This document shows positions 1-64,000 of a stretch of 64,000 nt of DNA, one piece after another. The DNA is taken from positions 1 to 64,000 of the forward strand of contig JANNBC010000021.1 of NCBI GenBank assembly GCA_031385045.1. Reading direction: 5' to 3'. Source of the stretch: a bacterium (GTDB lineage Bacteria > Bdellovibrionota_C > UBA2361 > CALJRW01). Every line of letters starts with the position of its first letter. Within the stretch, counting starts at the first letter, position 1. Below the pieces are notes generated by a model that was given only the letters and a program-made list of their open reading frames with translations, was not told the DNA's origin and did not search any database. A program made the translations under genes and the position numbers.

Positions 1-1603
1 AACAGGTAAGATTAGTCCCCCAAATTTTGACTATCCAACCACTAGCACAGTTAATGCTGTAAATGGGAAGGTGCTTATTCGCTGGTCAACAGTTACTGGT
101 GCTATTGGGTACTTAGTAAGAGTGGATGATGTCACTACTACTAGAACTAGAATCTATGACTCTAATACCTATCTACAAAATTCTTATGAATTAACAGCAG
201 GGTCAGGCAGGACATATGAGTTCTGGGTACATGCTAAGGCTAGTAATTCCGATACTTATAGTGTGAAACAAGTTGTGGTGTTCACGGTAAGTGGAACTGT
301 GGCAACGCCAACTCCAACAGCGACTCCTCCAATCACCTGTGTTGGTGATTCTACTCAGACTTATCCGATAACTAATGGGACAGGAATAAAGACAAGAAAT
401 TGTGTTAATGGAGCCTGGACTGATTGGTTAACTTTTGCAGTGCTTAGTTGTAATGCAGGTTATCAATCTAATGGTACTGCTTGTGTGGCAATTCCAACAA
501 GCCCTCCGATTAGTAATAAGCAGTTACTAAAAATTATGCCTTTAGGGGACTCCATAACTTATGGAACTTTTCCTGGAGGGTATCGTAAAGAGCTTGCACG
601 CTTACTTACAAGTGCTGGTATTGGATTTGATTTTGTTGGTTCTTCTGCCTTAAATCCTGCACCAGGAGTTGATCCAGATCATAATGGTTATGTCGGTAAT
701 CGTACCGACGAAATTCTAAACCGCATGGATCCCTGGTTAGCAATTAATCCTGATGTAGTCTTTCTACATTTAGGTACTAATGATTTGATGCAAAAAAGAA
801 GTATTGGTGAGGCGATTTATAGTCTTGGTGGAATTATAGATAAACTTCTTTTTAATGCACCAACACGAATAATTTATGTCGCTACAATAATTCCGATCAT
901 TAATGCGGGAGACCGTACCCCAGCTCCAGGAGTAGTAGATGAATATAATGTTCGGGTAAGGAATCTTGTTCAAGGTTATGTAAATCTTGGGCGCAAAATA
1001 CGCTTAGTAGATCTAAATAACAAACTGATTTATCCAGTTCGAAATCCAATTATTAGTGTGGAAGATCCAGGGGATGGAATTCATCCTAGTTTTGCTGGGC
1101 ATACAGAACTGGGAAGACTTTGGTATAATGCATTTAGACTTGATTTTCCAGCTGAAACTCCAGCTACTAATCAATATCTACTAAATGGTAGTTTCGAATC
1201 TGATTTTTCGGGATGGATTAAATCAGGTAATGCTGTAATCCAAACTTATGCTCCGACCGAGGGACAAAAATTGATTGCTTTTAATACCGGCAACTCAACT
1301 CCTAATGGCCAACTAGTACAAACTTTTCCAACGATACCAGGTAAGACATATAACTTTTCATTTGATGCCGGAATGTTAGGAGTTACTGGAAATCAGCAAA
1401 GCTTACTAGTTACGATTCAAGGAACAAGCTCGCTTCTTTCTCAAACAATCTCTTTCACTGGTAGCACAAATAATAGTATCCAATGGAAATGTAATCAGTT
1501 TAGTTTTGTTGCTAATAGCAGTAGTACAGAATTAACTTTCCGTGATCAGTCACCGACTAGTATTTCTACAGATCTATTGCTTGATAATATTAAGGTCTAT
1601 TAA
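1..1603 (+). CDS. SGNH/GDSL hydrolase multidomain protein with FN3-like and C-terminal DUF642-like carbohydrate-binding domains; 5'-truncated by window edge
   Basis: Frame open from base 2; motifs IMPLGDSIT, LHLGTND, DGIHP; C-terminal LLNGSFE...LLLDNIKV beta-sandwich; PT-rich linker. Confidence 0.85.
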   Translation, partial: TGKISPPNFDYPTTSTVNAVNGKVLIRWSTVTGAIGYLVRVDDVTTTRTRIYDSNTYLQNSYELTAGSGRTYEFWVHAKASNSDTYSVKQVVVFTVSGTVATPTPTATPPITCVGDSTQTYPITNGTGIKTRNCVNGAWTDWLTFAVLSCNAGYQSNGTACVAIPTSPPISNKQLLKIMPLGDSITYGTFPGGYRKELARLLTSAGIGFDFVGSSALNPAPGVDPDHNGYVGNRTDEILNRMDPWLAINPDVVFLHLGTNDLMQKRSIGEAIYSLGGIIDKLLFNAPTRIIYVATIIPIINAGDRTPAPGVVDEYNVRVRNLVQGYVNLGRKIRLVDLNNKLIYPVRNPIISVEDPGDGIHPSFAGHTELGRLWYNAFRLDFPAETPATNQYLLNGSFESDFSGWIKSGNAVIQTYAPTEGQKLIAFNTGNSTPNGQLVQTFPTIPGKTYNFSFDAGMLGVTGNQQSLLVTIQGTSSLLSQTISFTGSTNNSIQWKCNQFSFVANSSSTELTFRDQSPTSISTDLLLDNIKVY

Positions 1604-1615
1604 TTAACTAAAAAA

Positions 1616-2455
1616 TTAAATTAAAAGATATTTTTCAGCAATCGCTTGAACTCCAGCAATACCAAATGCCTTAAAGCTAATAAGTTGCTCTAGTTTTGTG
1701 TTTAGTGGGTCACCATCTCCATGAACAATATGAATAACAGGCAGTCCTGCTGATAAGGCTGAGATGACTCCAGAGTTTGAATCTTCTACAGCAAAAAATT
1801 GGCTATAAGCTTTCGGGTTGTCAGGGAAGTATGCGGTATTTAGCCGATTTACAGCCTCGAGATAAAGATCAGGTTTAGGATTTTTTACTTCGTCACTAGT
1901 AACCCAAGAATTATTTTTAGTTAGAGATTGAATTGCAGTAAGACCAAAAAATATTCTTTGATTTAGAATTTCACGATCGCTGCTTTTGGATTGAGTGGCG
2001 ATGCCAAAGGGAATATCCTTATTGGCAAGTAATTCTAGAAAAGTATTCACACCTGGATAGGTTTTTATTTCACCACGTGTAATTGCCTCGGTTTCTAATT
2101 GTTTCCTTCTAGCTCTAAAGCGTTCCGCGAAGTGTAGAGTTTCTTCTTCGATTAACTGAAGCGTCTGTTCGCTTAGAGGCGAATCAAGTGATGTAGCTTT
2201 AGAAATTAAATTTACACGGTAGTCTGTGCTAAAGGTAGCATTTAGCAAGTCATTTCCTAGTGCTTCACTTATTCCAATAAGAAACTTACAAGCATTTTGG
2301 TGCACAGCTTTGCCAGTTAGTTCAGTTACTACTTTAGTGCTGGCAACTTGTCGCCAGGTATCTCTTGGTTCAAGAGTGTTATCTTTGTCGAAGATAATTC
2401 CGTGGAATTGAGTTCCTGGGTTTAGTGGCTTAATAGTTTGGAATAATTGTCTCAT
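1616..2455 (-). CDS. HAD-superfamily phosphatase (beta-phosphoglucomutase-like)
   Basis: IIFDKDNTL (DxD motif I), KPKPDLY, AVEDSNSG motifs. Confidence 0.85.
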   Translation of the reverse strand: MRQLFQTIKPLNPGTQFHGIIFDKDNTLEPRDTWRQVASTKVVTELTGKAVHQNACKFLIGISEALGNDLLNATFSTDYRVNLISKATSLDSPLSEQTLQLIEEETLHFAERFRARRKQLETEAITRGEIKTYPGVNTFLELLANKDIPFGIATQSKSSDREILNQRIFFGLTAIQSLTKNNSWVTSDEVKNPKPDLYLEAVNRLNTAYFPDNPKAYSQFFAVEDSNSGVISALSAGLPVIHIVHGDGDPLNTKLEQLISFKAFGIAGVQAIAEKYLLI

Positions 2456-2523
2456 GTTATCTCTACAAGAGATAATAACAAAAGTTAATTACTAAGATAC
2501 TAAGCTTTAAGATTTGATGAAAA

Positions 2524-2835
2524 CTAATTATTTATAATATTTTCAACAGCGCTAACCGCATCTAAATTAATGGAACCAAAAATATGGGGGAATCTCTGAT
2601 TGATCGTCGGCGATAATTCATATCTTAGTTCATTTAGTAATTTCTTTGGGTCAATCTCTAGCTTAACTAAATGTATCTTTCCTAAAAAATATCGTTCTAA
2701 AACTCCGGAAACTTGAGCTGCCGTACTGCAATGGATAAATCCTTCACGCGCAAGACTTTCATCTTGATAGAAGCCATTTACTTTGGCTTGCTCCCATGAT
2801 TCTTCTGTGGTGATGTGATAGATTTTAGTATTCAT
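2524..2835 (-). CDS. DUF952 family protein
   Basis: IYHI, EGFIHCST, FPHIFG motifs. Confidence 0.9.
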   Translation of the reverse strand: MNTKIYHITTEESWEQAKVNGFYQDESLAREGFIHCSTAAQVSGVLERYFLGKIHLVKLEIDPKKLLNELRYELSPTINQRFPHIFGSINLDAVSAVENIINN

Positions 2836-2908
2836 CAGAAGTTTTAATATCAGCGATTATCTTAGAGTTTAAATTTTTATCTTGATAATAAAATCTAGCA
2901 TTCATTAC

Positions 2909-3481
2909 TTAAGGGCAGGCAGCACTTAACCATTGAGGTTTGGTATTATATTGTGAACCATCAGTCCAAGTGTAGCTATATTGAACATAGTAATTATGAT
3001 TTCTATCCGTAATACTGCAGTCGATGAGTTGAAATGCCAGACCATAAGTATGAGGGTGAGCTCCGCCTGAGCCAGTATTCATTTGCTCACTATAGTCTGT
3101 TAAGCCACCCCAGCCAGCAGGGGGATCAAGGATATCTCTGGAATAAATTTGAGCTATTTCATCTGGGCTTAATATGTTGAAATTAGATGTACCTCCAGCT
3201 CCACCAATCGTTGCTGAGACTTGTAGTCGACCATCGTTAATTGGACGACTTGGCCACCATTGAACTGTAAAGTTTGTCGCAACTGGCCCCATGCGATCAG
3301 CGGCCATGTCTCTGGCAACTTGGCTAGCAGTGACAAAGCTATTTAAAGCCATTACCATTTGTGCCTTTTTTGCCGAATCAGCAAACTGACGATATCCGGC
3401 AATCGAGATGGCTGATAAAATACCAATAACTGCTGTCGTTACTAGAAGTTCCACTAAAGTAAAAGCTTTTTGCTGGCTCAT
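2909..3481 (-). CDS. Type IV pilin-like protein (prepilin cleavage/methylation N-terminus)
   Basis: KA|FTLVELLV class III signal with E5 and hydrophobic helix. Confidence 0.85.
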   Translation of the reverse strand: MSQQKAFTLVELLVTTAVIGILSAISIAGYRQFADSAKKAQMVMALNSFVTASQVARDMAADRMGPVATNFTVQWWPSRPINDGRLQVSATIGGAGGTSNFNILSPDEIAQIYSRDILDPPAGWGGLTDYSEQMNTGSGGAHPHTYGLAFQLIDCSITDRNHNYYVQYSYTWTDGSQYNTKPQWLSAACP

Positions 3482-3647
3482 AAAGAAAAGATTAACTCAC
3501 AGCTAATAATAACATATCTTATCTATTGCTAATAGAGATTAAGATTTAAGTATGACAGTCAGCTATAATTGTTCCTGACAAGTGACTTTTTTAAGATGAA
3601 GGGATTGTAAAACTAGAGTTTACTAGTTTATTCCAGATAGAGATAAC

Positions 3648-3685
3648 TTACTCCATGTTTTACTTGCCAGTAAAACATGGAGTAA
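3648..3685. terminator. 17-bp perfect hairpin just downstream of the helicase-like gene
   Basis: ttactccatgttttact-tgcc-agtaaaacatggagtaa. Confidence 0.6.
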
Positions 3686-3696
3686 AGATAAAGATT

Positions 3697-4899
3697 TTAT
3701 TCTTCTTCGTCAGAGCCAGCTTGTTTTGAAGCAGTTGACGGACTTGCGCCAGTCTCATTTTGATCAGCTTTAATATAAATCGTAGCTGCTTTTTTAAAGA
3801 TTAATTTCTCACCGCTATCAAGATGAAATCCATCTAGGATATCAATCAGCCCAGCCGCATTTTCTTTTAAGATATCAACAAAAGCATAGGCTCCACGATC
3901 AGTATACTTAGCAAGGTGTTCCACAGGCATATTGGCCGCTTCATTCATCAGCTTAGTTACTTTAGTTTCATCAATGTCCGAAGGATTATCTGAGCCAACA
4001 TAGAAACGACAATATTCAATTTTTGGAATATTGCGACTAATGATTCTTGCTTCTAATTCTTTATAATCATCTTGTGAGCGATTGTCTTGTTGATCGCGAT
4101 CGCCTCTATCACTTCGATCTCCACGATCGTTTCGATCTCCGCGACGGTTAAAGCCAGAAGCACTATTTGTTGCCTTAACTTTCATCTCTGGTAACACATT
4201 AATTGTGTTATGGATGAAGTACTTTAGCAGTGCATCAAAATCAGCAGATGCTTTAATATTTGTAACAAGCTCATCTAAGCTTTTAGAAACGCTTTCAGAA
4301 TAAGCACAAGCTTTAGCATCATTAATGATTTGCTTAAATTGCGCTTCATGAATTTCAGAGCTACTTGGTAATTCCACATGTTTGATTTCAAAATCAATCA
4401 CTTTTTTTAAATAATGAAAATGGCCATGATCTAATGGGCTAATCAAGTTAATTATTGTTGCAAGTTTTGACTTGCTATCAGTGACTAAAGTTCTATGAAT
4501 ATAGACTTCTGGATCTTCATGGATTGCGTAGTTTACTAATCTAGAAAACTTAGAGCATTCTAGTTCACGACCGGAAATATCAGTCACAATTAAAACCTGA
4601 ATTTCGCCGTCGATAACCTGAGTTGCTACTGCCTGTACTTTAGAAGTTGGAACGCGACCAATCAGTTTGCGACAAGAAATCTGTCTTTTGTTAAGAATTA
4701 CCTCTAATAGGTCCGCTTCTGAGGGTTGATTACAAAAAACAACAGTTGGTTGTGGGTTAGTGATTAAGATATCGCCAAGTGAATTTGGCTTAGCTAGCAG
4801 GTCGCTTTCGATTTCATAGTAAATATGATTTAATTCAACCGGTGAAGCTGGGGTAGACTCGCTAGAGTTATCAGTGGAAATGTTTAATTCTTCGTTCAT
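3697..4899 (-). CDS. Degenerate DEAD-box helicase C-terminal half (RecA2 plus DbpA-like RNA-binding domain), no DEAD domain
   Basis: VVFCN, LIVTDISGRELE, LVNYAIHEDPEVYIHRT resemble motifs IV-VI; RGDR repeats; C-terminal RFYVG...YAFVDI. Confidence 0.7.
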   Translation of the reverse strand: MNEELNISTDNSSESTPASPVELNHIYYEIESDLLAKPNSLGDILITNPQPTVVFCNQPSEADLLEVILNKRQISCRKLIGRVPTSKVQAVATQVIDGEIQVLIVTDISGRELECSKFSRLVNYAIHEDPEVYIHRTLVTDSKSKLATIINLISPLDHGHFHYLKKVIDFEIKHVELPSSSEIHEAQFKQIINDAKACAYSESVSKSLDELVTNIKASADFDALLKYFIHNTINVLPEMKVKATNSASGFNRRGDRNDRGDRSDRGDRDQQDNRSQDDYKELEARIISRNIPKIEYCRFYVGSDNPSDIDETKVTKLMNEAANMPVEHLAKYTDRGAYAFVDILKENAAGLIDILDGFHLDSGEKLIFKKAATIYIKADQNETGASPSTASKQAGSDEEE

Positions 4900-4945
4900 G
4901 TATAAATTTTTGATAAAAATTAAGTTGTTATCTGTAGGTAGAAAT

Positions 4946-6124
4946 TTGAGATTTAGTCATTTAATAGCTTACTGTTGCTTACTGACTTTAGTTTTTGCAG
5001 GATGCAATTTTCAAGTTCCGTCATCAGAAACAAAAGATTCCAGTCTAGCAACGAATAGAACCCACAGAAGCGAACATAGTAATGTTAAGTCTAGCCAAAG
5101 TCAATTCATGAACTTGACTGAACTAGCTGAAATCAGGGGACTTTGGGATAATTTGCGCTATAAATCGCTTGATTTTAGTACTTTTAAACCTAAAACTTCA
5201 ATTCCCATAATTTTGAATCAGGAAGACCTAATTCTTATTTCAAATGCAGCGGGAGAAGCCGAGCTTTGCAAACTAGATAATACCTGTGCCACTTTAAATG
5301 TTGAACACTTAGAATTAAAACATTTTACTTGGCATAATTCCGGCAAAATTGCCTTTAGTGCCAAGAGGGACCATTTGGTGGTGTATGATTTACTGCACCA
5401 TCATCTGATTAATGCCTCGCCCAAGCTTGCAGATCGACTCTCTGTGCTGAGTTTTTCGGAGGACGGTAGTTCTGTCCTAGCAGGTACATTAACTGGTAAA
5501 ATTTATAATTGGTACTATCTGCCAACGTCTAAGACTATTTATTCTCAATTAACGCGTTATTCTGGATTAGTCTCGATCTTAAAACAAATCTTAGTACACC
5601 CTAGCGATCGAGTCTTTTTTACGATTGATCTACAAGGTAAGTTAAGTGCTTGGCAGAATTTTGAGGCGACTCCTTTTGCTTACGAACAAAGAGATAATCC
5701 ATTCGATCCAGTCTTTTGGTCAGAGCAAGCAATTAGATTACGTCAACAACTCGGCACGGATGTTGAGGAAATTTTTCAAAATAAATCAGGAGAGAAACTA
5801 TTAATTCACTTCAAAGATGGCCGAGTTGATTTATGGAATCTGCGTGGATTCAAAAGACTATGCCAATTTGATTTGCCAAAAGTTAAGAAAGTTTTCATGA
5901 CTCCAAATTGGGATCGGGTAATTATTCAAAGTAAAGAAGAAACGATCCTCACGAGCTTAGAGCAAATCCATGCAACTGACATTGAAAATTCCTTTGCTAA
6001 GTTTTGTCCCGAACTTAAGATCCACGATCGTTTACCATCAAGTAATTTCCAAGATTTAGTTTTGGTAAATCAGATTATTTATGGTTTAACACCCAATGGC
6101 TTTATTAAACTTCCAGCACAATGA
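4946..6124 (+). CDS. WD40/beta-propeller putative lipoprotein
   Basis: Repeats such as LSFSEDGSSVLAGTLTGKIYNW and DGRVDLWNL; lipobox FAGC; TTG 4946 chosen as start to avoid overlap with the divergent gene. Confidence 0.65.
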   Translation: MRFSHLIAYCCLLTLVFAGCNFQVPSSETKDSSLATNRTHRSEHSNVKSSQSQFMNLTELAEIRGLWDNLRYKSLDFSTFKPKTSIPIILNQEDLILISNAAGEAELCKLDNTCATLNVEHLELKHFTWHNSGKIAFSAKRDHLVVYDLLHHHLINASPKLADRLSVLSFSEDGSSVLAGTLTGKIYNWYYLPTSKTIYSQLTRYSGLVSILKQILVHPSDRVFFTIDLQGKLSAWQNFEATPFAYEQRDNPFDPVFWSEQAIRLRQQLGTDVEEIFQNKSGEKLLIHFKDGRVDLWNLRGFKRLCQFDLPKVKKVFMTPNWDRVIIQSKEETILTSLEQIHATDIENSFAKFCPELKIHDRLPSSNFQDLVLVNQIIYGLTPNGFIKLPAQ

Positions 6125-6585
6125 AAAAATATATTTTATTACTGATTATTTTTGTTCTAGTAATCTTAGATCAGACGAGTAAAATCATGATTGAAGATTA
6201 TTTCGCTGTTGGCGAAGATTTATCAATCATTCCTGGTTTTTTTAATTTAGTCCTAGTCTACAACAAGGGTGTTGCCTTTGGAATGATGTCCAATTGGGAT
6301 GAAGCAACACGTCAACTATTACTAGTTGGAATTGGATTGTTAGCTAGTATTATGATTATTTGGATGTATTTTAAAGAGTACCGTGGATCAAAACTAGGTT
6401 CATTGTGTTTGGCCTTAATTGTAGCTGGAGCCCTAGGAAATATTGTCGATCGAATTCGAATTGGTAAAGTTGTTGATTTCTTAGATTTTCATTTAGCGGC
6501 TAACCACTGGCCAGCTTTTAATTTTGCAGACAGTTACATTTGTGTTGGAGTAGTAGTTTTAATGTTTGTAAAGACTAAGAAGTAA
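6121..6585 (+). CDS. lspA: Lipoprotein signal peptidase II
   Basis: NKGVAFG, GALGNIVDR, VVDFLD, FNFADS motifs. Confidence 0.97.
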   Translation: MKKYILLLIIFVLVILDQTSKIMIEDYFAVGEDLSIIPGFFNLVLVYNKGVAFGMMSNWDEATRQLLLVGIGLLASIMIIWMYFKEYRGSKLGSLCLALIVAGALGNIVDRIRIGKVVDFLDFHLAANHWPAFNFADSYICVGVVVLMFVKTKK

Positions 6586-6596
6586 ACATAAGACAA

Positions 6597-9152
6597 CTAC
6601 TTATTTTTATTAGCTTTGATCCGAGGCTTAAAAATTCCTCTTGCTAGTTTTTTATAATTTAATTCCCAGGTGTCATCTGGCAAGGTTTTTCGCTTAGAGC
6701 TAAGGGAGTCGCTACTAAGGTAAATTTTTAAATTATTTGTTTTGCCCTGAGCTAGATTAAGTGCAGAATGCCCTTGTCCAAATTGTAGAATGTTTGTTCC
6801 GGGGGTTACATTATAAATTTTAAGGATCTTAATTTTTGGTGGTATTTGAGCATATTCTAATGCTTTAAATACTTGGCGATTTTCTTTCCCGCTTAGTAAG
6901 TACCAATTAGTTTGGCTGGACATGGAAGTGCTAAAGTTATTAAAAAACAAAATTCCTAAGACTGAAGCGCTAGCAAGCAGGCGAGTTGGTAGTTCTAAAT
7001 TTGGATTGTGATCTAATAATTTTCTTAAACAAAACGCTAATCCAATAAAAATCCAAATCGATGGGAGATAGAGGTATAGCTCATGCTGCATGTTGACAAG
7101 TGGTAGCACAGGAAGAAGTGTGAGGAGGAAAAGTACTAGAAAAAATATACCGCTTAGTTTAATCAGGCGCTGACCAATAATCGCTATTGGAATAGTGTAA
7201 ATCGCCCAAAAAGACAGTGTGCCAATTACTCCAGCAATTGTTGCTAGTTTAAAGACTTGTCCTGGGGCTCCTAAATCTGAAAAAAGGTAGAGATACTTGA
7301 GGGTATTGCTAAACAGATTCCCAGGATTCATCGATGTGAAATAAGCCTGATCTGGAGCTTGGAATTCTGTAACGGCTTGGGACCTGAGATAGACGAGATA
7401 GAGAATATAGGCAAATGAAATTAATACTGGCAGCGCATTGCATTTGATAATGAAAAAATATTTCTTAAAATCAATTTTATTTTCTTGGATTTGAAAGAGA
7501 AAGATATCTAATAATAAAGCAGTGGAGGGAAATAATAATGTCGATTCTTTGGTGCGCGCCATGCCAATTACTAAGCAGCTTAGTAATAGTATCCGCCATA
7601 TCTTTGTTTTAGATAAAAACCCTGAAAAATAAACTAATAAATAGCTAAGGACAAAAGTTGCTCCTAGCAGATCGAAGGCAGCTGAGATCCATTGAACGGG
7701 GATATTGGTTTGGGGCCAGATTAAAAAAAGTCCTGCTACAAAAATTGCTACCAGTGAAATTCTAGCGTTTTTTGGGCAGGTAATTTTACCAACGACAAGT
7801 GTCAGTAGAAATCCATTTAGAATATGAATTAAAAAAAGTATCAGATGTTGGACTCGGTAATTACCACCAAAGCAATCAGCGAGTATTTTATAGAAAACTT
7901 GTCCAAAAGGCCGGTCATTATACATTGTTTGAGGAATGAAGCTTAGAAAGCTAGTCAGATCTTTTTGGACCCAAAGAAAAAGATGGGAGAAATCATCAGC
8001 AAAATAGAAATGGTTGGGGCTAAACAACCAGTTAAAGTTAACTAAGCCAATAGCTAATAGTAGTAATAAGGTAGCGAATCTTCGGGGACCCTCAGATCTA
8101 AATTGATAGAAGGCCTTTCTTAAGATGATTGCTGGAATGACTGCAATTAAAGTATGGAAAACCCAATATCCAGTATGTTTAGCCAGCGGTACTAGGGCAT
8201 ATAATTGTTCCTCGGGAACGATTCCTAGTCCATAGAGGATTAGATATCCTAGTCTAAAAAATAAAAAGTGTCCGCACATAATCCAGAGACTGGCGACACC
8301 ACAGGCCTGCAGGGCTGGGCTAAGGAACTTAAGATATCTTTCAATAAACTTAGCGAGAGAAATTAATAGTAATATTCCAATCAGACCATTACTAAAAATT
8401 AACCAAGGAGATTCAAATTTACGTCCAGCAAAATCAACAAAGAACCAAGTGTTTTTTAAAATCCAATTAATTACAAAAATAAGTGGAATCCACCCCCAAG
8501 CTAAGATTTGATACTTAGATAAATAAATTTCTGGTTTAGTTTGGCGAAAGAGATATCCAGGGATAATGAACGCTAGCGCCATGGGAATCATGTCGATCAT
8601 ATAAGCCAAGTGGATTTTTCCCTGATTTAGATAGAATGTAGTGATTAGGCAAAGAGCAGTCGTTAAGATTAAGTAGTAATTGGTATATTTATTTGTTTCA
8701 AGAACTTTTAGGATGCCTTGAAAAGTAACTAAGGCCACAAAAAGAGCGATTAAGAACCAAGTTGCCCCACCAATATCTTCTGTCGATTTTGTTAATAAGA
8801 TATTATTAAATTGGGTTAAAAGATCGAAACTATCTGTTGGCTTAAAGAATAGATCTATTTGGTAACGTTCTACGAAGTAATGAATTAAAACAAAAATCGC
8901 ATTAAAAATCCAAAATGGCAGGATTAAGGTTTTTATTTTTTTTAGTAAAAAGTTAGCAAAGGGTTCGTTTGTATTGCTAGTATAGCCTGCGATAAAAAAG
9001 AAGGCGGCGATATGAAATAGATAAACTGAGGCGGGCCAAAAACTATTAGTATGGCCAAGGACGATAGCCAGAATCGCCAGACCCTTATAAATATCAACCC
9101 AAGTTTGTCGAGTTTTATTTGGGAAAGAGGAGGATTGAATTTCTTCTGGCAT
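6597..9152 (-). CDS. Acyltransferase-3 (OafA-like) fused to a GT-C-like polytopic membrane domain
   Basis: N-terminal WVDIYKGLAILAIVLGH, FHIAAFFFIAGY, TWFLIALF; second half has ADDF, RPFG, TKES, YLYLPS motifs. Confidence 0.7.
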   Translation of the reverse strand: MPEEIQSSSFPNKTRQTWVDIYKGLAILAIVLGHTNSFWPASVYLFHIAAFFFIAGYTSNTNEPFANFLLKKIKTLILPFWIFNAIFVLIHYFVERYQIDLFFKPTDSFDLLTQFNNILLTKSTEDIGGATWFLIALFVALVTFQGILKVLETNKYTNYYLILTTALCLITTFYLNQGKIHLAYMIDMIPMALAFIIPGYLFRQTKPEIYLSKYQILAWGWIPLIFVINWILKNTWFFVDFAGRKFESPWLIFSNGLIGILLLISLAKFIERYLKFLSPALQACGVASLWIMCGHFLFFRLGYLILYGLGIVPEEQLYALVPLAKHTGYWVFHTLIAVIPAIILRKAFYQFRSEGPRRFATLLLLLAIGLVNFNWLFSPNHFYFADDFSHLFLWVQKDLTSFLSFIPQTMYNDRPFGQVFYKILADCFGGNYRVQHLILFLIHILNGFLLTLVVGKITCPKNARISLVAIFVAGLFLIWPQTNIPVQWISAAFDLLGATFVLSYLLVYFSGFLSKTKIWRILLLSCLVIGMARTKESTLLFPSTALLLDIFLFQIQENKIDFKKYFFIIKCNALPVLISFAYILYLVYLRSQAVTEFQAPDQAYFTSMNPGNLFSNTLKYLYLFSDLGAPGQVFKLATIAGVIGTLSFWAIYTIPIAIIGQRLIKLSGIFFLVLFLLTLLPVLPLVNMQHELYLYLPSIWIFIGLAFCLRKLLDHNPNLELPTRLLASASVLGILFFNNFSTSMSSQTNWYLLSGKENRQVFKALEYAQIPPKIKILKIYNVTPGTNILQFGQGHSALNLAQGKTNNLKIYLSSDSLSSKRKTLPDDTWELNYKKLARGIFKPRIKANKNK

Positions 9153-9210
9153 TAAATTTGGTCAATTGGAAATAAGACACAAGAAGAAATTATTCAGCTA
9201 ATTGTGATTT

Positions 9211-9684
9211 TTATTTTGCTAAAGCTAGCTTCGCTAGTTCCGCTCGATATTTAGTTAATTGTTTGGATAACTCTTGGTCACTTGTTGCTAATATTTTAGT
9301 CGCTAAAATTCCCGCATTTTTTGCGGCATTTAGAGCTACTGTAGCTACTGGAACACCATTGGGCATTTGTAAGATTGAGAGAACTGAGTCCCAGCCATCT
9401 AGTGAATTGTTTGATTTGATTGGCACGCCAATAACTGGAAGGATTGTAAGTGATGCTACCATACCTGGTAGGTGAGCCGCTCCCCCAGCTCCAGCAATGA
9501 TAATTTTAATCCCTCGACCCTCAGCTGATTTAGCATATTCAAACATTCTTTCGGGGGTGCGATGAGCCGAAACAATTTCAACTTCATGGGTGATTTTAAA
9601 TTTCTTTAAAATTTCGGCAGCCTCTTTCATGATCGGCAGATCCGATTTGCTACCCATAATAATTCCAACTTGAATCTTTTTCAT
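9211..9684 (-). CDS. purE: N5-carboxyaminoimidazole ribonucleotide mutase
   Basis: [26 protein letters not shown]. Confidence 0.98.
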
Positions 9685-10811
9685 GCTTGTACCTTTATTG
9701 CAGTTTGCAGAATCTTGGCTTGCTTGATTGCGGAAGTCAAGTCAGTTGCCAGAATTGTAATGTGTCCCATTTTTCTTCCCGGGCGAGTTTGTTTTTTCCC
9801 GTAAAGATGTAGGAATACTCCCGGGGTTTGGATCGAATTTAAACCTTGGTAATCTGGTAGCCCCGAATAACCTTCTGCTCCGAGAATATTAATCATTACT
9901 GCCGGGGAATTTAATTCTGTAGAGCCTAGAGGCAAATCTAAAAGGCAACGCAGTAATTGTTGATATTGTGAACTTGTACAGGCTTCAATTGTATGATGTC
10001 CGCTATTATGAGGGCGAGGTGACATTTCGTTAATCAAAATCTCTCCTGATTTTGTGAGAAATAATTCGATTGCCAGGATTCCAATTAAGTTAAGTTTTGT
10101 AGCAATTTCTTCGGCTAAGTTTTTAATTATTAAAATTTGTTTGGCAGTGCAAGTACTTGGGCAGAAAAGTAGATCTACTAAATGAAGTGCTGGATCCATT
10201 GTCATTTCAATCGGGTCAAAAGTTTTAATTTCTCCAGACTGATTACGCACGACAATAATAGCTAGTTCACGATCGATATCAACAAGTTCTTCTCTGAGGG
10301 ATTCTCCTTGAAAGGCTTGCGCTAAATCACTCTCATTTTTTAGAACCCTAACTCCATGACCATCATAGCCACCAACTCTAATTTTTTGTACAAAAGGTAG
10401 GTGAGCTAGTAACTCAGTTTTTGAGGAGCTACTAGGAATTAGTTGAAAAGGGGAAGTTGGAAAATTGTTATCTACTAAGAATTTTTTTTGCTTAGCCTTG
10501 TCTTGGATCATTTCAATAATTTCTGGATCAGGAATGACCTTTACCCCATGTTGCTGGAGTCGACGTAAGCCAGCAACAGAAACTTTTTCGATTTCAATTG
10601 TAATTAGATCTAAGTCCTTACCAAATTCAAAAACTTGCTCAGCATCTTCGATATCTCCCACTGTAAAATTTTGGCAAAGTGCGCGACATGGTGCTTCGGG
10701 GTCGGGATCGATGATTTGGAGATCGAGGCCCCAGTCATTGGCCGAGTTAATTAGCATCCGACCTAATTGCCCTCCGCCTAGAACTCCAATTTTTAATTGA
10801 TTAATCTTCAT
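9681..10811 (-). CDS. purK: N5-carboxyaminoimidazole ribonucleotide synthase
   Basis: [32 protein letters not shown]; adjacent to purE. Confidence 0.97.
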
Positions 10812-10900
10812 TAATTAATTTTTTAGCTTTGATTGAAAACCTAAGACTATAGCAGGAAGCTGGTGCTTTGCCAAAATTAATTTGGTAAAGCTAGATTTTC

Positions 10901-10932
10901 GCGAGCTTCAACTCTGTGATGTTGAAGCTCGC
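10901..10932 (-). terminator. Hairpin after the trypsin-like protease gene
   Basis: gcgagcttcaac-N8-gttgaagctcgc. Confidence 0.55.
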
Positions 10933-10948
10933 ATGTAGATAGTGGCTG

Positions 10949-11758
10949 TTATTGGAAAAGTGCCCCAGCGGCATTCCGGTTAATAAACTCCAAAGCATCT
11001 GCCGACTGAAGCTTTACAAACGAAGTGTTATCTCCACTCTGACAGTCAGTTCTAGTTCCAAAAGAAGTTGTTCCAAAAATGGCAACGCGACCATTATGAC
11101 TAGCAAATAATGGTCCACCTGAATCGCCGAAGCAAACATTACTGCCTGTTCCTTCGTATAATGCTTTTACAAAATCATTGTTCACATCTGATATTTTCAT
11201 TTCCCCAGATCTTAGAGTGGATGAAACATCTCCACTATCTTCTTGGCCATAACCAAAGACAGAAACAATCTCACCAACATCTAAGTCCCGACCTAGGAGA
11301 ATTGGCATAACTGGCAAACCAGCGTTGGATACTAATTCTAGGATGGCAATATCATTGCGGTTTGTTGTGTTGTTTGGATCGTTAAAATCTGGGTGAATAT
11401 AAACAACTTTGGCATTAATTGATCTAATGGTGAGAGGCTGATCTCCAATTTCAACAGTGGCACTAGCAACATCTTCAAAGCAATGAGCCGCAGTAATTAG
11501 CTTATTGCTGGTGATCATGGTTCCTGTGCAGTTGGCAATTTGATCGTCGTTAGTTGTGAGGACGATTCGAACGACAGCTGATAGTTCAGGATTAGCACAG
11601 CTTGTTCCGCCAACGATTTTATTATTTAAGCCCAGTACGTCACAGGAGTTGTTATCGGGATTATTGGAGGAGTTATTATCAGATTCACTATCGCTATTTT
11701 TGCAGGAAGAAAAACATGCTAAAGTTAAAAAAAGCGTTAATATATATAGGTGTCGCAT
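10949..11758 (-). CDS. Trypsin-like serine protease (S1) lipoprotein
   Basis: IVGG, TAAHC, DIAIL, GDSGGP catalytic motifs; lipobox FSSC. Confidence 0.95.
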   Translation of the reverse strand: MRHLYILTLFLTLACFSSCKNSDSESDNNSSNNPDNNSCDVLGLNNKIVGGTSCANPELSAVVRIVLTTNDDQIANCTGTMITSNKLITAAHCFEDVASATVEIGDQPLTIRSINAKVVYIHPDFNDPNNTTNRNDIAILELVSNAGLPVMPILLGRDLDVGEIVSVFGYGQEDSGDVSSTLRSGEMKISDVNNDFVKALYEGTGSNVCFGDSGGPLFASHNGRVAIFGTTSFGTRTDCQSGDNTSFVKLQSADALEFINRNAAGALFQ

Positions 11759-12100
11759 ATGAAATCATTTCTAAAAGTTTTATTTCTGGTTCAGCTTTTA
11801 GCAGTCTCCGCCTGCTCTCAGCAGACCGAAAGCACTAATGTTCCAGAGACTGAAAATATTACTATTCAGAACTATCAGCAATGTGTGAAATTAGGAGGGA
11901 TTATTTTAAAAACTTACCCACCTAAATGCCGAACAAAGTCTGGAGCAATATACACTTCTGGTGGTAGTACTTCCAAGGCTCTTTGCAATAATCTTTGTGG
12001 GGATGGGATCTGTCAGGAGATCGTTTGTCTTGGAACCGGGTGTGCTTGTGCCGAATCAGTTGATAGCTGTCCTAAAGACTGCATGGGAACCACTAACTAG
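11759..12100 (+). CDS. Small cysteine-rich lipoprotein
   Basis: MKSFLK...VSAC lipobox; YQQCVKLGG..TYPPKC and CGDGICQ...CPKDC modules. Confidence 0.75.
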   Translation: MKSFLKVLFLVQLLAVSACSQQTESTNVPETENITIQNYQQCVKLGGIILKTYPPKCRTKSGAIYTSGGSTSKALCNNLCGDGICQEIVCLGTGCACAESVDSCPKDCMGTTN

Positions 12101-12551
12101 GTACTCCTATTATGTAAGCCTCCATTACTGTTTACTGCGCTTCTCTTAGTAGTTGGAAGCATATCCTCGGACTCATTTCTTTCATAACTCTTCTCTTTAT
12201 TCAGTTATAACAAGTTGAATTAATTCGATAATTTATACTAATTCGAATATTATCAGTTAGTTAGATTTAAAGTAAAAAATACAGATTGAAAATTTAGCTA
12301 AAATAAAAGTTTAGCACAAAATCGCTAAAGAAAATGTTTAATTAATTTAGGTGTTTAAGGAGTTAAGTGCTTGAAGTAGCTATTGGAGAGAACCAATAAA
12401 ATAATTATATCATTAAAAAGAATGATCGCGCAAGCATTTATTTTATAAATCTAAAAATATTTTTAACCTATTGAGATTATTTAATAAAAAGTCAAAAATA
12501 AAGTCATCAAGGGATGTTTTAAGGTAGCTTCAATCTTTAATAAAGTTTTAT

Positions 12552-12968
12552 ATGGGTAAATTCGCAGTTAGTGATGCTAAGGAGCAAAGTCTAGTCGCTT
12601 TGATGGAGAGCTTAGGCTTAAAAGATGAGGAGATTGAAGAGAAGTTTATTCGTGGCTCAGGCAATGGTGGACAGAAGATTAATAAAACCTCCTCCTGTGT
12701 CTATTTAAAACACATTCCCAGTAATCTAGAAATAAAGTGTCAGCGAACTCGTTCTCAGGCGCTAAATCGCTATCATGCTCGGGTAGAGCTTTGTGAAAAA
12801 GTCATGGAGCAAAAGCGAGATGTGCGATCGAAAAAGCTAAGAGAGATTTCCAAAATTAGAAGACAGAAAAGTACCAGAGCACGAAAATCTAAAGAGAAGA
12901 TTCTGGCTGATAAGCAGAAACATGCTAAGGTAAAATCAAACAGAAAGAAAGTTACTAGTAGTGATTAG
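12552..12968 (+). CDS. Stand-alone RF-1/GGQ domain peptidyl-tRNA hydrolase (ribosome-rescue factor-like)
   Basis: RGSGNGGQKINKT, RSQALNR, basic C-terminal tail. Confidence 0.88.
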   Translation: MGKFAVSDAKEQSLVALMESLGLKDEEIEEKFIRGSGNGGQKINKTSSCVYLKHIPSNLEIKCQRTRSQALNRYHARVELCEKVMEQKRDVRSKKLREISKIRRQKSTRARKSKEKILADKQKHAKVKSNRKKVTSSD

Positions 12969-12974
12969 GTAATC

Positions 12975-14966
12975 TTAGTCCTCGGGTTGCAAATACGGCA
13001 CTGGGCAATTAAAGCTATCAGCAATTGCTCGGATTAGGGTAAATTCTTGGTGCGATATTTTTTGATCAATTGAAATGCACGAGATGCAAGCTCGAAGTAG
13101 GACTTCGCGCACAGGGTACTCGGAATTACTAAGTTCATAAATTGCTTGATCTAGTAAATCAAAATTAACGCTAGGTAAAACTGTAAATTTATATTGGAAT
13201 TCTGTAGGGATTGCGCAATGTTTAATTCCTGCTTGATAAGCTTGTTCTGCTAATTGCAAATTATCCTTATTACCTAAGACTGCTAGGCATAAAAATAAAT
13301 TTGAGGCTGGTTTTACAAGAGTTGCTAAAGGCTTGGCCACAGCTTTCTTTTGTTTTTCGAGACCAAATTTCTGATTAAAATGTTTTAATAGGATAATTTG
13401 TAAAGTGTATTCTTGTAAATCTAGATTATCATCAGCATGTGCTAGTAGAGTTACAAGGTCTCGTAACTGTAGGAACTGACTCTCAGATAGCATCCCTAGA
13501 GTAGGAAGCGCTAAATCTAAAACAGATAGGAAATTATTTGAATTAATATTCTTTGAATCAATTAATAATTTAGAAAATTCACTAAAAGCAGAAGATGGTA
13601 AGTTGGACTCTAAGATCTGCAATTGTTTTTGGCGAATTTCAGGCTTAGAATCAAGAATTAAAGTGTAGACTACTAGTGGAGCTAAGTAAGGCTCATGGAT
13701 GCCCTCATAAATTTTAGGTGGTAGATTACTAATTAAGTTTTGTGCTGCCTCTAAGTTAGCAACGCCCATTGTTCCGATAGTTCCCAGGATATGACCTGCG
13801 GGATTATTTAAAATTGCACCTAATCCCGGATTCTTGAGTAGCGGGTTTTCAACTCGAGACTGTCGAGAGTTAGCCTGCTGATTGCGAGTCGCTGTTTCCT
13901 CACTAATATTATTTACCTTAACCTCAGTGAAGTCACCGGAGAAAGAGGGATCTAATCTCTCAATGCGATCGATTAACGGAGGATGAGTTGCAAATAAATT
14001 CGTAAAACTTTTTTTTAGTCCATTTGCAAAGAACATATGGCTCACTTCTTCAGCGTGAAGATTTTGAATTTTAGAACCATCAGATAGTGCTCCAATTTTC
14101 TTGAGGGCGCCAGAAATCCCTAAAGGGTTTCTAGTATATTGCACAGCAGAAGCATCAGCTAAGAATTCTCTCTGACGAGAGACGGCCATCTTAATTAGAT
14201 TTGCAAAAAAGACACCTGTGTACCCAATGACAAATAGGCCTGCACCAATTAACATGATTGAGCCACCACCATCTGATTTATTAGAGCGGCGACTAGAAAA
14301 TCCAGAACTGCGCATCGTCCCTTCGAGGACAAATCTTCCTGCTAGGGCAATAAATAAAATCCCAAACAGTACTCCAATTAGCCTTAGATTTAAACGCATA
14401 TCACCATTTAAGATGTGACTGAATTCATGAGCAATAACTCCTTGTAGTTCATCTCTGGTGAGAATATTGAGCGCCCCACGACTGACCCCAATTACGGCAT
14501 TATCCAGCCTTGTTCCAGCAGCAAAGGCATTGATGCTTAATTCATCTTCCATCACATAAATTGGGGGCACTTTCATTCCGGAAGCAATGGCAATTTCTTC
14601 CACGATGTTGATAATTTGTTTTTCTGTGGCAAGAGTTGTGTTGGGATTTAATAAGCGACCATTGAGCATAGTGGCGACACGTGCTCCGCTACCGCCTAGC
14701 TGGATTGATTTAAAAAAACTAGCTAAGGCAATGATCAAGGAGACGCCAAGAAAAACCTTGATAAAAAGTGCTGTATTCCAAAGTAGTCCTAATTTAGATT
14801 GAAACTTAGTTGGATTTATTCCGGCTGTTAGTAGGCCACTATTTAGCGTAAGAGCAAAGAGTAAATAGATTCCTAGAGCAATTCCAAAGATTGCTAAGAG
14901 ATAAAGAAATAAGAGTTGGTTGGTACGACGTTTAGCGTGAATTTGGTTTTCAAAAAAAGTACTCAT
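12975..14966 (-). CDS. M48 (HtpX-like) membrane zinc metalloprotease, long form
   Basis: INAFAAG, AHEFSH (HExxH), SRQREFLADA, THPPL. Confidence 0.92.
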   Translation of the reverse strand: MSTFFENQIHAKRRTNQLLFLYLLAIFGIALGIYLLFALTLNSGLLTAGINPTKFQSKLGLLWNTALFIKVFLGVSLIIALASFFKSIQLGGSGARVATMLNGRLLNPNTTLATEKQIINIVEEIAIASGMKVPPIYVMEDELSINAFAAGTRLDNAVIGVSRGALNILTRDELQGVIAHEFSHILNGDMRLNLRLIGVLFGILFIALAGRFVLEGTMRSSGFSSRRSNKSDGGGSIMLIGAGLFVIGYTGVFFANLIKMAVSRQREFLADASAVQYTRNPLGISGALKKIGALSDGSKIQNLHAEEVSHMFFANGLKKSFTNLFATHPPLIDRIERLDPSFSGDFTEVKVNNISEETATRNQQANSRQSRVENPLLKNPGLGAILNNPAGHILGTIGTMGVANLEAAQNLISNLPPKIYEGIHEPYLAPLVVYTLILDSKPEIRQKQLQILESNLPSSAFSEFSKLLIDSKNINSNNFLSVLDLALPTLGMLSESQFLQLRDLVTLLAHADDNLDLQEYTLQIILLKHFNQKFGLEKQKKAVAKPLATLVKPASNLFLCLAVLGNKDNLQLAEQAYQAGIKHCAIPTEFQYKFTVLPSVNFDLLDQAIYELSNSEYPVREVLLRACISCISIDQKISHQEFTLIRAIADSFNCPVPYLQPED

Positions 14967-15016
14967 AGCAGTTTAAGGGTGTAGTGAATTGCGAGAAAGT
15001 TTGTTAGTCTAGCGAC

Positions 15017-16537
15017 ATGAAATGTAAGCAGAATAACATTAATTTAAATCAGTTGGCGAGAGAAGATTTCTGGAAAATCCTTAATCAGATTCGTTCTAAA
15101 AATAAATATCTTCCGGATTCAACTTTAGACGATCAAAGAATTTTAAAATTCTTAGCGGAAGATCAAAATTTACAAATGGCAGTTTATCAAGCGGGTAAGC
15201 GCTTTGCCGAAATCATCCAAGAATTTCCAGAAGCAGTTCATTTATCTACTGGAGAACTAATCCAAGAATTACACCAAGATGTCCTCAATTTTTATTCAGC
15301 TGATGGTATTCCCCCTTTTGTTCCACTAACAGCAATGGGTCCTTGGATTGTGACCTTCCATGGTGGCGTTGTTTATGACGTTGGTGCCTATGGGATGTTA
15401 GGTTATGGGCATAACCCTGCTTTTTTAAAGCCTTATCTATGTGAAGAGCAAGTCATGGCTAATGTCAAAACTGTTAGCTTTAGTCAGCGTCGTACTTGTC
15501 AAACTTTAAAGAAGAATATTCGTCAAGGAAATTGTCCCTTTCAGAAATTTATGTTTGTGAATTCTGGGACAGAGGCAGTTGCCGTAGCTACTCGTACCAG
15601 TGATGCTAATGCTTTAGTAATGACTAAAGAGGGCGGAAGGCACCAAGGTAAAAAAATTAAATTCTTAACACTGCAAGGTAGTTTTCATGGTCGAACACAA
15701 AGAGAGGCTTTGGCTTCTGATTCGACATGGCAGACATATCAAGTTCTGGCGACTTTTAAAGATAATCATAGTTTAGTAACTGTTGAGCCAAATAATATTA
15801 GCGAATTGCAAGAAGTATTTAAGCAAGCAGAAAAAGATGGTGTTTTTTTTGAGGCAACATTACTAGAACCTGTGATGGGGGAAGGTCGTGCCGGGTTTGC
15901 CTTGACTCCAGAATTTTATTTGGAAGCGCAACGTTTAACAACAGAGCACGGTGGTTTATTAATTATTGATTCAATTCAAGCTGGGCTTCGTTGTCATGGA
16001 GTCTTAAGTATTCTAGATTATCCTGGTTTTGAAAATTGTCCTGCCCCTGATTTAGAAACATATTCTAAGGCTGTTAATGCTGGACAATATCCGCTTTCAG
16101 TTGTGGCACTTAGTGAAAGAGCAATTAAAGCTTATCGCCAAGGCACGTATGGAAATACGATGACTACTAATCCGCGGGCACTTGATATCGCCAATTGCTT
16201 GCTGAATCATCATACTTCGGAAATTACTGAAAATATTAAAGCTCAAGGTAACTATGCTTTACAAAAACTTGCCGAGTTAAAAGCCCGCTATCCAGAAAAG
16301 ACAAAGGAGATCTTAGGAACTGGATTGTTATTTTCTTTGCAGTTAATTCCTCAAATTCCGATTGAAGGTCAAGAGGGGATTGAAAAACAAATTCGCCTAC
16401 GAGGAGTTAATGTAATTCATAGTTCGGGGAACCGCCTGCGTTTTACTCCCTGGTTTAAGATTAATCAGACTGAAGTTGACTTGTTATTTGAAGTTGTGGA
16501 AGAGTGCTTGAAGGAATTTGTTCCAAGGAAAAATTAA
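15017..16537 (+). CDS. Class III PLP-dependent aminotransferase
   Basis: NSGTEA, SFHGRT, EPVMGEG, DSIQAG, YSKA. Confidence 0.88.
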   Translation: MKCKQNNINLNQLAREDFWKILNQIRSKNKYLPDSTLDDQRILKFLAEDQNLQMAVYQAGKRFAEIIQEFPEAVHLSTGELIQELHQDVLNFYSADGIPPFVPLTAMGPWIVTFHGGVVYDVGAYGMLGYGHNPAFLKPYLCEEQVMANVKTVSFSQRRTCQTLKKNIRQGNCPFQKFMFVNSGTEAVAVATRTSDANALVMTKEGGRHQGKKIKFLTLQGSFHGRTQREALASDSTWQTYQVLATFKDNHSLVTVEPNNISELQEVFKQAEKDGVFFEATLLEPVMGEGRAGFALTPEFYLEAQRLTTEHGGLLIIDSIQAGLRCHGVLSILDYPGFENCPAPDLETYSKAVNAGQYPLSVVALSERAIKAYRQGTYGNTMTTNPRALDIANCLLNHHTSEITENIKAQGNYALQKLAELKARYPEKTKEILGTGLLFSLQLIPQIPIEGQEGIEKQIRLRGVNVIHSSGNRLRFTPWFKINQTEVDLLFEVVEECLKEFVPRKN

Positions 16538-16560
16538 TTCTTGTCGTTTGTTAATTTGAT

Positions 16561-17346
16561 ATGACTGAAAAATCAATCATTGTTATTCCCGCCCGCTTTG
16601 CATCGAGTCGTTTTCCGGGTAAGCCATTGAAATTAATTTCCGGCAAAATGATGATTCAGCGTGTTTGGGAGATTGCTTGCCAAGCTTTAACTGCTGAGCA
16701 AGTTTATATTGCGACTGATAGTATTGAGATTCAACAAGCAGCCGAGTCATTTGGCGCAAAAGTTGTTATGACTTCAGTTGATTGCCGAAATGGAAGTGAA
16801 CGTGTTTGGGAGGCACTCCAAGTTCTTGGTTTTCAACCTGAGATTATTGTGAATTTTCAAGGTGATGCGGTACTAACACCTCCTTGGATTATTAAAGATT
16901 TATTGCTTGCAATGGAAAATCAGCCCGAGTTTGGCTGTGCTACACCAAAGGTGCGCATTGATAATCAAGCCTATGAAGAATTTCAAAAAATGCGTTTAGC
17001 GGGAAGCTCTTCGGGAACATTTGTCGTGAGTGATGCCAAAGATCGAGCTTTATATTTCTCTAATGCCATAATTCCGTATTTTCGTAAGAATAATCCCCAT
17101 AAGTATGCCGATCGTCATTTAGGGATTTATGCCTATCGATTTGATACTTTAAAGAAATATCTCTCACTTACCGAATCATCATTAGAAGCTATTGAGCAAC
17201 TGGAGCAACTTCGCATGTTAGAGAATGGAATTGAAATTCTAACAGTAGCTGTTGATCTCAAAGGTCGAACCATGGCTTCCGTTGATTCACCAGAGGATCT
17301 GCTTACGGCCGAAAGATTAATTGCGAGTGAGGGAGACTTAATATGA
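16561..17346 (+). CDS. kdsB: 3-deoxy-manno-octulosonate cytidylyltransferase
   Basis: IPARFASSRFPGKPL, NFQGD, HLGIYAY, EQLEQLR. Confidence 0.95.
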   Translation: MTEKSIIVIPARFASSRFPGKPLKLISGKMMIQRVWEIACQALTAEQVYIATDSIEIQQAAESFGAKVVMTSVDCRNGSERVWEALQVLGFQPEIIVNFQGDAVLTPPWIIKDLLLAMENQPEFGCATPKVRIDNQAYEEFQKMRLAGSSSGTFVVSDAKDRALYFSNAIIPYFRKNNPHKYADRHLGIYAYRFDTLKKYLSLTESSLEAIEQLEQLRMLENGIEILTVAVDLKGRTMASVDSPEDLLTAERLIASEGDLI

Positions 17347-17984
17347 AGCTAGTCTTAGCAAGGCATGGGAATACTTTTGGGCCCAGAGATGATGTCGTTT
17401 GGGCTGGCGCTGACCAAGATTTACCACTAGTAGTTGTTGGTCAGGAGCAAGCTGAGATAGTTGGAAATTGTTTTTTAGAATTAGCTAAATCTCCAACTCA
17501 TATTTATTCTGGCCCACTAAAGCGCACAAAGGAATTTGCTGAAATTATTGCTGCTAAAATTAAATTCTCGGGAGAAATTATTATTGATCCCCGACTTAAT
17601 GAGTTAGATTATGGACTCTGGGGTGGGATGACCTCCGAAGAAATTATCGATAGTTTTGGAGATCAAGATTTAAATAATTGGAATGATCAGAGTATCTGGT
17701 CAGAGACTTTTTTTATGGGATCAGAAGTTGAAACAATCACTCGAGTTAAAGAGTTTGTCCTTGCCCTAATTCAGAAACATCAAGAAAATGATCTTGTCTT
17801 AATTGTTAGTAGTAACGGATTACTCCGCTATTTTTTAAAATTAATTCCTGGAGAATTTGAAAACCGAGTAAGTCTTAATGATTTTAAAATTAAGACTGGG
17901 CATCTTTCGGTAATTGATTACCAGGCTGGTACATTTAAGTTATCTACTTGGAATACTTCCCCTGGTAATTTAACTAAGATATAG
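17343..17984 (+). CDS. Histidine phosphatase family protein
   Basis: LARHG motif, LNELDYGLWGG. Confidence 0.88.
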   Translation: MKLVLARHGNTFGPRDDVVWAGADQDLPLVVVGQEQAEIVGNCFLELAKSPTHIYSGPLKRTKEFAEIIAAKIKFSGEIIIDPRLNELDYGLWGGMTSEEIIDSFGDQDLNNWNDQSIWSETFFMGSEVETITRVKEFVLALIQKHQENDLVLIVSSNGLLRYFLKLIPGEFENRVSLNDFKIKTGHLSVIDYQAGTFKLSTWNTSPGNLTKI

Positions 17985-18029
17985 TATTTATATTGCTGAA
18001 GGCAGAGCCTTCAGCAATATAAATACTAT
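17981..18029. repeat. 23-bp perfect inverted repeat (REP-like hairpin)
   Basis: atagtatttatattgctgaaggc-aga-gccttcagcaatataaatactat. Confidence 0.8.
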
Positions 18030-18138
18030 CCACCAAAGCCCCAAGAGACCTTCTTAACTTCCAAACTCAACTGGAGCGACGGTGGATTCTTTAATAACTT
18101 AGCGCTATAAATTAGTTATAGTTGCCTCCTTTGCTCCT

Positions 18139-18876
18139 ATGTACAAATCCCTATCCTGGCTAAGAACAATTCCTTTTTTAATTTCCTTTGCACTACTAAT
18201 GGTAGTAAGCGATTTATTGCTACGTTTTTTTTGGTCAAAGAAGTTCTATGCTCAGGTCAATAATTTTTTAAATCGTTTTGTCCTGCAGTTATTAACATTT
18301 TTTTGTGGTACAAAATTTGAATATCAAGTCGCTAGCGAAGTTATTCCAGCTCAAAAAAACTCTTTGCCTAAGATTATTATTTCTAATCATCAATCATTAA
18401 TGGATTTGGCAATGTTAAATGTTGTCTTTCAAGAGAACCAGCTTAGGTTTATTGCCAAAAGAGAGTTAGCTAAATTTTTGCCATATGTTTCCATTGCGCT
18501 CCGCAAGTTGCCACATTGTTTGATTGATCGGGGGGATCGTGGGCAAGCGCTAACTTCCATTAAAAAATATTGCCAAGTACTTAAGACTGAACAATTCCTA
18601 TTGGTAATTTTCCCCGAAGGAACGAGGGCTCGAGATGGTATTATGAAAAAATTTAAAACTGGAGGAGTTCAAGCTTTAGTTGAAGAGCTAGGAAGGGTAA
18701 TGATTTTTCCAGTAGCAATTAATGGATCTTACTTAATAGCCAAGGACAAAATGTTGCCGGTGCCAGCGAACATATCAGTACTATTAAAAGCCTTACCTCC
18801 AATCGTTGTAGAGCGAAATCAAGACTTAAAAGTTATTTTAGATCAGTTAGAAGCTGATATTAAAGAGGCACTATGA
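18139..18876 (+). CDS. plsC: 1-acyl-sn-glycerol-3-phosphate acyltransferase (PlsC family)
   Basis: NHQSLMD, FIAKREL, IDR, FPEGTR. Confidence 0.88.
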   Translation: MYKSLSWLRTIPFLISFALLMVVSDLLLRFFWSKKFYAQVNNFLNRFVLQLLTFFCGTKFEYQVASEVIPAQKNSLPKIIISNHQSLMDLAMLNVVFQENQLRFIAKRELAKFLPYVSIALRKLPHCLIDRGDRGQALTSIKKYCQVLKTEQFLLVIFPEGTRARDGIMKKFKTGGVQALVEELGRVMIFPVAINGSYLIAKDKMLPVPANISVLLKALPPIVVERNQDLKVILDQLEADIKEAL

Positions 18877-19349
18877 GTAATAAAACTAAGGTGCTGTTTG
18901 TCTGTTTAGGTAACATCTGCAGGTCTCCGCTGGGTGAGGGAATTTTTAGAAAAATAGTTGTTGACGCTGGACTAGCGGATTGCTTTGAGATTGATTCTTG
19001 TGGGACAGGGGCATGGCATGTGGGGCACTTGCCAGATCCGGGAAGTATTAAAGTTGCCGAACGGCATGGGATTGATTTGACTACTCAAAGAGCTAGGCAA
19101 TTAGCGGCTAAGGATCTGACAGACTTTGATTACATTTTAGCAATGGATCAAAATAATTTGAGAAATATTAATCTATTAGGTTCAGTGTGTGGAAAACTGC
19201 ATCTACTTCGAGAGTTTGATCCATTACATTCTAAAGATTTGAATGTACCCGATCCTTATGGTTTACCGGGGGACTCCTTTCAAGAAGTTTTTGAGATTGT
19301 TGAGCGTTGTTGCCAAGTGTTTCTGACCGCAGTCAAGGAAAACTTATGA
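18873..19349 (+). CDS. Low-molecular-weight protein-tyrosine phosphatase
   Basis: VCLGNICRSP, DPY. Confidence 0.95.
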   Translation: MSNKTKVLFVCLGNICRSPLGEGIFRKIVVDAGLADCFEIDSCGTGAWHVGHLPDPGSIKVAERHGIDLTTQRARQLAAKDLTDFDYILAMDQNNLRNINLLGSVCGKLHLLREFDPLHSKDLNVPDPYGLPGDSFQEVFEIVERCCQVFLTAVKENL

Positions 19350-21002
19350 ATTCCAATTTTTAGGTTGCTTGCTATAAAGTCCCAGAAATCCAGAGTCATC
19401 AAATGTATGTCCAAATAACACATAGTTTTTAAATCGTGTTACGCTTTCTCCCTCCCGCAACTCAGACTGCCAAGCCTCTGTTTTATTGCGACTATTTTTA
19501 ACTAGTAAGTGTTGCTCTTGTAAGCTTAAACCTTGAATTTTAATTTGCGCCACTTTTTCTGCTTCCGTATCTAGTTGTTGGATAGATGCTACGCGATGTT
19601 TTTCTGTCCCAATTTCTCCGGGGGTGCGATAATTCACATTAGACATTTCAGTTGCAGATTTAGTTTGGTGATTTACTGGAACAGTAAGCATAATTGAACC
19701 AGCATGAATGTAATATCCACCATTCTGACAATTATCAAGTGCATTACGAACGAGTTGTTTTGTTTCTGCAATACTAACTGGTCTCGAGCCATCAGCAATA
19801 TGAGCTTCTTCTAAGCGACTTTGAAAATCAGCTAAAGGCATCATTTCTAATCTTTGATGAGGAGGAGAGCCACGATTTATTTCAAAAACACTATTTGGTT
19901 TAAAACCTTGTTCGTAGTGGGAGTTCCCAAGAATAACAAATTTTTCGCCACGTTCATTAGTATGAATTCCTAAAGCTTTGAGACAATGCTTAGCGTGTTC
20001 GCTTCCATCAGGTGCCCAGCGTAAATGAACAATAATTCCTTCAGTGAAATCACAGCCAGTTAATGTTTTCTCAGCAGGATTATAAGATAGACGATTTCCA
20101 GCTTGTAATTTTTCTAAGGCCTCTAAGGTAGCATTTTGCAATCTAGTTGGATTTGTTTGTCGACTAAGAACTTCGTGGCCATGACCAGTTAACATGGAAT
20201 AAAGTAATTCTCCTTCCACCGCAAATTTACCTTTTAGATCAATAAATTCACCCGAGGTATTTGGGATCGAGCAACCTGTCGTTCGCGAGTCATAACTTTC
20301 TACTGCACCACCCATGCTTTTTAATAGAGCAATGGAAGAGGATTCTTGAAAAACTTGTTCAAATACATTTCTAGCAACAAATCTTGGGTGTGGTTCGTCA
20401 TGACCCAAATGCTCGGTAGGTAAAGTAAACTTTAATTTTTCATTTCCACGTTGAATTTCGTATTGCCCTTTGGTTGCTAGCTCAATTACCATGCGACTAA
20501 CTTCCGCGGGATTGTCATTAAAGGCTTGGCTTTCAACAGCCGCGATCACACAAGTGTTTTTTGTCCCTTGGTTAGTAAACCCGTGTGTTTGTATTTTATC
20601 TAGAATATTAGTTAAGATTTCAGTTTTTAAAGCTGACTCTGATTTATCAAAAGCATTAACTAAGCCACGATCTAAATTACTACTCATTAATTTACTTAGA
20701 GAATGAGCTAGAGTTTGTCCTTTAGAATCAACGGAATTTAATGATTCTTGAAACTCCTTAGAGCTTAATACTTGATGGTATAATTTAATTTGGTCATTGC
20801 TGAGGTTTCTCTGATTCTTTTGATCAAGTAAAAAATCAGAAATATTTTCTCGAATTTTCGAATTAATGTTTAGATCTGTTCTACTGGATTGCAGTGCTTC
20901 TTTTCTTCCATTTAAAGATCCTTCGATCTGTTCTTGAGACCGGGATAAGTCTTGCTTTGGAGCTGTTTCAGATTTTGATTGTGAAAAAATATTTAGTGCC
21001 AT
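19344..21002 (-). CDS. Hypothetical protein with possible papain/calpain-like cysteine protease domain
   Basis: Long ORF; NQGTKNTC, KHCLKALG and VILGNSH in Q/C-H-N order. Confidence 0.55.
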   Translation of the reverse strand: MALNIFSQSKSETAPKQDLSRSQEQIEGSLNGRKEALQSSRTDLNINSKIRENISDFLLDQKNQRNLSNDQIKLYHQVLSSKEFQESLNSVDSKGQTLAHSLSKLMSSNLDRGLVNAFDKSESALKTEILTNILDKIQTHGFTNQGTKNTCVIAAVESQAFNDNPAEVSRMVIELATKGQYEIQRGNEKLKFTLPTEHLGHDEPHPRFVARNVFEQVFQESSSIALLKSMGGAVESYDSRTTGCSIPNTSGEFIDLKGKFAVEGELLYSMLTGHGHEVLSRQTNPTRLQNATLEALEKLQAGNRLSYNPAEKTLTGCDFTEGIIVHLRWAPDGSEHAKHCLKALGIHTNERGEKFVILGNSHYEQGFKPNSVFEINRGSPPHQRLEMMPLADFQSRLEEAHIADGSRPVSIAETKQLVRNALDNCQNGGYYIHAGSIMLTVPVNHQTKSATEMSNVNYRTPGEIGTEKHRVASIQQLDTEAEKVAQIKIQGLSLQEQHLLVKNSRNKTEAWQSELREGESVTRFKNYVLFGHTFDDSGFLGLYSKQPKNWNS

Positions 21003-21275
21003 GGAAAATAGTTATATACATATTCACATCAGTTGATACTAAATTTTTGCTTCTAAATTAAATTTTTTTATTGAGAATTGATAGTTATGACAAAAAGTAA
21101 TTCCCTACGGAAATTACTTTTTGGACTTACGATATTTAAAAGCTCTCAAGCTGTAATCTTGATGTATCCCTCTGATATTAATAGGTTTTTTTATGTTCAA
21201 AAGAATCTGGTTTTAGTGCTTAAGCTTATTAGAGTTTAGTTTCGCAATTGTACTGGATAGTCTATAGTTTAGGGA

Positions 21276-22712
21276 ATGAATCGAGCTATTATCCTTGTTA
21301 TTTTTTTATTTGCGGGCATTTTATTTTTGGCTCTAAATCAGTCTGGTGATAACTCTGGCTCGCAGAATAAGTTAACTAAATCAGATAGTTATCATAATCC
21401 CAAGAAGTTTACAAAGCTACTTACTCCTCAGGAGCTCTCCCATAAATCGCTTGAAGATCAAGCTGAGTATCAAAAAATGCTTGATTCTGATGCCGAGTTT
21501 AACCAGGCATTAACTAACTTACAGCAAGAGCTAATTACAGATTCGGGAGGTAATTCTGAAAAGAAAGGTGAATCTTTGGATTTAAGTAAGACTGAAGGCA
21601 CCCAAGATTTAAAACCATCATTTGTCTCTGATAAGTTACCTTCTAATACTCAACCCTCATATTTTGAGCTTACTCCAGCTGAGATTAAAGCACTAAACAA
21701 TAGTGGAACACCAAATTCCAATTTAGGCTTAATTGGTGGAATTCATAATCGCACAGCGGGTGCTGTGTCACCAGTTGCAAGCCCCAAAGACGAAGGACAA
21801 ACACCCGCGGAGGCCTTTCAAGGATTACCTCAAGTGACCGGTCAACCGCGTGGTTATTTAATGCTTTACTTAATGCATCCAGGGGCTAGAGCAACAGTCA
21901 ATGCTCAGGTTGAAGGATTAGTTGTCTCAGGTATTCGTAATTTATACTTATCTGTTTTAATCGATGGAACCTTTGGCAATGACTTTGAATTTTTAAAAAG
22001 TAATATCAAAAAACTCAGTGATCATTGCGATAGCCTGACTTTAGTTCTTTATTTAAGTAATGGTTCGACAATGCGTCGTTGGAATCTAACTGATATTGAA
22101 GCTGGTTTTAATAAAATTGAACCAAAAGTTTTTCGGGAATTAATTCAATCGGAAGATCGGGCAAAAAATGAGTTTCGGGCAATCGTTAGGGACGCGGAAT
22201 CAGTCTTTGCTTATAACTCAGGCCTAAGTCTTGATAATAAAAATATTGCCATTGTTATGTTAGAAGATAATTTACAAAAGCAATCCTATCTAGCAATGAG
22301 AAATTTAGCTAAGGATATTTTAGGAGATCGCGTGGAGTATATGCGAAATCCTTGTCCGGGTTGTTATCCCGGCAATGATATTGAGACCGATGGAGATGCT
22401 CTTGAAATTCATGATCCTGAAGGTGTGTTTGAAATGAATGCCGGAGAGGGGTTCACTAATGATGGTGTCGGCTATCGTTTTGCTTCAGAACCACAAGCGG
22501 CTGATCGTATTTTAATTGATGATTTAGAAGCCAGAATGCTAACGGCTGATTCTCGAGGTTCTAAGTATTTTGGATTATTTAGATCGGAACGACAAGGATA
22601 CACGTCTCCGCCAATTCATCCTGATAACCGGAGCTATGAAGTTCCTACTGTTAAACAATTGGTTACTGAGATTCGAATGTTACGTTCTGGTCTCGTCGAA
22701 GTTAAACAATAG
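21276..22712 (+). CDS. Hypothetical exported or membrane-anchored protein
   Basis: 478 aa ORF with N-terminal hydrophobic segment, low-complexity linker and globular C-terminus. Confidence 0.75.
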   Translation: MNRAIILVIFLFAGILFLALNQSGDNSGSQNKLTKSDSYHNPKKFTKLLTPQELSHKSLEDQAEYQKMLDSDAEFNQALTNLQQELITDSGGNSEKKGESLDLSKTEGTQDLKPSFVSDKLPSNTQPSYFELTPAEIKALNNSGTPNSNLGLIGGIHNRTAGAVSPVASPKDEGQTPAEAFQGLPQVTGQPRGYLMLYLMHPGARATVNAQVEGLVVSGIRNLYLSVLIDGTFGNDFEFLKSNIKKLSDHCDSLTLVLYLSNGSTMRRWNLTDIEAGFNKIEPKVFRELIQSEDRAKNEFRAIVRDAESVFAYNSGLSLDNKNIAIVMLEDNLQKQSYLAMRNLAKDILGDRVEYMRNPCPGCYPGNDIETDGDALEIHDPEGVFEMNAGEGFTNDGVGYRFASEPQAADRILIDDLEARMLTADSRGSKYFGLFRSERQGYTSPPIHPDNRSYEVPTVKQLVTEIRMLRSGLVEVKQ

Positions 22713-22715
22713 GCT

Positions 22716-23028
22716 TTAACCCGCATTATTCATCAGTGCACGTAGCGAGGGAAAGAAGTTTGGTTTCAGTTTGGACTAAAAAAGCACAGTGAGACCGAGG
22801 TCTCGCGCCTGCCTTGTCGTAGCCTTTGGCGAAGACAGGAGAATTTTTTCGTTCAAGCCACCTTCGCTTCGCTATGGCGATCTAAAAATGGAGCCAAAAT
22901 TCTTTTCCGCAGTAGTGCGATACCGATGACATACTGTAATTTTAAAAAACTTCAGAATCCCTCGTAAGTCATCGAGATTAGAAAGAAATTTTATTTCTTT
23001 CTAATCACTGATGAATTATGCGGGTTAA
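22716..23028. mobile_element. MITE-like non-coding element with 23-bp terminal inverted repeats
   Basis: ttaacccgcattattcatcagtg (22716-22738) vs cactgatgaattatgcgggttaa (23006-23028), 1 mismatch. Confidence 0.65.
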
Positions 23029-23070
23029 TACTATTGCCTTTTTAAGTAGCATCATCATAATCTTACAGGC

Positions 23071-24366
23071 ATGTCCGCAAATATTCCCGATCCTAATAAA
23101 ACCTTAAAGCAAATTTTTATTGCCACAATCTCTAATCGCGCTTTGCTGATCGCAACCTTAATGGGAATAGCTTCGGGACTGCCACTTTTACTAACCAAAA
23201 GTACTTTAAAAACTTGGCTTCGAGAAGACGGCATTGATTTAGAAAACATTGGTCTTCTGAGCTTAGCAGGCATTCCTTATACCTTAAAATTTCTTTGGGC
23301 GCCTTACTTAGATCATTTTAGTTTATCAATTTTAGGTCGTCGAACTAGTTGGTTAATTCTTAGCCAAGTAATGTTAGTTATCGCACTTTGTATTTTAAGT
23401 TTTCTACAACCCAGAGCAGACTTAAGTTTAATTGCCTTTGTTGCAATTTTCATTTGCTTTTTTAGTGCTACGCAAGATATTGCAGTGGATGCCTATCGAC
23501 GTGAAACACTAAGTGATCAAGAGCTAGGATTAGGTTCTTCTCTCTATGTCTATGGATACCGAATAGCTTTATGGATCGCTCGGGTTGTTCCACTAATTGT
23601 TGCGCAATCATATTCTTGGCAAGCTGCTTATTTAACAATGGCAGGACTGATGAGTCTTAATTTAATCACTACTTGGTTTGCCAAGGAGCCAATCATCGAA
23701 ATTGATCAACGCCCAGCAAACTTTGCCGATCATTTTATTTTTCCTCTAAAGGATTTCTTTATTCGCATTGGGGTTAAGCGGGCAGTTCTAACTTTAATGT
23801 TTATTCTTTTTTTCAAGCTCGGCGATAGCTATGCCAGCGTGATGACTTCCCCCTTTTATATTGATATTGGTTTTGAAAAATATGAAATTGCCTTGATTGA
23901 TGGAAGCTTTGGATTTTTTACGCAATTTTTAGGTCTACTGCTTGGAAGTATTTTAATTATTAGGTGGGGGATTACAAAATCTCTTTGGTATTTTGGAATC
24001 TTGCAAATGATTTCCACGGCAGGCTTTATTTTATTAAGCCAGCAGGGACATAACTTAACACTTTTCGCTTTAGTAATTAGTTTCGAAAATACTAGTGCTG
24101 GAATGGGGACTGCGGCCTTTTTAGCCTACATGGCTAGCCTTACTAACAAAGCTTATACTGCTACGCAGTATGCATTAATGACAAGTTTAATGGCGGTGCC
24201 ACTTAGTTTCTTATCAGGGACTAGTGGTTATTTAGCAAATTATGTTGGCTGGACTGGATTTTTTACAATTTGCACTCTTGCCGGTATTCCAGGCTTAATT
24301 CTACTTAGAATTATTATAAATCCAGACTTATTTAAGAGTATCTACTCAAAAAGAAAGAAAATTTAA
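23071..24366 (+). CDS. ampG: AmpG muropeptide MFS permease
   Basis: ASGLPLLL, KFLWAP, GRRTSW, SATQDIAVDAYR, ATQYAL. Confidence 0.93.
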   Translation: MSANIPDPNKTLKQIFIATISNRALLIATLMGIASGLPLLLTKSTLKTWLREDGIDLENIGLLSLAGIPYTLKFLWAPYLDHFSLSILGRRTSWLILSQVMLVIALCILSFLQPRADLSLIAFVAIFICFFSATQDIAVDAYRRETLSDQELGLGSSLYVYGYRIALWIARVVPLIVAQSYSWQAAYLTMAGLMSLNLITTWFAKEPIIEIDQRPANFADHFIFPLKDFFIRIGVKRAVLTLMFILFFKLGDSYASVMTSPFYIDIGFEKYEIALIDGSFGFFTQFLGLLLGSILIIRWGITKSLWYFGILQMISTAGFILLSQQGHNLTLFALVISFENTSAGMGTAAFLAYMASLTNKAYTATQYALMTSLMAVPLSFLSGTSGYLANYVGWTGFFTICTLAGIPGLILLRIIINPDLFKSIYSKRKKI

Positions 24367-24488
24367 TTTGTTAGTTAATTAAAAACTTTCTTTTGCAGAT
24401 CAAATTTTACTTTCGAAACTATTAGTTGCTTGTCTCTCAGTTGAGCACATAGTAGATTGTCTTAGTTCTATTTTATAATGTTTAATTT

Positions 24489-25844
24489 ATGCAACTTACT
24501 ACAAAACAACAGCAACGTTTAGATACATTTATGGATGGTCTTCGTAAAAGAAATCCAGGTGAGATTGAGTTCCACCAAGCTGTGCAAGAAGTAGTGACTA
24601 CCTTAATTCCCTTTGTCGAGAAAAATCCAAAATATGATGAAGCGTATATGTTGGAGCGGATGACAGAGCCTGATCGCACTGTAATTTTCCGAGTGCCATG
24701 GGAAGACGACCAAGGAAATATTCGCGTTAATCGAGGTTATCGGGTTCAGTTTAACAATGCTATTGGCCCTTACAAAGGGGGTCTGCGCTTTCATCCGTCA
24801 GTAAACCTAAGCATTTTAAAATTTCTAGGTTATGAACAAGTCTTTAAGAATAGCTTAACAACTCTACCAATGGGTGGAGCTAAGGGTGGTTCAGACTTTA
24901 ACCCTAAAGGCAAAACAGATCGTGAAGTAATGCGTTTTTGTCAGTCTTTTATGACAGAATTATCACGTTATGTAGGTAAAGATACCGATGTTCCAGCAGG
25001 GGATATCGGTGTTGGGATTCGTGAAATTGGTTATATGTATGGACAGCATAAACGTTTAACTAACCAGTTCACCGGAGTATTAACTGGCAAAGGCTTGGCC
25101 TTTGGCGGAAGTTTAATTAGAACTGAAGCTACTGGTTACGGAGCAGTATATTTTGCACTCAACATGTTAAATCATCAGGGTGATGGTTTAGTAGGAAAGT
25201 CAGTGGTTATTTCGGGCTCAGGAAACGTGGCACTTTATGCTGCTGAGCAAGCAATTATGCAAGGAGCTAAAGTTTTAACTTTGTCTGATTCTGATGGCTA
25301 TATTTTTGCTAAGAATGGACTCGATCGAGATCAGCTAAATTGGATTAATGATCTAAAAACAATTACTCGTGGCAGAATTAGTGAGGCAGCTGAGAAATTT
25401 AAATTAGAATTTCATGCTGATAAAAAACCTTGGGGCGTTCCTTGTGATATCGCTCTTCCTTGTGCTACGCAAAATGAAATCGATGGAAATGATGCTAAAT
25501 TACTTGTTAAAAATGGTTGCAAGGTTGTTAGTGAAGGGGCGAACATGCCATCTGATCTGGAAGCGATTAATGTTTTCTTAGAAGCAAAAATTTTATTTGC
25601 ACCTGGAAAAGCAGCTAATGCTGGTGGTGTTTCTGTTTCCGGTTTAGAGATGTCTCAAAATAGTTTGCGACTTAGTTGGTCACGAGAAGAGCTAGATCAA
25701 AAGCTTCAAGGAATTATGAAAAATATTCACGCTAAGTGTGTTGAATATGGGCAGGAAAAAACCTATGTAAACTATGTGCAAGGTGCCAATATCGCAGGCT
25801 TTGTAAAGGTTGCTGATGCCATGCTTCATTACGGGGTTAACTAG
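24489..25844 (+). CDS. gdhA: NADP-specific glutamate dehydrogenase
   Basis: GPYKGGLRFHP, GGAKGG, DVPAGDIG, EATGYG, KAANAGGV. Confidence 0.97.
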   Translation: MQLTTKQQQRLDTFMDGLRKRNPGEIEFHQAVQEVVTTLIPFVEKNPKYDEAYMLERMTEPDRTVIFRVPWEDDQGNIRVNRGYRVQFNNAIGPYKGGLRFHPSVNLSILKFLGYEQVFKNSLTTLPMGGAKGGSDFNPKGKTDREVMRFCQSFMTELSRYVGKDTDVPAGDIGVGIREIGYMYGQHKRLTNQFTGVLTGKGLAFGGSLIRTEATGYGAVYFALNMLNHQGDGLVGKSVVISGSGNVALYAAEQAIMQGAKVLTLSDSDGYIFAKNGLDRDQLNWINDLKTITRGRISEAAEKFKLEFHADKKPWGVPCDIALPCATQNEIDGNDAKLLVKNGCKVVSEGANMPSDLEAINVFLEAKILFAPGKAANAGGVSVSGLEMSQNSLRLSWSREELDQKLQGIMKNIHAKCVEYGQEKTYVNYVQGANIAGFVKVADAMLHYGVN

Positions 25845-25849
25845 CTAAT

Positions 25850-26070
25850 ATATACTCCTCGACATTGGGTTTTACCGAAACGGCTTGGTTAAAAGCTAAC
25901 CGCTTTTGCGATCATTTCGTCGAGGAGTATATTTGTCTTCCCCAGCTGAAGTGCTTATTTTATAAGCACTTCAGCCTTGGCGACCCCCAAGGGTCGCCTC
26001 AAACACTGTCGTGTTTGATATAGTCATATAAGTATGGTTTTTTGGTAAAAATCATACTTATATGACTATA
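25850..26070. repeat. Cluster of five closely packed inverted repeats
   Basis: Stems 25850-63/25919-32, 25945-58/25962-75, 25979-86/25991-98, 25999-26006/26011-18, 26019-42/26047-70. Confidence 0.8.
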
Positions 26071-26121
26071 TAACACTTTTATAGTGTGTTGCTAGCTACT
26101 TAGGTTATTTGAAGGCTTTTT

Positions 26122-26149
26122 TAAAGTTTTTTCATCTATAAGACGAAAT
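26122..26149 (+). promoter_or_regulatory. Sigma-28/FliA-like promoter
   Basis: TAAA(GTTT)-N16-GACGAAAT, 12 nt before the ATG. Confidence 0.4.
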
Positions 26150-26161
26150 CTATATCGTCTT

Positions 26162-29100
26162 ATGAAAAAAATAGTCCAGCTCCCGTTATTCTTAATACTT
26201 GTAATACTAATTAGTAATTTAGCTTTTGCTCTAGATGAAGTTGAATCTGGAAATACAACTGCCACAGCTCAATCAATTAGTTTAAGTAGTCCCCTAAAGA
26301 TCAAAGGGCAGATTAGTCCCGACGCCGATATCGATTATTATTCCTTTACGGCTCAGGCTGGGAATAAATTGTCTGCTGGAGTAATGATTAATGCCTCTAC
26401 TAGTATTTCTACCGATACAGAATTTAGATTATTAAAAAGTGATGGAACTACTGTTGTTGAAGCCGATGATGATAACGGAGTTCTAAGTAGCCTCTCTCCA
26501 AGTTTAGCAAGTGTTACTATTCCTACAACAGGGACATATTATTTAGAAATTAAAGACAAATCTGCCATCATCCAAGTTCGTCCCTACTATTTATATTTAG
26601 TGTTGCAAACAGCATCTGCCACAGCCGAGAATCCAGCATCAGAAGCCAATGTATTACCAGCCTCAAAATTTGTTTCTGGGAATTTATCTTCTTTGTCAGA
26701 TCAAGATTTTTATTCTGTTACTGTTAATGCCGGGGATACAATTTTTGCTTCTTTAGATTTAGATCCAGATCGCAATGGAACAAATTTTGAAGGCCAGTTG
26801 GTATTTGTTCACCCTGGTGCAACTAATGCAATTCCAGCTTATAATGATCCGGGGGAGGGTGATAGTTCAGCTGATTCTGAAGCAGGATTTATTACAGTTA
26901 AAAATGCCGGAACATTATTAGTTGGTTTAAATGTAGGTAGTGGTGGTACAACATTTGGTAATTATCAATTGCAAGTTGCCGTTTTTTCAGAAGAAGATCA
27001 GACAAACTGTCAAACATACACGGCGAGTGGCTTAAATCTTACGATCCCAGCTGGCCCTGGTTCACTTGATTCTATTTTAAATATCGCTGGCTCAGAGCGA
27101 ATTGCCAGTCTCGCCGTCAATTTAAATCTAAGCCATGCTAATATGCCGGATCTAGATTTATCTCTTATTTCTCCCAGTGGTAATGAAGTAGTTTTATTTA
27201 CTGATGTTGGTAGTAGTCTAGAAACTTCAATGGATCTGATCCTTAAAGATCAGGCAGCAATTCCAATCGGTAGTTTTTCATTTGTTGATAATTTAATTTT
27301 TCAGCCAGAAGGTGGAGAAAACAGTGGTCGACTTGCCTGGTTTAATGGCTTAGAACAAAGTGGAAACTGGACGCTTCGAATTCGCGACGATTTAGCTCCA
27401 AATAGCGGAACATTAAATTCCTGGAGCTTAACAGTATGTGCAGCGGTCCCAGTTAATGATTGTGGCGATGCCAAAGTAGAAGCTGAAATATTTTCAACTG
27501 ACTTTGAAACAAATAACAGTAGCTTTACTCATACGGGCACTGGGGATGAGTGGGAATATGGATTGCCATCATTTGCTCCAATTGCATCATGTTATTCTGG
27601 AAGCAATTGCTGGAAGACTGATTTAAATAATACTTATAATTCTTCTAGCTTACAAACTTTAAGTTCTCCAACAATAGATCTCAGTGCTTATCTTCCACCA
27701 TATACTGTTAATTGGGCCCATAAATATAATATGGAAGATGCTAAGTTTGATCAGTATTTGGTAGAAGTTGAAGATGATAATAATCCAGCAAGTGACTTAA
27801 CACTTTTTGAACATCTAGATGGTGATATGGTCTCTTCTGTTGGTAATCCAGCAATTGATATTAATCAAAGTGCAGGATGGGGGTTAATTTCAAAGGACAT
27901 TACTAGTCTTAATGCCACCGCAATTAATTTGAATTTTCAATTAGCTTCTGATTCTTCTAGTAACTATGCTGGGGTAGCAATTGATGATGTCGCTGTTTAT
28001 GGTTGCTTAAGCGATCTAGATAATGATGGTACTGCTGATATTAACGATGGCTGTCCTAACGATGGCGGAAAATCTGCTCCTGGGATTTGTGGTTGTGGAG
28101 TTTTAGATTCAGATACTGATAGTGATGGGACTTTTGATTGCAATGAAACTTGCGATAGCGATCCGTTAAAAGTTACTCCTGGAATTTGCGGTTGTGGAAC
28201 AGCAGACACTGATACTGATAGCGATGGAACGGCAAATTGTCTAGAGACTTGTGATAGCGATCCACTAAAGCTCGCTCCAGGAATTTGTGGTTGTGGCATT
28301 GCTGATAGTGATACAGACAGTGATGGTACAGCTGATTGTAATGAAACTTGTGACTCTGATCCATTAAAACTTTCACCAGGGGCTTGCGGTTGCGGGATTT
28401 TAGATACGGATACTGATAGTGATGGAACGGCTGATTGTAATGAAACCTGTGATGCTGATCCGCTAAAAGTTGCGCCTGGCACCTGTGGTTGTGGAACGGC
28501 GGACACAGATAGCGATAGTGACGGAACGCCTAATTGTAATGAGACATGTGATACTGATCCATTAAAACTTGCTCCAGGAGTATGTGGTTGCGGGACTGCT
28601 GATTCCGATTCTGATAGTGATGGAACTCTTGATTGCCAAGAAAGCTGTGATAATGATCCGCTTAAGCTTTTACCAGGAATTTGTGGTTGTGGAGTAGCAG
28701 ATAGTGCCCTTGATGATGACTCTGATGGAACACCAAACTGTATTGATAGTTGCGTAAATGATCCTTTAAAGACGGAAGTTGGATCTTGTGGTTGTGGTTT
28801 TGCTGAGACTGATACTGATTCCGATGGAACAGCCGATTGTGTAGATCAGTGTTCCAATGATGCCTTAAAGACTACTCCCGGAAGTTGTGGGTGTGGTACT
28901 TCTGATACGGACAGTGATAGCGATGGAACTCCAGATTGTATTGATCAATGTCAGCAAGATGTAGTAAAAATTGAACCAGGTATCTGTGGTTGTGGATTTG
29001 TCGATCAAGATCTAAATCTAAACGGGCTTACTGATTGTTTAGTAAATCCAGAACTAAAAGCTCAACTTATAAAGTTATCTAAGGCAGTTAAAAAATTAAA

Positions 29101-29350
29101 GACTGGTATTACTAACTTAAAAAAACTTAAGAAAATAAAACTAGCGGTTAAGACAGAACTAGCTAATACAATTAATTATGCCAATCAACATTCTAGCGAG
29201 TTTGGATTAGTAGCGGGAGCTAACTTTGCTAAGCTTGTTAAGGGGGTTAATAAGAAAGTTAAAAAGTCAGCTAAATTATTAGCAACTTTTAGCGTAGATA
29301 AAAAACAAGCCAATAAGGCGATTAAGTTATTAACTAAAAATCTTCTTTGA
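26162..29350 (+). CDS. Large secreted protein: PPC-like domains, proprotein convertase P-domain, MAM-like domain, ten TSP3-like GxCGCG repeats, Lys-rich C-terminal helical domain
   Basis: Signal peptide; DIDYYSF; DLDLSLISPSG...GNWTLRIRD...GTLNSWSL; 33-aa DxDxDG/CGCG repeats. Confidence 0.85.
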   Translation: MKKIVQLPLFLILVILISNLAFALDEVESGNTTATAQSISLSSPLKIKGQISPDADIDYYSFTAQAGNKLSAGVMINASTSISTDTEFRLLKSDGTTVVEADDDNGVLSSLSPSLASVTIPTTGTYYLEIKDKSAIIQVRPYYLYLVLQTASATAENPASEANVLPASKFVSGNLSSLSDQDFYSVTVNAGDTIFASLDLDPDRNGTNFEGQLVFVHPGATNAIPAYNDPGEGDSSADSEAGFITVKNAGTLLVGLNVGSGGTTFGNYQLQVAVFSEEDQTNCQTYTASGLNLTIPAGPGSLDSILNIAGSERIASLAVNLNLSHANMPDLDLSLISPSGNEVVLFTDVGSSLETSMDLILKDQAAIPIGSFSFVDNLIFQPEGGENSGRLAWFNGLEQSGNWTLRIRDDLAPNSGTLNSWSLTVCAAVPVNDCGDAKVEAEIFSTDFETNNSSFTHTGTGDEWEYGLPSFAPIASCYSGSNCWKTDLNNTYNSSSLQTLSSPTIDLSAYLPPYTVNWAHKYNMEDAKFDQYLVEVEDDNNPASDLTLFEHLDGDMVSSVGNPAIDINQSAGWGLISKDITSLNATAINLNFQLASDSSSNYAGVAIDDVAVYGCLSDLDNDGTADINDGCPNDGGKSAPGICGCGVLDSDTDSDGTFDCNETCDSDPLKVTPGICGCGTADTDTDSDGTANCLETCDSDPLKLAPGICGCGIADSDTDSDGTADCNETCDSDPLKLSPGACGCGILDTDTDSDGTADCNETCDADPLKVAPGTCGCGTADTDSDSDGTPNCNETCDTDPLKLAPGVCGCGTADSDSDSDGTLDCQESCDNDPLKLLPGICGCGVADSALDDDSDGTPNCIDSCVNDPLKTEVGSCGCGFAETDTDSDGTADCVDQCSNDALKTTPGSCGCGTSDTDSDSDGTPDCIDQCQQDVVKIEPGICGCGFVDQDLNLNGLTDCLVNPELKAQLIKLSKAVKKLKTGITNLKKLKKIKLAVKTELANTINYANQHSSEFGLVAGANFAKLVKGVNKKVKKSAKLLATFSVDKKQANKAIKLLTKNLL
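28082..29040 (+). repeat. Ten ~99-bp coding tandem repeats (GxCGCG..DTDSDGT.DC.ETCD.DPLK)
   Basis: Counted in the translation. Confidence 0.9.
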
Positions 29351-29380
29351 TCGGTATAGAGATAAATTGAAGGGTCAAGG

Positions 29381-29414
29381 TTTGGGTGTCAGTTAAAATT
29401 AACTGACACCCAAA
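29381..29414. terminator. Hairpin between convergent genes, likely bidirectional terminator
   Basis: tttgggtgtcagtt-aaaatt-aactgacacccaaa. Confidence 0.75.
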
Positions 29415-29423
29415 TTGTTTTAC

Positions 29424-32400
29424 CTAGTTACAAACACTTGTAGACTTTGGTAATCCAGCAGCTTCGGTTAAGCCTTCGCTACTATATTTTTTAGCAGTTT
29501 CATTTAGTCTAGTTCCAGACTTTTTCTTGCCAGTAACTTTACGAATTTTTTCTACCACTGAATTAACTAGTAGTTCTAATCTAGTTAAATTATTTGTTAC
29601 TGTAGTAATTAAGTCGGCATGACTAGCTGTAACACAAAATACACTAGAACAACTTTGAGTGCTCTGAGGTATTCCCCATGTTGCTGACCAACTTGCAAGG
29701 TATAGACTCTCAGCCTCAGCTCTAGTTGCTTTAATAAATGATTTGTATTTATTAGAGCTTGCTCTTCTAAGTTGACCTGTCGCCTGGATAACTAGCTTGT
29801 TTAAATCTGAAGCTGAACCATCCATGACAAACTGACCAGCCGTATTAAATGTTGTGGTACAAGTTATACAAGACAAGCCATCACCAGCACAAACATTACA
29901 ACGATCTAATTTCGCTGGTCCGCCATAAACACCTTTGCAGTCCTGAATTTGAGTTTGGCAAGTTAAGGTACAAGCACCAGTGTCACTGTTACTTTTTCCT
30001 AAGTCGCAAGCTTCACTTGGATCTAGAATACCGTTACCACATGTCTCCTCGACACAAGTTACGCTACAACCATCTCCAGTAGTAGTATTTCCATCGTCGC
30101 AAGCTTCACTTGGATCTAGAATACCATTGCCACAAACTTCTATTTGGCAAGTGGCACTACAACCATCTCCAGCAGATGTGTTGCTATCATCACAAGCTTC
30201 ATCTGTCTGAACAGTCCCATCGCCACAAGCTTCGCTAGTACAAGTAGCGCTACAGCCATCATTGTTTACGGTGTTACCATCATCACAAGCCTCACTTGCT
30301 TGAACAGTTCCATCGCCACAAGCTTCATTTTGGCAAGTTGAATTACAACCATCGTTGTTAGATGTGTTTCCATCATCACAAACTTCACTTGGGTCAATAA
30401 TCGAGTTGCCACAGACTTCCATTTGACAGAATTCACTGCAACCATCACCTTCAGTAACATTGCCATCATCACATTGCTCACTTGGATCTTTAACACCATT
30501 ACCGCAAGCCTCAGTTACACAAGTGCCACTGCAGCCATCGCCAGAAGTAGTGTTGCCATCATCACAAAGTTCACCAGAATCTACGACATTATTTCCGCAA
30601 ATTTCGACTTCGCAAGTTGAATTACAGCCATCACCGACAATTGTATTGCCGTCATCGCAACCTTCTGATTTTTGAACTACGGCATCACCACAAGATTCAA
30701 TCTCACATTTTGCATTACAGCCATCATTATCTAGAGTGTTAGAATCATCACAGTCTTCACCTAGATCGATAATGCCATTACCACAAATTTCATCTTGGCA
30801 AATATCATTACAGCCATCACCTTCAGTAGTATTAGCATCATCGCAAGCTTCTGCTGGATCTAAGGCTCCATTACCGCAGATTTCAATCTGACAGGTAGCA
30901 CTACAGCCATCACCAGCAGTGGTGTTTTTATCATCACAAGCTTCAGAAGATTGAATGATACCATCACCACAAGCTTCATCTAAACAAGTTGCAGAACAGC
31001 CATCATTATTAGTTAAATTACCATCATCACAAGCTTCACTTGTTTGTTTAATTCCATCACCGCAAGCTTCATTTTGGCAAGTTGAATTACAACCGTCATT
31101 ATTAGTTACGTTACCATCATCACAAACTTCAGTTGGGTCAATAACAGAGTTCCCACAAACTTCAAATTGGCAAAATCCACTACAACCATCACCTTTAGTT
31201 AAGTTGCCATCGTCACATTGCTCACTTGGATCCACAATGCCGTTTCCGCAAACTTCAGTTCGGCAGAAAGCAGAACAACCGTCACCACTAGTAGTGTTGC
31301 TATCGTCACAGTCTTCATTAAAGTCAATAACTCCGTTGCCACAAACTTCAATTAAGCAACTGGCGTTACAACCATCGCCTACTATTGTGTTTCCATCATC
31401 ACATTGTTCAAATGGATCAAGAGTTTTGTTTCCACAAGCTTCTGTCTGACAAGTTGCACTACAACCATCGGCAGCAACAATATTGCCGTCATCACATTGC
31501 TCACCAGAGTCAATAACTCCGTTGCCACAAATTTCTGTTTGGCAAGTTGCGTTACAGCCATCTCCTGCATTTAAATTGCCGTCATCACATCCTTCGCCAG
31601 AATCGACGACACCATTACCACAAGCTTCGAGAGCACAAGTTGCATTACAACCATCTCCGGGAGTAAGGTTACCATCGTCACAAGATTCCCCTGGATTAAG
31701 ATCACCATCTCCACACTCATAAATTGTAACTGAGCTAATATCTTGAGAGGTCGTTGAGCCAGCAGCTGCAATCGCTGTGTTAACCAAATCACCTGTGGCC
31801 GTATGTAAGAATTCTGTCTTAGCAGTTGCTCCAAATGCTAAATCATCGGCAAAGGTATCGCCATCTTCATCTGTAAGGCCAGTTAAGCCAGCAGTTAAAT
31901 TAACTCCTAATGTAGTGTCATTGAGTGTTAAGTTAAGTAAATCTGTGCCACCAGTATTAGAAATTACGAAACAGAATTTAACTTGAGTTCCGTTAGCGAC
32001 AGAAATTGATTCGCCATCATCAACTCCACAAGTGCCAGTGGCAGAAGTTACGGTTTTTTGTAAGTTGATACCTGGTGCTAAAGAAACATTGGAAAAATTA
32101 ATTGTTTTATCTGCAGAGGATGTTGCCATTCGGCTTTGAAAAACACCATTGATATAACTTGAGCTTTTTGAGACTGGAACTATTGCATCATTTGCCCCAG
32201 CTGGTAAGGCGTCACCTTCTTTAGTTAGGATTCCACCATAAAGTAAATAAGTGCTTAAGGCTGTGTTGATTTTTGTAAAGACGATTTCAACTCCTAGATA
32301 GTTAGCACTACAAGCACCAGCTCCAAGACTAGCAGCACTGACAGAATTAAATGTGCCATTAACTAATCCGAAAACTCCGTTTGTGTCGCTTAGTGCTGGA

Positions 32401-32738
32401 ATAGGAGAGTTGTCGGGAAAGTTTGTTGGATTAAAAGAAGCATTCCAAGTGTTAAATGCGCGAAAAGGATATTTAGTTACTGGGCCAGCAATATCTTGTA
32501 CCTGCAGACAAAGATCGATCTTATTTGCTACAGCACTGTTATGTCGAAGCTCGATTACATGAGCTGACGTTTGTCCCTCAGCATAACCTGTGACATTACC
32601 ATGATCCCAACTACTTGATGAAGGTTGCCAAACATCTGGAAATACATTTCCTGGATTAATATAAGGTTGCGCATTAACAGCGCTAGTAAAAAACAAAATT
32701 AATGGAAGAGCTTTAAATAGTTTGGAAAATGAACTCAT
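29424..32738 (-). CDS. Large secreted protein with 19 Myxococcus-type cysteine-rich (DUF4215-like) repeats and basic C-terminal domain
   Basis: Signal peptide (ATG 32738); CGNG..D..E.CDDGN...GDGC...C 31-aa repeats; [11 protein letters not shown]. Confidence 0.9.
29952..31718 (-). repeat. 19 x 93-bp coding tandem repeats
   Basis: Counted in the translation. Confidence 0.9.
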
Positions 32739-33058
32739 GACACGTACCAGCAAAAATAGAATTAAACGAAACTTCGAGGCTGGTTATTATTACACCCAAA
32801 TGGATTACTATTCAATTTTTTTTTGTTCGTGGATGGAAAGATGATCGACTTATTCTATCTAAGGGCGTAACTCTTTGAATTAATACACAAAATTGATTGT
32901 TTTGACCCAGGGTTTCTAGGACACTTAATTATTATTTTGTATTTATATAAATTAGAAATGGGTGATAGTTAGCTTTTGGGGAGAATTATCTTGTTTGTGG
33001 TGATAGTAACTAATGTAGAGCCATTAGTCTTAGATTAAATACTACGAGGCAAGTAAAC

Positions 33059-33088
33059 ATCTACGAGACAGAAAACTGTCCCGTAGAT
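33059..33088 (-). terminator. Hairpin after the leftward pilin cassette
   Basis: atctacgagacag-aaaa-ctgtcccgtagat. Confidence 0.55.
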
Positions 33089-33098
33089 TATCTCAAGT

Positions 33099-34865
33099 TT
33101 AACGGAACTTCTGACTAATCTTATAGGTATCAAAAGTAATTGAATAAACTTTTGTTGGCGGATTATAGCTAACAAGTTTAGCGACTACACTAGGTATTGT
33201 AATCAGGTTTCCTCCTGTTCCATCAGCAAAGAGTTTGCCATTACCAGTTGCACTAATCCCGTAGGCCTTTAAGCTACCATAAAAGTCAAATGTACCACTA
33301 GTTGTAACAACTGAGTTTTGAAATGGTGCAACGATGTGAGCATTCATTTGCGCTGTTCCATTAAGCGTAATGCTATTCCCAGCAAGCATTAAGCGTAATT
33401 TATAAGGAGCAGCGGTACTGTTTACTAGTTGTCCACCGTTAATGTTACCATTCCAAACTTCTACATAGGCATCAACAAATGTACCATCATCGCCAGTTCC
33501 TGGATTGATTGTAACCGCAGCCTGACCACCACTAAGTGACATTGAGCGGATATAGATCGCTTTAGAATGAGGGTAAGGTAATGTTGATAAGAGTAAATCT
33601 TGTTGAGAAAAGTCTAGAGCATTCCCATCTTTGCCCTTCATGGTGGCGTCGATAGTTGCAAGTGTTAGTTCGTTTAATTTTAAGGTACCTTTATTAGCAA
33701 TCGTTACAGTATCGTAACATCCTGCAGGTAAGTTAAAGACCGTGTTGGCCGAAACTGTAATATCACAGTTAGCAGGGTTTGTTCCACCAGCACCAGAGCC
33801 AACTGGACAAACTTTAGTACCATTATTAGGACAATACTGTGCCCAAGAATAGTCTGTACTATTTACAGTTCCATCTAAGTTACGATCAAATCTAGCCCTA
33901 AGTGGATTGTATAATCCTACGCAACCACCATTTGGACACTCCGCCGCTAAGGCATTATTGTTAGTAATCTTAGCACGAGTGGTAGCTGATAATGCTTGTG
34001 GGGAATAAACACCACCATAAACTTTATATCCAGAACCTCCTAAGGTTACTGCTGTAGTACTAGAAATAATACAGTTAGATCCGTCAGCTCCACGAGCCCA
34101 GGCTCCACCGCTGTAAGTCCAGTTTGCTGATTTACAAGTAGAGCTTCCAGTATTGTCTACAGAATTTTGTCCAAAGAAATTGATGTAATCTCTCATGTAT
34201 GAAGTTTCTGGATTGGCAACTGTACCAGTTCCTACAACATCTGGAAAAACATTCATCGAAAAATTTCCGACAATATTGGCATAGAGATGAATCCCACGAT
34301 CAGGGTTGTTCCCTGTAATTGCATCAATTCTAAATACTGGATTGTAACCATTATTTAAGTTATTTTCAGCCCAGATTAAAGTTAACTTCATGTTAACACC
34401 ACCATTGCTAGCATTTGGAAAAGCTGTGTTAAATGATGTCACAGGATTAAATGAACCAATCGATGGAAAGTTAGAAGTCCCAAATTGGCTATTGTTGGAA
34501 ATCATTGGAGTCAGATTCCCAGTAGTTTTCACTCGGACTCGAGTAGGAACACCAAAGTTTGCCACCTCATTTGTGCCTAGAACATCTTCATTTGTTTTTA
34601 GAACGAAATATGTTCCAAAATTAGCGCTGTCAAAATATGCGCCTAGATTGGTAGTATTTTGCTGAAGCCAATTGTTTACTTCCGAGATCGCTTTTTCTAC
34701 CTCGTAGTAACGGTCGTTAACTAAATTAACTGTGGATGTCGCTTTCACTGCATTGTTAAGCGAAACGTTCATGTTCGCACTTAAAATTGCAACTACTGTG
34801 ATTAATCCCAGTACCCCAATCATCAAGTAACCTGCTTGATCGTTTAATTTAATATTTTTTTTCAT
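33099..34865 (-). CDS. Large PilX/GspK-like tip pilin (ComZ-like beta-rich body)
   Basis: AG|YLMIGV prepilin-like N-terminus without E5; last gene of the cassette; Gly/Asn/Thr-rich beta repeats. Confidence 0.7.
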   Translation of the reverse strand: MKKNIKLNDQAGYLMIGVLGLITVVAILSANMNVSLNNAVKATSTVNLVNDRYYEVEKAISEVNNWLQQNTTNLGAYFDSANFGTYFVLKTNEDVLGTNEVANFGVPTRVRVKTTGNLTPMISNNSQFGTSNFPSIGSFNPVTSFNTAFPNASNGGVNMKLTLIWAENNLNNGYNPVFRIDAITGNNPDRGIHLYANIVGNFSMNVFPDVVGTGTVANPETSYMRDYINFFGQNSVDNTGSSTCKSANWTYSGGAWARGADGSNCIISSTTAVTLGGSGYKVYGGVYSPQALSATTRAKITNNNALAAECPNGGCVGLYNPLRARFDRNLDGTVNSTDYSWAQYCPNNGTKVCPVGSGAGGTNPANCDITVSANTVFNLPAGCYDTVTIANKGTLKLNELTLATIDATMKGKDGNALDFSQQDLLLSTLPYPHSKAIYIRSMSLSGGQAAVTINPGTGDDGTFVDAYVEVWNGNINGGQLVNSTAAPYKLRLMLAGNSITLNGTAQMNAHIVAPFQNSVVTTSGTFDFYGSLKAYGISATGNGKLFADGTGGNLITIPSVVAKLVSYNPPTKVYSITFDTYKISQKFR

Positions 34866-34960
34866 ATCGCAATTATCCTTCTCAGCTCTATCATTCGGCA
34901 GTTTCGTAAAATTTTATTAGTAATGATCAAAATGATATTATTTGAATGAATATTCATTTT

Positions 34961-35908
34961 TTAGTTTTTAGATCTTAGATTCTTAATAGCAAACAGTTGA
35001 GTAATACTAGCTATATAGGGAGTTCCAACATTTCCTAAAGCAGCTAAATTCTTTTCTGAAGTGACATTTACCGTAATTTCAATGAAGTTTAATGATTGAT
35101 CTAGCAAGTCATCATCCGTAATTGTTGGTATTTCTACTAAGGTAATAGCATTCCCAACCTGAGTATAAGAATAATAGCGAGCAGTAAAGCTAGCATTTCT
35201 AGCTAGCTCTAAAGGGGTACTATCATTAATTTGCCGTGTAATAGTGTTGACTCCACCAGATACTGTATTTGTTAGTGTAATATCTGAAACTGGTTCTAAA
35301 ATTGATCCAATTCCAAATCCTGCAAATCCAGAGACTTCGGAAAGCCAGTAACCATTGTTGACAACATCAATTAGTACACGTTTATTGGCTACATCAACTC
35401 CTGTATTATCATCTTTAATTTCCCCCCAAAAGCCTTCCTGTTTTGCTAGAGATTTATTAGTAATATAAATTGGATCGCCAGGAAAAAGCCCATCGACATC
35501 ATGCAGTGTCACATAGAAATTACTAGCGCCAATCGAAAAAGTTGCTGTTGTCATATAAACAGTTCCAGTTTCATTTAAGCGATATTGAATTGTTTGATCG
35601 TCACTGGCAGTGAAAATTGGATAGGTAATATCTGGTACAGAGCTAGCATTATTTTCATCTAGTAAGCTGTCCCCAATATTAAAATTATCAACTTCAAAAG
35701 GCAGTCCATTACCAATCATCCTTAAATCAATTCCAATTAAGTTAATAATTGCTTGGGCTTCATTATGGGTACTTTGCATCAGATTATTATCAATATGCAC
35801 CTTACTGGCAAAGGTGATTTGTTGCACAAAGAAGCCCAAGACAATAATGGCTATTGTGGAGCTAACTAAAAATTCGGTTACGGTAAAAGCTTTTTTCATA
35901 GTTACCAT
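34961..35908 (-). CDS. PilW/GspJ-like minor pilin
   Basis: KA|FTVTEFLV; IGIDLRMIG motif. Confidence 0.75.
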   Translation of the reverse strand: MVTMKKAFTVTEFLVSSTIAIIVLGFFVQQITFASKVHIDNNLMQSTHNEAQAIINLIGIDLRMIGNGLPFEVDNFNIGDSLLDENNASSVPDITYPIFTASDDQTIQYRLNETGTVYMTTATFSIGASNFYVTLHDVDGLFPGDPIYITNKSLAKQEGFWGEIKDDNTGVDVANKRVLIDVVNNGYWLSEVSGFAGFGIGSILEPVSDITLTNTVSGGVNTITRQINDSTPLELARNASFTARYYSYTQVGNAITLVEIPTITDDDLLDQSLNFIEITVNVTSEKNLAALGNVGTPYIASITQLFAIKNLRSKN

Positions 35909-36309
35909 TTTGCAAAATCAACGGTTCCGGTGTAGGTCATCGGAAAGAGTGAATGATTACTAGTAACTGTTACGGTGATACTAATAAGTGTACTATTTGA
36001 GACAATTGTGGTTACTCGATTGAATGTATATCTTGATCCTAAATTGGCATACGTAATATTATTTGAGGTAGCAGTGCCCGTTGTTAGTGAGTTAGGATTA
36101 ACCATGGAGTAGACTTCTAACTGACTGCGTACCAGAGACTCAGCTGCTTCTCGCACCCTAAAACGCTGACCAGTACGAAGATGATTATTCATATTTTGAG
36201 TAAGACCAAGACCGACTACTCCTACTAGCACAATAACTGCTAATGCTTCGATCATGCCTACCGCCTTCGGGCTCTTTATATTTTTAATATAAAAATTAAT
36301 TTTAAACAT
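35902..36309 (-). CDS. PilV/GspI-like minor pilin
   Basis: KA|VGMIEALAV; small beta-rich C-terminus. Confidence 0.7.
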   Translation of the reverse strand: MFKINFYIKNIKSPKAVGMIEALAVIVLVGVVGLGLTQNMNNHLRTGQRFRVREAAESLVRSQLEVYSMVNPNSLTTGTATSNNITYANLGSRYTFNRVTTIVSNSTLISITVTVTSNHSLFPMTYTGTVDFAKW

Positions 36310-36312
36310 TTG

Positions 36313-36846
36313 CTAATTTAAAAAAGTTAAGGCGCCACCTGGGGTAATTGTTGCTTGTTTGTAAAGTGTCCCATTATAATAAAAAGTTACGGTGTGACTT
36401 CTTAATAAGCCTAGTTCATCAATCACCTTTCCTTTGGAGTCAAAAATAATTGGAGTATATACTGAAGGGTCTGTCGCATCAGTAATAGTCATTGTGAAAT
36501 TATCAGGAAGTACTGTTGTGAACTGATGCGATGTTAATATGGCGGTATCATAAGTAATTGGGGCAGTTACATCATATTCCAAATAATCATAACCAAAGCT
36601 ATATTCATCTTGATCGGCATTTAGAATCATAATCCCACGACCGCCCTCAGACACAGCTTGAAGTCGAGCTAGGCTGACGTCATTAGCAAAAGTAGATAGT
36701 ACATCCATTCGTGAGTAGCTTTCTCTGACCTTTTGGAAACCTAAGGTGGAGATTCCAGCAAAAATTCCCATTAAGGCAACTACAACCAAAAGCTCCAATA
36801 AGCTAAATCCAGAGTCTAATTGTTTAATCTCGAGATATTCTTTCAA
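36313..36846 (-). CDS. FimT/FimU/GspH-like minor pilin
   Basis: SG|FSLLELLVV, LARLQAV, IIFDSKG. Confidence 0.8.
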   Translation of the reverse strand: MKEYLEIKQLDSGFSLLELLVVVALMGIFAGISTLGFQKVRESYSRMDVLSTFANDVSLARLQAVSEGGRGIMILNADQDEYSFGYDYLEYDVTAPITYDTAILTSHQFTTVLPDNFTMTITDATDPSVYTPIIFDSKGKVIDELGLLRSHTVTFYYNGTLYKQATITPGGALTFLN

Positions 36847-36918
36847 GGGGTATTTTAAATAAATTTTTAATTACTAATTTTTAGGTAATTCCCTAAATAG
36901 GGATGAATCTAAGATGAA

Positions 36919-36945
36919 CTGTCGGCTTAAAATGTCTCAAGCTTA
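36919..36945 (-). promoter_or_regulatory. Sigma-28/FliA-like promoter of the leftward pilin cassette
   Basis: TAAG-N15-GCCGACAG on the minus strand. Confidence 0.55.
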
Positions 36946-37258
36946 AGTAGTAGAACGAGAAAAACCAAATTGAAATACTTAAACTGAGATAACCTTTTAT
37001 TTAATTTTCAGAATAAACAGTGATTTTAAGTGTTTATCAAGTTATTCAGTTTTTAGGTTTTGGAAGTGGGCATGCCTTAGATGTAGAATAAGAAAACCTT
37101 GTTTTAATAATAAAGGGTTTGGAGGGATTTCAGGGTGAGTCTAAAAACTAATTCCCTTTAAAATCAGGAAATTAGTTTTTTTGTCTTACTATATTAATAA
37201 TATTAACTCATTTCCTGAATGATTATTAAGAATGCCTAAAGTTTTTTTACACAAAGGT

Positions 37259-37286
37259 TAATCCCTCTCATTAATCTGGTCGACAT
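37259..37286 (+). promoter_or_regulatory. Sigma-28/FliA-like promoter of the rightward pilin cassette
   Basis: TAAT-N16-GTCGACAT. Confidence 0.4.
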
Positions 37287-37343
37287 GCATGATTAGCCTA
37301 ATTCCCGTCAAGGATGATGTGTCTGCTAGGTCAAAGGAAAAAA

Positions 37344-37781
37344 ATGTTTGAAAAAGGATTTTCACTAGTTGAACTGTTGGTAGTTCTTTCGCTGACTTCG
37401 ATTCTCTTAGGATTTGGCGTTTATGGGGTTCATCAGCTTGTGAATCCAGCCATCTCTGCCTCCGAAGAATTAGTTACGCTTCTCAAGGTAGTTCGTTCCA
37501 AAGCAATCTCTAATACAGTTGCTTATAAGCTTGAGCCTAGTGGTAGCAATCGCCTGGTTGCTAGTTATCGTGCGGAATGTGTTTCCACAGACCCATGGAA
37601 AAGCGATGGTCAGCTTACTCTTAATTTACCTAGCGGTGCATATTTGAGTAGTAATTCGTGGGTTGTTTGTTACGACACCCGCGGTTTTCCAGATGCTAAT
37701 GTTGTCTTTGATGTCCGTGAAAGCGGTGGCAAAAAGAAAACAATTGAAATTTATTTAGGTGGAGGATTATCAGTTAGCTAA
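37344..37781 (+). CDS. FimT/FimU/GspH-like minor pilin
   Basis: KG|FSLVELLVV, VRSKAI, CYDTRG; start ATG 37344. Confidence 0.8.
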   Translation: MFEKGFSLVELLVVLSLTSILLGFGVYGVHQLVNPAISASEELVTLLKVVRSKAISNTVAYKLEPSGSNRLVASYRAECVSTDPWKSDGQLTLNLPSGAYLSSNSWVVCYDTRGFPDANVVFDVRESGGKKKTIEIYLGGGLSVS

Positions 37782-37903
37782 AAAATTAAATAAAAACTTA
37801 TTTAGACATTTTAATTGAGCTGGAGTGCATAATTAAAATGGGATGTCTTAGGCGTGGAGGCTCAATAATAAAGTCTTACTCAAAAGGTATTTAATAAAAT
37901 ATT

Positions 37904-38335
37904 ATGTTCAAGGATCGAACAAACAAGTTTGTATATTCTCAGGGGCTAAAAGAAAATGCTTTTAGTTTAATTGAGATCTTAGTGGCCCTTTCAATTTTGG
38001 CCTTTGTGCTAACTGCATTTCACACTTCCTTAACACAAGCTTCGAACTCTATTAAAAATGCTGAAATTAAATCGGAGGCTCAAATTGCGGCGCAGCAAGT
38101 ATTGGATGTCCTTCGTTTAGCCAATCCTTCAACACTGCCTAGAACAAGGACATCTGACCCAGCAGAAAATATCATAGTTGGTCGCACTACTTATCAAGTT
38201 TTAGTTACGTATTGTAGCAATTTAACTTATTGCCCACCAACCACCACTAACGACACGCGCCATGTGGCAGTAGATGTAAAGTACAATAACCAATTAGTTT
38301 ATGAGGTAGAAAGTGTATTTACGAAGCTTAATTAA
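37904..38335 (+). CDS. PilV/GspI-like minor pilin
   Basis: NA|FSLIEILVAL; AQIAAQQVLDVLR. Confidence 0.8.
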   Translation: MFKDRTNKFVYSQGLKENAFSLIEILVALSILAFVLTAFHTSLTQASNSIKNAEIKSEAQIAAQQVLDVLRLANPSTLPRTRTSDPAENIIVGRTTYQVLVTYCSNLTYCPPTTTNDTRHVAVDVKYNNQLVYEVESVFTKLN

Positions 38336-39233
38336 AAACTCTGATTTAGGGTTTACGATTGTCGAGCTACTGATCTCGACCACGATCTTTTTAGTGATTA
38401 GTGCGATAGCTTTAACTTCTTTAGTCTCCCTTCATAAGCTTTATAGTCATGATTTTTTAAGAGCAAAAGCAAATCAAGATTTGCGGGGAATTTTTGATTT
38501 AGTTGCCTCAGAAGTTCGCTTAGTAGGAGAAAACTTACCAGAAACTTTTCCAGCACTGACGTTGGTAAATGGCTTAAATGGTGCACCAGATGTTTTGTCT
38601 TTGCGACGTAATCTATTGGGCGAAGTACTGAAATTATGTGACACAATTACTGCGGGAACTGCAGGTGGTAATCTTCGTTTTTCCTTACATAGTTCAACTA
38701 CTAATCCAACGCCAGCATCATGTGGTTACTCTGTAAATTTGGCTAATTATAATGCTTGGAATGCTTATTGGGTGGGGGAAAGTTCCGGTAATTTAAAAGC
38801 GTATTTATATAACCAAACAAGTCGAGTTGGGGAGTTTTTTACCTTTAATAATATTGGAATAAATAGTGGATACTACCGTTTATTAAAACAGAATCTGAAC
38901 AATTGGATTAATAGTTACAATATCAATAATGGTTCAATTTATCTACTGGAAGAATGGGAATTGCAGCTAGACCCCTCTACCAAAGTTCTTAAGTTAGTTA
39001 ATGCCGATGACACCACAAATTTTTTAAACATTGCCAATAACATTACAGATTTTCAAGTGGCAATTGAAATGCAAGATGGCACTACTGTTAATGTTTTTAA
39101 TAATGCTGATAATTGGAGACGGATACAATCAGTAGTGGTGACAATTACTAGTACTCAAAATGGCTCCGGGAAGACAGTAAGTCGTTCTTGGACTGGAAAG
39201 ATTTTCCCAAGAAATATTATTTCTTCAAGTTAA
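38313..39233 (+). CDS. PilW/GspJ-like minor pilin
   Basis: LG|FTIVELLI; VASEVRLVG; C-terminal IFPRN. Confidence 0.8.
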   Translation: MYLRSLIKNSDLGFTIVELLISTTIFLVISAIALTSLVSLHKLYSHDFLRAKANQDLRGIFDLVASEVRLVGENLPETFPALTLVNGLNGAPDVLSLRRNLLGEVLKLCDTITAGTAGGNLRFSLHSSTTNPTPASCGYSVNLANYNAWNAYWVGESSGNLKAYLYNQTSRVGEFFTFNNIGINSGYYRLLKQNLNNWINSYNINNGSIYLLEEWELQLDPSTKVLKLVNADDTTNFLNIANNITDFQVAIEMQDGTTVNVFNNADNWRRIQSVVVTITSTQNGSGKTVSRSWTGKIFPRNIISSS

Positions 39234-39234
39234 T

Positions 39235-41121
39235 ATGAAATTAGCAGTATCAAAATTTTATAATCGGCCCTTACTAATACAGCGCAGGGATCGGGGCTAT
39301 GCACTATTAACTACAATGATGATGGTCTTAGTAATGGGAATTATGTTGGCCACTTATCATTCGATTGCCTCGCTTGATTTAGCAACTCTTAAATCCTCTG
39401 CCCGTTATGAAAAATCTTTTTATGCGGCCGAAGCTTCGCTAAATGCTAGAGCAGAAGAATTTCGCCAAATCTTTACTTATCATAACTTGCCAGTCGGAGT
39501 TAATCCTAACCAAGCAACTCCCTGCAGTGGAAGTAATAATGGGACAGGAGATTATGCTTGTAAAAGTTATGTTTTTGCCAAGAATTCTGCGAAGACTTAT
39601 GTGATTGCCAAATCAGCAACTCCAGTCACTGTTACAATTCCGCAGGGCGAACCCTATGCTGGATTATATGCTCAAGAATATAGCTATGATGTTTTTTCTA
39701 CTGCGACAAGAGCAGATGGTTCCGTCGGTGCGAAACTAGGCTTGCGATTTAAGAGTCGCGTTGTACCAATGTATCAATTCGCGGCTTTCTATAATAAAGA
39801 TTTAGAGATTACTCCAATCGCTAACATGGTAATTGGTGGCCCAATTCATAGTAATGGTAATTTGTATTTAAATACCTCGGCAACTCTAACTATTAATGGT
39901 CAAATTACTACAGTTGGAGATATTTACCGTGGCCGAAAGGCAGCTAATGATTGTTACACGGGGACAATTCGTGTTGCTCATGAAATGCCTAGTGGAACAT
40001 TAGATCCTTCCATTCTGACATCTTTTGCTGTTAACAGTCAGTACAGTTGTGCTACTGGAAATACCAGAAAGTTTTTAGGGAATAATTCCTTTAGTCCATG
40101 GAATGGGATGATTCACCAACATGTTGGTGATTTAGACGTTCCAAATATTACCGAGTTTGATCCAGTAGCTGGTGCGGAGTTTTGGGATCTTTCTGATTTA
40201 CGTTTAGTGCTTCGTGTTAATGCTTCTGGGACACCGATTACTACTAATTCACCAACAGGTATCGAAGCTAGAACTCAAGCAGGGACTGTTCAGACTGCAA
40301 TTACTCAAAAAATAAATCGGATGGTCACTACTACTTGTGCTGGGCCAGCAGCAGCGCCATTTAATGGTCGTCCAATTGGTACTAGTAATACTATGTATAA
40401 TGAAATTGATGGAGGTTTAATTCGGATGTTAGAGGTTGATATGGGAAGTCTTCTTAAGTGTTTACATGATGAAGGACTAGTGGCTTTAAATGATACGACG
40501 AATAAAGGCTTGGTTTTTCATTTAACTGTGGAAGGACCTTCGAGTGGTGTCATTAATCGCTATGGAGTGCGAATTCGAAATGGGGCTACGCTTGCCGCTA
40601 CGGGAGCGCCAGCAATCGAAGGCTTAACAATTGTTAGTGATCAAGCAATGTACATTTATGGAAATTATAATTCAGTAAACAAAAAGCCGGCAGCTCTTAT
40701 TTCGGATTCCTTAAATGTAATTTCTAGTGCTTGGGTTGATGGATATTCACCAACAAATTATACGAATAGAATTGCAGTAAACACTACGGTGAACGCAGCT
40801 GTAGTTGCTGGAACTATTACAACTGGTGGTGCTGAAGGAGTGGCTGGGCATAACTTAAGTCCAAATAGCGCCGGAGTTAATAACTTTGCTCGGCTGCATG
40901 AAAACTGGACAGGTAAAACACTGACGATATTAGGCTCTTTTGTAAGTCTCTCAACCCCCCGTTACAGTAATGGTTCGATTGTCTCTGGTGGACACTTCGC
41001 TCCACCAACTCGTAACTTTGATTTTGATTTAGATTATAACAATCCAATTAATTTACCACCAGTTTCAATTTCGTTTGTTTATCTAAAACAAATTTTATTT
41101 TCAAGAGATTTTGAAATTTAA
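39235..41121 (+). CDS. Large PilX/GspK-like tip pilin (ComZ-like)
   Basis: RG|YALLTT without E5; FYAAEA; GPIHSNGNLY; GNYN; PPTRNFDFD. Confidence 0.75.
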   Translation: MKLAVSKFYNRPLLIQRRDRGYALLTTMMMVLVMGIMLATYHSIASLDLATLKSSARYEKSFYAAEASLNARAEEFRQIFTYHNLPVGVNPNQATPCSGSNNGTGDYACKSYVFAKNSAKTYVIAKSATPVTVTIPQGEPYAGLYAQEYSYDVFSTATRADGSVGAKLGLRFKSRVVPMYQFAAFYNKDLEITPIANMVIGGPIHSNGNLYLNTSATLTINGQITTVGDIYRGRKAANDCYTGTIRVAHEMPSGTLDPSILTSFAVNSQYSCATGNTRKFLGNNSFSPWNGMIHQHVGDLDVPNITEFDPVAGAEFWDLSDLRLVLRVNASGTPITTNSPTGIEARTQAGTVQTAITQKINRMVTTTCAGPAAAPFNGRPIGTSNTMYNEIDGGLIRMLEVDMGSLLKCLHDEGLVALNDTTNKGLVFHLTVEGPSSGVINRYGVRIRNGATLAATGAPAIEGLTIVSDQAMYIYGNYNSVNKKPAALISDSLNVISSAWVDGYSPTNYTNRIAVNTTVNAAVVAGTITTGGAEGVAGHNLSPNSAGVNNFARLHENWTGKTLTILGSFVSLSTPRYSNGSIVSGGHFAPPTRNFDFDLDYNNPINLPPVSISFVYLKQILFSRDFEI

Positions 41122-41124
41122 ATT

Positions 41125-42144
41125 TTAATCAAAAAAATAACTGATGGAGGTAACTAAAAGTAAGTTATTTGTGTCTCCCGAAGTAGTAAAAGTGGTATTG
41201 CCTCCGAATAATAGTTTAACTTCATTACGCCAGAAAAGGTTTTTTATAATTTGATAATCAAGATTAGTAGAGGCCCCATAAACTTGAAAACTACTACCGC
41301 TAATACTTTTAACTAAAACTTGGTGGGGATCCGAAAACCTTTCAGCTCTTAGGGTTAACGACGTTTTTTGATTTAAACTTATTTTTGATAGTAGGGCAAT
41401 TCCATGCCACCAATTCCAGTCAGAGAACTGTTCTTGATATCCTAAGTCAAAAACAATTCCCAAATCAATCCAGCTATTGGCCTTCATTTTAAAAACAAAA
41501 TCATTAAAAATCCTGGTTCCGGATTCATCTCCAATAAAATTACTATAACTAAAGGAAGTAATAGGGCTCAGTTGGTTATAATATTGGAGGCCATAGCATA
41601 AGTTGCGATCGCTGGTAATATTTTGCCAACCATTTAAAAGGTGCAAGCTAAGGAAGTCTTGGTCTCCTAAGTCATAGGTAAGTTTGCCTCCCGACTGATA
41701 GTAGGGTGTATATTCACTAACTAAAGATCTGGTGTAAGCCCAGTTATCCTTTGAAGCCCAAGTTTCTAGTCCGATATGAGAGTAGTAAATTCCAGCATCA
41801 AGCCAAAGTCCTTCTGTGATTTGTAAGCCGAAGTTGGCTTCTTGAATATATTTAATACTTTGATCTGCTTCTGCTGAATAGTTAGATTCTACAGAGCTTC
41901 CTGCTTGTATTGCAAGTCTTGCTCGATAGGTTTCTTGATTCAATCTAGCTCCTAGACTAGCCAAGTTGATAGCTGGTTCTTCATTATAATAGGCTTGAGT
42001 GGTATAGTTACGAAGCCTATGACCATTTCGATCGGATTCGTAAGCATAGTAGGTGTCAAGAAAACCATCATATTCAAGATGGTTTTCTGCAATTAATATT
42101 TGAGGGAGGAATAGATAACAAATAAATATTAAGTATTTGTTCAT
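41125..42144 (-). CDS. Outer-membrane beta-barrel porin (BBP2/DUF1597-like)
   Basis: Signal peptide; GFLDTYY, SHIGLE, YTPYYQSG, NGWQ; aromatic C-terminus. Confidence 0.8.
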   Translation of the reverse strand: MNKYLIFICYLFLPQILIAENHLEYDGFLDTYYAYESDRNGHRLRNYTTQAYYNEEPAINLASLGARLNQETYRARLAIQAGSSVESNYSAEADQSIKYIQEANFGLQITEGLWLDAGIYYSHIGLETWASKDNWAYTRSLVSEYTPYYQSGGKLTYDLGDQDFLSLHLLNGWQNITSDRNLCYGLQYYNQLSPITSFSYSNFIGDESGTRIFNDFVFKMKANSWIDLGIVFDLGYQEQFSDWNWWHGIALLSKISLNQKTSLTLRAERFSDPHQVLVKSISGSSFQVYGASTNLDYQIIKNLFWRNEVKLLFGGNTTFTTSGDTNNLLLVTSISYFFD

Positions 42145-42221
42145 CTGACTTCAGTGTTTCCGCGGGATGAGCACTTTTGTTAACTGATAGTATATAAAAA
42201 ATTCATTAGCTCTATGCTAAT

Positions 42222-43589
42222 TTAAAAAAACATTGCTAGTCCCTGGGAGATCTTTTTCTTAACACCCTTATAAAAAACAGTAGCACTGGTATAATTAGAC
42301 TTTAAAGTTTTAGAGCTTTGTAGTGTCGGCCCAGTATAAATTTGTCTTGGTCGAGCAATAGTCTGATTTGGTTCTTCGACCATTTCTTTCCACTGTGCTA
42401 TCCATCCTGGCAATCTGCCAAGAGCAAACATTACAGTAAACATATTTGTTGGAATCCCGATTGCTCGGTACATAATTCCAGAGTAAAAGTCGACGTTTGG
42501 ATAAAGTTTGCGTTCTACAAAATAAGGATCACTTAGCGCTGCTTCTTCTAGTCTTTTGGCAATCTCTAAGATTGGATCATTGATCCCAAGTTTTTCCAGT
42601 AATTCATCACAAGCTTTTTTAATAATCTTAGCTCTCGGATCGTAGTTTTTATAAACACGATGACCAAAACCCATTAATTTAAAGCTGTCGTTTTTATCCT
42701 TAGCTCGATCGATAAATTTCTGGAATCCACCACCATCTGCTTGAATCTCTTCTAGCATTTCAATTACTTTTTGATTGGCTCCGCCATGGAGTGGTCCCCA
42801 AAGAGCACAGATACCAGCAGAAACTGAGGCATATAAGTTTGCTTTGGAGGATCCTACCATTCTGACAGTTGAAGCTGAGCAGTTCTGTTCATGATCGGCA
42901 TGCAGAATAAATAATAATTCCATAGCCTTTTTAACCTCTGGCAGGATGACATAATCATCTAGCGGAGTTGTGAACATCATGTGTAAAAAGTTCTCGATAT
43001 AGTCGTAGTCATTACGAGGATAAATAAATTTTTGACCAACGGAGCGTTTATAGGCAAAAGCTGCCAGAACTCTAACTTTAGAAAGTAGATGGGTAATGAT
43101 TAAATTACGATCCTCCTCAGTTGTTGCCACGTTCGGCATTAGTAACTCAGGATTAAATGCGGAAAGTGAGCAGACCATGGAAGAGAGAATTCCCATCGGA
43201 TGAGCAGCGCGAGGGTAGGCGCTGAAAAACTCTTTCATGTCTTCATGAATTAGTGAGTACTTACGAATCTGAGTTCTAAATTTTTCTAACTGCTCTTTCT
43301 TTGGAAACGAACCGTAGATTAATAGGTAGGCAACTTCAATGAAAGTTGATTTTTCTGCTAAGTCTTCAATCGCGTAACCACGATGACGAAGAATTCCATT
43401 TTCGCCATCAATATAGGTAATCGAGGATAAGCAGGAGCCAGTATTACCATAGCCTGGATCTAATGTAATATAACCAGTCTGTGAACGAAGTTTGCTAATG
43501 TCAATTGCGTGCTCATTTTCTGAGCCAATAATGATTGGTAATTCAATTTCTTGTTTGTCTGGGAGAATTAATTTGGCTGTTTTTGTCAT
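42222..43589 (-). CDS. gltA: Citrate synthase
   Basis: HADHEQN, GPLHGGAN, GFGHRVY, PNVDFYSG, RPRQIY. Confidence 0.97.
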   Translation of the reverse strand: MTKTAKLILPDKQEIELPIIIGSENEHAIDISKLRSQTGYITLDPGYGNTGSCLSSITYIDGENGILRHRGYAIEDLAEKSTFIEVAYLLIYGSFPKKEQLEKFRTQIRKYSLIHEDMKEFFSAYPRAAHPMGILSSMVCSLSAFNPELLMPNVATTEEDRNLIITHLLSKVRVLAAFAYKRSVGQKFIYPRNDYDYIENFLHMMFTTPLDDYVILPEVKKAMELLFILHADHEQNCSASTVRMVGSSKANLYASVSAGICALWGPLHGGANQKVIEMLEEIQADGGGFQKFIDRAKDKNDSFKLMGFGHRVYKNYDPRAKIIKKACDELLEKLGINDPILEIAKRLEEAALSDPYFVERKLYPNVDFYSGIMYRAIGIPTNMFTVMFALGRLPGWIAQWKEMVEEPNQTIARPRQIYTGPTLQSSKTLKSNYTSATVFYKGVKKKISQGLAMFF

Positions 43590-43695
43590 GATTCTTGATT
43601 TTAGACAGTATATATCTATGATGCAAAATGATCATTAGAATGTTCATTCTAGTATAATGATTAGAGACGAAAAGAACAATCAATAATTGCATAAA

Positions 43696-44181
43696 ATGGA
43701 CAAAAAAGACTATATCACCCCATCTGGCTATAAAAAATTACAGGATGAGCGGAACCATTTATACAAAATCGAGCGGCCGGAAGTGACAGCAACTGTTGCT
43801 TGGGCAGCATCTAATGGGGATCGCTCGGAAAATGCTGACTATCAATATGGTAAGCGAAGGCTCCGCCAAATCGATAAACGACTAGAATTTCTAGTGAAGA
43901 AAATTGATTCACTACTGGTTGTAGACCCAGAAAAAATTATTTCCGATCAAGTACTTTTCGGTGCAACTGTCCAAATTTTAAATGATCTAGATCAGGCAAA
44001 GACCTTCTCGATAGTTGGGGTAGATGAGGTTGATGTTCTAAAAGGTAAGATTTCTTGGAAGTCTCCCTTGGGGGCAGCTTTATTAAAAGCTAAAGTAGGG
44101 GATTATGTTACATATCGAGCTCCATCAGGAGAACAGGAAGTAGAAGTTCTTTCAATCAATTATCAAAAAATTGCTGAATAA
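43696..44181 (+). CDS. greB: Transcription elongation factor GreB
   Basis: WAASNGDRSENADYQYGKRRLRQIDKR, ISWKSPLG. Confidence 0.95.
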   Translation: MDKKDYITPSGYKKLQDERNHLYKIERPEVTATVAWAASNGDRSENADYQYGKRRLRQIDKRLEFLVKKIDSLLVVDPEKIISDQVLFGATVQILNDLDQAKTFSIVGVDEVDVLKGKISWKSPLGAALLKAKVGDYVTYRAPSGEQEVEVLSINYQKIAE

Positions 44182-44459
44182 TTAAAATATAGGACAGTTT
44201 TTCGATTAAATCTCGTCGGAATCAATTGAAATTACCTAGGTTTGAAATAAATTCTATGCTGGCATTGGATTAGGAGATTTTTTCGTTTTATAGTAATGTT
44301 CACCGCCACTTATAGTGCCTAGAGGGGGAATGGGTAGTTCTTAAATAACTTATTCCGTTGTAACTTATTTCCAGAAAAGTTGGAAAATGTTTGGTTGGCA
44401 CTATGTTTGTTGTTTATTGTTCTAATTTATGGCTCAGCCAAACCTATTAAATTTATATA

Positions 44460-45905
44460 ATGTCTGAGAGTTCCAATACCACAATTGATCGTTTTACGAG
44501 TAAAGAATACGAATATGGTTTTAATACTGAACTTGAGACAGACTCTATCGCTCCAGGTTTAAATGAAGATGTCATTCGCTTAATCTCCGCTAAGAAAAGT
44601 GAGCCAGAATACATGCTCACTTGGCGCTTAAAAGCTTTTGAGCGCTGGAAAAAAATGAAAGAACCAGAATGGGCTTTTATTAAATACCCTCCAATTAATT
44701 ATCAAGATATTATTTACTATTCTGCACCAAAGAAATTAAAGTTAAATTCACTAGACGAATTAGATCCAGAAATCTTGAAAACTTATGAGAAGCTGGGGAT
44801 TCCGATTAATGAACAAAAGCGTATGAATGGTGTCGCTGTTGATGCCGTTTTTGATTCGGTCTCGATTGCTACAACTTTTAAAGCAGAACTTGAAAAACAC
44901 GGAGTGATTTTTTGTTCTATCTCTGAAGCTGTGCGGGAATATCCGGATCTTATTAAACAGTATCTTGGAACAGTTGTGCCAGTTGCCGATAATTACTTTG
45001 CTTGCCTTAATGCCGCAGTTTTTACAGATGGTACTTTTGTTTACATTCCCAAAGGTGTCCGTTGCCCGCTAGAGCTCTCCACTTATTTTCGAATTAATGC
45101 TGAAAATACTGGACAATTCGAGCGTACCTTAATTATTGCTGATGAGGATAGTTATGTTTCTTATCTAGAAGGGTGCACTGCTCCAATGCGAGATACAAAT
45201 CAATTACATGCCGCAGTAGTTGAACTCTATGCCCATAAGAATGCTCAGATTAAATATTCTACCATTCAAAACTGGTATCCAGGAGATAAAGATGGAAAGG
45301 GTGGGATTTATAATTTCGTTACTAAGCGCGGTATTTGTGCTGGTGCTCATTCCAAGATTTCTTGGACACAAGTGGAGACAGGTTCGGCCATTACTTGGAA
45401 ATATCCTAGCTGTATTCTTAAGGGGGATAATTCTGTAGGTGAATTCTATTCCGTAGCCTTAACTAATAATTATCAACAAGCTGATACTGGGACAAAAATG
45501 ATCCATATTGGAAAAAACACTACCAGTACAATTGTTTCTAAGGGAATCTCTGCAGGTTTTGGGCAAAATTCCTATCGTGGTTTAGTTGAAATTAAGCCAT
45601 CCGCAGACAATGCTCGTAATTATTCACAATGTGATTCAATGTTAATGGGGGATCGTTGCGGCGCACATACTTTCCCATATTTAGAAATTAAAAATCCGAC
45701 TGCCAAGGTTGAGCATGAAGCTACGACATCCAAGATTGGCGAAGATCAAATTTTTTATTGTAATCAGAGAGGGATTCCTACTGAAGATGCCGTGTCAATG
45801 ATTGTACATGGATTTTGTAAAGAAGTTTTTAAAGAGCTTCCAATGGAATTTGCTTTAGAGGCCAGGCAGTTATTACAAATTAGCTTAGAAGGCAGTGTTG
45901 GTTAG
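44460..45905 (+). CDS. sufB: Fe-S cluster assembly protein SufB
   Basis: [31 protein letters not shown]. Confidence 0.97.
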
Positions 45906-45941
45906 TTGGTGCTCAGTGAAATAAGTTTTGAAGGATAGAAA

Positions 45942-46697
45942 ATGTTAAGCATTAAAAATTTAGAAGTTAAAATTGAAGATAAGCAAATTATCAAAGGATT
46001 AAATCTGGAAGTAAAAGCTGGGGAAGTTCATGCCATTATGGGACTTAATGGTTCTGGAAAAAGTACCTTAGCTAATGTTTTGGCCGGTCGTGATGGCTAT
46101 GAAGTGACTGCCGGCTCAGTTGAGTTTATGGGGAAGGATCTTTTAGAGCTTGCCCCAGAAGAACGGGCTGGCGAAGGGATTTTTTTAGCATTTCAGTATC
46201 CGGTAGAATTACCTGGTGTCCTAGGTAGTTATTTTCTTCGTACCGCCTATAATTCTATTCAAAAATATCGCGGTTTGGTGGAGGCAGGAGTTAAGGAGTT
46301 TAGCGAGCTTCTGCAATCTAAGCTTAAATTGTTAGAATTCGATCCTTCTTATTTAGCGCGTGCTGTAAATGAAGGATTCTCTGGTGGCGAAAAGAAAAGA
46401 AATGAAATTTTTCAAATGGCCTTGCTTAATCCCAAGCTAGCAATTCTTGATGAAACTGATTCTGGTTTAGATATTGATGCTTTAAAAATTGTCTCTGCCG
46501 GGGTTAATGCCATTACTGCTAGCGATCCAGAAAAGGCAGTAATTGTCATTACTCACTACCAAAGACTACTTAATTATATTCAACCTGATTTTGTTCATGT
46601 GATGATTGATGGTCAGATTGTTAAATCTGGTGGAAAGGAATTAGCTCTACAATTAGAAGAGAAAGGTTATAACTGGTTAAAGGCCGACGCAGCTTAG
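45942..46697 (+). CDS. sufC: Fe-S cluster assembly ATPase SufC
   Basis: GLNGSGKST, FSGGEKKRNE, LDETDSGLD. Confidence 0.97.
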   Translation: MLSIKNLEVKIEDKQIIKGLNLEVKAGEVHAIMGLNGSGKSTLANVLAGRDGYEVTAGSVEFMGKDLLELAPEERAGEGIFLAFQYPVELPGVLGSYFLRTAYNSIQKYRGLVEAGVKEFSELLQSKLKLLEFDPSYLARAVNEGFSGGEKKRNEIFQMALLNPKLAILDETDSGLDIDALKIVSAGVNAITASDPEKAVIVITHYQRLLNYIQPDFVHVMIDGQIVKSGGKELALQLEEKGYNWLKADAA

Positions 46698-46720
46698 TTA
46701 CCAGACAATAAAGTATTACT

Positions 46721-47986
46721 ATGAGTTTTGAAAATAAGATCAGCAAATTTTACCAGGAGCTTCAGTTGCACAGTCAGCTTAGCTACCGCCATTTTCGAGA
46801 GGACTCTTGGAAGGCTTTTCTTGAAGTTGGTTTGCCAATCAAAACGGAAGATTGGAAATATACAAATCTAGCACCACTTAATGAGCTAAACTTTAATGGA
46901 GGTTTAGCTGAGATTAACCTAGCGCAATTTGTTAAGGAAAATATTTTATTAGCTAATTATTTGGTTGTTGTAGATGGGCGAGTAAACTTAGAGCTTAGTA
47001 ATTTACCTAAAGATAATCTTTTAGAAATAAAATTATTAGAGAAAAACTCGGAGCAGGAGTCCGTTAATACCAATACTCTAGGTAGTCTACAAAAATTTGC
47101 TCCGGCAGATTTTCAATCTTTAAATTCTGCCTTATTTGAGGACGCGGTAATCCTGACTTTTAAGCAAGGGTTTTCCTTAGATGCGGGACTTCAGGTTATT
47201 AATATTTCAACTGCTAATTTCTCGGCTCCCAGAATTTTTTACAAGTTAAATACAGGTGTTGCCTTAGAAATAGTTGAATCCTATTTCTCGATCGGAGAAG
47301 ACTTGCGCTTGGTTTGTCCAGTTGCCGAATACTTTTTAGATCAAAATGCCGAGCTGAAAGTTTATAAGATTATTTCTGAAGCTAAGAATACTTATCATAT
47401 TTCGAATCAAATCTCCCAATTGGCTAAGGATAGTCGATTCTTTTGTTATACCTTTAATTTAAATAATGGTGTCACACGAAATAACTTATTAAGTCGGCTA
47501 GTTGGTACTGGAGCTTTTAGCTCATTAATTGGTTTAAATGTAGTTGGTAATCAAGAGCATGTTGATAACTTTACGGTGCTTGATCATGTGGCGCCTCATT
47601 GTGAGTCCTATGAGCTTTATAAAAGCGTTCTCGGACAACAAGCCAAAACGGCCTTTAATGGGACGATTATTGTCCAGCAAGATGCTCAAAAAACTAATGC
47701 AATTCAGTCTAATCAAAGTCTCTTACTGTCAGCAGAGGCCCAAAGTTTTGCTAAACCTCAGTTGAAAATTTGGGCTGATGATGTGAAGTGTACCCATGGA
47801 GCAACATTTGGGAATTTAGATACTGATGCCTTGTTCTATTTGAGATCAAGGGGGCTTGCAGAATCTGAAGCTCGACGACTGCTAGTTGAAGCTTTTGCTG
47901 GCGAAGTGACTGCTCAAGTCAAGAATCTAGTAGTTCGTAGTTTTCTTGAAAAAAAGATCTTTCAAAAGCTAGTTGATATTTTTTAA
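46721..47986 (+). CDS. sufD: Fe-S cluster assembly protein SufD
   Basis: EDWKYT, KPQLKIWADDVKCTHGA, FYLRSRG. Confidence 0.93.
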   Translation: MSFENKISKFYQELQLHSQLSYRHFREDSWKAFLEVGLPIKTEDWKYTNLAPLNELNFNGGLAEINLAQFVKENILLANYLVVVDGRVNLELSNLPKDNLLEIKLLEKNSEQESVNTNTLGSLQKFAPADFQSLNSALFEDAVILTFKQGFSLDAGLQVINISTANFSAPRIFYKLNTGVALEIVESYFSIGEDLRLVCPVAEYFLDQNAELKVYKIISEAKNTYHISNQISQLAKDSRFFCYTFNLNNGVTRNNLLSRLVGTGAFSSLIGLNVVGNQEHVDNFTVLDHVAPHCESYELYKSVLGQQAKTAFNGTIIVQQDAQKTNAIQSNQSLLLSAEAQSFAKPQLKIWADDVKCTHGATFGNLDTDALFYLRSRGLAESEARRLLVEAFAGEVTAQVKNLVVRSFLEKKIFQKLVDIF

Positions 47987-48017
47987 GTTGGGTCTACTAT
48001 TCGTCTTTTGGCTAGAT

Positions 48018-48100
48018 CCTTCGCGCTTTACGATTCGGAAGTTAAACCCGCTGGTCGCTACTATAGTCATACTGTATTTTATAATTTCCTATCGTAAATT
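48018..48100 (+). repeat. Dispersed ~84-bp intergenic repeat, copy 1
   Basis: Shares ccttcgc, gttaaacccgctggtc, tatagt and tttataatttcctatcg.aaatt with 53601-53684. Confidence 0.75.
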
Positions 48101-48137
48101 ATTTATTGTTGATGCCGATAGTTAACTTGCTCTATTC

Positions 48138-50351
48138 TTAATGCAAGAATCTTTTAATTCTTGTAAGCATTAATTTATAAGAAGTATCTTTGCTAATAAA
48201 ATCACTTGCGCCTAATTCGAATAACATGGCTTCGTTATCTTCAGTATCAATCGCCGTTAACATTACTACTGGTATTCTTTGAAGATCTAGATCTTTCTTG
48301 GCTGAAATTAAAAAATCTTTACCATTCATGATCGGCATTTCGTAGTCACAGAGAATAACATCAGGTTGAAAACTCTTAGCTTCTGCTAAGCCCTCTTTGC
48401 CATTAATGGCCTCTTTCACTTCAAATAAATTACTTTTTAACATGACACTTAACAAATACCGGGCATCGTCACTATCATCAATTACTAGAATTTTTGGTTT
48501 AGCGATCGACTGCGAAGGAATGCGAGTTTCCAAACGCCGCATTGTTGATTCACTACTTGCAATTGCCTCAGTGCGATTATCAGCAGATTGATCTAATTCT
48601 TTTTGACGGATAATATTTTGGGCTTCAATCCTAATTTTATTCACTTCCTCAACGGAAATTGATATGGTCTTTGGTCGTGCCCGCTCAGCTTCGGCACTTT
48701 GTTCAATAATATAAGGTAGTGCTTCCTCTAAAGAGGTTGTGCCATCAGTTAGTAAATCAGCGGCAGCTTCGTGAAGATCACGAAAGCCAGCTTCTTTTGC
48801 TGTGGAAATTACCTGCGTTAAGCTGGCACTATTAAAAATTAAACCAGCAATTTCACTAGTAATCCTAAGGAAACTATAAATACCAACTCGTCCCTTATAG
48901 CCACTACCATTACATTTATGACAACCTTTGCAGGTGTACATAATAGAGTTCTCGACATCAAAGCCAGAGAAATTCAAAGCATTTTGATACTTGATATATT
49001 CAATCTTAGGAAGTGGAACCTTACAGTCGTTGCACAGTCGTCTGACAAGACGTTGTGCTAATACTCCCGCTAAATTGGCAGCGATCATGGAACAGTCAAT
49101 TCCTAAGTTTAATAATCGAGTCACAGCAGATGGTGCAGAGTTAGTGTGTAAAGTTGAAAGAACTAAGTGACCAGTATCAGCTGCTTGTAGGGCGATCTTT
49201 GCTGTCTCCGCATCGCGAATCTCCCCAATCATAATAACATCAGGATCTTGTCGTAAGATCGATCGTAACGCGGCTACGAAATCCACGCCGATGTTATGAT
49301 TAATTTGAATTTGGTTAATACCCTGAATTGTTTGTTCGATTGGATCTTCTACTGTTTGAATATTTCCAGCAGTCTCTTGGCAGAACTTTAGGCAGGTATA
49401 TAAAGTTGTTGTTTTACCTGAGCCAGTTGGTCCAGTTACTAACATTAATTTACCAGTAGAAGATAATATATCTTTCATCTGATTTTCTAAAGCTGGATAT
49501 AGTCCTAGCGTAGAGAATTTTAATGAATCATAGTTGGACTTTAAAATCCTCATTACGATCTTTTCGCCATAAGGGGTTGGTAGAGTAGATACCCTCATGT
49601 CATATTTTTCTTTACCAATACCAATTCGTAATTTACCATCCTGGGGACGACGTCGTTCTGAAATATCTAAGCCAGCAAGGATTTTAATTCTACTGGCGAT
49701 GTTGTTTTTTAGTTCAGCATCAAACTCCATGAATTCTTCCATGGTTCCATCAATTCGAAGACGCACTTTCACAACTTCTTGTTTCGGTTCAATATGAATA
49801 TCACTAGCATCTCTAGTGACACCACCAGCCAGAATTTCATTGCAAATTCTAATCGCGGGAGCATCATTTTTATCCAGACCCTCTTCTTCTCCATCACGTT
49901 CCGCAACTACATTAAGGTGGGAGTTTTTTTTCTTTAAGATTTCTAGAATTTTAAGTTCATCAGCAAGAACTAGTTCTATATCTTTGGCATATTCAAATTT
50001 AAGCCAATTCTTTATTTCGTAATCTAATGGGTTGCAACAGGCAACAATTAAAGTTTGGCCATGGTCAATAATTGGCAAGCATTTTTTCTCAATAAGCTGA
50101 TCAAGTTCAACGCGGTGAATCAGACGATCAATCATTAATTGATTTTTAACCTCTTCCGAGTCTAAATCATAGAAGTCTATATGGAATTCTTTGGCTAAGG
50201 CTTCATAAGCTAAGTCCTTATCTAAAAATTTATTTTCATCTAAGTAGCGGATTAATCCACGCTCATCCTTTTCAATTTCCTCAAAGTCAGGGACAAAGGG
50301 AATCATTCGAAGCTTAAATAAGATTTTTGCGAGGTTAAATTTATTACTCAT
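48138..50351 (-). CDS. PilB/GspE-family ATPase with C-terminal response-regulator receiver domain
   Basis: ASDIHIEP, RPQDG, GPTGSGKTTT, LRQDPD, STLHTN, CxxC/CxxC; C-terminal LVIDD...LCDYEMP...MLT...FISK. Confidence 0.92.
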   Translation of the reverse strand: MSNKFNLAKILFKLRMIPFVPDFEEIEKDERGLIRYLDENKFLDKDLAYEALAKEFHIDFYDLDSEEVKNQLMIDRLIHRVELDQLIEKKCLPIIDHGQTLIVACCNPLDYEIKNWLKFEYAKDIELVLADELKILEILKKKNSHLNVVAERDGEEEGLDKNDAPAIRICNEILAGGVTRDASDIHIEPKQEVVKVRLRIDGTMEEFMEFDAELKNNIASRIKILAGLDISERRRPQDGKLRIGIGKEKYDMRVSTLPTPYGEKIVMRILKSNYDSLKFSTLGLYPALENQMKDILSSTGKLMLVTGPTGSGKTTTLYTCLKFCQETAGNIQTVEDPIEQTIQGINQIQINHNIGVDFVAALRSILRQDPDVIMIGEIRDAETAKIALQAADTGHLVLSTLHTNSAPSAVTRLLNLGIDCSMIAANLAGVLAQRLVRRLCNDCKVPLPKIEYIKYQNALNFSGFDVENSIMYTCKGCHKCNGSGYKGRVGIYSFLRITSEIAGLIFNSASLTQVISTAKEAGFRDLHEAAADLLTDGTTSLEEALPYIIEQSAEAERARPKTISISVEEVNKIRIEAQNIIRQKELDQSADNRTEAIASSESTMRRLETRIPSQSIAKPKILVIDDSDDARYLLSVMLKSNLFEVKEAINGKEGLAEAKSFQPDVILCDYEMPIMNGKDFLISAKKDLDLQRIPVVMLTAIDTEDNEAMLFELGASDFISKDTSYKLMLTRIKRFLH

Positions 50352-50359
50352 TATCTATA

Positions 50360-50387
50360 ATATCGGAGTGTTAATTTATTTACATTA
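50360..50387 (-). promoter_or_regulatory. Sigma-28/FliA-like promoter, probably giving a near-leaderless mRNA
   Basis: TAAT-N16-TCCGATAT, 8 nt before the ATG. Confidence 0.4.
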
Positions 50388-50688
50388 GTCATTTAAGCTA
50401 ATTTATTAAGTAAGATTAGAGAATGTTTGCAAAACCTTACGTTCTAGGGCTAATCGTATATTACTAGCAATCAATTAATCCAAAAAGATAATAAAACCAT
50501 CCGTTCTTAAGATATCCTTTAGAAAATAAGCGATTCATATTTTTAGGAACTTTTAATGCTTATCCTTCCGGTTAGAGTGGGAATCAGATAGTAGAAATTA
50601 TTCCTAATATAGACCATTGAAATATAAAGACTTTTGGAGATTATCTTGATGCTCAATTTGCAAAGTTAGGTTATGGGGGATTATAGAT

Positions 50689-50726
50689 AAAAAAAGGGGA
50701 CATTGGTTTTGACGCCAATGTCCCCT
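50689..50726 (-). terminator. Intrinsic terminator ending a non-coding minus-strand transcript
   Basis: AGGGGACAUUGG-N8-CCAAUGUCCCCU followed by a U-run (A7 at 50689-50695 on +). Confidence 0.85.
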
Positions 50727-51330
50727 AAATTCGAATTTCGATCAGTCTAAACTGCAAGAATAGTGGTTAGCTAAACTTGAGGGCAGAGTATAAATTATAT
50801 TATTAATTAGCTTCGAAGCGTTTTTAATGCGCTCTGACTGGTAGCTAAAAAATCAATTTATAATAAATTAAGTTAATCAGACTCAAGTTCGGAGTTACTT
50901 GTAAGTATTGATTCCTGACAATACCATGCTAGTCTTCGATATTCTTTTCTATTGCTCTAACAAAAGCAGTTTCCTAGCTTTTAGTTATTATTTACAGGGC
51001 ACTCAGTCGCACTGTAATCTATTAAACACTATGCAAGTTAAGTGTTTGTTCCTTCGGTAGTACTACCTTAGAGTATAGCGTCCTTGCAGACTAACTCTTG
51101 GAACTGTGCTGTGTTTTGTTTGATAAACCGACAAACAATTGTTAAAAATTTAATTTTAACTAGCACCACAAAATTAATTGTGTCTGAAAATTTTTTTCAG
51201 ATTTCGTTTTAGCCACTAAGTTCTCAGGCTTAGTAAAGCTCTAGTAGTTATTTTGAGAAATAACCACTAATTAACGATGGCAATTAATATCTTTATTAAT
51301 TTAATTCTTCTGACCCAGATCTCTATATGA
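50689..51330 (-). ncRNA. Candidate large structured non-coding RNA (~600-640 nt), family unassigned
   Basis: No ORF of 60 aa or more; more than 10 hairpins, multi-way junctions, complementary loops; G-U wobbles favour the minus strand; terminator at 3' end; possible TTAACT-N17-TATAAC promoter with -10 at 51341-51336. Confidence 0.6.
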
Positions 51331-51540
51331 ATCTAGTTATATTCCAATTAAAATGTTAAGTTAAGCAAAAAGTAAGAAGAAGATTTTTTTTATTTTTTAG
51401 ACTTGCTAGCTTTAAGTTTGTTAAATTTTCTCTTAGGTGGAAAGGCTAGCTAACTTCCTTAATTCCTCCAGCTTCCAATTCAATCTGCTTGAAGTAAGGA
51501 CATTAGGATATTTTAATGATTTTAAAACATTGTTTTGAAA

Positions 51541-51954
51541 ATGAGTGATATTTTTAGATTCCACCAATACCAAGAGACAACAGAGAACATTCAAGTCTCA
51601 GTGACGCCACAGTTTTTGCCTGAAGAATCTAGTATTATCAATAAGTTATATACATTTTCATATTTAATCAATATTGAGAATTTACGATCTGAAACAATTC
51701 AGCTAGTTAGCCGTCATTGGTTGATTTATGAGAATCAAACACTGACTGATGAGGTTAAAGGTGAGGGCGTTGTTGGTGAGCAACCAATTATTGAGCCACG
51801 AGGGGTTTATGAGTATCGTAGTTATGTTCAAATAGGTTCAGTTTACGGACAGATGCAAGGAAGTTATCAGTTTCTTAGACCCAATAAATCCATGATTGAA
51901 GCGAAAATTCCAATTTTTGATTTAGTATATTTAGATAAAAATTTTATTCATTAG
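51541..51954 (+). CDS. apaG: ApaG (Co2+/Mg2+ efflux-associated DUF525 protein)
   Basis: QLVSRHWLI, VKGEGVVGEQP, GQMQGSY. Confidence 0.93.
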   Translation: MSDIFRFHQYQETTENIQVSVTPQFLPEESSIINKLYTFSYLINIENLRSETIQLVSRHWLIYENQTLTDEVKGEGVVGEQPIIEPRGVYEYRSYVQIGSVYGQMQGSYQFLRPNKSMIEAKIPIFDLVYLDKNFIH

Positions 51955-51964
51955 TTTATTTTCA

Positions 51965-53080
51965 ATGCAAGTATTTGGCTGTAAAAATTTTGAGAACAAA
52001 GTTGGAATTTTAATTGCAAACTTGGGAACACCAGACGCGCCAACTAAAAAAGCATTAAGGCCCTACTTAAAAGAGTTTCTCTCCGATCCAAGAATTATTG
52101 AAAAGCCTCGTTGGTTATGGTGGATTATTTTAAATATAATTATTTTAAATGTTAGGCCAAAAAGATCAGCTAGACTTTATCAGAGGATCTGGACGAAAGA
52201 AGGCTCTCCGCTTCTAGTCTCCACAATTAAATTTACAGACAAATTAAGAAAAAAATTTCAAGACGATGGCAAGGACGTAGAAGTTGTCTTTGGAATGCGA
52301 TACGGAAGCCATAATATTGAAGAAGCCTTAAAACAACTTGTGGCGAAAGGGTGTCGTCGGATTGTTTTATTTAATATGTATCCACAATACTCCGCTACGA
52401 CCACGGCGTCTAATTGTGATGCCGTCTTTGATAGTCTAAAAAAATTTCGTTGGGTTCCGAGTCTTAAGGTAGTTGAGCCCTATTATAATCATCCTGAATA
52501 TTTAGAAGCGGTAACAACTGTTATTAATGAAACATATCAAAATCTTAATCCTCGTCCCGAGAAATTAGTTTTCTCTTTTCATGGTATCCCGATAGAATAT
52601 GTTCAGAAGGGTGATCCTTATTGTTGTCAATGTAATGTTAGCAGTAAGCTATTAGTAGAACGATTAGGTTTTGCGGAAGGTGAAATTATCCATACTTTCC
52701 AATCTCGTTTTGGACGTGACCCCTGGCTCCAGCCTTATACCGATTATACAATTGAAGATTTAGGAAAGCAGGGAGTTAAGCATATCGCAGTTGCCTGTCC
52801 CGGGTTTACAGCGGATTGCCTAGAGACCCTTGATGAAATTGGGAATGAGGGACTGGAATCTTTTCATGAACATGGTGGTGAGCGGATTGATCTGGTTCCC
52901 TGTTTAAACGATCATGACCGTTGGGTGGAAGCTGCTAAGAATATTATTCAAGAAGAACTAACTAACTGGGAAAAACAAGATAGCTTTGCTAATCTAAAAT
53001 CTTTTGACTGCTCCTGTGGGTTAAATAAATGTTCGGATCCCACTTGGCGTAAATGTGGGCGATGTTCATGCCAGAACTAA
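51965..53080 (+). CDS. hemH: Ferrochelatase with Cys-rich C-terminal tail
   Basis: NLGTPD, YPQYS, FSFHGIP, FQSRFG..WLQP, DCLETL. Confidence 0.96.
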   Translation: MQVFGCKNFENKVGILIANLGTPDAPTKKALRPYLKEFLSDPRIIEKPRWLWWIILNIIILNVRPKRSARLYQRIWTKEGSPLLVSTIKFTDKLRKKFQDDGKDVEVVFGMRYGSHNIEEALKQLVAKGCRRIVLFNMYPQYSATTTASNCDAVFDSLKKFRWVPSLKVVEPYYNHPEYLEAVTTVINETYQNLNPRPEKLVFSFHGIPIEYVQKGDPYCCQCNVSSKLLVERLGFAEGEIIHTFQSRFGRDPWLQPYTDYTIEDLGKQGVKHIAVACPGFTADCLETLDEIGNEGLESFHEHGGERIDLVPCLNDHDRWVEAAKNIIQEELTNWEKQDSFANLKSFDCSCGLNKCSDPTWRKCGRCSCQN

Positions 53081-53122
53081 AGTGCGAATTATTATTTCCT
53101 TTGATTTAAATGCTTCCTCAAA

Positions 53123-53150
53123 TCCTGGATATTTTAAAAAATATCCAGGA
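53123..53150. terminator. Hairpin between hemH and a convergent small ORF
   Basis: tcctggatatttt-aa-aaaatatccagga. Confidence 0.55.
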
Positions 53151-53230
53151 GGCGAAGTCATTGTCCTTAAATTCGATAATATAATTAGTTAGTCAAAACT
53201 ACTGCCAGTAAATCTTTCTTTTAATTATTT

Positions 53231-53431
53231 CTACATCGGCTCGGGCAGATCTTTGGGATCTTCAGAGATTTCCAAAGGTTCTTCGTCTGTATTTAAATGA
53301 GTAGGGGGCTCTTGCTCACTATTTCTTTTTATTTCACTCTCAGGTTCTTCCGTCGGTCGGACCTGATCTTTTTCTGAGATCATTTCCCCAGGAAGGATTT
53401 GCTTTTCCACAATCTTCGGTTTATCGCACAT
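53231..53431 (-). CDS. Small acidic Pro/Glu-rich hypothetical protein
   Basis: 66 aa ORF preceded by GGAGAG Shine-Dalgarno-like sequence. Confidence 0.5.
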   Translation of the reverse strand: MCDKPKIVEKQILPGEMISEKDQVRPTEEPESEIKRNSEQEPPTHLNTDEEPLEISEDPKDLPEPM

Positions 53432-53600
53432 TGATCTCTCCGTTTAGTATATAGTAAAACCAGAAAATATTTTCCGTAAAATGCTTACCTTCACTCTAAA
53501 GGAAAATGACAAGTGTAAGTTAGAAATTTTAAGCTGGGGTGATAAACCTTCGGTTTAACAGAGTTTTATAGGTTTTACTATATTTATCTCTGGGCTACCT

Positions 53601-53703
53601 CCTTCGCCTTTCAAGCTTCTGAGGTTAAACCCGCTGGTCTCAATATAGTAATGATCTTAAATTTATAATTTCCTATCGGAAATTCCTTTCTGTCATTACT
53701 ATA
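53601..53703 (+). repeat. Dispersed intergenic repeat, copy 2, ending in a tatagtaatga...tcattactata hairpin
   Basis: Similar to 48018-48100; 11-bp inverted repeat 53644-53654/53693-53703. Confidence 0.7.
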
Positions 53704-53741
53704 TCATACAGGTTATTCAGTTTGCTTTTTAATCAATAACT

Positions 53742-53909
53742 TTATACTGGAGGTCTGAGTTTCGGTATAATCAGAGAAGCAACAAACAAGATTAGGAAGA
53801 CAAAGAAAAGTATTTTTGCCATTCCTGCTGCAGTTCCTGCAATTCCCGTAAAGCCAAAAACTCCTGCTAGTATCGCAACAATCAAAAATGTTAGTGCCCA
53901 ATTCAGCAT
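53742..53909 (-). CDS. DUF1328 (UPF0391/YtjA-like) small membrane protein, 55 aa; absent from the ORF track
   Basis: Manual translation [55 protein letters not shown]. Confidence 0.92.
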
Positions 53910-54174
53910 CTTAACCCCTATAAATTTAAAATTATAAAAGTAATATAAGGGAGATAATCATTGTAAGTGTATGATATAAATCATATCAGAAAGAATAATT
54001 GCTTATAGTTCCTGAATTTCTTGTTAAATTAATTTATTTCATCTTATTTGCCCTAGTCTATTTAAAAAATTTATTTCTAAATTTCACTTATTGACTTCAA
54101 AGCCAACTACTTCGGAAATTCGTTCATTTGGATTTAAATTTTTACTTGCTTGCGCAGAATGAGCTTGCCTTTAA

Positions 54175-54552
54175 TTATCTTAGTATCGAAATTTTTTTTC
54201 TTTTTACAGTTCCTTTATTGTTCTCGTTTTGAAGATGAGATTTTAGGATCGTTGATAGAAGTTTCGGAAAACGGCTTTCAATCTCAGCTAGTCTTAGTTT
54301 GCTAGCTAGTTCTACTCCTTTGCGTTCACAAAGGATTAAACCAGCCTCTCGTAGGATTTGAAAGTGTTGTGAGCAGGTTGATTTTGGTAGTTTTACTTTT
54401 ACTTGTTTAAGAGCCGCGGAACAATTTAAACAGGTTTTTTGTTGAAGTAACGTAGCGACAATTGTTAGGCGGACAGGATCAGAGAGGGCATAGAGTATTC
54501 CCGTCAAAGTAATTTGGTCTAATGGTGGATGATGTAAGGGGCGACTTCCCAT
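54175..54552 (-). CDS. ArsR/SmtB family transcriptional regulator
   Basis: ALSDPVRL, PKSTCSQHFQILREAGLI; divergent from the old-yellow-enzyme gene. Confidence 0.9.
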   Translation of the reverse strand: MGSRPLHHPPLDQITLTGILYALSDPVRLTIVATLLQQKTCLNCSAALKQVKVKLPKSTCSQHFQILREAGLILCERKGVELASKLRLAEIESRFPKLLSTILKSHLQNENNKGTVKRKKISILR

Positions 54553-54612
54553 AATTCAAGATAAAATTTAGCCTAGTTAGAACAGTTTGCAATATTTTTT
54601 TACAAATTACAA

Positions 54613-54656
54613 TTGACAAAGTTCATTAGTTCGTAATATATGAACTAATGAACTTT
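54613..54656 (+). promoter_or_regulatory. Sigma-70 promoter overlapped by a 15-bp perfect inverted-repeat operator
   Basis: TTGACA 54613-18; aaagttcattagttc-N9-gaactaatgaacttt 54618-54656. Confidence 0.7.
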
Positions 54657-54669
54657 AAGATAAAATTGC

Positions 54670-55722
54670 ATGAGTAAATTATTTGAACCATTAAAAATTG
54701 GCACACTTACTATTCCAAATCGCATTGTGATGGCACCACTTACAAGGACTAGAGCCAGTGCTGGGCGAGTGCCGAATGCTATGATGGCAGAATATTATCG
54801 CCAACGAGCCTCTACTGGTTTAATTATCACGGAAGCAACATCTGTTGACCCAATGGGTGTAGGTTACCCAAATACACCAGGCATTTGGTCTAAGGAACAA
54901 GTAATTGGTTGGAAATTAGTGACTGACGCTGTGCATCAAGCAGGTGGGAGAATTTTTCTTCAGCTCTGGCATGTGGGCAGGGTGTCAGATCCAGTGTACT
55001 TAGATGGGAAGCTTCCAGTTGCGCCTAGTGCTATTGCCGCCGATGGACATGTTAGTCTAATTCGACCAACTAAATCTTATGTGACTCCTAGAGCGTTAGA
55101 GCTGACTGAGATTCCTCAGATCGTGGAAGCGTATCGACAAGGGGCAATTAATGCCTTAGAAGCTGGTTTTGATGGAGTGGAGATACACGGAGCAAATGGT
55201 TATCTCTTAGATCAGTTTTTACAAGATAGTACTAATCAACGTCAGGATATTTATGGTGGTTCAATTGAGAGCCGGGCACGATTAATGTTGGAAGTTACTG
55301 ATGCGGTGATTTCTGTCTGGGGAGCTGGGCGGGTTGGGATGCATTTAGCTCCAAGAGCAGATGCACATTCGATGGGAGATTCGGATCGCTTAGCCACATT
55401 TACATATGTTGCTAAGGAGTTAGGAAAAAGAAAGATTGCTTTTATTTGTGCCAGAGAGGCACTAAAAGATGATAGCTTAGGTCTTAATCTTAAAAAAGCA
55501 TTTGGTGGTGTATATATTGTTAATGAAAGTTATTCAAAAGACCTAGCTGAACAAGTTTTAACCGACTCTGTAGCTGACGCTGTCGCATTTGGTAAGCTTT
55601 ATATCGCAAACTCAGATTTACCAGAGAGATTTCTAAACAATGCTCCTTTAAATGAGCCAGATGGGAGTACCTTTTATGGTGATGGGCCAGCAGGTTATAC
55701 TGATTATCCTAGGATCTACTAA
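54670..55722 (+). CDS. nemA: Old yellow enzyme family alkene reductase (NemA/XenB-like)
   Basis: MAPLTR, QLWHVGR, EIHGANGYLLDQF, GYTDYP. Confidence 0.9.
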   Translation: MSKLFEPLKIGTLTIPNRIVMAPLTRTRASAGRVPNAMMAEYYRQRASTGLIITEATSVDPMGVGYPNTPGIWSKEQVIGWKLVTDAVHQAGGRIFLQLWHVGRVSDPVYLDGKLPVAPSAIAADGHVSLIRPTKSYVTPRALELTEIPQIVEAYRQGAINALEAGFDGVEIHGANGYLLDQFLQDSTNQRQDIYGGSIESRARLMLEVTDAVISVWGAGRVGMHLAPRADAHSMGDSDRLATFTYVAKELGKRKIAFICAREALKDDSLGLNLKKAFGGVYIVNESYSKDLAEQVLTDSVADAVAFGKLYIANSDLPERFLNNAPLNEPDGSTFYGDGPAGYTDYPRIY

Positions 55723-55875
55723 TCCCCTAAAGTTTGACTATATTGATCTATTTGCATTCGAATTCTTGCTTAGGGCTAGAACTCAGGTAAAATCTGCAAA
55801 CTTAGTACTGGCTTAGAAAAATTAATTTTTGTAAGTGACTGCTAGGTTTTCCTGAAGTTTTATAATGTAGTTTTT

Positions 55876-57165
55876 GTGGTAATTGATAGTCCAGATTCAC
55901 TTCTTTCCTTTGTTGTTGCTCCTAGTCCTGTCCCTGCAAATTTTGAGATCGAGAGGGGACGGCTTGTCAAAGAAATAACTAACTTACAAGATGACCTTTC
56001 CAAGGTCACTGCGGAGACTCAAAGATTAGCAGCTTCAGCCAGTCATGATGCAATCATATCGTCAGCGGAAGCAATGTTTCAAGAACTAAATAGAACACGT
56101 TTGGCTAGAACCACAGGTTTAAATCAGCCTGAAGAGTATCGGGTGTTAATGCAAGTCGCTGGTTTAGTCCTACCAGTTGTGGAAGTTTCTTTAGAGGCTA
56201 GGGAGGCTGCTAATTTAGCAATTACTAGACTTCTAGAGGATGCTAACTTTCAATCTGGCTATAATCGAGAGAAAAATTTAGCTATCTTAGATAGTCGTTG
56301 GATTGGCTCTACTAATCATGAGCCAGATGCCTATCGTTTTGCAATTGCTAATAACTCCGAGCCAATTGTTGCTGAGTTTCTCTTGGCGCAATTTGTGGAT
56401 GCAAGTAGTTATCAGAAAGCTGGATGTTTAGCGCAGTGTTTAGCAGGCACAAAAGATCCTACTGTTATTGCAAAAGTTCATAGCCTAATTAAAGAAAGTA
56501 TTTCTGTTGTTGGAGGAAATAGCACCTATGCAAATTTATCAGTACAACATCTGCTTGCACCAATGATTCTTAAGGGCACGGAAGATCAGCTTGGTATTGA
56601 TTTATTGGTTCAGGCACTACGCTTAGATACTAAAAGCTTAACAGATCGTTTCCAAAGTGTTGGGGTTGTACGGGGGCACCCAGCAGAACAGTATTTACGA
56701 TTTGTGGCGCGCTCTTTAACTCCAAGTATGGGTAGTAAAGTCGAAGATCTAATTTTAAAAACAATTGTCGATCCAGAGATTCCACCTACAGTTAGAAGAA
56801 GCTTATTTGTAAATTGCTTAATTGATCCAATGAAAGATTTAGATAAGTTATCTGCAGCGCTGAATTTTATGAGGCCGAACCTTTCTGATTTTATTCAGGC
56901 AAATTATTTAAGAATTTATCGAGCACAGGATGAAACATTTGGCGCGAAAGTGAAGTGTGCTTGGGATGTTGCCGTGAGTTTAGTTAGGGGCACGGGAGTA
57001 TCTAAAGAGTATTTAAATCAAGTTCGTACGATCGCTAACTTTCTAGTTGGCCCAACCCCTTCTTCCGGTTTAAATGCTTTAGAGCAAAGAGGCTTTGATT
57101 ACGGTCTGTATAATCGAGCTCTGAGTGTCTTGGCTGGGAATACTGGTCGACAAGAGTTTTTTTAG
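55876..57165 (+). CDS. Hypothetical alpha-helical (HEAT-like) protein
   Basis: 429 aa ORF, no recognisable motif; start uncertain. Confidence 0.6.
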   Translation: MVIDSPDSLLSFVVAPSPVPANFEIERGRLVKEITNLQDDLSKVTAETQRLAASASHDAIISSAEAMFQELNRTRLARTTGLNQPEEYRVLMQVAGLVLPVVEVSLEAREAANLAITRLLEDANFQSGYNREKNLAILDSRWIGSTNHEPDAYRFAIANNSEPIVAEFLLAQFVDASSYQKAGCLAQCLAGTKDPTVIAKVHSLIKESISVVGGNSTYANLSVQHLLAPMILKGTEDQLGIDLLVQALRLDTKSLTDRFQSVGVVRGHPAEQYLRFVARSLTPSMGSKVEDLILKTIVDPEIPPTVRRSLFVNCLIDPMKDLDKLSAALNFMRPNLSDFIQANYLRIYRAQDETFGAKVKCAWDVAVSLVRGTGVSKEYLNQVRTIANFLVGPTPSSGLNALEQRGFDYGLYNRALSVLAGNTGRQEFF

Positions 57166-58340
57166 TTTCGATCCGTTCTGATAATTTCAATAATTGATGC
57201 AGCCTCAGCCCCATGTAAGTGCGCCAGTCTTTCTGGTAGCCCATCCCTTGATTGTAAAAAGCGAATGGCATCATTAATTACTGGAATAATTTCTGGCCAA
57301 TCAGGCCTAATTGCAATTGATTCTTCTGCTAGATCTAATAAGTTTTCTCGTTGATTAAAAACTGCTAATAAATCTTTCGGTTGCTTTTTGGCAGTTAGGA
57401 TTGCTGTCATCGAATTAGTTAGGAATAAATGTGCCGGGCGATTAAGTCCGCGTAGTGTAACTCTCTCAATGCCTTCTTCGTCAGAGGAGCAGAGGATTAA
57501 AGATTCATCGGATCTTTTTAATTTTGTGTTAGCAATTAAGTGCGGTAAGGAGTTCCTAAGAACGGCAATTTTATATTTTTCATCTCTAAGTTCCGGAATA
57601 GTTTTAGGTTCAGGTAAATCTGGTAGATCAGTACTTTTTCTTTTACGCATAATTGCCGAAACTCCCAATCGGTAAATTGGTAAGGAGAAATGTATTTGAG
57701 AGGCAAGATTGGGAACAATCATTGTCGGCCCAAAGAGATCGATTTGACCTGTTGTTAACTTAGTTCGGTAGTCAGCAAACGGGATATAGACTAATTCTAT
57801 TTCTTTTTGTAAGGCGAGCCCCAGCATTTTGCAAAATTCTGGATAGAAGCCGGTATGTTTGTTATCGCTTGGTGGTGTCTGAGAACCAAAAAGCCAATAG
57901 TGGTTATAGTTAACACCCATTCGCAATGGCCGTCCAGCCAGCAGATCTTTTACATTTCTCTGGCGCATTTCCGTACGCACAACATTCCGAATTAAATTTG
58001 TAAAATTATCCGTATTAAAATTTAAAGAGATTAGGTCATTAGCTTCGCGATTTTTTTCAGTAATAGTTAGGTTTGCTTGATAGGGAAATTCTTCGCTCAG
58101 GCGGGCGGCAGAAAAAATTTGCTGACCACTGACATCAAGATTAAATGCCAGTAGGACCAATACTGAGCGACCTGGTATTCTTCCGTATGTTTTTAATTGT
58201 GAGAGGTAAGCGGGAGTTACGCCACATTTTTCAGCGAGCTCACCATAGTCTCCTTTTTTCTTTTTCCATTCTTCTAGTGGTTCAGCAAGAAGCTGCTTTA
58301 GTTCATTAGAGCATTCAAAAGTTAGCTTTTTGATCTTCAT
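57162..58340 (-). CDS. XRE-type HTH fused to a type 2 periplasmic-binding-fold (SBP_bac_3-like) domain
   Basis: ELAEKCGVTPAYLSQLKTYGRIP; TGFYPEFCKMLG...GQIDLF...HFSLPIY. Confidence 0.75.
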   Translation of the reverse strand: MKIKKLTFECSNELKQLLAEPLEEWKKKKGDYGELAEKCGVTPAYLSQLKTYGRIPGRSVLVLLAFNLDVSGQQIFSAARLSEEFPYQANLTITEKNREANDLISLNFNTDNFTNLIRNVVRTEMRQRNVKDLLAGRPLRMGVNYNHYWLFGSQTPPSDNKHTGFYPEFCKMLGLALQKEIELVYIPFADYRTKLTTGQIDLFGPTMIVPNLASQIHFSLPIYRLGVSAIMRKRKSTDLPDLPEPKTIPELRDEKYKIAVLRNSLPHLIANTKLKRSDESLILCSSDEEGIERVTLRGLNRPAHLFLTNSMTAILTAKKQPKDLLAVFNQRENLLDLAEESIAIRPDWPEIIPVINDAIRFLQSRDGLPERLAHLHGAEAASIIEIIRTDRN

Positions 58341-58628
58341 ATTAAATAGGTTTGTTTATCACTAAGACTATTATTTAATTAACTATATAAGTCATAGGTT
58401 GGTCAATAGTCTGATTATATCTAATAAATTGCCAATATTATTTAATATAATAGCAGGAATATTTCATTTTAAACTGTTTATGTGAATTATATCAAAATAA
58501 TTTTGATTTAGTAAAGTCGGATTTTCCTCTAAAAAAACCTTAAGAGAGTGGTTAGGTATGGCAAGGCAAGGTTTAACAGCTTACATAACCCTAAATTAAC
58601 GTTTGTTTAATAAATTAAGGATAAAATA

Positions 58629-59441
58629 ATGTTACAACATCAAGGACCAGTAGAAATGTCCCTAAGGGAATTCTTTTTCGGGTCAGGATCTAGTAGAAAA
58701 TCAAGCCCACCGCAGGCAACACCATTACTTTCTAGTACAGAAGTACAAACAGCTAGAAGTTTATCAGCCAAGTTACAAAATTTTGATTTTCCGGAGCCAG
58801 GGCTTACAAATCGCCTGATTGAAGAGCAGGGATGGGATCGGCAGTTTATTGCTAAAGCAAAACAAGAATATTTAAGATTTATTGTTCTAGCAACATCTGC
58901 TCCAACGGAAGTTACTCCCTCGCTCGTGGTCGATGAGGTCTGGCATACACATTTAATGTTTTCTAAATCTTACATTGAAGATTTATGCCTTAATAACTTG
59001 GAAAGAATTATTCACCATAGTCCAGGAACTGGAGAGGCGACTCATGATGCTAAATATCAAGGGCAGTATTTGAGAACTTTAGCAACATACAAGCAAGTAT
59101 TTGGCCAAGAGGCGCCAAGCGATTTATGGCCTAGACCTAAGCAAGAAGCAACATCTGCCAGAGAGAAATCTAGTAGTCATCTAGGAGCTACTGATAGCGG
59201 AGCTTGTGCAGCGAGTCCAGTAACACATGATTCCTTCTTTTTACATTCACTATTTTCTGGGGGTTCTTCTGATACTGATTGTGGACATGGAGGATCGCAT
59301 GATTCTGGAGGTTGTGGTGGCGCTGAGGCAGGCGGAGCTGATGGGGGCGGTGCTTCTAGCTGTGGAGGTGGAGCAAGTTGTGGTGGAGGTTCTTCTTGCG
59401 GAGGAGGAGGTTGTGGTGGCGGAGGATGTGGAGGTAGTTAA
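58629..59441 (+). CDS. Glycine-rich domain protein (DUF1399/GRDP-like) with Cys-Gly repeat tail
   Basis: EYLRF, PSLVVDEVWHTHL, IHHSP, TLATYKQVFG..P..LW; tail SSCGGG..CGGGGCGG. Confidence 0.85.
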   Translation: MLQHQGPVEMSLREFFFGSGSSRKSSPPQATPLLSSTEVQTARSLSAKLQNFDFPEPGLTNRLIEEQGWDRQFIAKAKQEYLRFIVLATSAPTEVTPSLVVDEVWHTHLMFSKSYIEDLCLNNLERIIHHSPGTGEATHDAKYQGQYLRTLATYKQVFGQEAPSDLWPRPKQEATSAREKSSSHLGATDSGACAASPVTHDSFFLHSLFSGGSSDTDCGHGGSHDSGGCGGAEAGGADGGGASSCGGGASCGGGSSCGGGGCGGGGCGGS

Positions 59442-59543
59442 CTCTGCATCACTAATTAATCGCAGGAATAGTTATTTATTTCTGTCCACGATGTTAATTC
59501 AATTCTCAATCTTTGAAAAAACTTTAGTTGATATAGTGAGTCC

Positions 59544-59716
59544 AAAAAATAAATTACGTTAAAATACTAACGATTTTGTTGGGACTCCCTGTTGATGTTG
59601 TTTTTAGTTATGCAAACTTGGATATCCGCCGCTGCAAATGCTTTGGCGTCACAAGAATCCAAGATTTGCATTAGCCGTAATGACAGTATTTAATTTACTA
59701 ACGTAAATTATTTTTT
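59544..59716. repeat. MITE/REP-like palindromic element
   Basis: 18-bp inverted repeat aaaaaataaattacgtta / taacgtaaattatttttt (1 mismatch); internal atgcaaa-cttgga...tccaag-atttgcat stem. Confidence 0.5.
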
Positions 59717-59754
59717 GTCATTATTATATTACTTCTCATTCGATATCAATATCT

Positions 59755-61308
59755 TTAAGCTTTCCGTAATCTCTCCAGTAAGGCTTCGGTATCTTTAGGT
59801 AGAACATCTAAAGATTTTAAGATTGTGCCCATTTGGGATAGTTCCTTGGGATCATCTATCTTTTCTAGGATTGTTAAAAAAGCTAGAAATCTTGGCTCAT
59901 CTTTTGATCGCGCACAGGCAAACAAGTCATCAAAGATAATTTCCATTTTTTTAGTTTGATTACACAGTAAGTTAAATAGCTTAAGAAAATTGGGGCTATC
60001 TTTTAATTGCTCTAAAAGCATGGGGAAAGAGGCTTCGGGAGAATTGTGTGTTTTGATAAATTGCGGACTTAGTCGTTTAGCCACAATCGCGACTAAATCT
60101 ATGATTGAAGCATTTCCTTTTGGATCACTTCCAATTTCAATTTTCTTGGGGCTGATATCTAAATAGAAAACTTTAAGTGGTAATTGCTTGGTAATAAAAT
60201 CTTGAGCAGCTTTAGAAGGACTAGGATGATTGAGTTGGTAGATTGCAAATGAGGCTGGGTTTTGGCCGATATGCTCCAGGAATAGTTTGCGGTCTGCTTG
60301 TTTTTCTAATTTGGCAAATACATTCCAGACATTTTTTAGGCCGACAGACTGTTGTCCACAGACTTTACTAAGAGCTTCCCTTGTACTACGTACATAATCA
60401 AAACAACGATGATCTTCTAGGACTTCATGAGTGAGTGGTAATCTTGATAAAAATGGAAGTTCTTCTGCTGAAGCAGTTAATACACTTGTTAAATAATCAT
60501 TGTTTAAATGCCCTCTTTTTTGAGCGGTTAACAATAGCTCCGTATGATTATGTTGATCGTTAGGACGTAGTAATCCAAAATGATGAAAATTTGATTGCAA
60601 ATAAACAGCTCCTGCAATTGGATCCTGTGTTTTCTCAACTATTTTTTTAGTACAGTCTAGTAGATCACTGACTACTAAAGCATTATCAAAACCAAGATCT
60701 AATAAATGGGTGATGACTGCTTCTACTCTTAAGGCGAAATGTTTTAAGGCTTCATGTCTCTTTTCAGGAACTTCAACAGCATCAACTTCTAATTTAAGGC
60801 GGGCAAGAAAACTAGGCTTTAATTCTATTCGTCTTTCCTCTCCGATTGATGTGATATCCTCTAAGTAATCACTTCCTCCTTTCTCGTGTAAAGTTTTTAA
60901 ATTAATTGTAAGTTCTTCGCTGAGTTTTGTTTCGATTGCGGTAATTCGATCAATAAATGATTTCGCAGATTTTCTTTGTTGAGACATGCTCTCAACAACT
61001 TCCAACTTATCTGGATTAGCTAATTCTTTTAGTTCCTTGGCGATTGTCCGATAAGCTGATAAACAAGTTAAAACCATGGCAGTTAGTTGTGTAGCATAGA
61101 CCTCTTGGATACCAATGTCTTCTTGGAAAGCTCTAACTAATGCTAATGGATTATAGGGATAATCAATTGTTTTTGTTCGCCCAGGTTTTTCAATTTTAAT
61201 TTGAGCTTTTCCAGTATCATCTGTTACGACGTGACAAGGGAATTCTAGGACTGTTTGTAGATCCGTTCGGGGGTTAAGTGGAAGCTGTGATTGATGGTGT
61301 GACTGCAT
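59755..61308 (-). CDS. Hypothetical helical protein
   Basis: Long ORF; start moved to ATG 61308 because the track start lies inside the IS end. Confidence 0.65.
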   Translation of the reverse strand: MQSHHQSQLPLNPRTDLQTVLEFPCHVVTDDTGKAQIKIEKPGRTKTIDYPYNPLALVRAFQEDIGIQEVYATQLTAMVLTCLSAYRTIAKELKELANPDKLEVVESMSQQRKSAKSFIDRITAIETKLSEELTINLKTLHEKGGSDYLEDITSIGEERRIELKPSFLARLKLEVDAVEVPEKRHEALKHFALRVEAVITHLLDLGFDNALVVSDLLDCTKKIVEKTQDPIAGAVYLQSNFHHFGLLRPNDQHNHTELLLTAQKRGHLNNDYLTSVLTASAEELPFLSRLPLTHEVLEDHRCFDYVRSTREALSKVCGQQSVGLKNVWNVFAKLEKQADRKLFLEHIGQNPASFAIYQLNHPSPSKAAQDFITKQLPLKVFYLDISPKKIEIGSDPKGNASIIDLVAIVAKRLSPQFIKTHNSPEASFPMLLEQLKDSPNFLKLFNLLCNQTKKMEIIFDDLFACARSKDEPRFLAFLTILEKIDDPKELSQMGTILKSLDVLPKDTEALLERLRKA

Positions 61309-61373
61309 TTTAGAATTTACTAAATAATTTAAGGGGCAGTAGAATAACATAAACAAGTTGCTAAGCAAGAACA

Positions 61374-62688
61374 CGAGGAGCCTCATAATAAATGTTACCC
61401 GAGGGTATAAATTGTATAATACGAAGCCTCACAATTAAATGTTACCGAAGGAGGCTAACAATGGGACTCAGTATGAAAGGCAGAAGAGAGTACTTAGAAG
61501 AAGTGAAATTAAGGTATTTAAATGGCGATAGAGGGCTAAAATGCCAAATACTGAATGAAGCCTCGGCAGTTACCAAGATGCATCGCAAGTCTATAATCCG
61601 TTATTTTCATAGTAAGATTAATCAGGTGGTTAAGAAGCGAGTGTTAGGAAAACGAGGAAGAAAATGCATTTATGATTATCCTGAGTTTAAAGAAAAGTTA
61701 AAGGACATTTGGCTAGAAACTGAAAAGATGTGTTCTAGGAATTTGGCTGAGGCAATGTCAGAATGGCTACCCTCGTATGAGAAGATGTATGGCAAAATAG
61801 AGCTAAAAGTAAGGCATGATTTGTTACAAATCAGTCATGCCTCAATCGATCGAATAATTAACCCCTACAGAAGACAATTTGGAAGGGGCAAATGTGGAAC
61901 TAAGCCTGGGACATTAATAAAAAATACGATACCGATTAAGGGAGAAAATTGGGATCCTAAATTACCTGGATTTATGGAGGTGGATACGGTGGCACATTGT
62001 GGTGGTTCTCTACTCGGTGAATTTGTCTGGACGCTAACTCTTACCGATGTTCACACGCAGTGGACTGAGATTCGTCCAGTTTGGCACAAAGAAGCAAAAG
62101 AAACCTTAGCTATAATCAAAAGGATTGCGGAAACTCTACCATTTAAAATCCTAGCTCTAAATGCTGACAATGGTGCTGAGTTTATGAATCATCACTTTCT
62201 AAATTATTTTATGCACCGTGATAATCAAATCTATTTCTCTCGTTCTCGTCCTTACAAGAAAAATGATAATGCTCATGTGGAGCAAAAGAACTGGACTCAT
62301 GCTCGTTCATTACTGGGGTATGGACGATTAGATAACCGAAGTATTATGACAGCGCTAACAGAAATTCTAGCGAATTGGTCTTTGCTTAAAAATCATTTCT
62401 ACCCTTGCAAAAAACTAATCTCAAAAGCAAAAGTTGGCTCTAAGTTTGCCATGAGATATGAAATACCAAAGACTCCTTATCAACGGCTTATGGAGTCAAA
62501 TAAAATTAATCAAGCAAATAAAAATAAACTGAAGCAAATTCATGATTCGCTCGATCCATGTTTATTAAGAAGACAAATTCGAGCTAATTTAAACAAACTT
62601 TTACAGAACTCCTCGGTAACATCTAATTATGAGGCTTCGTATCCAAAAAGAACCTCTCTCCGGTAACATTTAATTGTGAGGCTCTACG
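61374..62688 (+). mobile_element. Complete 1315-bp insertion sequence (rve/DDE, ISNCY-like) with doubled terminal repeats and 5-bp target duplication GAACA
   Basis: GAACA at 61369-73 and 62689-93; repeats L1 61378-99, L2 61419-48, R2 62613-42, R1 62662-84. Confidence 0.9.
61461..62666 (+). CDS. Integrase-core (rve) DDE transposase
   Basis: EVDTVAHCG, DNGAEF, RPYKKNDNAHVEQKN, KTPYQR; AAGGAGG ribosome-binding site before ATG 61461. Confidence 0.92.
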   Translation: MGLSMKGRREYLEEVKLRYLNGDRGLKCQILNEASAVTKMHRKSIIRYFHSKINQVVKKRVLGKRGRKCIYDYPEFKEKLKDIWLETEKMCSRNLAEAMSEWLPSYEKMYGKIELKVRHDLLQISHASIDRIINPYRRQFGRGKCGTKPGTLIKNTIPIKGENWDPKLPGFMEVDTVAHCGGSLLGEFVWTLTLTDVHTQWTEIRPVWHKEAKETLAIIKRIAETLPFKILALNADNGAEFMNHHFLNYFMHRDNQIYFSRSRPYKKNDNAHVEQKNWTHARSLLGYGRLDNRSIMTALTEILANWSLLKNHFYPCKKLISKAKVGSKFAMRYEIPKTPYQRLMESNKINQANKNKLKQIHDSLDPCLLRRQIRANLNKLLQNSSVTSNYEASYPKRTSLR

Positions 62689-62798
62689 GAACAGGCCATG
62701 ATTTAGCTGCTAGAGGGGTGCTTCATGACTTGATTCTAATGATTGAGTTAATTTATTAAGCAAGTTAGCATCTTAAGTTATATGCCGAGTCTTTTGAT

Positions 62799-63395
62799 AT
62801 GAAAAAGCTTCCTCAGAAAATTGTGGTTTTTGGACCAAGTACAGTCTATGGAAAGAATGATTCCGAAGGTGGTTTTGTGGCAAGGCTCAGAAAACTTTCC
62901 GAGCAAGAAAATAATAATAACATTGTATTTAATTTAGGAATTAGCGGAGAGTCTTCTAGGGAACTTTTAACTAGATTTCTACTGGAAGTGCCGCCTCGTA
63001 AGCCAAATTTGATTATTTTATATCCTGGACTAAACGATATCCTGCGGCGCGGTGGAAAAGATAGTACACGGCTAGTTGAGGAAGAAGAGACAATTAACAA
63101 CTGGACGCAAATCTTATCTTCCGCTCAAAGTCTTGCCTCGGTAATTGTTATTCTCCCACTGTCATTTGATGAAACACGAACCACACCACTAGTTGCTAAT
63201 TATTACTACTTTCTAGATGATGCAAAAATTCACCTTTGCGATATCCATATGTTATGCCAACAACTCCAGATTTTGGCTGTAGAAGTCCCATTTAGCAGTG
63301 ATAATCTGGATGAATTTATCTCCACCGATGGTTTGCATCCTAATTCCAAGGGGCACGAGCTAATTTTGCAAAAATTACTTGAAGTAATACTTTGA
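62799..63395 (+). CDS. SGNH/GDSL lipase/esterase
   Basis: VFGPST, NLGISG, PGLND, DGLHPN..GH. Confidence 0.88.
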   Translation: MKKLPQKIVVFGPSTVYGKNDSEGGFVARLRKLSEQENNNNIVFNLGISGESSRELLTRFLLEVPPRKPNLIILYPGLNDILRRGGKDSTRLVEEEETINNWTQILSSAQSLASVIVILPLSFDETRTTPLVANYYYFLDDAKIHLCDIHMLCQQLQILAVEVPFSSDNLDEFISTDGLHPNSKGHELILQKLLEVIL

Positions 63396-63468
63396 GCTGT
63401 GTCAAGTTTGCTTAAGAAGGAAGATCTTAGTAAAATTATTTAGTGAAGAATAGTTGTATCAAGATTCT

Positions 63469-64000
63469 ATGTTAACCCCCAGTACTGTTTCAAATAAATA
63501 TCAAATTGGAGTAGCTGAGTTCTTACCAATACACGAGTTCCATCCTGATGCTGAAAAGTCAGGATATCGTTTCCCAAAAGAAATTATTCGACGGATTGGT
63601 TTAGCAATTCGGACTTCAATAAATCCTGGGGAAACATTAGTGAAATTTCTTGATCAATTGATTGATGACAAAAGTCTTGCTGGAGAAGTCTTTACTCCAG
63701 GGTACTATAATAAATCAATTTTTAGAGGAGTAACTGGTATTCTACTTGCCGAGTTGCCCGACGAATATCTTCACAAGCTTCAACGACAATTAGTGGCTGA
63801 AGATCCCATGCTTGCCATGAGAAGTGCCGGAGTTCTTACTACGCTTTATTCCACTGTGAGTGGATTTCCTGATTTTCAAACATACTTGCACTGCTTCTTT
63901 AAGTGTGAGGCAATAACTTCACCTCAGATACTAGGAAGATTAGATCGGCGTTTAAAGGCTTGTTCTAACCGGACGAGCATAAGTGCCGAAGTGCAGCAAA
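63469..64000 (+). CDS. Hypothetical protein, 3'-truncated by window edge
   Basis: Open frame from ATG 63469 (MLTPSTVSNKYQIG...) to the end of the window. Confidence 0.6.
   Translation, partial: MLTPSTVSNKYQIGVAEFLPIHEFHPDAEKSGYRFPKEIIRRIGLAIRTSINPGETLVKFLDQLIDDKSLAGEVFTPGYYNKSIFRGVTGILLAELPDEYLHKLQRQLVAEDPMLAMRSAGVLTTLYSTVSGFPDFQTYLHCFFKCEAITSPQILGRLDRRLKACSNRTSISAEVQQ

What the first reader, a model, noticed from the sequence alone, without database searches (positions are those of the whole stretch)
50689..51330. Candidate undescribed large ornate ncRNA (~600-640 nt) upstream of the PilB-REC gene
Seen: a 1.2 kb ORF-free gap whose right half is tiled almost continuously with stems and ends, on the minus strand, in a GC-rich terminator with no protein gene to terminate. 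Hairpins lie at 51242-69, 51215-34, 51183-51201, 51141-60, 51116-38, 51070-98, 51024-47, 50993-51016, 50905-24 and 50884-50901. Short helices close multi-way junctions: 51162-66/51106-10, 51100-04/51048-52, 50931-35/50879-83. Plus-strand mismatches in the 51242-69 and 51211-40 stems become G-U pairs on the minus strand, agreeing with terminator polarity. Known: size and density resemble large bacterial RNAs such as ROOL, OLE and GOLLD; tmRNA and RNase P hallmarks are absent. Inference: an independently transcribed structured RNA, possibly a new class.
Basis: partly seen in the sequence, partly recalled or inferred. Interest (0 to 1): 0.88.

Follow-up and report, generated by a model that had tools for sequence, protein, structure and literature searches.

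The report
New large folded RNA of Bdellovibrionota
The gene-free gap holds a stand-alone gene for a roughly 620-base, intricately folded noncoding RNA that is kept across one small family of uncultured Bdellovibrionota-type bacteria and matches no catalogued RNA family, so it looks like a new class of large bacterial RNA whose job is still unknown.

Summary
Confirmed and extended. The minus strand of 50689 to about 51303-51323 encodes a large structured RNA with its own terminator. All listed helices are in the predicted fold. In a congener it is 91% identical, against 75-83% for flanking genes and 30% for the downstream spacer, with 11 compensatory changes in 211 model pairs (0 of 5000 permutations reach this). 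A ~950-nt homologue missed by BLAST sits at the same place, back to back with apaG, in the family's other genus. It has the same helix order and a covarying kissing-loop pseudoknot, but no pilB downstream, so the RNA is not a pilB leader. Metatranscriptome contigs from three studies cover the element and stop at 51295-51303 (weak: no DNA control, no strand). No Rfam family matches either copy; RNase P, tmRNA and SRP lie elsewhere in the genome. Found in 3 of 3 family genomes, 0 of 121 other genomes of the phylum, and no phage or plasmid searched. Best reading: a new class of chromosomal 'ornate' RNA that probably self-assembles through loop-loop pairing like ROOL, GOLLD and OLE; that function is inferred, not shown.

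The parts
50689..51323 (-). Large structured noncoding RNA, about 615-635 nt. The 5' end lies between 51303 (where RNA contigs stop) and about 51323 (predicted start); the 3' end is the terminator U-tract.
   Evidence: 90.6% identity to the congener, compensatory changes, RNA-run contigs over 50725-51303
51330..51359 (-). Candidate sigma-70-type promoter: TTAACA (51359-51354), 18 nt, TAGATT (51335-51330)
   Evidence: 9 of 12 match, but the scan finds no more sites than shuffles do. Both hexamers are unchanged in the congener, and G002 has TTGATT-17-TACAAA just upstream of its first helix. Inferred.
50689..50726 (-). Intrinsic terminator: 12-bp stem, 8-nt loop, U-tract
   Evidence: -21.2 kcal/mol; one compensatory pair change in the congener; conservation stops right after it
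50781..51316 (-). Long-range closing helices: P0 (51316-51309 with 50787-50781), P1 (51307-51295 with 50877-50865), P2 (51291-51286 with 50943-50938), P3 (51284-51280 with 50955-50951)
   Evidence: P2 keeps 6 of 6 pairs in G002 with 2 double changes. P0 lies 5' of the RNA-contig ends, so it needs the longer 5' end.
51204..51277 (-). P4 three-way junction with two hairpins (51242-51269; 51211-51240)
   Evidence: closing helix kept in G002 with one double change
51106..51201 (-). Hairpins P5 and P6, and the P7 junction (51166-51162 with 51110-51106) holding P7a and P7b; the P7 interior is expanded in G002
   Evidence: double changes at 51201/51183, 51179/51170, 51162/51110, 51156/51145, 51137/51117 in RNA-run contigs
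51048..51104 (-). Conserved core: P8 three-way junction with P8a and P8b; the most sequence-conserved part across genera
   Evidence: 56 of 57 cells paired (98.2%), 4 of 19 pairs with double changes
51032..51088 (-). Kissing-loop pseudoknot PK1: P8a loop UGCAAG (51088-51083) with P9 loop CUUGCA (51037-51032); GCAACG with CGUUGC in G002
   Evidence: one G-C to C-G double change in G002. Whether it forms within or between molecules is unknown.
51056..51067 (-). P8b hairpin with a self-complementary loop (GUAC at 51063-51060; UCUAGA in G002): candidate site for symmetric dimer formation
   Evidence: self-duplex -19.4, -10.6 and -9.6 kcal/mol against hairpin -1.7, -1.2 and -0.9 for the isolated segments. 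Inference; no background control was run.
50914..51228 (-). Candidate second kissing loop PK2: CCUGA (51228-51224) with UCAGG (50918-50914)
   Evidence: present in G000 and G001 but invariant; no counterpart identified in G002
50879..51017 (-). Hairpins P10 and P11, and the P12 three-way junction (50935-50931 with 50883-50879)
   Evidence: double changes in P10 and at 50935/50879; P11 has broken pairs in the pooled contig variants
50731..50862 (-). 3' domain: irregular rod P13 (50862-50789) and small hairpins P14-P16
   Evidence: 3 double changes in the congener; larger and branched in G002
51535..51954 (+). apaG (DUF525), transcribed divergently; the only neighbour shared by all three copies
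48138..50351 (-). PilB/GspE-type ATPase with MshEN and receiver domains, 338 nt past the terminator; not part of the element
   Evidence: not on the G002 contig that carries the RNA

Best explanation
A single-copy chromosomal gene for a large noncoding RNA of an undescribed class. SHOWN by computation: conserved boundaries, own terminator, nested multi-way junctions, a conserved core junction with a covarying kissing loop, arms that expand from ~630 nt (G000, G001) to ~950 nt (G002). SUPPORTED WEAKLY: it is made as a discrete RNA in freshwater communities. INFERRED: it is transcribed from a sigma-70-type promoter back to back with apaG and acts in trans as a folded particle, not as a guide or leader. 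Most likely mechanism: like ROOL, GOLLD and OLE, copies join into a dimer or hollow cage through the kissing loop and the self-complementary P8b loop, and the particle serves as a scaffold or store for proteins or small molecules. Odds: real stand-alone structured RNA about 0.9; not in any described family about 0.85; homo-oligomeric scaffold mechanism about 0.4-0.5.
For: Identity to the congener 90.6% against 75.3%, 83.0% and 76.0% for pilB, apaG and hemH and 30.3% for the spacer. 11 double changes, 6 single, 2 repaired, 5 broken, 3 gapped and 184 unchanged among 211 pairs; 0 of 5000 permutations reach 11. 9 double changes among the 40 contig variant rows shown, 4 of them not seen in the congener; 0 of 5000. 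Syntenic G002 copy with z -6.27 minus against -2.86 plus, the same order of 10 helices, and 51 of 51 pairs kept. RNA-run contigs of three studies stop at 51295-51303 without listed loose ends there. Conserved letters sit in short junctions and helices, with no long single-stranded guide-like stretch. Kissing loops and palindromic loops are the bridges in ROOL, GOLLD and OLE assemblies (PMC12286853 passages; PMC12990946 passages).
Against: Only three genomes, two of them close; no R-scape-grade test was possible. The model was derived from these same sequences, and the G002 registers were set by hand (P3, P9 and P12 loosely). On the unadjusted core alignment 11 of 500 shuffles match the covariation score. 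Contig variants are pooled over runs, only 40 of 183 rows were shown, and 6 pairs break. No DNA run was laid as control, and contigs give no strand or level. 12 of 52 other gaps fold as strongly. Nothing tested here shows oligomerisation: PK1 can form within one molecule, raiA is a comparable orphan whose abstract describes a compact core without mention of multimers, and the G002 palindrome is off-centre in its hairpin. The promoter match is at chance level.
Confidence: 0.5

Rival explanations
1. Monomeric RNA scaffold of a ribonucleoprotein with family-specific proteins (OLE- or raiA-like), possibly tied to stress or metal handling. The apaG neighbour is recalled as corD, linked to Mg/Co handling; that is recall, not a call result.
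For: Chromosomal single copy in 3 of 3 family genomes with a fixed neighbour; compact pseudoknotted core with variable periphery as described for raiA (abstract).
Against: No partner gene is co-oriented with it; apaG is divergent, present in 75 of 91 order genomes, and 0 of 32 non-family apaG loci have a gap of 600 nt or more upstream. The literature search on apaG and noncoding RNA gave nothing relevant in the 12 listed of 858.
Confidence: 0.22
2. Ligand sponge or storage RNA, analogous to merRNA of Bdellovibrio bacteriovorus, using an aptamer fold not yet catalogued.
For: Precedent in a related phylum: a 445-nt, very abundant RNA without a downstream ORF, proposed to store c-di-GMP (PMC3627812 passages). 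The core junction has invariant unpaired purines. In G000 and G001 the next gene has a MshEN domain (its c-di-GMP binding is recalled).
Against: No riboswitch family matches either copy at E up to 10; the MshEN gene is not adjacent in G002.
Confidence: 0.1
3. A ribozyme, for example a domesticated ORF-less group II intron (HYER-like, 637 nt) or a new catalytic class.
For: Size and multi-junction architecture with kissing loops; HYER1 is 637 nt and dimerises (PMC12990946 passages).
Against: No group II domain V/VI match at this locus in three genomes, with the control ringing in 5 of 14; no conserved GUGYG and no credible domain V; single copy, own terminator, no exon context.
Confidence: 0.08
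4. A long 5' leader or attenuator controlling pilB-REC.
For: Same strand and upstream of pilB-REC in G000 and G001.
Against: The G002 copy is followed by tandem repeats and a tRNA, and its PilB-like genes are on other contigs. The spacer is not conserved (30%). The best competing duplex for the terminator's 5' arm is -10.3 against -21.2 kcal/mol.
Confidence: 0.04
5. A lineage-specific, much enlarged stand-in for 6S RNA.
For: No 6S match in G000, G001 or G002.
Against: 6S is also not found in the three non-family genomes tested, which lack this RNA; there is no long rod with a central bubble in the fold.
Confidence: 0.04
6. Not a functional RNA: conserved palindromic DNA (repeats, protein-binding sites).
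For: This genome has many strongly folding repeat-rich gaps.
Against: Single copy, strand-asymmetric folding, covariation in long-range and pseudoknot pairs, RNA-run contigs bounded at the element.
Confidence: 0.04

Closest known systems
ROOL RNA (Rfam RF03087)
   Same: Size (average 581 nt), several multistem junctions, pseudoknots, few invariant nucleotides, no known protein partner (PMC5737381 passages); kissing loops.
   Different: No covariance-model match. ROOL is often in prophages or near tRNAs; this RNA is chromosomal, back to back with apaG, with no homologue in the phage, plasmid or viral collections searched. A tRNA lies 1.3 kb downstream only in G002.
GOLLD RNA (Rfam RF02032)
   Same: Conserved core with a variable part and sizes above 800 nt; palindromic loops that switch between palindromes.
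   Different: No match at this locus. GOLLD's conserved part is the 3' region; here the conserved core is central. No phage link found.
OLE RNA (Rfam RF01071)
   Same: About 600 nt, ornate, dimerises through a palindromic loop.
   Different: No match; no oapA-like gene among the 17 neighbours scanned; different phylum (OLE's range recalled).
raiA motif RNA
   Same: Abundant orphan RNA with a compact pseudoknotted core and variable peripheral stems (abstract).
   Different: Much smaller (recalled; minimal variant 113 nt per the abstract); no match in cmscan.
merRNA and APsRNA6 of Bdellovibrio bacteriovorus
   Same: Large stand-alone RNAs (445 and 655 nt) in a Bdellovibrio-type organism.
   Different: merRNA carries a c-di-GMP riboswitch; none is detected here. 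Their sequences could not be fetched, so APsRNA6 was not compared.

Membership tests
ROOL | Match to RF03087 at or above the gathering score (99.1 bits) | tested here: not met
   No ROOL hit at E up to 10 in either copy; genome search 0 of 4, but its control also rang nowhere
ROOL | Several multistem junctions plus pseudoknots in about 580 nt | tested here: met
   Junctions at P4, P7, P8 and P12 plus outer junctions; PK1 covaries. General resemblance only; the ROOL helix map was not compared.
ROOL / GOLLD | Frequent location in prophages or tRNA arrays | tested here: not met
   Housekeeping neighbours and no tRNA in the window; no viral homologue in 4 pattern scans or among 91 loci screened with the model
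GOLLD | Match to RF02032 (conserved 3' domain; gathering 150 bits) | tested here: not met
   one search gives one 10-bit hit on another contig of G001
OLE | Match to RF01071 | tested here: not met
   0 of 3, control silent
ROOL / GOLLD / OLE | Forms RNA-only homo-oligomers | not testable with these tools
   Only candidate loops identified
Group II intron / HYER | Domain V catalytic hairpin and 5' GUGYG | tested here: not met
   (no hit at the locus; control rang in 5 of 14)
RNase P RNA, tmRNA, SRP RNA | Model match, or absence of the normal gene elsewhere | tested here: not met
   All three are found elsewhere in G000 over cut-off
6S RNA | RF00013 match; rod with central bubble | tested here: not met
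   6S was not found anywhere in the 6 order genomes tested, so the model may be blind in this lineage.
merRNA | Contains a c-di-GMP riboswitch | tested here: not met
   No riboswitch hit at E up to 10
APsRNA6 (B. bacteriovorus, 655 nt) | Sequence or structure homology | not tested

The most novel reading that the evidence does not exclude
A new class of chromosomal, 620-950-nt RNA that builds an RNA-only multimer of its own architecture (covarying kissing loop plus a palindrome-switching loop), or a new ribozyme, kept as a core gene of a bacterial family rather than as phage cargo. It would be an RNA machine unrelated to ROOL, GOLLD or OLE, with natural small and large versions ready for cryo-EM.
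Probability: 0.35. Interest if true: 0.9.

Novelty: new variant of a known kind. Interest (0 to 1): 0.74.

Why it matters
Bacterial RNAs of this size and complexity are rare, and the few known orphans (ROOL, GOLLD, OLE) turned out to form RNA-only dimers and cages of unknown use. PMC12286853 leaves open whether cage formation is common among large natural RNAs (passage). This RNA is an independent test case: unrelated sequence, chromosomal rather than phage-linked, and two natural sizes sharing one core, so in vitro transcription, mass photometry and cryo-EM can answer that question without culturing the host. Its narrow range (one family of uncultured bacteria) limits genetics and general impact.

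Tried and rejected
BLAST-type DNA search found only the congener among 61 relatives and 91 order genomes (four other genomes gave 25-40-nt hits at E above 0.003, treated as chance); it missed G002, which was found by synteny. Pattern searches of the order and phylum gave matches outside the family at about the rate of the reversed control. Of the loci inspected, all but one (L034) lay in ORFs of 100 aa or more, and L034 lacks the flanking helices; not every match was fetched. Core model R1 found 3 of 124 phylum genomes and only E above 1.4 in 40 representatives with laxer filters. Metagenome scans: 0 hits and 8 hits, all in ORFs. Viral scans: 0, 4, 37 and 42 hits, none scored by R1 at E up to 1. 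Phage and plasmid blastn gave only 31-39-nt chance pieces. One search had wrong registers for P2, P3 and PK1; one search corrected them and is the one cited for totals. A second CUUGCA at 50758-50753 could also pair with the P8a loop but has a local partner (P14) and was set aside. A small plus-strand hairpin region in the G002 gap folded weakly (z -1.75) and is absent from G000 and G001. No conserved small ORF was sought formally; the covariation pattern was taken to favour structure.

Full report
Setting. The window is G000:C53:1-64000. The record title of a congener locus (L003) says Bdellovibrionota. The finding lies in a 1.18-kb gap between a PilB/GspE-type ATPase with MshEN and receiver domains (48138-50351, minus) and apaG-hemH (from 51535, plus). 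The window has no Rfam match at gathering score and no tRNA or tmRNA.

Observation. Sliding 200-nt windows put the signal between about 50600 and 51400. Against this, folding is not rare in this genome's gaps: 12 of 52 scored gaps (56 eligible) lie further below their shuffles (that measure takes the better strand, which favours the comparison gaps). Most of the 12 are tRNA loci or repeats, whereas this element is single-copy.

Conservation. The congener G001 carries it at the same place. Identity is 90.6% over 51323-50695, against 75.3% (pilB), 83.0% (apaG), 76.0% (hemH), 75.8% (promoter side) and 30.3% (spacer after the terminator); the drop at the terminator is abrupt. On a 211-pair model, G001 shows 184 pairs unchanged, 11 changed on both sides, 6 on one side, 2 mismatches repaired, 5 broken and 3 gapped. 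Random placement of the same 55 substitutions gave a mean of 1.0 double changes, and 0 of 5000 reached 11. The model came from the G000 fold, with P1 and P10b set with G001 in view and P2, P3 and PK1 with G002 in view, so this test leans in its favour.

A distant homologue. BLAST missed the family's other genus, but upstream of its apaG (L016 = G002:C138) is a minus-strand region of about 950 nt (about 4460-3513) ending in a terminator. It folds at z -6.27 minus against -2.86 plus, shares the core sequence, and has 10 helices in the same order. In hand-set registers 51 of 51 pairs are kept, 20 with double changes; P3, P9 and P12 are loosely registered. On the unadjusted three-sequence core alignment, 98.2% of cells pair and 4 of 19 pairs change on both sides, one in each helix including the pseudoknot; 11 of 500 shuffles match this, and slid controls show no double change. 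G002 has no PilB gene on this contig; repeats and a tRNA follow instead. This removes the pilB-leader reading.

Anatomy (minus strand). P0 and P1 close the molecule; P2 and P3 enclose a 5' domain with the P4 three-way junction, P5, P6, the P7 junction, the core P8 junction (P8a, P8b), P9, P10 and P11. The P12 junction follows inside P1, then a 3' rod (P13), small hairpins and the terminator. The P8a loop (UGCAAG) pairs with the P9 loop (CUUGCA); in G002 these read GCAACG and CGUUGC. The P8b loop is self-complementary in all three (GUAC, GUAC, UCUAGA). A second kissing pair (CCUGA/UCAGG) is invariant in G000 and G001 and not identified in G002. G002 gains length mainly in P7, P11 and the 3' domain.

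Expression. Of 22 runs listed, 20 hold part of the element and 8 of those are RNA runs. Four RNA runs were laid on 49600-52400. In X7, X10 and X12 (three studies), contigs of relatives cover 50725-51303. Six of the 25 records listed (3 more not shown) end at 51295-51303, with no loose end listed there (2 loose-end rows not shown). The two near-identical contigs of X4 both fall inside the element. Among the 40 variant rows shown (143 not shown), 9 model pairs change on both sides, 5 on one side and 6 break; 0 of 5000 permutations reach 9, and 4 of the double changes are absent from G001. These are contigs: no strand, no level, and I laid no DNA run, so the shared stop is a weak hint. The contig ends lie about 20 nt inside the start predicted from the promoter-like site, so the 5' end is unsettled.

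Range. The core covariance model finds 3 of 124 phylum genomes, all three of the family, and nothing significant in 40 representatives with laxer filters. None of 32 non-family apaG loci has an upstream gap of 600 nt or more (30 loci and 2, out of 72 non-family genomes with the gene). No homologue turned up in metagenome, viral, phage or plasmid searches. A model from three sequences has limited reach, so this is 'not found', not 'absent'.

What it is not. Neither copy matches any of 4227 Rfam families near its cut-off (best 25.8 bits against 100). RNase P, tmRNA and SRP are elsewhere in G000. Group II hallmarks are missing. 6S was not found in any of 6 order genomes tested.

How it most likely works. 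Conservation is concentrated in short helices, junction purines and loop-loop pairs, with no long single-stranded guide and no fixed downstream gene. That fits an RNA whose folded shape is the functional unit. ROOL, GOLLD and OLE form RNA-only multimers through kissing and palindromic loops, and one ROOL kissing loop first read as intramolecular proved intermolecular (PMC12286853, passages). I therefore favour self-assembly into a dimer or cage acting as scaffold or store (about 0.4-0.5), over a monomeric protein scaffold (0.22), ligand sponge (0.1), ribozyme (0.08), leader, 6S stand-in or inert DNA (0.04 each). The function is inference by analogy; nothing here tests it.

Literature. Searches. 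No listing described a large structured RNA of this lineage; 'Bdellovibrionota' occurred 0 times in the listed papers. Seen as passages: PMC3627812, PMC12286853, PMC5737381, PMC12990946, and two 2026 preprints, 10.64898/2026.10.21.760802 and 10.64898/2026.09.15.751765, with 0 main-text occurrences of Bdellovibrio or apaG. Seen as abstract and outline: PMC12968392. No supplements were read; the preprints' cluster databases and most subscription papers are not visible and could hold this RNA as an unnamed entry. Earlier scan notes show no look-alike sequence but list other orphan large RNAs, so the general kind is not rare in this scan.

Verdict. A real, apparently undescribed class of large ornate bacterial RNA, restricted so far to one family, with a testable self-assembly hypothesis. 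Interest 0.74.

Noticed in passing
L016:2900-3420 (G002:C138): About three tandem copies of a ~168-nt unit downstream of the G002 RNA, with a strong inverted repeat at 2900-3100 (z -11.6 on the minus strand), followed by a tRNA at 2177-2249.
   Followed up: no
L016:2720-2885 (+): Hairpin region ending in a U-tract, possibly a small RNA; weak fold (z -1.75), not found in G000 or G001.
   Followed up: partly
G000:C26:147516-148145: Single-copy ORF-free stretch folding 81 kcal/mol below its shuffles, with no tRNA; a candidate for another structured element. G000:C4:15630-16259 is similar (-50, 2 BLAST hits).
   Followed up: no
G000 genome (e.g. C27:27409, C17:60417, C54:319812): A family of palindromic intergenic repeats with about 50 BLAST hits each in the genome.
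   Followed up: no
G000, G001, G002, G003, G010, G028: No 6S RNA found with RF00013 in any of the six order genomes tested: diverged or lost in this lineage.
   Followed up: partly
window 48138-50351: PilB/GspE-type ATPase fused to a C-terminal receiver domain. In G002 no single match spans both parts over the full length, so the fusion may be genus-specific.
   Followed up: partly
window 53081-54174: A second ORF-free gap of about 1.1 kb after hemH, not examined.
   Followed up: no
window 61392-62666: Integrase-core (rve) gene, probably an insertion sequence, 10 kb from the RNA.
   Followed up: no

Follow-up and report, generated by a model that had tools for sequence, protein, structure and literature searches.

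The locus at positions 51330-50690 on the minus strand of the window (the whole 64,000-nt stretch of bacterial DNA analyzed here) is a chromosomal gene that stands alone and encodes a large structural non-coding RNA, whose family is absent from Rfam. Its nested multi-way-junction fold is well supported by covariation, one loop-loop pairing covaries in a distant homologue, and further tertiary contacts between loops are likely. Taken as a whole, the locus is probably best explained by a structural RNA that is packed by loop-loop pairs and acts as a scaffold or store.

The gene (50690..51330, minus strand) spans ∼620-640 nt including its terminator, with an uncertain 5′ end between about 51300 and 51335; the genome of the window (G000) is the reference for all coordinates. 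A candidate promoter, TTAACT-17-TATAAC (51336..51364, minus strand), was read by eye and has the same hexamers in the closest relative, G001; it overlaps the candidate returned by a scan, TTAACA-18-TAGATT (51359-51330), and the region holds no excess of promoter-like sites (6, versus 5.4 expected by chance). Transcription would end at an intrinsic terminator (50687..50726, minus strand; 12-bp stem at 50726-50695, followed by a U run), which carries one compensatory change in G001. The limits given by the initial annotation (50752..51269) are too narrow, as the RNA reaches ∼60 nt further 5′; these 60 nt are identical in G001 and pair with the 3′ part of the RNA. On the RNA strand of G000 the fold is far more stable than that of shuffled sequences (z -5.38 and -5.10), and none of the open reading frames on this strand, small ones included, is common to the homologues. 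The gene sits in a 1.18-kb gap between an ATPase gene (48138-50351, minus strand) and apaG (51535-51954, plus strand; NCBIfam NF003967, above cut-off), which lies outside the RNA and is transcribed away from it, head-to-head. ApaG is the sole neighbor common to all three genomes that have the RNA, and this link may be one of gene order alone. The ATPase is PilB/GspE-like, with a response-regulator receiver domain fused at its C-terminus, and scores under every curated cut-off listed. There are no tRNAs in the window.

Among 124 genomes of the phylum, three have the RNA; all belong to one family and carry it as a single copy in the same place, head-to-head with apaG. Searching 41 genomes at the DNA level recovered a single relative, G001, with 90% identity and the same gene order; a second such search, of 91 genomes, likewise found one relative. 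Identity to G001 is 88-92% over 51400-50701 versus 66-86% elsewhere in 52300-50001, so the RNA is more conserved than its flanks and the neighboring genes. The third homologue, G002, belongs to another genus of the same family, and was found as a weak match via apaG loci, in the same place and orientation. Its RNA is about 950 nt long (versus about 620 nt in G000 and G001), folds with a z of -7.95, has no Rfam match, and has only modules in common with G000. The base of a two-hairpin junction carries GCCAUCGU in both; the other modules are UUGUGGUGCU with AGCAC at some distance after it, a UUAAAU loop, and the three-way junction of the core, after which comes a hairpin with UUGC. A core model, R1, matches only the three family genomes (3/124; 3/40 with laxer filters) and none of the apaG loci of 13 other genomes. 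Similarly, scanning all species genomes for the pattern gave seven loci, of which two were true; over the span of the model these two equal the loci L002 and L154, and they do not count as additional homologues. Downstream of the G002 RNA, its contig (L172) carries three tandem ∼167-nt units right after the terminator (about 2460-1990, minus strand, read by eye), a 5′ fragment of a tRNA-Thr (1480-1428) and, 1.3 kb from the RNA, a whole tRNA-Thr(TGT) (1261-1186). These are followed by open reading frames of 245 and 73 aa (1157-6), the shorter of which we take to resemble an AlpA-type excisionase (no NCBIfam match), and this region is probably the edge of an integrated element.

The RNA is a new family of large, ornate RNA that matches no catalogued family. 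No Rfam model reached its gathering score in the window, and searches of the G000 and G002 loci at E values up to 10 returned unrelated sub-threshold matches only. The ROOL model (RF03087) had no match at E up to 10 on either locus, nor on the whole G000 genome, where no control genome gave a match either. The GOLLD model (RF02032) was over its cut-off in none of the three genomes and absent from the G000 and G002 loci, its single weak match (E 4.5) lying at a different locus; the OLE model (RF01071) was found in none of the three genomes (with no control match either) and on neither locus. Housekeeping RNAs were considered as the identity of this gene and rejected: RNase P, tmRNA, and SRP RNA were each found elsewhere in the genome above cut-off, and 6S RNA, which has no RF00013 match in the three genomes, is a ∼190-nt rod, whereas the candidate is branched and three times longer. 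The 6S search extended to E 0.1 in G000, G001, and G002, which are 91-97% complete. BLAST against phage and plasmid sequences gave chance pieces of 25-45 nt only, and no viral homologue was found in four viral-contig pattern scans (55, 1, 0, and 6 loci) or two phage-record searches. A metagenome pattern scan gave 83 loci, none of them true. Across 166 loci, blastn and nhmmer recovered only G000, G001, and a weak match later shown to be G002; among the loci from the 1-locus viral and the 83-locus metagenome scans, none had both loops fully unpaired. Three core-like loci (L181-L183) were rejected as lying inside long open reading frames. A 514-nt non-coding gap between phage tRNAs (L185, 588-1101) was also rejected, as it folds no better than shuffles (z -0.39). 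This gap in the phage tRNA cluster carries several short hairpins. A literature search, with most subscription papers outside its coverage, returned no description of this RNA.

Sequence-read contigs from relatives (differing at 24 of 267 and 83 of 558 letters) provide a further view of the gene. In two RNA studies, the long contigs are confined to 50725-51301: a 558-nt contig of the run X7 lies wholly on 50741-51300, and the pieces from X12 end at 50725 and 51295. The RNA contigs stop at both gene ends without loose ends there, and a contig from a DNA run, X9, runs on into both flanks. These limits are a weak hint of a discrete transcript, from contigs that carry no strand, start, or level; they cover only this gene, and contigs cannot rank expression. 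Among the 40 of 290 differences listed, the read contigs add at least four compensatory pairs (51065/58, 51156/45, 51162/10, and 50935/50879).

Comparison with G001 supports the nested fold: of 204 pairs in a structure that we built by hand, 179 are the same, 11 are compensatory, 6 are changed on one side, and 8 are broken or gapped. Three genomes, two of them 90% alike, are too few for real covariation statistics, and a control on these three rows, which ignores kinship, was reached by 18 of 500 shuffles. The main domain is closed by a 13-bp long-range helix (51295..51307 with 50877-50865, 5′ strand first), which has one A-C mismatch in G000 and is perfect in G001 (p 0.91). Within it, a local hairpin (51241..51270, p 0.92) holds UAGUGGUUA (51269-61); in G001, one of its pairs changes in a compensatory way and one G-U pair is broken. 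The conserved core (51024..51110) comprises a three-way junction (GUUCC/GGAAC), which bears the GCAA hairpin and a second, small one, and then the CUUGCA hairpin; it is the best alignable stretch of G002, where 3 of its 20 pairs are changed on both sides. A second three-way junction (50879..50935) places the UCAGG (50918-14) and CCGA (50892-89) loops side by side, and its closing pair is A-U in G000, G-U in G001, and G-C in X7 and X9. The 3′ part contains a long hairpin (50789..50862) with CCAGUC in an asymmetric internal loop, in which G001 has three compensatory changes, four one-sided changes, and one broken pair, and a hairpin with a CAAG/CUUG stem and a CUAACCA loop (50755..50779; p 0.79-0.80 in G000 and 0.95 in G001), which takes in the 3′ CUUG together with most of UAACCACUA. 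The loops UUAAUU (51177-51172) and UUAAAU (51153-51148) contain A/U palindromes, the latter being identical in G002 and UUAAGU in G001.

The initial annotation had proposed a network of complementary loops on this RNA, built from short matches whose weight lay in their number and their placement in loops. All 11 motifs are located on the minus strand at the positions it gave. Their placement in loops holds for CCUGA, UCAGG, UCGG, CCGA, and CUUGCA, which are mostly unpaired in the nested ensemble (probability unpaired 0.64-1.0), and less well for the rest: the U and last G of UGCAAG pair together, giving a U-G-closed GCAA tetraloop, and GACUG and CAGUC are partly paired. It would take 5.2 kcal/mol to free the 40 bases of the kissing loops. 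The argument from number did not stand, as the count of matches is ordinary when compared with shuffles; their strength and one-to-one fit are modestly above chance. In the hand-built structure, which was drawn with knowledge of the loop matches and leans their way, the four pairs of the initial annotation are the four strongest of nine matches and are disjoint, involving eight loops. At a cut-off of -7, no pooled shuffle of that structure and a single within-loop shuffle (400 of each) attained their summed stacking of 37.2; at -5, 47 and 33 of the 400 did so, and 151 and 119 of 400 equalled the match count. With a blind minimum free energy (MFE) fold, the sum was reached by 6/200 and 12/200 shuffles and the count by 49/200 and 52/200, and with refolding of each shuffle the sum was reached by 3/60 and 1/60. 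Among native low-GC segments of the window, 1 of 38 outscored the loop-pair sum of the RNA. Thus the case rests on strength and one-to-one fit. Additionally, G001 leaves every one of the 40 kiss bases unchanged but differs at 18 of the 184 unpaired bases outside them (Fisher p 0.025), so that all four loop pairs are kept in this relative; in the distant G002, only UGCAAG/CUUGCA shows a compensatory change.

That pair, kiss 3 (51083..51088 with 51032..51037), is the best supported contact, and the G-C to C-G exchange in G002 argues strongly for it. The G002 counterpart, GCAACG/CGUUGC, also has 6 bp, a complement reached by 37 of 5000 shuffles: four pairs are kept besides the exchanged one, and one end pair is lost and one gained. 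Freeing these bases costs 5.8 kcal/mol, versus a duplex of -6.9 kcal/mol. In G001 and X12, CUUGCA is kept although flanking loop bases change. It is highly probable that this contact fastens the conserved core to the hairpin that comes after it. The 3′ CUUGCAG, which had been offered as a second partner for UGCAAG, is not free for this role, being paired at six of its seven bases (probability unpaired 0.12-0.19) in a stem that G001 extends (p 0.95).

For the other three pairs, which are unchanged in G001, the case for tertiary contact is moderate. Kiss 4, GACUG(A) with CCAGUC (51003..51008 with 50841-36), is kept although the stem changes, and position 51003, A in G000, is G in G001, X7, and X12, which lengthens the kiss to 6 bp. 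A counterpart in the matching region of G002 (UACUUUA/UAAAGUA, 7 nt) is suggestive and of uncertain homology, with complements as good in 177 of 5000 shuffles, or in 174 of 2000 when the whole 3′ domain is searched, and a nested partner for the strand. Kiss 4 probably ties its hairpin to the 3′ arm. Kiss 1, CCUGA with UCAGG (51224..51228 with 50918-14), was not found in G002, where the loop is AAAUAAAAA, and it shows no covariation; within this genus, it is rather likely that the junction clamps a 5′-domain loop in this way. Kiss 2, UCGG with CCGA (51128..51131 with 50892-89), comprises 4 bp (-3.5 kcal/mol) and is rivalled by a GGUU/AACC pairing; a similar clamp on a second 5′-domain loop is favored by a narrow margin, again within this genus. 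The GGUU of the loop UCGGUUUAU (51129-51126) can pair with the AACC of the CUAACCA loop (50768-50765), overlapping kiss 2, and AACCA is present in G002 too. The corresponding region of G002 has UCAG and an AACUCUGA; we considered UCAG/CUGA as a compensatory version of kiss 2 and set it aside as ambiguous, since this CUGA can also pair locally, closing a junction (p 0.40), and aligns equally well with another stretch. Kisses 1 and 2 are probably absent in G002. The simplest topology there has one GUAA-capped hairpin replacing the two kissing hairpins of G000, with both partner loops changed, and such a joint loss is consistent with a partnership without proving it.

A more skeptical reading accepts the RNA as real and treats most of the loop matches as incidental, the GCAA serving as a GNRA tetraloop that docks in a helix and the GC-rich loops binding a protein or target. 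The ordinary match count fits this account, as do the U-G pair that closes GCAA in the MFE fold, the recurrence of short words (UCAG, CUGA), and the blind fold of G002, which has no loop pair at the -7 cut-off. GCAA is indeed a GNRA tetraloop in G000 and G001. However, G002 lacks a GNRA loop there and keeps a 6-bp complement with a compensatory change, and so a mere GNRA loop at kiss 3 is disfavored; the disjointness of the strongest pairs and the lengthening of kiss 4 by variation at 51003 also speak against coincidence. We regard this reading as improbable, and the strongest of its rivals to a packed fold.

The initial annotation had also suggested a conformational switch, based on a 9-bp helix between 51269-61 and 50769-61. 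This helix exists on paper, has a pair probability of 0.0000, and costs 8.8 kcal/mol to force; a perfect long-range 9-mer equally strong occurs in 86 of 1000 shuffles. In G001, the 5′ strand is UAGUAAUUA, which breaks the helix (long-range duplex -10.3 to -1.3 kcal/mol), whereas the local stem is preserved there, with A-U replacing G-C. A broader form of the switch, in which UAACCACUA (50769-61) pairs with a 5′ UAGUGG(C/U)UA strand and unfolds local hairpins, gains from a repeat at 51218-10 that can form 8 bp with 50769-61 in G000 (at a cost of 4.9 kcal/mol) and 9 bp in G001 (5.5 kcal/mol), UAACCACUA being unchanged in G001. Against it, the local stems are kept through one-sided and compensatory changes, the three perfect long-range 9-mers of G002 are weaker and located elsewhere, without an equivalent of the 51218-10 helix, and no regulated output is evident. 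A second state through the repeat is therefore unlikely, and a switch of either form has little probability in our judgement.

The position of the gene invites comparison with cis-acting leaders, since the ATPase gene is on the same strand and begins ∼340 nt after the RNA terminator; alternatively, the RNA could be a ligand sponge of the merRNA type, for which the sequence-conserved, aptamer-like core and the precedent of merRNA in Bdellovibrio (PMC3627812) would speak. However, repeats and a tRNA follow the RNA in G002, with no ATPase gene, and the gap between RNA and ATPase differs among G000, G001, and X9, so that cis-regulation of the ATPase is unlikely. The c-di-GMP-I riboswitch has no match on the RNA core, and its model (RF01051) gave seven sub-threshold matches across the three genomes, none on the contig of the RNA gene, a result that speaks against that ligand only. 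Leader and sponge together are very unlikely, marginally more so than the switch. Least probable of all is a mobile ribozyme or guide RNA, domesticated or lacking an ORF (a group I/II intron, or omega-RNA type). Such RNAs are typically of this size, with many domains and long-range loop pairs, and the G002 copy has an apparent integrated element beside it and a tRNA 1.3 kb away. This reading is opposed by the lack of any Rfam match at E up to 10 in the G000 or G002 RNA, by the single copy in the same place in three genomes, by the absence of an interrupted or nuclease gene alongside, and by the absence of a joint in the three RNA runs covered, out of eight with a small share of matching words.

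For the packed structural RNA that we prefer, the following working is proposed. With a promoter and a terminator of its own, the gene would yield an RNA that folds into nested multi-way junctions, after which loop-loop pairs would pack the domains: kiss 3 would lock the three-way-junction core onto the next hairpin, kiss 4 would tie a hairpin to the 3′ arm, and, in this genus, the two-hairpin junction would clamp two 5′-domain loops through kisses 1 and 2. Three or four such contacts would hold one fixed compact fold rather than a switch. By analogy with what has been proposed for ROOL, GOLLD, OLE, and merRNA, we infer that the RNA may be abundant and serve as a scaffold or store, and that its sequence-conserved core may be the working or binding site.

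Some contacts could also form between copies. The small hairpin of the core has a palindromic loop, GUAC (51060..51063), which is a candidate for a self-kiss between two copies; because adjacent loop bases cannot pair within one chain, such self-pairing would need two of them. The loop is GUAC in G000 and G001 and CUAG in G002, a single event, and X7 has a compensatory pair change in the stem of this hairpin. An alternative account of GUAC/CUAG is a special intramolecular tetraloop fold. In PMC12286853, a palindrome-switching tetranucleotide supported the intermolecular kiss of OLE. We consider contacts between copies, most plausibly through the GUAC/CUAG loop, and hence a multimer, to be possible at somewhat less than even chances. 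More tentative still, and on balance doubtful, is the view that this family is a further class of RNA-only assembly, chromosomal and in a free-living lineage, in which copies are joined by the palindromic core loop and modular kisses, and the 620- and 950-nt homologues form related particles that differ in their contacts, with kisses 1 and 2 either both there or both lost. If true, the G000/G002 pair would be a natural experiment on the evolution of RNA quaternary structure. Large, ornate bacterial RNAs are few, and this one is chromosomally inherited, with named contacts and two natural variants; its host is an uncultured freshwater bacterium and its family is narrow (three genomes), which limits genetics.

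Among known systems, merRNA of Bdellovibrio bacteriovorus (445 nt; PMC3627812) is alike in being a stand-alone, lineage-restricted large RNA with a host labelled Bdellovibrionota, and is known for massive, phase-specific expression. It has a c-di-GMP riboswitch, whereas no c-di-GMP-I match was found in this RNA, which is also longer. OLE (RF01071), given as a dimer in PMC12286853, shares a length of about 600 nt and a loop tetranucleotide that switches between palindromes; it differs in sequence and host, its model has no match here, and no gene for a partner protein was identified beside this RNA. GOLLD (RF02032), described there as a 14-mer cage, is similar in its freshwater origin, in its large length variation with common modules, and in a setting near a tRNA, as in the G002 copy. 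However, GOLLD conserves its 3′ region, whereas the central core is the common part here, and it is often above 800 nt, compared with about 620 nt (G000 and G001) and 950 nt (G002). ROOL (RF03087), an octamer by cryo-EM in the same paper (PMC12286853), is also about 600 nt long, with many junctions and several loop-loop pairs. ROOL is set in phages and prophages near tRNA islands; in contrast, the present RNA is without an Rfam match, chromosomal, and fixed beside apaG among housekeeping neighbors. Covarying kissing loops are a trait of ROOL, and here one kiss covaries and three are conserved or ambiguous. PMC12286853 states as unresolved whether cage formation is common among large, ornate bacterial RNAs, and the RNA described here is a candidate for RNA-only assembly, like a few other large RNAs.
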